A DNA stretch of 31,225 nucleotides from Candidatus Altarchaeum sp. Lineage in GTDB: Archaea; Altiarchaeota; Altiarchaeia; Altiarchaeales; Altiarchaeaceae. Made by a program: the position numbers and the translations under genes. Where the stretch lies: the NCBI GenBank assembly GCA_018260615.1, contig JAGWDQ010000068.1, positions 1-31,225 of the forward strand. The letters are read 5' to 3'. The notes under the pieces are model-generated. The model was not told where the DNA came from. It searched no databases and worked only from the letters and a program-made list of their open reading frames with translations. Positions 1-31,225 of the stretch are shown one piece after another (position 1 is the stretch's first letter; every line of letters starts with the position of its first letter).

Positions 1-16
1 TTTTCAGTATCTATCA

Positions 17-79
17 CTTTGTGTCCCTGTGTCTTGGTGTGAGGAACTAATAAAACGAACTTTCCTGTACGATAAAAAA
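17..79. repeat. End of a dispersed composite repeat (CTTTGTGTC-type hairpin arm plus a 31-bp conserved segment)
   Basis: 49-79 AATAAAACGAACTTTCCTGTACGATAAAAAA is identical to 16817-16847; 17-43 resembles 16736-16762 and 15455-15472. Confidence 0.8.
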
Positions 80-487
80 CAGACATCGCTGTCTATATCA
101 TTTATTGTCTTTTCGCCGTCAAAGTCGTGAAAATTTTCAAATTGAGCAAATTTAACGAGTGATTTATTAACTTGACTTTGTCATATTTCAAAACATCATC
201 TAAAAATTTAAAATTTTTAAAGCCGAAAATTGCCGAAATACGAATTTAAAATTTTTATTTTTAAGCAATAAAAAAATCACACAGATTTTTTTAGATTGAA
301 AACTCAAAGTTTTCAGTATAAAGCATTTAAAAATTTAATCTGACAAAGTCAAGTTAACAACATCTGCTTTCTTTCCTGCATAAGTTCTTGAATACGGTTT
401 TACCAAATCAACTTTTTTATGATTTGCCAAAATCCGCATTAGTTCAATTCCGGTATATCCGCTTGCTCCGATGATAGAAATTTCCAT
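70..487 (-). pseudogene. argC: Disrupted argC paralogue (N-acetyl-gamma-glutamyl-phosphate reductase, 5' part)
   Basis: Manual translation from ATG 487 gives [44 protein letters not shown]. After removing 171-357 it continues in frame NKSLVKFAQFENFHDFDGEKTINDIDSDVCFLS, matching the GASGYxGxE and DVVFLA motifs of the intact ArgC at 6019-7056. Confidence 0.85.
167..357. mobile_element. MITE-like non-autonomous element inserted in the argC pseudogene
   Basis: Perfect 17-bp inverted repeats TTAACTTGACTTTGTCA (167-183) and TGACAAAGTCAAGTTAA (341-357), including a TTAA (or TA) target duplication; no ORF inside. Confidence 0.85.
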
Positions 488-562
488 TTTAAAATTTAAA
501 TATTTATGTTTTCATAACAAATTATTATTGAGTAAATAAGAAAAAACAACAAAATCATCTCA

Positions 563-626
563 TTTTTCAAACGATTTCGTTTGAAAAATCCACGAACTAA
601 GTGAGCGGACTTCATTTGGAGATTTA
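563..626. repeat. REP-like hairpin repeat (family A)
   Basis: 11-bp hairpin TTTTTCAAACG/CGTTTGAAAAA followed by an AATCCACGAACTAAGTGAG tail similar to the copies at 5840, 14391 and 16763. Confidence 0.6.
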
Positions 627-649
627 AAAATTAATAAATTAATTTTAAA

Positions 650-856
650 ATGACCGAAGAGTTTTTATATTTTAAGAGGCATTTATCCGAATTAGAAAAA
701 CGTTATGGTGGAGAAGTAATAGCAATATCGGATAAAAAAGTTATTGCACATGGCAAAGATATGAATAAAGTGTATGAAGATGCCCGGACAATTGTTGGAA
801 ATAAGCACATTTTCGTTACGGAAATACCCAAAGAAAAAGAGCTTTTGATACTATGA
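650..856 (+). CDS. Small DUF5678-like protein
   Basis: 68 aa; YGGEVIAISDKKVIAHGKD pattern typical of DUF5678; overlaps the next gene by 4 nt (ATGA). Confidence 0.65.
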   Translation: MTEEFLYFKRHLSELEKRYGGEVIAISDKKVIAHGKDMNKVYEDARTIVGNKHIFVTEIPKEKELLIL

Positions 857-1269
857 AAACATTAAAACGATTTGACTACCAGTTACAGAAATCGGAAATA
901 GAAGGAACAATTATGAGGCCGGTTATTGAAATTGAATTGGAAAGCAATAATGGTTTGTGGATTTCTGCAAATGCAATAGTAGATACCGGGGCGGACTATA
1001 CAACAATAAATGAAAAATATGCATCCGTTATGGGAATTGATCTGAATAACTTAAAGGAAGCAAATGGTAAGGGGATAGGGGGAAAGGTAACTGGACATTT
1101 TGCTGAAAATGTTAAGATTAAAATCAATGATCAGGTTTGGAATATTCCCGTGTTTTTTCTAAATTTTCCGCTTAATTTAGTCGGTCGCAGAGGGATTTTA
1201 GAAACTTATGATTTATTATTTACCAAGAATTATGGCGAGATAGAAATTAGAGATGAAGTTCTGTTTTAG
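853..1269 (+). CDS. Retropepsin-like (clan AA) aspartyl protease
   Basis: AIVDTGADYTTI catalytic motif, GIGG flap and downstream LVGR motif. Confidence 0.85.
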   Translation: MKTLKRFDYQLQKSEIEGTIMRPVIEIELESNNGLWISANAIVDTGADYTTINEKYASVMGIDLNNLKEANGKGIGGKVTGHFAENVKIKINDQVWNIPVFFLNFPLNLVGRRGILETYDLLFTKNYGEIEIRDEVLF

Positions 1270-1278
1270 AAATTTTTA

Positions 1279-2280
1279 TTAAATTAACGGCACGAGTTCA
1301 TCAACTGTAAGAGATAACTTCAACTTTGCCCCCTGCTTTGTATTTCTTCTTTTTAATTCCTTTTCAATCTTCGGAGTGATTCTTGCCCTGTATGAATCCC
1401 ATTCGGGTGCTAACTTTGTTTCTAATCCGCAGTCCTTTGACAGCCGCTGGATTAAAATATTTCTGTCCAAATTTTCCAGAAAGTCAGCAGTTAAATTTAT
1501 ATATTCAATTTCGCTTAAAGGTCTGTAGGTTCCTTTTAAGTATTCCCCCGCCAGTTTCGTGCCTTTCATTACAACAGTCGGATAAATTTTAACCGCATCA
1601 ATTTCAAGTGCAGACAACATACGGGCGGTTTCAATTGTTTCCGCTTTTGTTTCATAAGGTAATCCCAGCATAATGAAAAACAAAACATATATTCCTCTTT
1701 TATGTGCTTCCCTGACTACCCTGATACATTCCGCTATTCCGTGTTTGCGGTTTGTTTTTTCAAGTGTGTGTTCATGCATGCTTTGCTGTCCGATTTCAAG
1801 CCAGATTTCATAGCCCTTTTTTACATACTCTCCGAGTAAATTTAAGACCTCATCGGGAAGACAGTCCGGCCTCGTTCCTATACTTAATCCGCTCACCTCT
1901 TTGTTTTCCAGAATTTCATCGTAAATTTTCTTTAAAATTTCAATCCTCTGGTATGTGTTGGTCCCGAACGCAACATAGACCAGACCTTTATCACTTTCGC
2001 ATGATTTGTAATGTTTTAACTGACTTTCAATTTGTCCCGCGATGCTCAAATCCTTATACGGGCGAAAACTTTCATAGGTAAACTGGCGGGCAAAATCGGG
2101 ACAGAATATGCAACCATCTTTACTCAAACGACCGTCATAATTCGGACAGGTAAAATTTCCATTAAACGGTATCTTAAATACCTTAAATCCGTATTTCAGC
2201 CGCATATACTCTCCAAAAGGTGCATACAACATTCCTTTTTTGTAAATTTCATCGGTGAGGTTATGATTTATCTGATTCAT
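1279..2280 (-). CDS. TIGR01212 (YhcC/YtqA-family) radical SAM protein
   Basis: FTCPNYDGRLSKDGCIFC cysteine motif, SIGTRPDCL, LEIGQQS, HRGIYV...MLGLP. Confidence 0.85.
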   Translation of the reverse strand: MNQINHNLTDEIYKKGMLYAPFGEYMRLKYGFKVFKIPFNGNFTCPNYDGRLSKDGCIFCPDFARQFTYESFRPYKDLSIAGQIESQLKHYKSCESDKGLVYVAFGTNTYQRIEILKKIYDEILENKEVSGLSIGTRPDCLPDEVLNLLGEYVKKGYEIWLEIGQQSMHEHTLEKTNRKHGIAECIRVVREAHKRGIYVLFFIMLGLPYETKAETIETARMLSALEIDAVKIYPTVVMKGTKLAGEYLKGTYRPLSEIEYINLTADFLENLDRNILIQRLSKDCGLETKLAPEWDSYRARITPKIEKELKRRNTKQGAKLKLSLTVDELVPLI

Positions 2281-2410
2281 TTGCTTTAAAAATTATATAA
2301 AATTTAAGTTAAGAATTACAATTAACAAACAATTTTATAAAATGCACAATCTTTCAACGGGTTGTAAGGAAACTAAAATTTTTAAATATCTAATACACTC
2401 TTAGGATATA

Positions 2411-2435
2411 TTCACCTCACTCTGTTCGGAGATTT
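2411..2435. repeat. REP-like repeat (family A tail, reverse orientation)
   Basis: TTCACCTCACTCTGTTCGGAGATTT, near-identical to 17068-17092. Confidence 0.7.
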
Positions 2436-2824
2436 TTAAATCTTTGCGATTTAAAATAAGATTGAAACATTCATAAAATTATAAGTATACACAAGGAAAT
2501 AAAAATCAAAATTTAAATATATTGAAATTTAATTACTTGCGATTTAATTTTGTATAAAGGCCGGGAGATTTTATGGTGGCAATGTCTGATGACAACCCAT
2601 TTTGAAACTGGCCAATATATTTTTACGCACACAAGGATAAGCTAATGTCTGCTTGATAACAGACCAAGCTTGCAGAGGAAATTCGCAATCCGAGGCGTTC
2701 GGAAATATTATTTTGTGTTTGTATTCCATAGGTGCCAATGCAAAGGCGTTGAGTAGGATCCTATAATTTATAAAGGAAAATCTTGTAGATTTTCAGTATT
2801 TAAAAATTTCGCATTTTTGAAATA

Positions 2825-2866
2825 ACTTCACTTCGTTCAGATATTTCAAAAACTTCGTTTTTGAAA
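2825..2866. repeat. REP-like repeat (family A, reverse orientation)
   Basis: ACTTCACTTCGTTCAGATA followed by the hairpin TTTCAAAAAC-TTC-GTTTTTGAAA. Confidence 0.7.
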
Positions 2867-3122
2867 TTGCATAAATTTCACATTAATTTTATCGGAACTA
2901 TCGTTCCGAGTATTTCCTCATATTGTTCGGAAATTGTGGAAAATTGTCCTTTCTTCACTCTCATTATAATAGCAACATTAATTTTTGGCATTTGCGAGTA
3001 AAACGAAGCAAATAAGAAAATTTCTCAAAGAATTTTCTGCAATCAACACCAAATTGTTTCAGGACAATGTTCATTCAATTTTGCCGCTTGGATTGCCATC
3101 AGCATAATTTTATGAATTTCAC

Positions 3123-3512
3123 TCACCATGTTTCAACAGTCAAATTATCTACATTACTAAAATGCGCGTCCCGTGTCACTAAAATTAATTTATGTTGCTT
3201 TGCAATAGCTGCGATCCAAATATCATTCTCCGGGATTGGCCGTCCCCTTGCAGATAATGCACTCTTAATAATACCATACTCTTTTGCGGTCTCTCCATCA
3301 CAAGCAAGAATGAAATTCGCACATGCGAATTTCTCTATTTTTTCTATATTTTTTCTCGTTCCCCCGGATTTATAGGCACCAAAGTAAATTTCGCCAAGCA
3401 CTATGCAAGGTAAAAATATCTCTTTTGCGGTTTTTAGATGGCTTTGAACGGTGGATTCCCCTGCAAAAAGTGCAATAACAATATTGGTGTCCAAGACAAA
3501 TCTACCACTCAT
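3123..3512 (-). CDS. vapC: VapC-family PIN-domain toxin
   Basis: FVLDTNIVI, LGEIYFG, GRPIPENDIWIAA, LVTRDAHF. Confidence 0.92.
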   Translation of the reverse strand: MSGRFVLDTNIVIALFAGESTVQSHLKTAKEIFLPCIVLGEIYFGAYKSGGTRKNIEKIEKFACANFILACDGETAKEYGIIKSALSARGRPIPENDIWIAAIAKQHKLILVTRDAHFSNVDNLTVETW

Positions 3513-3756
3513 TTGTATCTATTTTTTCACAACTATCTTCAATTACTTTATTTATTAAATGTATATCTTCAGATTTCATAATACCTGCAAACGAAATAAG
3601 ATCTTTACCTTTAACCCCCTTTTCTTTTAGCGGATGAGCAACCAAACTTTGTGCAAAGCGAAGCACTTCCTGTTGAAGTTCATAAGAAAGCTGGCACACC
3701 TGTTTGCTGATCTCCGGCATAATTGCCAAGCCACCCATATTTTTATTTATCTCCAT
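3502..3756 (-). CDS. Cognate antitoxin (DUF2281-like); true start may be ATG 3720
   Basis: Short ORF overlapping the vapC start; LSYELQQEVLRFAQSL pattern. Confidence 0.7.
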   Translation of the reverse strand: MEINKNMGGLAIMPEISKQVCQLSYELQQEVLRFAQSLVAHPLKEKGVKGKDLISFAGIMKSEDIHLINKVIEDSCEKIDTNEW

Positions 3757-3907
3757 TTTCTTTCTCTGTTTGTAAATTTTTATTAAATTAAATTAAATTT
3801 CCAATTAATTATTTGTTATTTCTGATTTCTCAAAATCAGATATTCTGAATTTAATTTCAAACTTTAATAATTAAGTTAATTAAAATTTAAATTTAAACAA
3901 TGCTAAA

Positions 3908-4549
3908 ATGGAATATGGAATTAAAATAAATAAGGAAAATAACATTGTCGCTGTTGAAAGGACAACAAAGGAAAGTAAAATAAATGTAAAAATTTGGGAA
4001 CGAAATGACTCAAAACCAATTTTGAAGGTAAATACAGGAATAAATTTTTTAAACCACATGATTGAAACCCTCGCATTCAGATCGGAATTTAACATAAATG
4101 TTGATGTCCGAACAGAAATAAATTTTTTAAAACATGTTGTTGCCGAGGATACGGGAATTGTGATTGGAACCGCTTTCTTTAAAATTTTTGAGGAAAAAAT
4201 CAATGAGGGAATCAGAGGAAACGGATTTTTCAGTGCTGTCATTGATGAGTCCCAAAGTATGGCTTCAATAAGTGTTGAGGGAAGGCCAAATTTATACTTT
4301 GATAAAATTTCTGACGGATTAAAGGCGAGTGATGTTGAGGACATGTATTCTGCGGATTTGAAAAATTTTCTGGGAGGATTTGCGTTGGGAATGAAAGCAA
4401 CAATCCATATAAACTCTGAATTCGGAGAAGACCCTCATCATGCGTGGGAGAGTGTATTCAGGGCGTTGGGAGAGGCGATTAAGGAAATGTTTGTGAGAGA
4501 TGAGAGAAGAAAAAATTTAATAACCGGAGTAAAGGGAACGATTGAATAA
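3908..4549 (+). CDS. hisB: Imidazoleglycerol-phosphate dehydratase (HisB/IGPD) family, divergent first metal motif
   Basis: ERTTKESKI, TGINFLNHMI, EDTGIVIG and DPHHAWESVFRALG. Confidence 0.8.
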   Translation: MEYGIKINKENNIVAVERTTKESKINVKIWERNDSKPILKVNTGINFLNHMIETLAFRSEFNINVDVRTEINFLKHVVAEDTGIVIGTAFFKIFEEKINEGIRGNGFFSAVIDESQSMASISVEGRPNLYFDKISDGLKASDVEDMYSADLKNFLGGFALGMKATIHINSEFGEDPHHAWESVFRALGEAIKEMFVRDERRKNLITGVKGTIE

Positions 4550-4564
4550 AAATTTAAAATTTAA

Positions 4565-5116
4565 ATGAATTTCAAACAGCACATTACCTTTGGTATTGTT
4601 ATCGGAGTGGGCTTTTCGCTAATATTTTTACTTTATGAGGGCTTGTCATGGTTATTTATTTTCCCGCTACTTTTGGCAATTTTTGGCTCTGTGCTTCCGG
4701 ATATTGACCACCACGCATCAATTCCTTTCAGAACCTTGAAGATGTTGGTCTTTCTTTTCTTCTTTTTTAGTTGTCTTGGCATTATGAGTGGGCATGGTGA
4801 AATTTTAAATACGATAACAGAGAAAATTTTTGAAATTTTTCCTGTTAGTGTTAGCAGCGGGACAATAAAATTTTTCATAGTCATTCTAATCGCGATTACT
4901 GTCGGGATTTTGTCAGTAATATTACTCAAAATTATTAAGCCCGCTCACAGAGGTATAACACACAAAAAAATGTTTGGAATATTCATCGGGTTTTTATTAT
5001 TTCTGTTTTTCTATTTCGTCTTCTCATATCAGAATTTTTCAGTAATAACAACTCTTTCATTCATTATGGGATTCTTTTCCCATCTGGCACTTGATAAAAT
5101 TTTATTTAAAATGTGA
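4565..5116 (+). CDS. Membrane-bound metal-dependent hydrolase (YdjM/DUF457-like)
   Basis: N-terminal H, GSVLPDIDH, HRGITH and SHLALD motifs between transmembrane segments. Confidence 0.8.
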   Translation: MNFKQHITFGIVIGVGFSLIFLLYEGLSWLFIFPLLLAIFGSVLPDIDHHASIPFRTLKMLVFLFFFFSCLGIMSGHGEILNTITEKIFEIFPVSVSSGTIKFFIVILIAITVGILSVILLKIIKPAHRGITHKKMFGIFIGFLLFLFFYFVFSYQNFSVITTLSFIMGFFSHLALDKILFKM

Positions 5117-5189
5117 AATTTATTTGCATTCTTAATATATGATACGACTAATTTCTAACTAAATTTTTTAAAATAAATTCATATTTAAA

Positions 5190-5609
5190 ATGGTAAAGGC
5201 AGATATAGAACATGTAATAAAGGTTGGAAAAGGAGGAAATAAAATAATCGCTGTTGGTTTAATTGTCCTTCTTCTTATAATGGGAGCATTGTCACTGGTA
5301 AATATATCAAAATCACTTTACAGCACAGCAGTAACCGAATGGGGTTTAGGGGCAAAGGAAGCAAAAGATATGCTAAGTGATACCATGACAATTCTTATAA
5401 TAACCGCATTAATCGGTGCTCTAGTATTTTATCTTGAAGGCAGCCCGAAATTTTTAACTGCAATATTGCTTGCCGCTGTTGTTGCGATTTGTAAAGCAGT
5501 CATCGTTATGGATTTTATTGCAGGTGACTGGCTTTTTTATGTGGGCCTGGGAATATTAGCTGTTGCACTTGCATACACAATTAAATTGCTGAAAGGAATG
5601 GGTGAATAA
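5190..5609 (+). CDS. Four-helix membrane protein, PsiE-like
   Basis: Four hydrophobic segments; ILLAAVVAICKAVIVMD resembles the PsiE family. Confidence 0.45.
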   Translation: MVKADIEHVIKVGKGGNKIIAVGLIVLLLIMGALSLVNISKSLYSTAVTEWGLGAKEAKDMLSDTMTILIITALIGALVFYLEGSPKFLTAILLAAVVAICKAVIVMDFIAGDWLFYVGLGILAVALAYTIKLLKGMGE

Positions 5610-5705
5610 GATAATAGCGATGCTAACAAAATTATTGTACAAATAAGAACAAATGCGATAACAAAGGGGACAAAAAAATAAAGTAACTATTCGGCCATCA
5701 AAAAA

Positions 5706-5790
5706 ATACTGAAAACTATATGTTTTCAATCTTTAAAAATCTGCGAGATTTTCAAATACTAAAAATCTATACGATTTTCAATCTTTAAAA
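5706..5790. repeat. Dispersed repeat (family C)
   Basis: ATACTGAAAACT...TTTTCAATCT..AAAAATCTG resembles the reverse complement of about 273-319 inside the argC MITE; TTTTCAATCTTTAAAAA occurs twice. Confidence 0.6.
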
Positions 5791-5839
5791 ACCTCAGGGG
5801 TTTTTAAATCACAGGTAAATTTTTTGAAATTTGTGTTCA

Positions 5840-5947
5840 TTTTTCAAAAACGAAGTTTTTGAAAAATCTCCGAGTGTAAGCGAGGTGATTTTTCAAACGA
5901 TTTTCAAATCGCACAGATTTGAAAATCCCGGAACGAAGTGATGTGAA
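5840..5947. repeat. Tandem pair of family A REP-like units downstream of argC
   Basis: TTTTTCAAAAAC-GAA-GTTTTTGAAAAATCTCCGAGTGTAAGCGAGGTGA, then TTTTCAAATC-GCACA-GATTTGAAAATCCCGGAACGAAGTGATGTGAA. Confidence 0.75.
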
Positions 5948-6018
5948 GTTTAAAAAAGGAAACGCAACGGGAAATTTAAAATTAAGGGAAAAAATTTTGG
6001 GATTTTTCAAACGTTCTT

Positions 6019-7056
6019 TTAACGAAAAATCAATCCGGATTTCTCATCAAATCCAAACATTATGTTCATATTTTGAACTGCCTGTCCGGATCCTCCTTTT
6101 AGTATATTGTCAATTACAGATATAAGTAAAATCCTGTTTGTATGTTCATCATAGTTAACACTAATATCACAAAAATTTGTATAAACAACATTTGCTATAT
6201 AAGGTGTATTCGTAATTCTTACAAAAGGTTCTTTTTCATAAAATTTTTCATAAAAATCATGTAAGTGAATGGCGTCATCATTATTCATATCCTTTGTAAA
6301 AATATGTACATCGGTTCTAATCCCCCGCACCCAGGAACCCAATGTCGGAGTGAATGATAGTTTAATTCCATCAAAGAAAGGTCTTAAAATATATTCCATT
6401 TCGGGTCTATGCTTATGATTAGTAACATTATAAGGTTTCAGATTATCATGCACCTCAGGATGATGTAAAAAAAGGGAAGGTTTTGCTCCGGCACCTGACG
6501 ATCCTGATATAGAATCTACTACAATTTTATCAACTTCTAATTTTTCCTTAAACTTTGCTAATGGGAAAATAGCAAGTATGGCACTGGTTGGATAACATCC
6601 GGGATTTGCAATCAAATTTGCTTTTTTTATCTCTTCGCGAAAAATCTCAGGAAGACCATAAACAGCGTTTTTTGCAAATTCTTTATTTTCCTCTTCATTT
6701 ATATCATCTTTTTCTGTTTTGTAAACTCTTTTATATTCTTCAACATCCTGGAATCTATAATCCGCAGATAAAGATATGACTTTAATATCCTTTTTTAGTA
6801 ATTTTGGAGCAATGTTGAAGGATTCACCGGGGGGCGTAGCCAAAAAGACAACATCTGTATTTATATTATCTAAATTTAAATCTACAAAATTTTCATCAAA
6901 AATTTTATATAAATTTTTATGAACAGATGAAACAGGTTTTCCATAATGTTCTCTGGAAACAGGCAATATCTTGTCAATTTTTGGATGATTGATTAATAAC
7001 CTGATAACTTCGCCCCCTATATAGCCTGAGGCACCAACTACTGTTGCAGATATCAT
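6019..7056 (-). CDS. argC: N-acetyl-gamma-glutamyl-phosphate reductase
   Basis: VGASGYIGGE, DLSADYR-like SLSADYRF, YGLPE, IANPGCYPT catalytic Cys, SGSSGAG, DNILKGGSGQAVQNMN. Confidence 0.95.
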   Translation of the reverse strand: MISATVVGASGYIGGEVIRLLINHPKIDKILPVSREHYGKPVSSVHKNLYKIFDENFVDLNLDNINTDVVFLATPPGESFNIAPKLLKKDIKVISLSADYRFQDVEEYKRVYKTEKDDINEEENKEFAKNAVYGLPEIFREEIKKANLIANPGCYPTSAILAIFPLAKFKEKLEVDKIVVDSISGSSGAGAKPSLFLHHPEVHDNLKPYNVTNHKHRPEMEYILRPFFDGIKLSFTPTLGSWVRGIRTDVHIFTKDMNNDDAIHLHDFYEKFYEKEPFVRITNTPYIANVVYTNFCDISVNYDEHTNRILLISVIDNILKGGSGQAVQNMNIMFGFDEKSGLIFR

Positions 7057-7085
7057 TTACATATTTCTACATATAAAATTTAAAA

Positions 7086-7331
7086 TTAAGGGAAAAATTT
7101 TTGCAGTCGGACTCCGAATTTCTTCATTTCCGTTTTTGTCATTTCCTCTGTGATTTCTTTTCCCGCTCCGCCTCTGACTTTTATATATTTATCTCCGTCC
7201 TTCTTAACTTTGTACACAAAATTTTCTTTGTATATCAAAATATTATCATGTGTTTTTTCAATTTTCATCACTCTTCCTGTTGATTCATGCCTGTTATTAA
7301 AGACCTTTTTTATACTCAATCTTCTAACCAT
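7086..7331 (-). CDS. Hypothetical small basic protein
   Basis: 81-aa ORF co-directional with argC; no motif confidently recognised. Confidence 0.4.
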   Translation of the reverse strand: MVRRLSIKKVFNNRHESTGRVMKIEKTHDNILIYKENFVYKVKKDGDKYIKVRGGAGKEITEEMTKTEMKKFGVRLQKFFP

Positions 7332-7412
7332 TTTATATATGTCTTAAATTTTATTGTATTTTATAAATTTTAATGTGTTTTAATATGGAGATATATAAAT
7401 TTGTATGTAAAG

Positions 7413-7487
7413 TGGGCCTGAAGAGATTTGAACTCTTGACCGCTCGGTTATGAGCCGAGCGCTCTAACCAAACTAAGCTACGGGCCC
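7413..7487 (-). tRNA. tRNA-Ile2 (CAU anticodon, agmatidine type)
   Basis: GGGCCCGTAGCTTAGTTTGGTTAGAGCGCTCGGCTCATAACCGAGCGGTCAAGAGTTCAAATCTCTTCAGGCCCA; GGGCCC acceptor with A73 is typical of archaeal Ile2 rather than Met; no encoded CCA. Confidence 0.85.
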
Positions 7488-7502
7488 ATAAATTTAAATT
7501 TA

Positions 7503-7575
7503 CGCCTCGAACAGGACTTGAACCTGCGACCTGCCGATTAACAGTCGGATGCTCTACCAGCTGAGCTATCGAGGC
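7503..7575 (-). tRNA. tRNA-Asn (GUU)
   Basis: GCCTCGATAGCTCAGCTGGTAGAGCATCCGACTGTTAATCGGCAGGTCGCAGGTTCAAGTCCTGTTCGAGGCG; full cloverleaf with G73. Confidence 0.97.
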
Positions 7576-7685
7576 AAACAAAAAACCAAATCAATAAATA
7601 ATTTAATTTTGAAAAACTAATTTTTTGTGTAAATAATTAACATTTGATAAATAAATTTAATAAATAAAAAATAAAATTTTGGAAG

Positions 7686-7916
7686 ATGATATTAAGTATC
7701 GGAAGGGTCTGTAAAAAGATTAAGGGAAGAGATGCAGGAAAATATTGTGTGGTTGTTGATAAGGCAGGAAAAACAGTTGTAGTTGACGGAAAAGGAATGA
7801 AAAAAAGCAAGAGCAATATTTTTCATTTAGTGCCGATGCCTGTAACGATAGACATAACAAAAAACGATAATACAGAGACGATAGTGAAGAAACTTGCAGA
7901 GGCGGGGATTAATTAA
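7686..7916 (+). CDS. rpl14e: 50S ribosomal protein L14e
   Basis: IGRVCKKIKGRDAGKYCVVVD KOW-type N-terminus. Confidence 0.9.
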   Translation: MILSIGRVCKKIKGRDAGKYCVVVDKAGKTVVVDGKGMKKSKSNIFHLVPMPVTIDITKNDNTETIVKKLAEAGIN

Positions 7917-8028
7917 GGACTTGAGAGTTAAATTTTTGAAAGGTAAATTTTTTGAAATATGGAAATTTTTCTTTGATTTTTTAAATTTTTTTGGTTTTTA
8001 AATTTTAACCAATTCAAAAATATAATCA

Positions 8029-9315
8029 TTAAATTTCTATTTTGTCCCTGTTATTTAAGAGGAAAATATTTTTATTTATTTTATATCCCTCTTCACATGC
8101 CAAATCCATATATGCCCCCTTCATTTCCGTTGTGCCGTGAGAAGGAATAATAATTTCCGGGTTTAGCAAATTTAACATTCTTCTGTGTTCTTCTTTTGCA
8201 GCGTGCCCGCTGACATGAACATCTCTGAAAATTTTAACCCTGTTTGCCTTAAATTTTGCCTCTAAAATCTGGCGGTTTGCAATATTAACAGCAGTCGGAA
8301 TTATATTTGAAGAAAATATGAGTGAATCGTGTTTATCAAATTTAAAGTCGGAATTGACAATCTTTGACAGCACGGAATTCTCTTCACCCTGATGCCCTGT
8401 TGCCAAAATTAAATAGTCCTCTTTTTTATTTTCAATTGATTTCAGGAAATCCATCACGGAGTTTATTTTTCTGATAAATTTTATCTCTTTTGAAATTTTT
8501 ATGAGTGACAAGTCCTCTGCGCTTTTTAAATTTGATATAAGTGATTTCCCCATTACAATAACCTTTTTGTTAAGTTGCTTTGCCGTTTCAAATACTGTCT
8601 TAAGCCGTTCAATGTGGGTTGAAAATGTTGATACGATAATCAATCCGCTATCGTCATTGGCAAATTTAACTGTATCTTCCACATTTCTGGCGGCAACGGA
8701 TTCCGAAGGTGTTTTTCCTTTTTCATGGGCATTTAACGACTCTGTAATGAATGCTTTGACTCCTTCCTTCCCGATTTGTTTTAATCGTCCGTAATCAACC
8801 TTTGCGATAGTAGAAGCATCATCTAATTTAAAATCATTTGCATAAACAACAACACCTTCTTTTGTGTGTAAAACAACTATTGACGCCTGCGGAATACTGT
8901 GCGTAACTTCAACTAATTCAATGCCAATATTATTTATTTCAACAATTTTTTTATATCCGGTTGGATTAAATTTACCCTCAGGATAGATTCTTCTTCCGAT
9001 TGCGGATGCATAAGGTGTTGCAAATATCGGAACATTGAGATTATTTATTCCCACTGCCCCAATGTGATCCAGATGTCCGTGAGAAATTACCTGTGCAAGT
9101 ACATTTCCTTCAATACAACCCGTATCGGGAATAGCACCGACTTCCGCCAGTCGTTTTTTTTGTTCTGCAACCCGCATTGCTTCCGGCTCCAGGTCATACA
9201 TCTGAAGAACATCTATTCTTATTCCGTTATCTATCACGACATTATCACCTTCCACATTTACAGCAGTCATATTTTTTCCGACTTCGTTATAACCGCCAAC
9301 TGCATAAATTTTCAT
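8029..9315 (-). CDS. rnj: Archaeal ribonuclease J (MBL-fold/beta-CASP)
   Basis: AVGGYNEVGKNMTA, SHGHLDHIGA, VTHSIP, ATGHQGEE, VHVSGHA, PSHG. Confidence 0.92.
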   Translation of the reverse strand: MKIYAVGGYNEVGKNMTAVNVEGDNVVIDNGIRIDVLQMYDLEPEAMRVAEQKKRLAEVGAIPDTGCIEGNVLAQVISHGHLDHIGAVGINNLNVPIFATPYASAIGRRIYPEGKFNPTGYKKIVEINNIGIELVEVTHSIPQASIVVLHTKEGVVVYANDFKLDDASTIAKVDYGRLKQIGKEGVKAFITESLNAHEKGKTPSESVAARNVEDTVKFANDDSGLIIVSTFSTHIERLKTVFETAKQLNKKVIVMGKSLISNLKSAEDLSLIKISKEIKFIRKINSVMDFLKSIENKKEDYLILATGHQGEENSVLSKIVNSDFKFDKHDSLIFSSNIIPTAVNIANRQILEAKFKANRVKIFRDVHVSGHAAKEEHRRMLNLLNPEIIIPSHGTTEMKGAYMDLACEEGYKINKNIFLLNNRDKIEI

Positions 9316-9484
9316 CCTTTAAATTTTAATGTTTTTAACTTTGCTTTAAATTTTTAAATTTTTTCTTTCTTTTCGGAGTGTTTTAAGACATTTTCAAAAT
9401 TTCCCGACAATAAATCGGGAAGAGTATTTCAAAGATTGCCTTTGAAATATTAGAGTAATGATACCTGTTTTTAGATACAAATTT

Positions 9485-9799
9485 TTAACTTTTTAAATTT
9501 TTATCCATCCAGTTAAAAAAGTTATCATCTCCTTTTTCTATGGATATTGAGAATATTGCAGGAATTTCATAAGAATGAATTTTCTTAATCTCTTCCATAA
9601 CTTTTTCTGCCAATTCTTTTCTTGTCTTTATAATCATTGCTACCTCAGTACTCGTTTCAAATTTTCCATTCCATTTGTAGAATGATTTTATAGGAAATGT
9701 GTTGATGCAGGCAGCCAGATTTTTCTCAATTAAATTTTTACTTATATTTTCCGCCTCTTCTTCACCACCAGTAGTTGTATAAACAAGACAATAAGTCAT
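9485..9799 (-). CDS. cutA: Divalent cation tolerance protein CutA
   Basis: LIEKNLAACIN, SFYKWNGK, IKKIHSYEIPAI. Confidence 0.95.
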   Translation of the reverse strand: MTYCLVYTTTGGEEEAENISKNLIEKNLAACINTFPIKSFYKWNGKFETSTEVAMIIKTRKELAEKVMEEIKKIHSYEIPAIFSISIEKGDDNFFNWMDKNLKS

Positions 9800-9869
9800 T
9801 GTAATAAATTTCTGTTTGTAATTATGATTAACATAAAAAATTATTAAAATTTACAAAATTGCACTTATC

Positions 9870-10073
9870 TCATCTGCATTCCTGATAATAAATTTCAACT
9901 ACCTCTTCGGCGAATTGACAATTTTTATCTATTTCTTTCCTTATTGTTTTATAAATCCCTTTTATAATGATTTCTTCCCTGCCGTTACTATAAGGCAAAA
10001 CAGCAATAATGTCGTTGTTGGGATATAAAAGTTCAATCATATCTTTAAACCTGATAGCCGTTAATGTTGTCAT
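9870..10073 (-). CDS. Hypothetical protein
   Basis: 67-aa ATG-initiated ORF, no recognised motif. Confidence 0.4.
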   Translation of the reverse strand: MTTLTAIRFKDMIELLYPNNDIIAVLPYSNGREEIIIKGIYKTIRKEIDKNCQFAEEVVEIYYQECR

Positions 10074-10169
10074 AGTATTTTTTTAGATTAATTTATCAAA
10101 AATTTCCAATCCTATTTGTAATTAATTCATAATTAAGATTAACCCAAAAAATTATTAGCAATATTAACG

Positions 10170-11000
10170 ATGAGTGATATACTGAACGACGGAATAAATT
10201 TCATAATCAATGAATTCACACGGGTTGAATATACTTGGTTTAATACGATTATGTTTGGAATTGTGCTAATCATCGCCTTGTTCCTTGTTATAAAACTAAT
10301 GAAGAAATGGAATATAGAGATAGATAAAAATTTTGTTTTTGCTTTACTTCCGTTTATCCTTTTTGGTTCCACGATGCGGGCGTTGGCAGATGCAGAAATT
10401 TATCCGAACAGACCGGATGTGTTGGCGTTTTTCTTCATTGCCCCGGGGATATATTTTACAATATTCCTGATTACAATTGCATCTTTGCTTATCGGGCTTT
10501 ACATTTTTAAGAAAAAATATTATAAATTTATGCTTGTTGCAGGATGTCTTTTGTTCGGATTAAATTTAGTCCTGATTGCGATGTTTTTGTATTCTCATTC
10601 TGCAACTGCAAATTTTGGCGTGTTTGTTGTTTTTTTGATTTTTGCTATGTGCGTAATTGTCATTTATGCACTTATGAAATTAAATTTTTTTAAATTTTCA
10701 AATTTTTTAAGATATGAAAAGAATTACATTATCGTATTGGCACATTTATTTGACGCTTCAACAACATACATCGGAATTGCCTTCTTTGGTTACTTTGAAA
10801 AGCATGTGCTTCCGTCTGCGGCGATTGAAATTTTTTCACCTGCAATTATGTTTGTGTTAAAGCTTATTGTAATTCCAGCCCTTTATTTTATAGACCAGAT
10901 AGATGACAAGACAACGAGAAGGATGATTAAAATCGTGATATTTATACTTGGAATTTCTCCGGCAATAAGAAATTTTACCAGAATTTTGTTAGGGGTCTAA
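10170..11000 (+). CDS. DUF63-family archaeal membrane protein
   Basis: YTWFNT, PFILFGSTMRALAD, APGIYF, AHLFDASTTYIG, EKHVLP, LGISPAIRN. Confidence 0.85.
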   Translation: MSDILNDGINFIINEFTRVEYTWFNTIMFGIVLIIALFLVIKLMKKWNIEIDKNFVFALLPFILFGSTMRALADAEIYPNRPDVLAFFFIAPGIYFTIFLITIASLLIGLYIFKKKYYKFMLVAGCLLFGLNLVLIAMFLYSHSATANFGVFVVFLIFAMCVIVIYALMKLNFFKFSNFLRYEKNYIIVLAHLFDASTTYIGIAFFGYFEKHVLPSAAIEIFSPAIMFVLKLIVIPALYFIDQIDDKTTRRMIKIVIFILGISPAIRNFTRILLGV

Positions 11001-11002
11001 AA
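10951..11002 (+). repeat. Left direct repeat of island (3' end of the DUF63 gene)
   Basis: 52 bp matching 15370-15420 with 2 substitutions and 1 indel; the 23-bp core AGAATTTTGTTAGGGGTCTAAAA (10980-11002) is identical to 15398-15420. Confidence 0.9.
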
Positions 11003-11176
11003 TTTGGGCTTAAAAATTACATTTTAAAATTTAAATTTAAAATTTAAGCAAGGATTGACTATATTTCCTAAAAAGATGCCTGCACAAATGCAAAGCAAAA
11101 CCCCCGGATCAAGTATTTCTTAAAAATAAGTATCCAAAATTCGATCTTTTTTATTTTACTTCTTCAAGCCAATGGC

Positions 11177-11263
11177 GTATAACGGTTCGAGCATATCTGA
11201 AGTCCAGCTTGCTAAATTTGGGCGAAATGCTGTAGGCACGGAGTCAGATACGCTCTGTTAAGT
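11177..11263 (-). other. attC-like recombination site 1
   Basis: Minus strand: ACTTAAC (RYYYAAC) A GAGCGTATCTGA ... TCAGATATGCTC GAACC GTTATAC; 87-bp imperfect palindrome downstream of the HEPN gene. Confidence 0.75.
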
Positions 11264-11326
11264 GACCCAAGCGATAGTAAGGGCGGGCAACCCAAAGGGT
11301 TGCGAGGAGTCGGAGCAATTGCATAT

Positions 11327-11761
11327 TTACATACCCTGTGATTTTAATATGGTTTGAGTTTTAGCAAGTAATTTTTTGGCGTTTTCTACAGTGATTTTGG
11401 CACTCTCCTCATCATAAGTCAGGCCATAATCTGCTTCATGCCTAAGGTCCATACTCATCTCAAGATTATCTGCAAACTCATGTTCCAATTCATTTGTTCT
11501 GACGTATAACTCCCTAATGGCAATTAGCAGACAATTGTGGCTTTTTTCTCTATATCCCTTTTTAAAGACAAGTGCTTTTGCTGCGTGGAACATTGAGTAG
11601 TATGCCTGCACTGATGCCCATTTATAATCCTCATTATGCAGACTTTCTTCTGCTCGCATCAAATCATATTCAGCTCCATATAATTCCTTTTCTATCATTT
11701 CGTCAGAGGCATTTATCCGAATAAGGCGTCTTTCCTCTATGCATTTTTCAAATTCGTTCAT
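11327..11761 (-). CDS. HEPN-domain protein (toxin of an MNT-HEPN pair)
   Basis: AYYSMFHAAKAL, KSH, LRHEADY. Confidence 0.88.
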   Translation of the reverse strand: MNEFEKCIEERRLIRINASDEMIEKELYGAEYDLMRAEESLHNEDYKWASVQAYYSMFHAAKALVFKKGYREKSHNCLLIAIRELYVRTNELEHEFADNLEMSMDLRHEADYGLTYDEESAKITVENAKKLLAKTQTILKSQGM

Positions 11762-11762
11762 T

Positions 11763-12317
11763 TTAATCGCGCCACAATACCATTCCTTTATTCACTTCCG
11801 CATAAAAAGCAATATCATTATTCTTCAAATTAACGAAGCCGTGGGGCGATAATATTATTGGTTTAAGTTTTCTGCCGCCCACGCTTGCGCCTTTCAAAAT
11901 TTTCTTAATCTCTTCCACATCCTCTGTTATTACCAGGATGTCTATGTCGCTATCCAACGTATCCTCACCCATCGCACAACTTCCAAATAAAATTATTTTC
12001 TTGGACATATTTTTAATATCCTTTAGAATATCATTCAGTTCTTGGACATTTATGAATATCTTGAAATGTGCTATGGCAGGATTTCCAATCCTTATTTTGT
12101 AGTACTGATTCCGTCCGCTCTTTTCCATGTCGACTAATTCCATGTTAAACAATTCTTTCAAAACTTTATGGCATCCGCCGAGGCTATTTTGATTCAATCT
12201 TGCGATTTCGCGCACGTAATATTGTTTATTCGGTGAGCGTGATAAATATGCCAATACCTTGATTGCCAGCGGACTCAAATTCAATTTTTTGAACATATGT
12301 TCGTTATTTTGAACCAT
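11763..12317 (-). CDS. HTH-fused minimal nucleotidyltransferase (MNT antitoxin)
   Basis: N-terminal wHTH (YYVREIARL) plus LFGSCAMGEDTLDSDIDIL (GSx10DxD). Confidence 0.88.
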   Translation of the reverse strand: MVQNNEHMFKKLNLSPLAIKVLAYLSRSPNKQYYVREIARLNQNSLGGCHKVLKELFNMELVDMEKSGRNQYYKIRIGNPAIAHFKIFINVQELNDILKDIKNMSKKIILFGSCAMGEDTLDSDIDILVITEDVEEIKKILKGASVGGRKLKPIILSPHGFVNLKNNDIAFYAEVNKGMVLWRD

Positions 12318-12423
12318 GATAATACCTTTTTCTTGTTCTTATAAATCCATCTGTTGATATTCTTCAAACCATTTAATGGGTTCTTTCATTTTATTACCTC
12401 AAATATATTAAAGCTGCTATTTC

Positions 12424-12477
12424 ATATAACGGTTTGCGGCTATGCGCCGTTTTAATGGCGTATAGCCGCTGTTAGGC
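12424..12477 (-). other. attC-like recombination site 2
   Basis: Minus strand: GCCTAAC A GCGGCTATACGCC ATTAAAAC GGCGCATAGCCGC AAACC GTTATAT; begins 6 nt after the ATPase stop codon. Confidence 0.88.
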
Positions 12478-12483
12478 GGCGTA

Positions 12484-14013
12484 TTAACTTATTTTGTTTT
12501 TGATAAAATCTCTCATTAGTTTTATTGATTCTTGGAGTTGTTCAAAGTTGAATCTATTATTTAAAGTATTTTCAGGATGATGAATTTGGTGTCTGATAAA
12601 TTCACTTAACACTATATTATCTTCTTCAATTATTTTTCCATTTTTTTCACGTTTATACTTTAAAGTGTGTTTGCCATTTTTATACTCATTTAGTTTACCT
12701 TCACTTTCGATGTACCCATAAAGTTCGTTATGATATTCTTCGTCAGCTTCTCCAAAAGCTAAGAAATTAACTTCATTTAAAGATTGATATGGTAATTTAT
12801 TTTTTTCAATATTTATTACTTCAACTATTCCATTTTCTTTTTTAAGGAGTTTTAATTGCTCAAATTCTAAAAGTTTAACAATTGCGGGACTATGAGTAGT
12901 TAATATTATTTGAGTGTTATTAGCATTTGACAATGATTTAAAAGCTTCGATTAACATTCTTTGATGTTTAGGATGCTGGGAGGTTTCTGGTTCTTCAATT
13001 CCATAAATGATATTAGGGACATTTTTTTCCTGTTGTCTTCTTTCTGCTTCAGCTCTAAAAAAATTGAGTAATACAAGACGCTTTATTCCACTACCTCGCT
13101 TATTGATAGGTATATTTTCATCTCCCGAAATCGAAACACCTTTAAATACATCTACCCATTTTAAATTCTCTGCTTGTGGAATGACAGGATTAAGGCTATT
13201 AGCAACTTCTGGGTTCATTTCCCGGAGTTTTTTCAATGTTCTATCAGAAACCTCTTTCAATTTATTCTCTACTTCATTGGCAATTTCATTAAATTTTATT
13301 CTAATATTTTCATTGCTTAATATCTGTTTTACTGCTTCCTTTAAAGGGTCTTGTATTTCATTATCACCATCACTATTCTTACGGTCAGACTGAAAAAGAG
13401 CATATAAAGGCATATAGTTTTTAAGCTGTTCCCAAATATTTTTAGCATCTTCTTTTGATACATCAATCTCAATTTCATTTAATTGCAAATTATTAAAATT
13501 ATTCCAAATTTCTTTTCTGATTACAGCGTTTTTAGTTTTGTCTTCACAATCTAATTTATTTGTTTCAAGTATCTTTTTAAGTTCGGTATTTTTCTTTAAC
13601 AATAAATCTGAGCAAGCTGGATTAGTTGGGTGTTTTGCTTTAATGAAAACTTTTTCTTTACCACCGTTGGGATATTTTTTAATTATTTCTAACTGCCCAT
13701 CGGAATTAAGAAGAAATTCATCTTTTAGGTTTGTAGGATTTGTTGCGTCTATAGTAATAGTATCCGGCAAATCATCAAAAACCACAGATATTTTTATTTC
13801 TTCATTTCCATCGTCTCTGGCGAATTTATTTACATCATTTGAATCAATTTTAATTGTGCCTTTGCCTTCATTAAAGAAAATATCCAATGCTTCTAATATT
13901 GACGATTTACCAATATCATTTTTACCTACAAAAGTGGTTAAATTACCAAATTCAAAAACAGTCTCTTCTTTGTAAGCTCTAAAGTTCTCTAGTTTTAGTT
14001 TTTTTATTTTCAT
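12484..14013 (-). CDS. ABC/AAA_15-type (OLD-like) ATPase with a C-terminal RxxxxH HEPN-like domain; putative defence protein on a gene cassette
   Basis: Walker A GKNDIGKS, signature RGSG, Walker B/D-loop IEEPETSQHP, H-loop TTHSP; no TOPRIM motif seen; C-terminal IRHQIHHPEN. Confidence 0.8.
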   Translation of the reverse strand: MKIKKLKLENFRAYKEETVFEFGNLTTFVGKNDIGKSSILEALDIFFNEGKGTIKIDSNDVNKFARDDGNEEIKISVVFDDLPDTITIDATNPTNLKDEFLLNSDGQLEIIKKYPNGGKEKVFIKAKHPTNPACSDLLLKKNTELKKILETNKLDCEDKTKNAVIRKEIWNNFNNLQLNEIEIDVSKEDAKNIWEQLKNYMPLYALFQSDRKNSDGDNEIQDPLKEAVKQILSNENIRIKFNEIANEVENKLKEVSDRTLKKLREMNPEVANSLNPVIPQAENLKWVDVFKGVSISGDENIPINKRGSGIKRLVLLNFFRAEAERRQQEKNVPNIIYGIEEPETSQHPKHQRMLIEAFKSLSNANNTQIILTTHSPAIVKLLEFEQLKLLKKENGIVEVINIEKNKLPYQSLNEVNFLAFGEADEEYHNELYGYIESEGKLNEYKNGKHTLKYKREKNGKIIEEDNIVLSEFIRHQIHHPENTLNNRFNFEQLQESIKLMRDFIKNKIS

Positions 14014-14035
14014 AATTTTATCCTCTTAATATGCC

Positions 14036-14159
14036 GCCTAACTGATTATATCCGCAGTTATTGCGTATATCATCCTGATTTAGCATGATATCTGCATTGC
14101 ACATATGACTCCAATTTGACAGCATATCCGCAGTTATTGCGTATATTCTCATTTTAGAT
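14036..14159 (-). other. Degenerate attC-like (or attI-like) site 3 supplying the GTTAGGC core of the ATPase cassette
   Basis: Minus strand: ATCTAAA ATGAGA ATATACGCA ... TGCGGATAT AATCA GTTAGGC; contains a 23-bp direct repeat ATATCCGCAGTTATTGCGTATAT at 14048-14070 and 14124-14146. Confidence 0.65.
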
Positions 14160-14390
14160 GTTCTTGTTTATCATTTGACATCAATGTACATCCTCGTCTC
14201 TAAGTTTTAGAGATGCCTTAGGTGGGCTTTTTATTAACGATGGATGGAATGCACGAGTATTATCCACCGGCACAGCATGTGATTTCTTAGTGCACATATT
14301 AAATAAAATAAAATATCAATAAAAATTTCTCTTTATATATTATTGATAAATACAAATATAATTAAAAATACAAATGCAAATATTCTGTAA

Positions 14391-14433
14391 TTTCAAAACA
14401 CGTTTTTAAAATCTCCGAACTATAGTAAGATGA
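14391..14433. repeat. REP-like repeat (family A, degenerate)
   Basis: TTTCAAAACACGTTTTTAAAATCTCCGAACTATAGTAAGATGA. Confidence 0.55.
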
Positions 14434-14593
14434 TTATTAAAATTTAGCAACAAATCAAAATTTATAACATCAAAATTTATAAAACATCATATCCAAAAAT
14501 TAATTTGTTTAAAAATGTCGGATTCACCCCGACTTAAGAGTAAAATTTCTTACATTTAATTTTCAAAAGATTTAATAGAAGAGTATAAATAAA

Positions 14594-14938
14594 ATGCACG
14601 CAACGAACTTCAGAAAGAAAACATTTATAGTTGGGATAAAGGATGATATTTTGAAATGCCTTAATGAAGTAGGAGTATCTGTAAAAAAGGTAATACTTTT
14701 TGGTTCAAGAGCAAGAGGGGATTACACAAAACACAGTGACTATGACTTTCTTATAATTACTGAGAAGAGATATACATTCAAAGAAAAGATAGAAATTTCA
14801 GGTAAGATTAGAAAACTTTTTGTTCGGTTTCATATTCCAAGCGATATAATAATAAAATCCGATGATGAAGTAGAATACCTTAAAGATAAGATCGGAAGTG
14901 TTATAAGGTTAGCATTAAAAGAAGGCATTACAATATGA
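14594..14938 (+). CDS. Minimal nucleotidyltransferase (MNT antitoxin)
   Basis: VILFGSRARGDYTKHSDYDFL. Confidence 0.9.
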   Translation: MHATNFRKKTFIVGIKDDILKCLNEVGVSVKKVILFGSRARGDYTKHSDYDFLIITEKRYTFKEKIEISGKIRKLFVRFHIPSDIIIKSDDEVEYLKDKIGSVIRLALKEGITI

Positions 14939-15321
14939 TGGATGAATACATTAAAAAGTGGATTATAAAGGCATTAGAAGACTTTAAAGTTGCAAAACAC
15001 GAATTATCTTTCCCGGATGAAGAAGTTTCTACGGGTGCCGTCTGTTTTCACTGTCAACAGGTTGTGGAAAAATTATTGAAAGCATATCTCATATCTAAAA
15101 ACAGGGATTTTGGACGAACTCATGATTTGACATATCTTGCAGATTTATGTTCAGATTATGATAAAGATTTCAAAAAGTTCGATTTGGAAGAGTTAACATA
15201 TTATGCCGTAGAAATCAGATACCCTGATGAATTTTACATTCCCTCTATTGAAGAAACAAGAGAATGTTTTGAGATTGCTTCAAAGGTTAAGGACTTTGTT
15301 TTCCACAAGATGGGAATATAG
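14935..15321 (+). CDS. HEPN-domain protein
   Basis: WIIKALEDF, CFHCQQVVEKLLKAYL, RTHDL, YAVEIRYP; 4-nt overlap with the MNT gene. Confidence 0.9.
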   Translation: MMDEYIKKWIIKALEDFKVAKHELSFPDEEVSTGAVCFHCQQVVEKLLKAYLISKNRDFGRTHDLTYLADLCSDYDKDFKKFDLEELTYYAVEIRYPDEFYIPSIEETRECFEIASKVKDFVFHKMGI

Positions 15322-15369
15322 TCATTTTATTAACTTTTTGCACAGGTAAATTTTTATAGCCCGTTTTCA

Positions 15370-15420
15370 GAATTTCTCCAGCAATAAAAATTTTACGAGA
15401 ATTTTGTTAGGGGTCTAAAA
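15370..15420 (+). repeat. Right direct repeat of island (orphan copy of the DUF63 3' end)
   Basis: Matches 10951-11002, including the GTCTAA stop codon. Confidence 0.9.
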
Positions 15421-15424
15421 AATA

Positions 15425-15472
15425 CTCACACAAAGCCACAGTGTCTAATTGCCCCTTGTGTCTCCGTGTGAG
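15425..15472. repeat. Hairpin repeat (family B)
   Basis: CTCACACAAAGCCACAG...CTTGTGTCTCCGTGTGAG with inverted CTCACAC/GTGTGAG ends; homologue at 16708-16762. Confidence 0.75.
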
Positions 15473-15568
15473 GCTCATGAAAATCATATACTTTATAAAA
15501 CTGTGAAAAATTTTAAATTATAAAAATTTAGAAACAAATCAAAATTTATAATATTAAATTTTATTAAA

Positions 15569-16237
15569 ATGAAAATTTTTTTGGATACTGCAAATATTGA
15601 GCAGATAAAACAGATGTATGAATTAGGCATTGTTGACGGAGTAACAACAAATCCGACACTTGTTGCGAAAGAAAAGGGAAAATTTAAAAATTTAAGCGAG
15701 TTAATAGGAACAATTTGTGATATTGTCAAAGGCCCTGTAAGTGTGGAGGCAATAAGTGACGATGCGGAAGGAATTGTAAGCGAGGCGGAAAAATTTTCCA
15801 AAATTTCAAAATATATTGTGGTTAAAGTGCCAATGACAAAAGAGGGCTTAAAGGCGGTAAAAATTTTAAGCGGGAAGAACATTAAGACAAATATGACCTT
15901 AATATTTTCTGCAAATCAGGCATTGCTCGCTGCAAAGGCAGGTGCAAATTATGTAAGTCCCTTTATCGGAAGATTAGATGATATAAGTCACGAAGGAATG
16001 CAGGTAATTGAAGATATTCAGGAAATTTTTTCAAATTATGCTTTTAATACGGAAGTTATAGTTGCAAGTATCAGGCATCCTTTACATGTGCTGGAAGCGG
16101 CAAAGATCGGAGCGGATGTAGCAACAATTCCTTTTGATGTTTTGGATAAGATGCTCAGGCACCCTTTAACTGATATTGGAATAGAGAAATTTAAGGCGGA
16201 CTTTGAGAAGGTTAAGGATGCGTATAAAATAAAATAA
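15569..16237 (+). CDS. tal: Transaldolase / fructose-6-phosphate aldolase family (short form)
   Basis: [28 protein letters not shown] (Schiff-base Lys), [17 protein letters not shown]. Confidence 0.92.
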
Positions 16238-16289
16238 GATATAAAATTTTAATTCAAATCATAATTATTGTAAAATTTAATTTTTTAAA

Positions 16290-16691
16290 ATGTCTGTTGT
16301 AGAATTTAGAGCGTCTAAAATAGAGGGGGAAAGAACCGAGGACTTTGAGAAATTTAAGGATGAAATAAGTTTGGGCTATGATTTTAAACCGCTGGGAGTA
16401 ACCCGTGAAAAAAACGAAAAATTCGGTGATTATTTAAGAGTAAAATTTGAATTCGGCGTAAAGTATTCTCCCGATGTCGGAAATTTAAAGATAGAAGGAA
16501 GTGTTGCGTATAAAATAGAAGACGAAAAGGCGGACTTTGCAGAGGATAAAGGTGAAATCAAACTTTCAAAAGAGGTGTATCAAAGGGTTTCAAATACAAT
16601 CATGAAGATGTCGCTTATAGAATTGTTCAGCATAGCGAGGAGTTTGTATCTTCCTGTTCCGTTTGACCTTCCGAGAATAAATTTCAAATAA
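16290..16691 (+). CDS. Conserved-looking hypothetical archaeal protein
   Basis: 133-aa ORF with host-like composition and beta-rich pattern; family not confidently named. Confidence 0.6.
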   Translation: MSVVEFRASKIEGERTEDFEKFKDEISLGYDFKPLGVTREKNEKFGDYLRVKFEFGVKYSPDVGNLKIEGSVAYKIEDEKADFAEDKGEIKLSKEVYQRVSNTIMKMSLIELFSIARSLYLPVPFDLPRINFK

Positions 16692-16707
16692 AAAAATCAG
16701 AAGAATG

Positions 16708-16847
16708 CTCACACAAAGTCACAGAGCAACATTGCCTTTTGTGTCTCCGTGTCTTGGTGCGATTTTCAAAACGCGGAGTTTTTGAAAATATCCGAGCAAC
16801 AGCGAGGTTAGAGAACAATAAAACGAACTTTCCTGTACGATAAAAAA
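16708..16847. repeat. Composite repeat: family B hairpin, nested family A unit and the 31-bp end
   Basis: B at 16708-16762, A at 16763-16808, 31-mer at 16817-16847 identical to 49-79. Confidence 0.8.
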
Positions 16848-17067
16848 TATACTTGGAAAGGAAAAAGTATTTTATTTTTGTAACCCTTCTGTATAAACGG
16901 TTGTATATTTTGAATTTATTAACATTTTCATTTAAAATTTACTGTCTGCAATCCATTGGATTGTCTTGCGAACTATGATCGTTAGTGAATTTAGCAGCAA
17001 TTCATGCAAAATGTTTGTGGATTACTATAATAGATTTGTTGCAAATTAAAAATTTTAAAGTGGAAAA

Positions 17068-17093
17068 TTCACCTCACTTCGTTCGGAGATTTA
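17068..17093. repeat. REP-like repeat (family A tail, reverse orientation)
   Basis: TTCACCTCACTTCGTTCGGAGATTTA. Confidence 0.7.
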
Positions 17094-17209
17094 AAATTAA
17101 TAAATTTAACAGCGGAAATTTTTAAAATTTCATAATAAGCCCATGATATTAAAAATAAGGGCGAAAAATTTTATGGATTTTTAAGATTGAAAATTTATTT
17201 GATGTGAAA

Positions 17210-17956
17210 TTAAAGACCTATTACATCTTTCATTGAGAATATTCCTTTCTTTCCTTTAATGAACTGTGCTGCACTTAACGCCCCCATTGCAAATGTATCC
17301 CTTGAAATTGCCGTATGCTTTATTTCAATTATCTCTCCGGTATTTCCAAACATCACCGTATGCTCACCGACTATTCCTCCGATTCTTACCGAATGTGAGG
17401 GTATTTCCTTTTCATAAATTTTTTCCAGAATTTCCTTGATTTTAAGTGCTGTTCCGCTTGGTTTATCCTTTTTTGTTATATGGTGGGATTCAATTATTTC
17501 AGCATCGTAATCCGTTAACAAATTTCCCGCATCTTCAATCAGTTTCCAGAATATATTCACGCCTATGCTCATATTCGGGCTTATAACCGCTCCGATGTTG
17601 TTTTCTTTTATCAGTTCTTTTAATTCATCTTTCTGCCCTTCACTAAATCCTGTTGTTCCAATCACTGCATTTATTTTATTTTTTGCAACTATTTTTAAAT
17701 TTTCAACACACGCATCGGCATTGCTGAAATCAATAACAACATCCGGCTTTGTTTGCTTTAAAATTTTGTCCAAATCGGCAATATTGCTGACAGCAGTTTC
17801 GTTTTTGTTTCCGATAAAATTTCCGATTTTCATCCCGACATTTTTAAGGTCAAATACGCAGGAAATTTCAAAATTTTTGGTTTCTGCCTGTCGTGCTATC
17901 ATCTGTCCCATCCTTCCAAATCCTATAATTCCAATTTTTGGTTTTTCTTGTTCCAT
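17210..17956 (-). CDS. dapB: 4-hydroxy-tetrahydrodipicolinate reductase
   Basis: GFGRMG, VVIDFS, VIGTTG, SPNMSIGVN, ESHHITKKDKPSGTA, GEHTV. Confidence 0.95.
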   Translation of the reverse strand: MEQEKPKIGIIGFGRMGQMIARQAETKNFEISCVFDLKNVGMKIGNFIGNKNETAVSNIADLDKILKQTKPDVVIDFSNADACVENLKIVAKNKINAVIGTTGFSEGQKDELKELIKENNIGAVISPNMSIGVNIFWKLIEDAGNLLTDYDAEIIESHHITKKDKPSGTALKIKEILEKIYEKEIPSHSVRIGGIVGEHTVMFGNTGEIIEIKHTAISRDTFAMGALSAAQFIKGKKGIFSMKDVIGL

Positions 17957-17990
17957 TTTTGACTTGTGAAATTTTTTAAGTGTAAAATTT

Positions 17991-18842
17991 TTATTTTTTC
18001 ATTTGCATCTTAAACGCATTAACCGTATTCTTCAAAAGCATTGCAACCGTCATAGGCCCCGCACCGCCGGGAACCGGAGTAATAAGTGAGCTCTTATCTT
18101 TTACATTCTCAAAATCAACATCTCCTGAAATTTTTCCGTTAATTCTTGAAATACCTACATCAACAACAACCGCTCCGTCCTTCACCATATCTTCCGTGAT
18201 TAAATTTGGTTTTCCGACTGCTGAAATTAAAATGTCCGCTCTCAATGTATGCTCCTTTAAATTTTTTGTAAAAACATGGCAGACAGTTACAGTGGCGTTC
18301 CTGCTCAAAAGCATCAAAGCAAGCGGCTTTCCGACAATAGGACTGTGATTAATTATGACAACATTGCTTCCCTCAATCCGGACATTGTATTTTTCAAGCA
18401 TGTAAATTACTCCTTTCGGTGTGCAGGGTGCTAAAATTTCATCATTGTTCATTAATTTTCCGGAATTTACCGGATTGAAGCCATCAACATCTTTAAGATA
18501 AGCAATTGTATCCATAATTTTTGCCGGATTTATGTGATTCGGCAACGGCATTTGCACCAAAATTCCGTGTGTATTTTTATCCGCATTCAATTCGGAAATT
18601 TTTTCAAGAAGTTCTTCCCCGGTTATTGTATCGGGAAGCCGGTAAATCAGCGAATTTATTCCGCACTCCTCGCATGCCTTGTGCTTTAAATGGACATAAA
18701 TTTCCGATGCGGGATTATTACCTACAAGTATTGTAGCAAGTGAAGGTATTCCATAATTTAAATTTTTTAAATTTTCAACCTCTGCCTTTATCTCTTCTTT
18801 TATTTCAAGACCTAACTTTTTTCCGTCTATTATCGTGGTCAT
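17991..18842 (-). CDS. folD: Bifunctional methylenetetrahydrofolate dehydrogenase/cyclohydrolase
   Basis: IIDGKKL, HGILVQMPLP, KDVDGF, PCTPKG, DVGISR, TPVPGGAGPMT. Confidence 0.96.
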   Translation of the reverse strand: MTTIIDGKKLGLEIKEEIKAEVENLKNLNYGIPSLATILVGNNPASEIYVHLKHKACEECGINSLIYRLPDTITGEELLEKISELNADKNTHGILVQMPLPNHINPAKIMDTIAYLKDVDGFNPVNSGKLMNNDEILAPCTPKGVIYMLEKYNVRIEGSNVVIINHSPIVGKPLALMLLSRNATVTVCHVFTKNLKEHTLRADILISAVGKPNLITEDMVKDGAVVVDVGISRINGKISGDVDFENVKDKSSLITPVPGGAGPMTVAMLLKNTVNAFKMQMKK

Positions 18843-18925
18843 TTTTTAAAGGTTATTTTTAATAGTGAATTGGTTAGACAATATAGAAAAGCAAATATGC
18901 ATCCATATTTAAAAAACCACATTTG

Positions 18926-19114
18926 TTATTTTTTCCTCGCCCATTTTATTGCTTCTTCAATGTCTTCCCTTTCAACGCCTTCGTCTCTGAATTTCTCTTC
19001 AACTTCCCGGGATAACAACTCAAATTCCTCTTTTGGAGAATGAGGAGAAATTTTAATTTGTTTCGGTATGCCATAATCATTCATTCCAGTAGCAATGAAT
19101 TTATTTTTTCCCAT
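18926..19114 (-). CDS. Small antitoxin-like protein or remnant
   Basis: The C-terminal EEKFRDEGVEREDIEEAIKWARKK resembles tails of AbrB/MazE-type antitoxins; no toxin adjacent. Confidence 0.4.
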   Translation of the reverse strand: MGKNKFIATGMNDYGIPKQIKISPHSPKEEFELLSREVEEKFRDEGVEREDIEEAIKWARKK

Positions 19115-19180
19115 ATTACTATAAATAAATTAAATTTTGCTTTAAATAAATATCAAATTTTTTCCTTTCCCACCGAAAAT

Positions 19181-20950
19181 TTATCCGATAACAATTTGAG
19201 CAATTAATGCAAATAAGTCAATCAAGTCAATTCTTCCGTTACCGTTTGCCTCAGAACAGATAGTATTATAAATTTGTGCATTTCCCCCGCTTAAATTTTC
19301 AAGTGCCGAAACCACATCAAAAATATCAACTGCCGCATTATTGTCAAAGTCGTATTGTGTGCAACATTGATGAGTTATGTTTGCATCATTATCATCACAA
19401 TCCAAGCCCAAGCCATAAAGCACATAATTTCCGGACGGTTTATTGCAGCTTATTGTGTAATTTGTCGCGTTTCCATAAGTATCGTTATCCGCGTCATAAA
19501 ACCACACCGTATTTGGATTTATGAGCGCATTACTATCATTACAATCAGTCCCACCACAGCTTACGGATTTATAGCCATCGTTGTCGTTGTCAGGAGAGTA
19601 AACACATTCCCAAGTAAAAGTGCATCCTGTTTTTCCTGTATTTTTCATACTTGTGTCATTCCATCCGTCCGGGTTATCACATGCATTATTATCCCCAAAA
19701 CTTGAAAGCCAATTTGTTGAATTAAAATCCGAGTATGTGCTGTGAATAAAATTGTTATTTATCGCTGAACTTGATGCATTTGAGAAAATTCCAACAGCAT
19801 TGTTTAAAATTTCATTGTTCTCAATTTTATTATTTAAATTTCCGCTTGGACACAAGCTCAAGTTCCAGGAAGCACAATTGCTTACACCAATTCCTGTGTT
19901 GGTGTTGTTTGAAATTTCATTGTTTGAAATTTCATTAAAGTCCGAACCTCCAAAAGCATAAATTCCATTGCCATTTGAGATTGCCGTGTTATTGCTGATG
20001 TTGTTATTATTTGAAGAATAACTTAAAATAATTCCATCAAGTCCGTTGTGATTTGCCACATTATTTGTTATGTGGTTATTTGCAGATTGTAAAAGCCAGA
20101 TTCCATCGTATCCGTTATAACTTGCGGTGTTGCTGATTAATGTATTGTTTGGCGAAGAATATAGAAAAATTCCGGTATCTAAATTTTGCTCAACAAGGTT
20201 ATTTGTAATTGTATTATTTATCGTTTCTCTTATATAAATTCCATAATAAAAGTTTTTAATCGTGCAGTTTTTTACAGTGTTGTTATCTCTTGAAGGATAC
20301 AAAGCATCTTCTTTACATTTTTTGGCAAAATTTTCCATTTCCAATATACTTGAAAATTCACCGACATGTAATTCACCGTTTGAAGGACATCCGAATTGCG
20401 GAATATACTGAGAAGTTAAAAGTCCCGAAAGGCAATCCTGTTTAATATTATTATTTTCACCTGTGCTTATTTCAATCCACAAAAAGTTATATCCCTTAGA
20501 TGTTAAATTTTGAACCAATGGCATCATATTTTGACAATGCTGACACTGATTAGAATGATAAAATGCAACCGTATCGGGAGTTATGTTGTATTTGTTCAAA
20601 CAAGTAATTGTTTCAGTATTTTTTTGCAAATTTTCAGTATTACTTTGCAAATACATTCCGTAACCATTTCCGGTTCCTTGTATTGTGTTTCCCTGACAGT
20701 CAAATATTTTATTTGTCCAATTTACCGGATTGTATATGCAACTTCCTGCCTGATTTGTTATGCTTTGATTTAATTTTACCGTGCTGCTGCAATTGTTATT
20801 ATCATTTAAAGCATTCGTGCAATCAATACAGGAATTACATTCGCATGTGTCATTTCCTGAATTGCTGTATGCAAAAACATTCCCGCCTGCTAAAAAAACC
20901 AATATCGTCACAAAACCCCACAAGATTATATTTTTTAAATTTTCCTTCAT
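19181..20950 (-). CDS. Secreted right-handed beta-helix (NosD/CASH-like) protein with an inserted thioredoxin-like domain and a C-terminal dockerin-like module
   Basis: Signal peptide; repeated NNxISNN..GI units; CQHC motif; DCNDSNALINP repeats; DFDNNAAVDIFD and EANGNGRIDLID. Confidence 0.75.
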   Translation of the reverse strand: MKENLKNIILWGFVTILVFLAGGNVFAYSNSGNDTCECNSCIDCTNALNDNNNCSSTVKLNQSITNQAGSCIYNPVNWTNKIFDCQGNTIQGTGNGYGMYLQSNTENLQKNTETITCLNKYNITPDTVAFYHSNQCQHCQNMMPLVQNLTSKGYNFLWIEISTGENNNIKQDCLSGLLTSQYIPQFGCPSNGELHVGEFSSILEMENFAKKCKEDALYPSRDNNTVKNCTIKNFYYGIYIRETINNTITNNLVEQNLDTGIFLYSSPNNTLISNTASYNGYDGIWLLQSANNHITNNVANHNGLDGIILSYSSNNNNISNNTAISNGNGIYAFGGSDFNEISNNEISNNTNTGIGVSNCASWNLSLCPSGNLNNKIENNEILNNAVGIFSNASSSAINNNFIHSTYSDFNSTNWLSSFGDNNACDNPDGWNDTSMKNTGKTGCTFTWECVYSPDNDNDGYKSVSCGGTDCNDSNALINPNTVWFYDADNDTYGNATNYTISCNKPSGNYVLYGLGLDCDDNDANITHQCCTQYDFDNNAAVDIFDVVSALENLSGGNAQIYNTICSEANGNGRIDLIDLFALIAQIVIG

Positions 20951-20958
20951 TTTAAAAT

Positions 20959-22227
20959 TTAATAAATTTTCAGCAAATCCTCAAATTTTTCCCTTCCCCT
21001 CAACAACTTTACTTTTTTATCTTTTGTGATTAAAATTTCCGCCGGTTTTAGCGTTGAATTATAATTTGAACTCATACTAAATCCATAAGCACCGGCATCA
21101 AAAATAGCAAGAACATCATTCCTCTTTGCTGCAATTTTTCTGTTTTTTCCCAAAATGTCCCCGCTTTCGCATAAATTTCCGGCAATATCAAAAATTTCAT
21201 CACCATCGCTCAAATTGCTTAAATTTAAAATTTTGTGGTATGCATCATACATCGCAGGCCTGATTAAATCGTTAAATCCGGCATCAACATTTATAAATTT
21301 CTTATAAGGTGTCCGCTTAATACTTAAAACCTTTGTAAGCAGTATTCCTGCATTTCCGACGATGCTTCTTCCCGGTTCAAGAATTAATTCAATTTCATAG
21401 CCCAAATCTTTATTTAAATTTTCAATTATGGGAATTATACCGTTTGCTAAATCGTCATGAGTTAAGCCATTATAGTTTCCATCGTGCGGATAGTCAATTC
21501 CCAGTCCGCCGCCCAAATCAACAAATTTCAAATTTATTCCAAGGTCGTGCAAATCCGTCACTATTTTGCTGATTTTTTCCGCTTCTTCAATAAACGGCTC
21601 TATTTCTGTAATCTGCGAGCCGATATGGCAGTGAATTCCCAAAATTTCAAAATTTTTTTGTTTCGCAAGTTTGTATGCCTCAATTGCCTGCCTGATGTTA
21701 ATTCCGAATTTTGATTCCTTAACTCCTGTTGCAATCTTATCATGCGTATGCGGATTCACTTCCGGGTTTATCCTGAATGAAATTTTCGGTTTCTTGTCTA
21801 ATCGTTTTGAAATTTCATCTATGATTTCTATTTCTTCAAATCCGTCAATGTTGATGGTGCATCCGAAATTTAATGCAAATTCAATGCTTTCATCTGTCTT
21901 TCCGTTGCTTGTAAATATCACATCTCGCGGATTTACGCCAGTGTATTTTGCCATGTGTAATTCTCCTTCGGAAACACAATCCGCCCCGACATTTAAATTT
22001 TTCAGAATTTTACAAATAGCAGGGTTCGTGTTTGCCTTATACGCATACATCTGTCTAAATTGCCCGTAGTTCTTAAATGCATCGCGATATTTTTGAACAT
22101 TTTCCTGCAAAATATCTTCAAAATATATATAAGTCGGGGTTTTAAATTTTTCCGAAATTTCAAGTAAAATTTCTTTGTGCTTAATCGGGTATTCTTCTGT
22201 ATCCATTTTTGTATTTTTATTTAGCAT
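20959..22227 (-). CDS. lysA: Diaminopimelate decarboxylase (alternative start ATG 22206)
   Basis: YAYKANTN (PLP Lys), SKFG, HCHIGSQ, DLGGG, EPGRSIV, GNLCESGD, GAYGFSMSSNYN. Confidence 0.96.
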   Translation of the reverse strand: MLNKNTKMDTEEYPIKHKEILLEISEKFKTPTYIYFEDILQENVQKYRDAFKNYGQFRQMYAYKANTNPAICKILKNLNVGADCVSEGELHMAKYTGVNPRDVIFTSNGKTDESIEFALNFGCTINIDGFEEIEIIDEISKRLDKKPKISFRINPEVNPHTHDKIATGVKESKFGINIRQAIEAYKLAKQKNFEILGIHCHIGSQITEIEPFIEEAEKISKIVTDLHDLGINLKFVDLGGGLGIDYPHDGNYNGLTHDDLANGIIPIIENLNKDLGYEIELILEPGRSIVGNAGILLTKVLSIKRTPYKKFINVDAGFNDLIRPAMYDAYHKILNLSNLSDGDEIFDIAGNLCESGDILGKNRKIAAKRNDVLAIFDAGAYGFSMSSNYNSTLKPAEILITKDKKVKLLRGREKFEDLLKIY

Positions 22228-22236
22228 CTTTATCCT

Positions 22237-23055
22237 CTATAATAAGTTTTTTATCTTCGGGTTTTTTAGAAAATTTTCCTTTGAGACCATGGATCGCCCA
22301 AGTCGTTCTTCTAATTTTTTTCTGGCATCTCCGGCAATTTTTCCTCCTGCATCAGCGTCGGATTTTAATTTTGGTACGCCATGAGAATTTTCTGTGCGAG
22401 GTATTTCTGTAGTTGCTCTTTCTCCAAGCATTGTAAAAATAAGTTCAAAATCGTCCATATGGTCACGAAGGTTTTCTCTTTTTAAACCCTTCAGTTTTTT
22501 GTATTCGCCTGGCGTTATGCCAAATGTTGCTTTAGAAATTTCTGCCGTCAAAATTTCATAATCCGTTTGTTCCTCTGCTCCGCGTTTCTGCCATTCATCC
22601 GTCAATTCTTCGCGAATGGCAATGCCGCGCATTCTTTTTTCAATCCGGTCATCAGAATATCCTTTGAGTTTATAGAGTATTCTTGTTCTTTTTGTCGCCA
22701 ATTCCGGATTTTCAATTTCCTGCACTCGTTTATATCCTACCTTTGCCAGCCATCTTTTAAACGGCTCTGCTTTAGGTGAAGGAATTGACTGGATAATACG
22801 GAAAATCCCTTCGGTATTTGCACAATTCATTTTTTGGGGACCGCCTTCCGTCGGCACTTCAAGGGTATGGACAAATTGTCCATATCCTTTTGATAATTCA
22901 GCATCTCTGGCGCGCAGTTTATTGATATAGTCCTTAACATTAACGCTGTCAATCAATGCCAAAACCACATCTTCTACTACGAACCACCACTCGTTGTTGT
23001 AAATGGTTTTTCTTATTTTCCTTCCTTTAAACAAAGCAATTTTTGTTGTTTCCAT
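22237..23055 (-). CDS. Bro-N domain protein (antirepressor-like, mobile-element associated)
   Basis: IRKTIYNNEWWFVVEDVV, IIQSIPSPKAEPFKRWLAKVG, NLRDHMDDFELIFTMLGE. Confidence 0.85.
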   Translation of the reverse strand: METTKIALFKGRKIRKTIYNNEWWFVVEDVVLALIDSVNVKDYINKLRARDAELSKGYGQFVHTLEVPTEGGPQKMNCANTEGIFRIIQSIPSPKAEPFKRWLAKVGYKRVQEIENPELATKRTRILYKLKGYSDDRIEKRMRGIAIREELTDEWQKRGAEEQTDYEILTAEISKATFGITPGEYKKLKGLKRENLRDHMDDFELIFTMLGERATTEIPRTENSHGVPKLKSDADAGGKIAGDARKKLEERLGRSMVSKENFLKNPKIKNLL

Positions 23056-23217
23056 AATTTTTTTACTCTCACCAAATCAGTGGCTTAATTATTTTGTAAT
23101 CCAAATCATGAGTATTTATTTTTGTCCAATCCGCAAATTCTACTTCATTATTTGAGATTTTTTTATTATTTTTGTTGTGAAAGCCCCTCTAAAATTTCAA
23201 CAAAACAGATATATGAC

Positions 23218-23287
23218 GGGTTTTAAATTTTTCAGAAATTTCAGGTAAAATTTGTTTGTGCTCAATTAGGTATTCCTGATTATCCAC
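23218..23287 (-). pseudogene. lysA: Decayed duplicate of the lysA 5' end
   Basis: 59/69 nt identical to 22137-22205; translates VDNQEYLIEHKQILPEISEKFKT versus MDTEEYPIKHKEILLEISEKFKT. Confidence 0.85.
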
Positions 23288-23389
23288 ATTACAATAAATC
23301 AGAGAAAATTAAATTTATATGCCTAAATTTACATAATTGCCGATTTTTGCTACTCGCTCACTTTAACATTTTTCCTTCCAAGTGTTAGT

Positions 23390-26143
23390 TCATCCTGAAA
23401 CCCTTTCTAAAATTTCCACGACATCAAATATATCTATTGATTTATCATCATTTATGTCCGCTCTTGCGGGAACAGGTGAAGAAGTAACGCTATGCCCAAT
23501 TATCTCAAACACATCTCCTAAATCCAGCATGTTATTTTTATTTGCATCGCCGAGTACAAAATTTAATTCAACCGCTCCTGTTCCGTTACTTAATACCTTG
23601 TAGTAGTATGAAATATTATCAAATGTTACAGTATCGTTTTCATTCATAATCCTCCAGTTTCCATTACAGTCATTTTCAATCATATTGTTTATGTCGCTTA
23701 TATTTGTCGCATTGTCATTTACACAAACGATACTCTTATTGTTTTTTACCGGAAGATATAAAATTTTTTCACCGATTTTGTTTGTTTCGCTCTCGTTTAA
23801 ATGAAGAATTGCATAACTTAAATTTTGCTCGCCTGCTTCTCCGGATTTTGCAATAACATTTCCAAAATTTGGATTTTTATAGGTGAAATTTATGTTAAAA
23901 TCACCAAGTGGAATTGTCTTATTTCCGATTCTTTCCACCATCCTGACTATCTCAATACCGTTGAAACTCGAATTTGCCGGTTTTTCTGTTACATTTCCGT
24001 TTACATTTTCAATTACACTTATAGTTAAATTTTCCGGAATATTTGTTATGTTGACAAAACATTTCGCCATTTTTGTTATCGGCTTTGCTCCGACCTTTCC
24101 TCCGACCTTTTGCGAAGGCATAGTCATATTTTTCTTGCTGACAACATAAGAAATTACTCTTTCAATCTTGTTTTGTCTTATTTTGTTTTGTCCCTCATCA
24201 TAAATTTTTAAAGTGTAATTTTCAAACATAGATGTGTCTTTTGAAAGTATTGTGCAATCCTCTGCCATTATGTGATAAGTTGCTTCAAAATATGTTTGAT
24301 TTATTATTTCATAGAATGGAGCATTTCCATCCTTAAACATAAAAATTTCATAACCATGTCCTGTCACAGGTATGAATTCTGCAATTCCAGTTTCATTTGT
24401 AAATAAAACAACGCCTTCATTTGTATTAATATCTATTATTACAATTTTTGCATTCTCTAATGAAAGATTATTAGTATCAGTAATATTTAGAATTACTAAA
24501 TTTACAAGCACATTATTTTCAACAATAGAATTTTTACTAACATTAATAAGTATTTCATCCTTTGAATAAATACTTTTCAGCGTGTAATTTCCTTCATTCA
24601 AAACAATTTCAAAAAATCCGTTTTCATCGCTGGTTAAATTTAAAATTTCTCCTTCTGAATTATTTAGAGTTAAATTTATATTTGGTAGCAATCTTCCGGA
24701 ATGTTCCGTTTTTCCATAAACAAGACCTTGATTTTCCTTAATTACGGCAACTGCATTTGAAAGGGCATTATTCAGGTTGTTTGATTCGTTAATTTCTGAT
24801 AAGGAAGATATTGAGGCAGTTACAAAATAAATTCCCGAAGGTAATAAAGAAAAATTAAAAGACAAATTATGGATTGAAATATTTGTACCAATTGTCTCAT
24901 TTTTAAAACTTCTTTGATTATTTCCTTCAACAATTATTGAAACAATTGCCGAATTATTGTATAAATTTGGGAATAAATTTTCTACCGTAACATTTATCGT
25001 TAAATTTCCGTCTGATATCAAAGGAACATGAATTTCGGTTATTGCCAAATCAGGCAAAGTGCAATTGCTAATGTTTGTGTAATCAGTGAAATTTACATTA
25101 ACATCATTTGAACATATCACATTATTGGTTAAATCTTGGAATTTGCTTGCATTCGCGGGGGAAAATATACCAATTTCATTTTTTATAATTTCGTTTGCAA
25201 CTATTGACATGTTTGGCAATACATGGGGCACATCCGACCTCTGTATGCCCTTTTCATTATATCTTACCAAATTTTTGTATATCCCTGTATTTACATCATC
25301 ACCTTTTAATGCCAATCCACAAGAATTATTTTGAATAAGGTTGCAATAAATTGTCGTATCGTTTACATTCACCAACACACCTTCCTCAAAATTTTCAATT
25401 ACACAATTTTCAATAAATACATTGTTTCCCTTTATCTCTATTCCTGTGCCATTTTTATTCCCTGAAATCTTATGCCATCTGCAATCTAAAACAATATTGT
25501 TTGCAGATATATTTATGCAGGAATCCTCGCTTGTGTTTATATCCTGCGTTAATATATAGGTCTTATTTGATTCTGTCAAGGTTGTGCAGTTTGAAATTTC
25601 CGAAATTTTTTGCGCGGAAGATTTTGCACCCACCGTTGCTCCTACTTTTGCACCAACACTCCCTCCGATCTTACATCCGACAGCAAATTCACACCGGTGA
25701 TTTCTTGCAATGTATCCTGCGCTGCAATTTAAATTTTTACAATAGTTGTTATAACAATTCTGATTATCCGAACAATTTTCACTTGCATTGCAGGAATTTG
25801 GAATTTGGCACGCAGAGGATAAATTTAAGGTTAAATTTTCCACTTCTCCGTAGTTATTGATGGAGACATTAAAGGCGTAAAAATTGTTACAATGGGTAAA
25901 ATTTATTGAAAAATTTCCTGTGCCCAATTCACAATATCCATAATCATTTGTTGTGCAATTGTATAAGTCAGTGGAATTGAATATATTAACTATTAAATTT
26001 GTCATCGGGTCTTTATAAATATCAGAAATGCTGACACCGGTTGCCAAATGGAAATCGGCATTTATATTCCCCAAAATTAAAAAAACAGCAACTGATGCCA
26101 AAGCCCCAATCCCAAAAAATTTTGTTCTTATGTTCATTTTCAT
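23390..26143 (-). CDS. Large secreted multidomain protein (beta-helix, CARDB-like, CarboxypepD_reg-like, C-terminal dockerin-like)
   Basis: Signal peptide; LPDLAITEI (CARDB start); TSDENGFF; GDANKNNMLDLGD and ADINDDKSIDIFD. Confidence 0.75.
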   Translation of the reverse strand: MKMNIRTKFFGIGALASVAVFLILGNINADFHLATGVSISDIYKDPMTNLIVNIFNSTDLYNCTTNDYGYCELGTGNFSINFTHCNNFYAFNVSINNYGEVENLTLNLSSACQIPNSCNASENCSDNQNCYNNYCKNLNCSAGYIARNHRCEFAVGCKIGGSVGAKVGATVGAKSSAQKISEISNCTTLTESNKTYILTQDINTSEDSCINISANNIVLDCRWHKISGNKNGTGIEIKGNNVFIENCVIENFEEGVLVNVNDTTIYCNLIQNNSCGLALKGDDVNTGIYKNLVRYNEKGIQRSDVPHVLPNMSIVANEIIKNEIGIFSPANASKFQDLTNNVICSNDVNVNFTDYTNISNCTLPDLAITEIHVPLISDGNLTINVTVENLFPNLYNNSAIVSIIVEGNNQRSFKNETIGTNISIHNLSFNFSLLPSGIYFVTASISSLSEINESNNLNNALSNAVAVIKENQGLVYGKTEHSGRLLPNINLTLNNSEGEILNLTSDENGFFEIVLNEGNYTLKSIYSKDEILINVSKNSIVENNVLVNLVILNITDTNNLSLENAKIVIIDINTNEGVVLFTNETGIAEFIPVTGHGYEIFMFKDGNAPFYEIINQTYFEATYHIMAEDCTILSKDTSMFENYTLKIYDEGQNKIRQNKIERVISYVVSKKNMTMPSQKVGGKVGAKPITKMAKCFVNITNIPENLTISVIENVNGNVTEKPANSSFNGIEIVRMVERIGNKTIPLGDFNINFTYKNPNFGNVIAKSGEAGEQNLSYAILHLNESETNKIGEKILYLPVKNNKSIVCVNDNATNISDINNMIENDCNGNWRIMNENDTVTFDNISYYYKVLSNGTGAVELNFVLGDANKNNMLDLGDVFEIIGHSVTSSPVPARADINDDKSIDIFDVVEILERVSG

Positions 26144-26163
26144 GAAGTTAAATTTAAAAAATA

Positions 26164-26264
26164 GTAACTACTCACCCCTCATAAAAAATTACGGGTAAAT
26201 TTTTGATTTTTTGTATTTTTTTTGAAATTTTCACAAGTAAATTTCCTACTCTGTGAGTAGTTAC
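26164..26264. mobile_element. 101-bp MITE-like element
   Basis: Perfect 12-bp TIR GTAACTACTCAC (26164-26175) / GTGAGTAGTTAC (26253-26264), flanked by the identical 8-mer AAAAAATA (26156-26163 and 26265-26272). Confidence 0.8.
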
Positions 26265-26380
26265 AAAAAATAATACTCTTATGTTTAATTTCGTGAGGTT
26301 GCTATTTTCAAATAAGCAAATTATCTGAAAATGAGGCAATCACAGATTTAGAAATAATATCCTCTGTTTTTATTAAAATT

Positions 26381-27541
26381 TTAATGTGTACTTTTATGCT
26401 CTTCCTTTTTCTTCCCTTTAATTGCATCTATTATCTTACTAATATATCCGATTCCAAAAAGCGTCAAAAATCCTCCTATTATCAATCCGATAATAAATGT
26501 TTCAACAAGAGGAAATGGAACTTCTTTTGCCTCGGGATATTCCTTAGGTGGTACGCTCATATCAGCACTATCTGCTAATCCTGAATAAACAACACCGTAA
26601 TATAATTTATCATTAAATTTATCATTAGGATTGAATGCTTCTATTTTGGGCAATCTGTAAATATATTGTCCTGCCGGTTTGTGATAAATTTTAAATTTGC
26701 CTTCTTCGTCTGTTATTGTCATAATATGTATAACATTTGGTTCAATTCCTACGATATAAACTCCTACTTCTGCGCCTTTTACCGGATTTGCATCTTTATC
26801 ATAAACAGTTCCTTCCACAACAACTGCACTGGTAAATTTCTTCGTTGTTTCTGTTGCATTTTCTATGACTTCTTTCGTATGTTCATCATTAAGTTTAAGT
26901 GCTGAACTATTTGAAAGTAAAAACAACTTCCAGTTATATTCTTCCGTAAAATTTCCTGTTGTTATTGGCTTTTCAAGATAAGAAATATTCTCATCTATAT
27001 TCTTTAATCCGGTAAATTTATAAATAATTCCGTAATCTTTGTCTTTAGAAATGACTTTGATGTGTTCTAATATCCTGTCACTCTTGCTGCAAGGATGTGG
27101 TAAGGCATTGCAAGGATACGGAGAAACACATAAATTTGATATATCTTCGCGATAATAGTGCGCATCTGTTGTGATTAGCAATGTGTGTATTCCGGGCCTG
27201 TTGAGATAAATTTCTGAAACGATTGTATCTCTTAAATTTAATTTCACATGGTCAAAGTATCTGCCATTATTGTCTTTTTGGGTAAGATTTATTACAAACA
27301 TTTGCTGAACAAACGGCTTATCAATATAAATATATATTGGAATTGACTGTTGACTTGCCGAAATGTCAAATTCTACAAAATTATTTTCCATCTCATCATG
27401 GATAAAGTAAGTGTGTCCAACATAATTTGATAATTCCGGACATTTTCCTTCATCTGCATAGACAAAATTTATGCTCAAAAGCAACACTAATGTTACTATT
27501 ATTCCTGAAAATATTAATGTATTTTTTCTCTTTTTTTCCAT
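26381..27541 (-). CDS. Secreted, C-terminally membrane-anchored protein with a CarboxypepD_reg-like domain
   Basis: Signal peptide, VEGTVYDKDANPVKGAEV...TDEEGKF, C-terminal TM helix and basic tail. Confidence 0.7.
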   Translation of the reverse strand: MEKKRKNTLIFSGIIVTLVLLLSINFVYADEGKCPELSNYVGHTYFIHDEMENNFVEFDISASQQSIPIYIYIDKPFVQQMFVINLTQKDNNGRYFDHVKLNLRDTIVSEIYLNRPGIHTLLITTDAHYYREDISNLCVSPYPCNALPHPCSKSDRILEHIKVISKDKDYGIIYKFTGLKNIDENISYLEKPITTGNFTEEYNWKLFLLSNSSALKLNDEHTKEVIENATETTKKFTSAVVVEGTVYDKDANPVKGAEVGVYIVGIEPNVIHIMTITDEEGKFKIYHKPAGQYIYRLPKIEAFNPNDKFNDKLYYGVVYSGLADSADMSVPPKEYPEAKEVPFPLVETFIIGLIIGGFLTLFGIGYISKIIDAIKGKKKEEHKSTH

Positions 27542-27590
27542 TTTAAATTTAATTTTATTGAATAAATTTATGACGAATTAAAATTTAAAT

Positions 27591-28979
27591 TTATCTTGAT
27601 TCCAACATCCACTTTTCTTTATACCACACTATCTCTTTATCATCTTTATGTTCTCTTAATACAATTACAAAGTTTCTGGCAAACGCATCTTTTGATGAGA
27701 TGGTTGGATCAGAACACTCCGTGCAACCTTCACCATTTCGTATGTAAATTATTCCATCGTCTTTACTTAATTCAATAGTGTCTTTGTTAATTTCTTTTCC
27801 AACTCCGACAATTCCAATAGTATTTTTTAATTCGGAAAACATTCCTTTTGGCCTGTACAGATCTTCAATATTTTCTCCGCTTTTAATCCAAAAGTTTGTA
27901 TTAGTGATGCACATTGCCTTTTCTATAACTTCATCACCTTCCATTAAATTTATACAGACCTTATTTATTGCCTTCCTCTCAATACGAATAGTATATTCTC
28001 CTAATCCGCTTAGATCCACTTCTACACACTCGGGAAGTCCTGGTCCTGTTGATGATGCCTCCCCTCCACCTTCTTCATCACCACTTGGTTTTGGTCGTGC
28101 ATCAGTAAATTTATATCCAAAACCATCAGCAAATTCAAAAAACGATTTACTCTTTCCCATTCTCTGATTAAATACATTTAAAGGAGAAATTATAACATCA
28201 CTGAATCTGTCCCCTGATTCCAGCCAGGTATATTTTGTCCATATCTTAATAACTCCATTTGTCTTATTTAATCTATTTGTTACATTATCCAGTCCGATAC
28301 TATTCCATAATTCTTCATGATATCCTTCCGGTCTTGTCCACCCCATAAATAAACTGCAATTTAAAATTATATCTCCTTCCTCTACGACTTCGCCACCATA
28401 CATTAAGTCAATGTGAACTATGTTCCCATTATCTTTATCCTTTTTTAACAGAATATAATAGTCGCCCAAATCCTTCAAATCAACTGTATCTTTTGCCGCC
28501 TCGCTTTTTGATTCGTATTTCATTTTTGCTGACTCCGGCTCGCTTGGAGAAGAAGTCGGACGCAAGTCACCAAATTTTCCCTTCATTATATCTAATATGT
28601 GCTGATGGGCACCAAGAGCATTCTTGTTTTTAAAAGATATATTAAATTTTGCATTTTTTTTCTCAACCTCATAATCACCTTCATATCCTACAAAGTCCGC
28701 TTTATTAATACTCTTTGTTGCTATAACATGATACTTTCCTTCTTCCATTGACTTAAGCATATTATTGGGAATAGCATAATGTCCCTGTTCATCTGTAATT
28801 AGTTTAAATGTCTCTTCATAATTCGTGAATGTTACGGTCGCATGTGGAATTGGCTCGCCATTATAATCAATAACATTGCCTTCTAAATTCCATGCTGTCA
28901 AAACAAATACGGCATATCCTAAAATAAATGAAAGTGCCAATATTACTATCAGCCCGTATAAAAGAGCTTTTGTATTCAT
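27591..28979 (-). CDS. N-terminally anchored protein with a CarboxypepD_reg-like domain and an internally duplicated unknown domain
   Basis: N-terminal TM, GNVIDYNGEPIPHATV...TDEQGHY; repeats VDLKDLGDYYI/VDLSGLGEYTI and DLMYGGEVVE/NLMEGDEVIE. Confidence 0.7.
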   Translation of the reverse strand: MNTKALLYGLIVILALSFILGYAVFVLTAWNLEGNVIDYNGEPIPHATVTFTNYEETFKLITDEQGHYAIPNNMLKSMEEGKYHVIATKSINKADFVGYEGDYEVEKKNAKFNISFKNKNALGAHQHILDIMKGKFGDLRPTSSPSEPESAKMKYESKSEAAKDTVDLKDLGDYYILLKKDKDNGNIVHIDLMYGGEVVEEGDIILNCSLFMGWTRPEGYHEELWNSIGLDNVTNRLNKTNGVIKIWTKYTWLESGDRFSDVIISPLNVFNQRMGKSKSFFEFADGFGYKFTDARPKPSGDEEGGGEASSTGPGLPECVEVDLSGLGEYTIRIERKAINKVCINLMEGDEVIEKAMCITNTNFWIKSGENIEDLYRPKGMFSELKNTIGIVGVGKEINKDTIELSKDDGIIYIRNGEGCTECSDPTISSKDAFARNFVIVLREHKDDKEIVWYKEKWMLESR

Positions 28980-29051
28980 CTTTTCGGATTTATTTTTTAT
29001 TTATCTTTGTTTTATTCTTTTTTAAATTTGTATTAAATAACTCTGTTATTA

Positions 29052-31064
29052 CTACTCCTTTACCTTTGGCCTTCTTATGAATAAAATGAGCAACACAATT
29101 ATTCCTACGACGATCGCAATAACGCAGACATCCTGCGCTTTTGAAATTACATCATAGTCCTTTGCCTGTTTTGTTGCCGCAGATAATGTTTTTATTGTCT
29201 TTTCATAGTCTTTCTCATCTTCTGCGGTATGAGCCGTCCGAATTTGGTCTTCTATATCTCTGACATCCGCCCCAAACATTATCCACGGAGTTTCTGCTTC
29301 TTTCTTTGCCTTTTCTGCGTTCTCAAATAATTCTATCGTTCTTTCTTTTGTCAAATGTTCAAGTTCTTTAACATCATCTAAAAGTGTAAATGCATCAACA
29401 TAGTCCTTTTCCGAATTTATTTTTTCATGAAGATCGGTAATTTCTTTTGTTGACTCTGCAAATTTTTCTATTGCTGACTTTCTCTGCTCAACATCAGCTA
29501 ATACAACTAATACTTTATCCCTGACAAATTGCTCAGTTTCTGTTCTAACACCTTTAAAGTCACTGATAGCACTTTTATAATTACCCGTAAACATTTCTTC
29601 CATTGCATTATCATATCTTAATTTTGTTCCGGATGTAAGTATCATGCCTTTTTCACTTGCCATTTCCAATAAATTATCCGTTTGGCTTTTCTCTTCCAAC
29701 ACATAAGAATTTCCCATCGCGATTTCTTTTGTTTTCAAAGCCCTTGCTATCTCCGATACCTTTTCATAATTTCCTTTAGTATATTCGTCTTTCATCAGGT
29801 TCAATGAATCATTTATTTCCTTCTTTTTTTCATCCGTTGCACCTATATTAGTAAGAGATGTTAATATATTTTCACCTTTTGCAATTGATGCGTTTGCTGA
29901 AATTCCGACAAAATTTTTAAACCCTATTGCATTATCAGGAAATAAAGAAACCCACATACCATCTTTGACATAAGACATTTTTACCTTACTTGCCACATCA
30001 TCGGCAGTTGTAGTAGATACATAAACGGTTTCTCCGCCGATTATTTCTACAATAATTGTATCAGGGCTCTTAACATCCTTTGTTAAGGCAACAGCGTAAT
30101 TTTTATTTCCGTTTATAGAAAGAAGGTTTTCGCCCGGTTTCATTACATGTTCAAAGATAATAGAGTCATTATATTTTATTGCTCTTAATGTTGAAGAAGT
30201 AACATAAACAATTGCTTTATCTAATCCTGCAATTCCGATAACTGCCGAATCGCTTCTTAAGAGATTTAAGCTATTTGAATTTTCATCATAGATATAAATT
30301 CCATCCGAACTCGCTATCGCAATTTTATCTGTCCCTGCCATGTCTTTAATAGTTATATTCTTTGAAAAAATACCTGTCCCTTCCATTGAAAATACAAAAA
30401 ATCCGTCTCCGGTTCCTGCAAATACTTTATTATTCAAAATTTTTACATTTTTGCATCCGTTCACTTCTTTGTTCCATTTGACATTTCCCTGTTCATCAAT
30501 TACATAAAGATTATTTCCTGCACACATGGCCAAATTTCCCTCGTTAATATCACAGGATGCTATCTTTCCACCTAAATTTTTTCCTTTTAGTTTAGTGCCC
30601 GTAGAACCGTCAAATAATGCAAAATCATAATTGCTCGTTCCGTAAGCAAATAAATTTCCGTCTGCACACAACGCTGTTGGATTTCCAGTAAGAGAAATAA
30701 CATTTTTATATTTGACTATTTGTGTGGGTGTTTTATCATAAATGAATTTATTATCTGTTAAATTTTTATCAGTTACATCAACAACATATAAACTAACACC
30801 TCCGAATTCTGATTCTTTTGTAACAACAAATACAAAATTTTTAGATGAATAAACCATAATAACATTACTTAATTTTACACAACCGGAATATTCCGGCGTT
30901 GTGTTACTTTTTGCATTATAACTACAGATTGTATCCGTTTTCCACTCATTTAAAGTATTTTCACTAAAAACATCTGTTGAAAATATCAAACCAATTACAA
31001 AACTTGACACTACAATTGCCGCTACAATGCCCAAAATACCGAATAAATTTTTACCTGAGGCCAT
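29052..31064 (-). CDS. Membrane-anchored protein with a PQQ/WD-like beta-propeller and a helical coiled-coil region
   Basis: N- and C-terminal hydrophobic segments, LYVIDEQGNVKWNK propeller-type repeats, charged heptad-rich C-terminal half. Confidence 0.7.
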   Translation of the reverse strand: MASGKNLFGILGIVAAIVVSSFVIGLIFSTDVFSENTLNEWKTDTICSYNAKSNTTPEYSGCVKLSNVIMVYSSKNFVFVVTKESEFGGVSLYVVDVTDKNLTDNKFIYDKTPTQIVKYKNVISLTGNPTALCADGNLFAYGTSNYDFALFDGSTGTKLKGKNLGGKIASCDINEGNLAMCAGNNLYVIDEQGNVKWNKEVNGCKNVKILNNKVFAGTGDGFFVFSMEGTGIFSKNITIKDMAGTDKIAIASSDGIYIYDENSNSLNLLRSDSAVIGIAGLDKAIVYVTSSTLRAIKYNDSIIFEHVMKPGENLLSINGNKNYAVALTKDVKSPDTIIVEIIGGETVYVSTTTADDVASKVKMSYVKDGMWVSLFPDNAIGFKNFVGISANASIAKGENILTSLTNIGATDEKKKEINDSLNLMKDEYTKGNYEKVSEIARALKTKEIAMGNSYVLEEKSQTDNLLEMASEKGMILTSGTKLRYDNAMEEMFTGNYKSAISDFKGVRTETEQFVRDKVLVVLADVEQRKSAIEKFAESTKEITDLHEKINSEKDYVDAFTLLDDVKELEHLTKERTIELFENAEKAKKEAETPWIMFGADVRDIEDQIRTAHTAEDEKDYEKTIKTLSAATKQAKDYDVISKAQDVCVIAIVVGIIVLLILFIRRPKVKE

Positions 31065-31168
31065 TTTAATTTTTTACTTTATTTTAAATTAAATTAATTG
31101 TTATAAATTAAATTATAAATTAATTATAAATTAATTAAAATAAATTAAATATTATAATTTTTGTAATT

Positions 31169-31225
31169 AAATAAATATTATAAATTTAAATAAATATTAT
31201 AAATTTAAATAAATATTATAAATTT
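31169..31225. repeat. Perfect 3x 19-bp tandem repeat in an almost pure A/T tract
   Basis: AAATAAATATTATAAATTT at 31169, 31188 and 31207; runs to the window edge. Confidence 0.9.

Follow-up and report, generated by a model that had tools for sequence, protein, structure and literature searches.

The stretch of DNA analysed here (the window, 31,225 nt), from the groundwater archaeon Candidatus Altarchaeum sp., carries an integrase-less two-cassette array in an archaeal chromosome, which is probably a decayed integron-like platform run by a tyrosine recombinase without the I2 insertion specific to integron integrases (IntI). The array works like an integron, but with neither I2 nor attC sites of canonical geometry it falls outside the IntI definition. 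On the minus strand, the leader of a deleted recombinase gene and a repeat site are followed by an ATPase gene, hairpin A, an MNT-HEPN gene pair (12317-11327) and hairpin B. The features of the array are given below; R1 denotes a covariance model trained on 17 other sites of the genome, with the window sites left out.

14169 to 14327, minus strand: leader (promoter/5' region) that belonged to the deleted recombinase gene and is now joined directly to the attI-like site.
14036 to 14162, minus strand: attI-like insertion site, three imperfect direct repeats followed by CGGATA-N6-GTTA.
12430 to 14041, minus strand: cassette 1, 1612 bp, with complementary ends and a GTT-to-GTT alignment with bacterial cassettes.
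12484 to 14013, minus strand: AAA_15/OLD-type ABC ATPase, 509 aa, candidate defence gene (PF13175, E 7e-91).
12424 to 12477, minus strand: attC-like site A, 54 nt, short type, end of cassette 1 (bottom-strand z -4.7; R1 E 1e-7).
11183 to 12429, minus strand: cassette 2, 1247 bp, end complementarity only 7/9 (first 9 nt).
11763 to 12317, minus strand: minimal nucleotidyltransferase (MNT), 184 aa (PF01909/PF18765; PADLOC PDC-M05A, E 7e-23).
11327 to 11761, minus strand: HEPN-domain gene, 144 aa, toxin-like partner of the MNT-HEPN pair (PF05168, E 1e-17).
11177 to 11263, minus strand: attC-like site B, 87 nt, end of cassette 2 (R1 E 4.4e-10; AAC, 1 bp, then a 4-nt bulge).

The ends of cassette 1 are marked by GTTAGGC, starting at 14042, and GCCTAAC, starting at 12477. 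They are complementary at 16 of 17 nt, and the sole mismatch forms a G.T pair on the bottom strand; with random GTTA-anchored 17-mers from the genome, a match of this quality was reached in 54 of 500,000 trials. The 1612-bp unit that the original prediction had delimited was thus confirmed, with a better match than the 11/12 claimed. Complementarity of cassette ends extended across the genome, with a mean over 18 cassettes of 6.7/12 between an end and the start of its own cassette versus 3.9/12 with the start of the next one. As in integrons, AAC...GTT cores are therefore combined with complementary cassette ends. The ATPase encoded by cassette 1 gave a PADLOC AriA-like match (E 5e-80), and its C-terminal RxxxxH motif was present in 118 of 119 homologues. 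In cassette 2, the first gene, the nucleotidyltransferase, whose N-terminal extension is probably a helix-turn-helix (HTH) domain, is preceded by an ORF of 16 codons (12389-12339) that has a GAGGT ribosome site. Judged by its sequence, cassette 2 may represent a fusion of two cassettes.

A generic scan for AAC...GTT hairpins was too noisy and missed site B, and a profile and the covariance model were used instead. Across the 31-kb window R1 gave no match of note besides sites A and B, and Rfam reported only two tRNAs. Two of three minus-strand RYYYAAC...GTT palindromes proposed earlier were recovered as these hairpins at gene ends; the third, at 14036-14159, lacks RYYYAAC, gave no R1 match and belongs to the attI-like site. 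In the folded bottom strand TAAC pairs with GTTA, an invariant G.T pair stands beside the core, and 3-4 nt are pushed out before a stem of 10-11 bp. Compensatory changes were found at 8 of the 11 stem pairs; in the alignment of site folds, 91% of the cells were paired and 10 pairs showed compensatory changes. The fold scores exceeded those of all shuffles and slid controls, and the bottom strand was the more stable one in 17 of 21 sites. The right cores of sites A and B (GTTATAT and GTTATAC) deviate from GTTRRRY.

The sites were not the canonical attC sites that had been expected. In 19 of 20 sites the GTT arm carried one 3-4-nt bulge in an otherwise unbroken stem, whereas the canonical attC geometry comprises a central spacer of approximately 5+4 nt and an L box with extrahelical bases. 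This comparison is based on the two to three controls that folded, among which only the aadA2 attC folded cleanly and showed the 5+4-nt spacer and extrahelical bases. The sites read TAAC-N6-TATVCG on one arm and CGBATA-N10-GTTA on the other, and the insertion site reads CGGATA-N6-GTTA; with the bulge removed, the spacing of the folded site equals that of the insertion site.

In the attI-like site a 23-bp direct repeat occurs twice in identical form, at a distance of 76 bp, with a degenerate copy in between. Nine full copies and one partial copy were found in the genome, each followed by cassette-type sequence, and CGGATA-N6-GTTA was present in eight of the ten. Their alignment showed conservation up to GTTA and divergence beyond it; the crossover would accordingly fall between 14042 and 14041. 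The same repeat module lies directly behind the recombinase gene in three conspecific loci (L158-L160), and contig C38 starts with the final bases of this gene. Related repeat-plus-GTT modules were found behind the recombinase in Nitrospirota, Micrarchaeota, Hydrothermarchaeales, Methanosarcinales, Desulfitobacterium and others, and the motif at the attI end occurred at most 300 nt behind the recombinase gene in 19 of 54 loci versus 21 of 248 control windows. A reading of 14036-14162 as a dead attC site was rejected, since it has no inverse core, is built of direct repeats and has copies behind the integrase. As in integrons, a GTT-crossover insertion site with direct repeats thus lies beside the integrase gene, which in the window has been deleted.

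Over 160 nt the leader at 14327-14169 has 88% identity to the sequence that immediately precedes the start codon of the recombinase gene on contig C79 of the same genome. No recombinase remnant was found in the window, and the gene is absent from the contig. The assumption that the integrase simply resides elsewhere did not hold, as the leader of a recombinase gene is still fused to the attI-like site. Apparent deletion intermediates were found at other loci: in the congener G003 (contig C127) the first 13 recombinase codons are fused to an attI-like site, and contig C70 retains an apparent C-terminal tail of the recombinase. Because the leader runs straight into the repeat site and such intermediates exist elsewhere, the array is best described as a once complete platform that has undergone an internal deletion. 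The junctions vary between copies, which suggests that the recombinase gene was deleted more than once. A scan for sigma-70 promoters gave 34 matches versus 24.7 expected, which is near chance, and the sigma-70 consensus is unsuited to archaea.

The recombinase on C79 (342 aa) was the sole tyrosine recombinase detected in the 2.2-Mb, 87%-complete assembly to which the window belongs as contig C68. It passed NF040815, a model of archaeal XerA type, and scored 207 bits with TIGR02249, below the integron-integrase cut-off of 265. Relative to IntI1 and VchIntIA it lacks approximately 41 residues at the position of I2; the idea of an IntI as the responsible enzyme was therefore abandoned. In the assembled gene of this strain (G000), a glycine occupies the position of the catalytic arginine 197, which was an arginine in 100 of 100 other loci and in three conspecific alleles; an IS630-like element is located after the gene. 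Since the assembled recombinase has lost this arginine, the array is probably frozen in the strain of the window, and it could still be used in trans.

The full-length recombinase model had pLDDT values below 50 in the catalytic domain, and only the model of the N-terminal domain was used. The first 65 residues are confidently predicted to adopt a HARP-like fold (pLDDT 92), with best structural matches to UvsW, XPB and the HARP domain of SMARCAL1 (Z ≤ 7.4). The HARP profile was matched in 36 of 39 family members, 14 of 80 alignments stopped short of the domain, and in G029 a 273-aa member without it lies in divergent orientation beside an attI-like site. The recombinase is co-oriented with its arrays. 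R1 site matches near I2-less recombinases in 66 other genomes were downstream of the gene in 31 cases and upstream in one, despite twice as much upstream sequence; with this genus-trained model, matches were obtained in only 13 of the 66 loci.

An ordinary CALIN, with canonical attC sites and a true IntI lost or unassembled, is an unlikely explanation of the array. AAC/GTT cores, cassette-specific end complementarity and the bottom-strand bias are shared with attC sites, archaeal CALINs and IntIs exist (PMC9668308), and the genome is only 87% complete. However, no IntI above cut-off was found in this genome or in five relatives, among them a single-scaffold, 90%-complete genome with 12 such sites. 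Moreover, the geometry differs from that of folded class 1 attC sites, R1 gave no match in three class 1 integron loci, and attI-like site and leader belong to the gene of the I2-less enzyme. Compared with the CALIN definition, which asks for two or more attC sites inside 4 kb and for the absence of a neighbouring intI, the window has two non-canonical attC-like sites 1.2 kb apart on a contig without recombinase.

Cassette movement was evident from pairs of closely related loci. Three loci with one and the same recombinase, L161, L163 and L165, show 98.5-99.7% identity and part at the insertion site's GTT. In the species of the window, loci L159 and L160 agree at 99.8% until the GTT of a hairpin site is reached, beyond which they lead into cassettes that are found on contigs C69 and C36 of the window's genome. 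On the strength of such alignments, cassettes are shown to have been exchanged as units with breakpoints at GTT; the same cassette was also found with different neighbours in bacteria, so that movement of cassettes as units, a hallmark of integrons, is seen in both comparisons.

These breakpoints bear on a second alternative, in which the I2-less recombinase is an Xer-like passenger or housekeeping enzyme and the cassettes were moved by a visiting IntI or by host recombination between repeats. The pass in NF040815 and a gapless alignment to archaeal XerA would fit such an enzyme, but its distribution is patchy (12 of 31 genomes of relatives, some with more distant paralogues), it is broken in several, it directly precedes attI in many phyla, and the archaeal copies are interspersed among bacterial ones in the tree. 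The breakpoints at GTT also lie outside the shared homology, and we regard this alternative as slightly less probable still than an ordinary CALIN. The deep branches of the recombinase tree were without support, and hence no donor or order of events is proposed.

Cassette 1 is shared with bacteria. Relatives of its ATPase with 81-87% identity were named from Bacteroidia, Bdellovibrionaceae and Exilispira. At the DNA level, cassette 1 together with site A aligned from GTT to GTT with 84% identity over 1619 nt to a sequence from Bacteroidia and with 79% to one from Exilispira, with unrelated neighbours. Site A itself has counterparts with 90-96% identity in the arrays of Bacteroidia and Exilispira; a viral scan gave no match to it. 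The Exilispira orthologue occupies the fifth place in an array that follows a co-oriented recombinase of the I2-less family (46.5% identical, three gap positions); in other samples it has a different upstream neighbour. The earlier suggestion of capture from bacteria gains support here: bacteria are the most likely source of cassette 1, a view favoured by the short site-A type, which is unique among the approximately 26 sites of the genome but recurs in those bacterial arrays. Cassette 2 looks archaeal in origin; the best homologue of its nucleotidyltransferase is 69% identical, and the named close relatives are archaeal.

The recurrence in bacteria of gene-plus-site units with different neighbours and GTT boundaries also speaks against the palindromes being REP- or MITE-like repeats or terminators that lie between genes by chance. 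Other palindromic repeats are abundant in the genome, yet the covariation with strand-specific G.T pairs and the one-sided clustering behind the recombinase are not accounted for by such elements. Together with the divergence of strain pairs at GTT, bacterial recurrence of cassettes largely refutes this explanation, which we consider very improbable.

The array lies in a genomic island with the following features outside the array:

10951 to 11002, plus strand: left copy of a 52-bp direct repeat (DUF63 3' end), left island boundary, 94% identical to 15370-15420.
14594 to 15321, plus strand: second MNT-HEPN gene pair, in the island but outside the array (PF18765/PF01909, PF05168).
15370 to 15420, plus strand: right-hand counterpart of the 52-bp repeat, a displaced 3' end of DUF63 with a 1-bp deletion, right island boundary, assigned by locus comparison.

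The flanking genes for DUF63 and transaldolase are 86-93% identical in genomes of the same genus and adjacent in two of them. This synteny upheld the assignment of the integrase-less array to an archaeal chromosome, and bacterial contamination of the contig was rejected. In G001 and G003 the transaldolase gene directly follows DUF63, the 52-bp repeat is single-copy and the second MNT-HEPN pair is absent, whereas 4.4 kb separate the two genes in the window. Two marks of an integrative island (attL/attR) are thus present: the 3' end of a gene is directly repeated, and relatives have the site unoccupied. In another relative (G002) the right junction is similar but the interior differs; two scans of metagenomes gave no match to the right junction of the island. 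Five other assemblies, probably all from one site, contain the island and array at 99.85-100% identity; their presence there means that the island is no assembly artefact, and no cassette movement at this locus was seen among them. No integrase was found inside the island, and in the 87%-complete assembly one tyrosine recombinase and no serine recombinase were found.

For the I2-less platform we propose the following mechanism. An intact unit would start with a leader, continue with the recombinase gene and the attI-like site, and end with the cassettes, with a common orientation throughout. The bottom strand of a cassette would fold such that a 4-nt bulge is extruded, with a single base pair between it and the AAC/GTT core. 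The bulge would put the conserved TATVCG/CGBATA box 6 bp from the core, the spacing of the bulge-less, double-stranded attI, and could serve as the landmark for cleavage. As in integrons, the recombinase would then cleave the folded bottom strand at G/TT and insert the cassette at attI, with the upstream repeats as presumed accessory binding sites. The platform would have arrived inside the 4.4-kb island, with duplication of the DUF63 3' end. Against an I2-less reading stands that IntI needs I2 to dock extrahelical bases and to block second strand exchange (PMC7790495). Conceivably the predicted HARP-like domain reads the bulge in place of I2; this role is only a guess because members without the domain exist, and we hold it to be rather doubtful.

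With CALINs (PMC4889954) the window shares two hairpin sites behind co-oriented genes, the lack of a nearby integrase and an origin by loss of the integrase gene (mechanism iii); it differs in that insertion site and integrase leader are retained, the lost enzyme was not an IntI and the site geometry is another. Archaeal integrons (PMC9668308) likewise have archaeal hosts, cassettes of toxin-antitoxin or defence type and sites common to archaea and bacteria, but they were found by canonical attC models and their IntIs contain the IntI-specific domain; in the window, by comparison, a whole cassette, gene plus site, was matched across domains. Altiarchaeota appear in the main text of that study only as tree root. 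Integrons with co-oriented ('inverted') integrases, e.g. from Treponema (PMC4889954), resemble the platform in that the integrase has the direction of the cassettes and attI lies behind its 3' end. Their integrases were, however, detected via the IntI-specific profile, and the I2-less enzyme is without this segment and has a HARP-like N-terminal domain. An 'integron-like' subgroup of tyrosine recombinases that includes members without the insertion has been noted (PMC8138268); in the accessible parts of that source, and in NF040815, such members are assigned no cassette arrays, insertion site or activity. The authors of IntegronFinder set aside recombinases without the IntI-specific domain (PMC4889954), and I2 has been described as the innovation that enables integron integrases to recombine single-stranded hairpins (PMC7790495). 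In the literature searched, which covered few subscription journals, no published description of I2-less cassette arrays was found.

On balance we lean towards a second kind of integron, present in archaea and many bacterial phyla, in which folded single-stranded sites would be recombined without I2 by means of a 4-nt bulge, perhaps read by the HARP-like domain. In this archaeon approximately ten scattered sites would be served in trans by one or two genes, and a cassette of defence type would have passed from bacteria to it. If the family works in this way, the capture of hairpin cassettes has a second solution, and such arrays would be missed or read as orphan CALINs, as detection tools define IntI by I2. 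The locus documents, at the nucleotide level, a single cassette shared by archaea and bacteria, and as it offers a minimal 54-nt site together with its insertion site and an intact enzyme from the same species, the claim is directly testable.

The island between the DUF63 and transaldolase genes is bounded by a direct repeat of the DUF63 3' end, and a small insertion elsewhere in the window is likewise flanked by a duplicated gene end. The relevant features of the window are:

10951-11002 and 15370-15420, direct repeat copies of the DUF63 3' end
22109-22205 and 23191-23286, second gene-end duplication (97 bp, 81%)
7412-7576, minus strand, tRNA-Met and tRNA-Asn genes

In genome G002 (contig C131, L147:93-168), the right junction was similar to that of the island and the interior was different; thus, the DUF63 3' end is an insertion site that has been used repeatedly. 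The second duplication indicates that insertions duplicating gene ends may be a general feature of the window's genome. No cognate integrase for insertion at the DUF63 3' end was found in the island or the 87%-complete assembly. The two tRNA genes are unconnected with the island. A MITE-like element of 195 bp, bounded by terminal inverted repeats, was located at 165-359, with further copies on contigs C98 and C125.

I2-less tyrosine recombinases were also encoded in other genomes. The 273-aa member from G029 (L192:833-1990) lacks the HARP-like domain and, in the arrangement of classical integrons, is divergent from a hairpin site as well as an attI-like one. In Exilispira (L184:5055-21400), the recombinase is followed by a long array of co-oriented genes including defence-type ones (TIR domain, type III restriction-modification); in another sample, a UvrD-helicase gene sits between two of these genes. 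A family member on a Chryseobacterium plasmid (L170:7962-12208) precedes short co-oriented genes, at which locus the attC-like hairpin model R1 gave no match.

The window's own genome contains an assembled recombinase:

G000, C79:92-1120 (L002) and C49, contigs bearing on the assembled recombinase

It carries an Arg197Gly exchange, and its gene is separated from its insertion site by the insertion of an IS630-like transposase element immediately behind it. The recombinase leader (window 14169-14327, minus strand) was conserved in at least 11 copies across three Altiarchaeum genomes. RNAalifold analysis revealed a fold of four hairpins with compensatory changes in 8 of 23 pairs, and Rfam gave no match for the leader. 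It may act as a promoter for cassettes or be a structured regulatory element of a kind not yet described.

Follow-up and report, generated by a model that had tools for sequence, protein, structure and literature searches.

One of the most common designs in prokaryotic immunity couples an ABC ATPase to an effector, as in OLD, Gabija, PARIS, Septu, PrrC and RloC. In the class-1 OLD proteins (P2 Old, Thermus scotoductus OLD and their homologues on E. coli plasmids and prophages), a single polypeptide carries an AAA_15-type ATPase with a helical insert, and its C-terminal part is a TOPRIM domain. P2 OLD serves as an ABC sensor, and destabilisation of its tetramer opens the TOPRIM tRNase (bioRxiv 10.64898/2026.07.10.737580), and AriB of PARIS is a tRNase according to recent reports. 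The related ABC ATPases of PARIS (AriA/AriB) and Gabija (GajA/GajB) belong to two-gene systems that also use a TOPRIM effector. In PrrC and RloC a HEPN anticodon nuclease is held in check by the ABC ATPase (PMC3710099); this ATPase is of the Rad50/SbcC type (AAA_13), and RloC possesses a coiled coil with a CxxC zinc hook. A further protein, the 'ABC-HEPN' ERFG_01251, joins an N-terminal ABC ATPase to a HEPN domain with an Rx4-6H motif, described as classical and close to the MNT-associated HEPN domains (PMC3710099).

We analysed a 31,225-nt stretch of DNA from Candidatus Altarchaeum sp. (assembly GCA_018260615.1, contig JAGWDQ010000068.1), referred to below as the window, which encodes a protein related to these systems. 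It has the AAA_15-type ATPase, the helical insert and the single polypeptide in common with class-1 OLD, whereas an unrelated helical domain of about 100 residues stands in place of their TOPRIM. With no TOPRIM, no AAA_13 ATPase and no zinc hook, it differs from both PrrC/RloC and class-1 OLD in defining features, and unlike PARIS and Gabija it is encoded by a single gene. We found no description in the literature of an OLD-type ATPase with a HEPN-like tail.

An OLD-family ATPase without TOPRIM

The open reading frame (12484..14013, reverse strand, as are all the features of this gene given below) encodes 509 residues without interruption and joins an ABC ATPase of the OLD type to a C-terminal domain that bears no annotation. 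The ATPase module extends from residue 1 to about 405 (12799..14013), with the helical insert at about 218-272 in the AlphaFold secondary structure. Pfam AAA_15 is the best match and spans residues 1-379 end to end (E 6.8e-91), and AAA_13 is absent from the Pfam matches. A preliminary description of this DNA had reported four intact ABC motifs; all are present, and all are conserved in alignments of 106-119 homologues. In the Walker A motif GKNDIGKS (residues 30-37, 13903..13926), G30, N32, G35 and K36 are kept by 93% or more of the 119 sequences; in alignment A2, K36 shows no variation. The ABC signature RGSG (residues 306-309, 13087..13098) has an invariant G309, with G307 and S308 kept in at least 88%. 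The Walker B/D-loop segment IIYGIEEPETSQHP (residues 336-348, 12970..13008) includes EEPETSQHP (E340-E341-P-E343...H347), where E341 never varies and over 98% of the sequences keep P342, E343 and H347; the H374 of the H-loop THSP (residues 373-376, 12886..12897) is invariant as well.

The full-length AlphaFold model (pLDDT 86, pTM 0.78) had as its best Foldseek match the OLD protein of Thermus scotoductus (6p74, E 3.5e-14), followed by GajA, retron Eco8 and PtuA. When the sequence was scanned with PADLOC, the AriA model came out best (268 bits, residues 1-379), ahead of Old and many GajA models. The ATPase is therefore a member of the OLD family. The same preliminary description had set the protein apart from RloC, and this distinction holds, since there is no CxxC motif in the translation, no coiled coil, and an AAA_15 rather than an AAA_13 ATPase. 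A likeness of one short segment of the ATPase to a SAP/HeH nucleic-acid-binding motif was not confirmed: a helix-linker-helix is indeed modelled at residues ~135-175 (helices 142-151 and 162-172), yet no SAP/HeH family of Pfam matches this region even at E 10.

The absence of TOPRIM had likewise been noticed, and it was confirmed. No TOPRIM model matched the 509-residue protein, whereas the nearest proteins of another architecture, class-1 OLD relatives of 565-595 residues from plasmids and E. coli prophage regions, carry Pfam PF20469 (OLD-like_TOPRIM) or, in the BLAST alignment, a VEGPND-type (EGxxD) TOPRIM motif. These relatives are 39-44% identical to our protein across residues 1-396 and wholly diverged beyond. 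Of the two hallmarks of the OLD family, the ABC ATPase with its motifs is found here and the TOPRIM domain with its acidic metal-binding motif is not, so that TOPRIM has been lost with respect to the nearest class-1 relatives. Because the ATPases are this similar, the C-termini unrelated and TOPRIM confined to the relatives, the sequences are most simply read as a class-1 OLD scaffold with a swapped effector, in which the helical domain would have taken the place of TOPRIM.

The C-terminal domain and its likeness to HEPN

The C-terminal domain, delimited by AlphaFold and alignment A1, comprises residues 407-509 (12487..12795). Among 119 full-length sequences it is the most conserved region of the protein outside the ATPase motifs. 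The preliminary description had singled out two motifs in it, EYHNELYG and R474-HQIH-H479, and had made its reading depend on the conservation of RxxxxH in homologues. Both motifs are there, and R474, H478 and H479 (segment 12559..12594) are invariant in 119 of 119 sequences. The position directly after R474 is occupied by H (92 sequences), N (24) or D (3). More than 97% of the sequences keep P480, E481, N482 and N485, and S411, E414, N416, H428, E430, Y432, S496, M500 and R501 are nearly invariant. Two of the latter, H428 and E430, belong to EYHNELYG (residues 426-433, 12715..12738) and are candidates for a second, acidic element of an active site.

We then looked for known relatives of this domain. 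Residues 380-509 had no Pfam family match even at E 10, and the isolated domain likewise matched nothing in PADLOC or PHROGs. A family-profile search of the PDB sequences gave chance matches only, and the ESM Atlas returned unnamed fragments of the same family and nothing else. When the C-terminal 130 residues were used as query against a library of 1.84 billion representatives at 50% identity, 420 clusters were retrieved (E <= 0.001). In these clusters, short or N-terminally chimeric entries aside, the domain sits at the C-terminus of ABC ATPases of about 450-560 residues, and two more divergent ATPase subfamilies bear it too. Some entries (P0127-P0144) had suggested fusions of the domain to other N-termini; they proved to be the same ATPase truncated at varied breakpoints, with no domain shuffling. 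A set of them from metagenomes (P0127-P0138) have near-identical C-terminal portions, in frame with unrelated N-termini, the many different breakpoints lying at reference residues 108-361, and may be assembly chimeras or reflect a gene often disrupted by insertion in one gut lineage.

The fold was predicted with AlphaFold on the 99-sequence alignment A1 (pLDDT 89). The model contains four main helices: H1 (412-420), H2 (425-437, with EYHNELYG), H3 (469-478, ending in R..HH) and H4 (490-508). A poorly conserved insert between H2 and H3 (441-468) forms a short helix and a beta-hairpin, and the loop PENTLNNRF connects H3 to H4. The full-length model repeats these elements. HEPN domains have been described as a four-helix unit in which inserts between helices 2 and 3 are frequent, and whose Rx4-6H motif has after the R a residue that is "typically polar (mostly N, D or H)" (PMC3710099). 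The pair R474/H479, with H, N or D at position 475, conforms to this motif, and the helix layout, the insert and the placement of the motif in the predicted model agree with the same description.

Structural comparison of the C-terminal domain gave as its best match, a weak one, the HEPN endoribonuclease Las1/LAS1L, and HEPN-clan folds were strongly over-represented among the top weak matches. The catalytic motif of Las1 is RHxhTH, and the RHQIHH of our domain is of the same kind. Foldseek searches of the domain against the PDB and BFVD returned nothing significant, and hhalign gave no signal either against the window's own HEPN proteins or against a 120-sequence alignment of PF05168. The HEPN assignment of the preliminary description is partly supported, by the motif and by the HEPN-like arrangement of the four predicted helices. 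As the motif grammar and the four-helix layout match the published description and the profile comparison with MNT-associated HEPN is negative, we regard homology of the predicted domain to HEPN as likely but unproven, at slightly better than an even balance. Two other readings of the beta-hairpin and helix were rejected: a His-Me finger (HNH), for the hairpin has no conserved His and the HH pair lies on a helix, and a GIY-YIG fold, for the hairpin has no conserved Tyr.

A family widespread in bacteria and its one-gene integron cassette in an archaeal island

The related ATPases retrieved by a word-indexed search numbered more than 7000. Their 120 top-ranking members are all of about 505-510 residues and 67-88% identical to our protein; Bacteroidota, Ignavibacteriota, Spirochaetota, Bdellovibrionota and Pseudomonadota are among the phyla of origin. 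Scanning genomes yielded 80 loci (47-88% identity) in at least 12 bacterial phyla. The family is therefore widespread in bacteria and, with identities of 55-88% from phylum to phylum, unusually conserved, and it is annotated merely as 'ATP-binding protein'.

An all-against-all comparison of the open reading frames within 4 kb at the 80 loci revealed no conserved neighbour gene, and an AriB-like (DUF4435-TOPRIM) or GajB-like (UvrD-like helicase) partner is absent here as well as from the 80 homologous loci. The largest neighbour family is type I restriction-modification, at 7 of the 80 loci. In Campylobacterota and a Deltaproteobacteria MAG (L064, L068, L070 and L079), the order is hsdM-hsdS-gene-hsdR, that is, the same hsdS/hsdR position as that of prrC in the PrrI locus. 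A Pfam scan of 138 immediate neighbours identified HsdS (5), MmeI methylase (3), integrases (3) and ResIII (3), with no family exceeding 5, and also HsdR, PIN, Fic and several type II restriction enzymes. The immediate neighbourhood is enriched in restriction-modification genes, PIN, Fic and integrases, which is a defence context. Both this frequent adjacency to restriction-modification genes and the lack of a conserved partner agree with the single-gene antiviral candidate of the preliminary description.

That description had also called the gene cassette-borne, and the boundaries bear this out. The 5' boundary, 30 nt ahead of the ATG, is a G|TTAGGC core (14036..14042) that is complementary to the R'' of the same cassette; the sequence found there, GTTAGGCGGC, is the 10-nt reverse complement of the one that starts 6 nt past the stop codon. 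After the stop lies an attC-like site (12424..12483), a 54-60-nt imperfect palindrome with R'' GCCTAAC (12477-12471), L'' and L' arms with one mismatch, and R' GTTATAT (12430-12424), whose DNA hairpin folds at -16 kcal/mol (z -2.95). One open reading frame, a G|TTRRRY core, an attC and a start complementary to its own R'' are the features by which an integron gene cassette is recognised, and all four are found at this locus. The ATPase gene is a one-gene integron cassette of bacterial type.

The bacterial homologues have the same layout, in which GTTAGATGCC precedes the ATG by about 37 nt, GGCATCTAAC follows the stop codon at a distance of 16-20 nt and the attC ends in GTTAGGC or GTTAT. This layout is exact in L013, L053, L056, L057, L060 and L062, and it was recognised by eye, with mismatches, in about 6 more loci. 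Reverse-complement matches within the same locus were found in 21 of 77 cases, compared with a mean of 7.3 in shuffled pairings. The boundaries of the cassette copies leave room for one open reading frame only, and nothing else argues as strongly for a protein that acts by itself. In the archaeal assembly (87% complete), no integron integrase scored above the TIGR02249 cut-off, and the sole integrase hit is Xer-like and lacks the IntI-specific region; the array is therefore CALIN-like. Just upstream of the cassette boundary, we observed two exact copies of a 23-nt quasi-palindrome, ATATCCGCAGTTATTGCGTATAT (14048-14070 and 14124-14146), 76 nt apart, which could represent a leader site resembling attI or else a degenerate attC.

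The cassette lies in an insertion of 4.4 kb (about 11003-15369). On either side of this insertion stands a copy of a 52-nt direct repeat derived from the 3' end of a DUF63 gene (10951-11002 and 15370-15420, 88-97% identical). A genome of the same genus (G001) has the empty site, where the DUF63 gene is followed after about 60 nt by the fructose-6-phosphate aldolase (fsa) gene, and it is this arrangement that identifies the 4.4 kb as an insertion. No integrase is encoded inside it. Two toxin-antitoxin-like MNT and HEPN pairs flank the ATPase gene (11327-12317, reverse strand, and 14594-15321, forward strand). The downstream pair (wHTH-MNT, PADLOC PDC-M05A, E 7e-23) appears to be a two-gene cassette of its own, with a second attC-like site at about 11177-11256 (R'' ACTTAAC, R' GTTATAC). 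The duplicated DUF63 segment includes GTTAGGG, which resembles an integron core site. Moreover, a 52-nt segment of the fsa promoter is duplicated inside the island (14433-14484 and 15517-15568, 88% identical), the island copy being about 110 nt upstream of the divergent MNT gene; this duplication suggests that recombination with local sequence served to assemble or rearrange the island.

The host contig is archaeal by its flanks and its assembly: the rRNA genes of the assembly score highest with archaeal models, and the flanking DUF63 gene has matches in archaeal control genomes only. McrA was not found in the assembly (87% complete). The C-terminal domain was not found in 60 related archaeal genomes, 3 of the same genus and 57 of the same class. 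In a quick maximum-likelihood tree, the archaeal protein groups with sequences of Bacteroidota and Melioribacter (Ignavibacteriota) with an SH-aLRT of 99, and phyla are thoroughly mixed across the tree. Taken together with the empty site, these data show that the archaeal copy was acquired horizontally, as the preliminary description had supposed, and point to bacteria as its source. Archaeal integrons and the transfer of cassettes between domains have already been described (bioRxiv 10.1101/2022.02.06.479319).

Proposed function and alternative explanations

We propose that the protein is a one-protein defence module of the OLD family in which TOPRIM was swapped for a compact four-helix domain of HEPN type, acting as an antiviral suicide switch; we consider the case for this proposal to be evenly balanced. 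The suicide switch is suggested by the likeness of the C-terminal domain to a HEPN RNase. If the protein resembles OLD, PARIS, PrrC and RloC in its mode of action, the ATPase and its helical insert would be the sensor and the switch. A nucleotide-dependent rearrangement or a change of oligomer would uncover the C-terminal domains or bring them together in pairs. Their R-[H/N/D]-x-x-H-H motif would then cut RNA, be it tRNA, rRNA or mRNA, in a metal-independent manner. Translation would stop and the infection would be aborted, a sequence of events that we infer entirely. The gene, travelling alone as a cassette, would have entered the archaeal chromosome from bacteria in the 4.4-kb insertion together with the two MNT-HEPN pairs. 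For the ATPase-HEPN-like protein as a whole we infer HEPN homology, RNase activity, ATP gating and a defence phenotype. From the preliminary reading of an ATPase-HEPN defence protein, the ATPase, the loss of TOPRIM, the motif and the lone-gene cassette were retained, but the profile comparison with classical MNT-associated HEPN was negative.

PrrC and RloC offer an analogy for an RNase role, as they too have an N-terminal ABC ATPase and a C-terminal domain with an R/H motif in one polypeptide; no sequence similarity was detected between their C-terminal domains and ours. ERFG_01251 is alike by description. The family might overlap with the ERFG_01251 group; the lack of profile similarity of our domain to HEPN of the MNT-associated type argues against such an overlap.

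Other explanations of the C-terminal domain were considered. As the main rival, it could be catalytic and yet not HEPN, a new small nuclease or phosphoesterase fold with a His/Glu-rich and possibly metal-binding site composed of H428, E430, H478, H479, E481, N482 and N485, and its target could be DNA, as for the TOPRIM of Gabija and of the Vibrio class-1 OLD. The polar residues of such a site are conserved, but R-[H/N/D]-x3-H at the end of helix 3 in a four-helix unit is exactly what is expected of HEPN, HEPN-clan folds are strongly over-represented in the top weak matches, and the absence of a conserved His in the beta-hairpin speaks against a His-Me finger; we hold this explanation to be unlikely. 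That the domain is not catalytic at all, and serves as a sensor, a nucleic-acid-binding or an oligomerisation module, the protein acting by ATP-dependent binding or through an unlinked effector, seems to us rather improbable, given that its invariant residues are polar, of catalytic type and more conserved than most of the ATPase. A required partner would moreover be hard to reconcile with a cassette of one open reading frame and no conserved neighbour.

The protein might also have no antiviral role. Integron cassettes often bear toxin-antitoxin-like stabilisers, and the gene could be an addiction module of the cassette or the island. It could equally have a cellular function such as that of Cran1, an archaeal OLD-family protein with a role in the cell cycle, which demonstrates that proteins of this family can be non-defensive (PMC12796447). 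The gene is, however, sporadic, not being found in the 60 related archaeal genomes, it is scattered horizontally over at least 12 bacterial phyla, and it adjoins restriction-modification genes. These are hallmarks of an accessory defence gene and not of a core function, and we therefore consider the lack of an antiviral role highly improbable.

Returning to the proposed defence module, its wider form is that a new HEPN family, or a new small nuclease fold, sits on an OLD-type ATPase in place of TOPRIM, and that it constitutes a one-gene, ATP-gated RNase immune module spread by cassettes through at least 12 bacterial phyla and into Archaea; we advance it tentatively, at just under an even balance. 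To the ABC-ATPase systems the family would add an OLD scaffold on which a HEPN-like domain has supplanted TOPRIM as the effector, which fits the recent reports that OLD and PARIS act as tRNases. Being one gene of 1.5 kb, it is small enough to be directly testable. Finally, the locus provides a concrete and well-delimited case in which an integron cassette carried a putative defence gene out of bacteria and into the chromosome of an archaeon.
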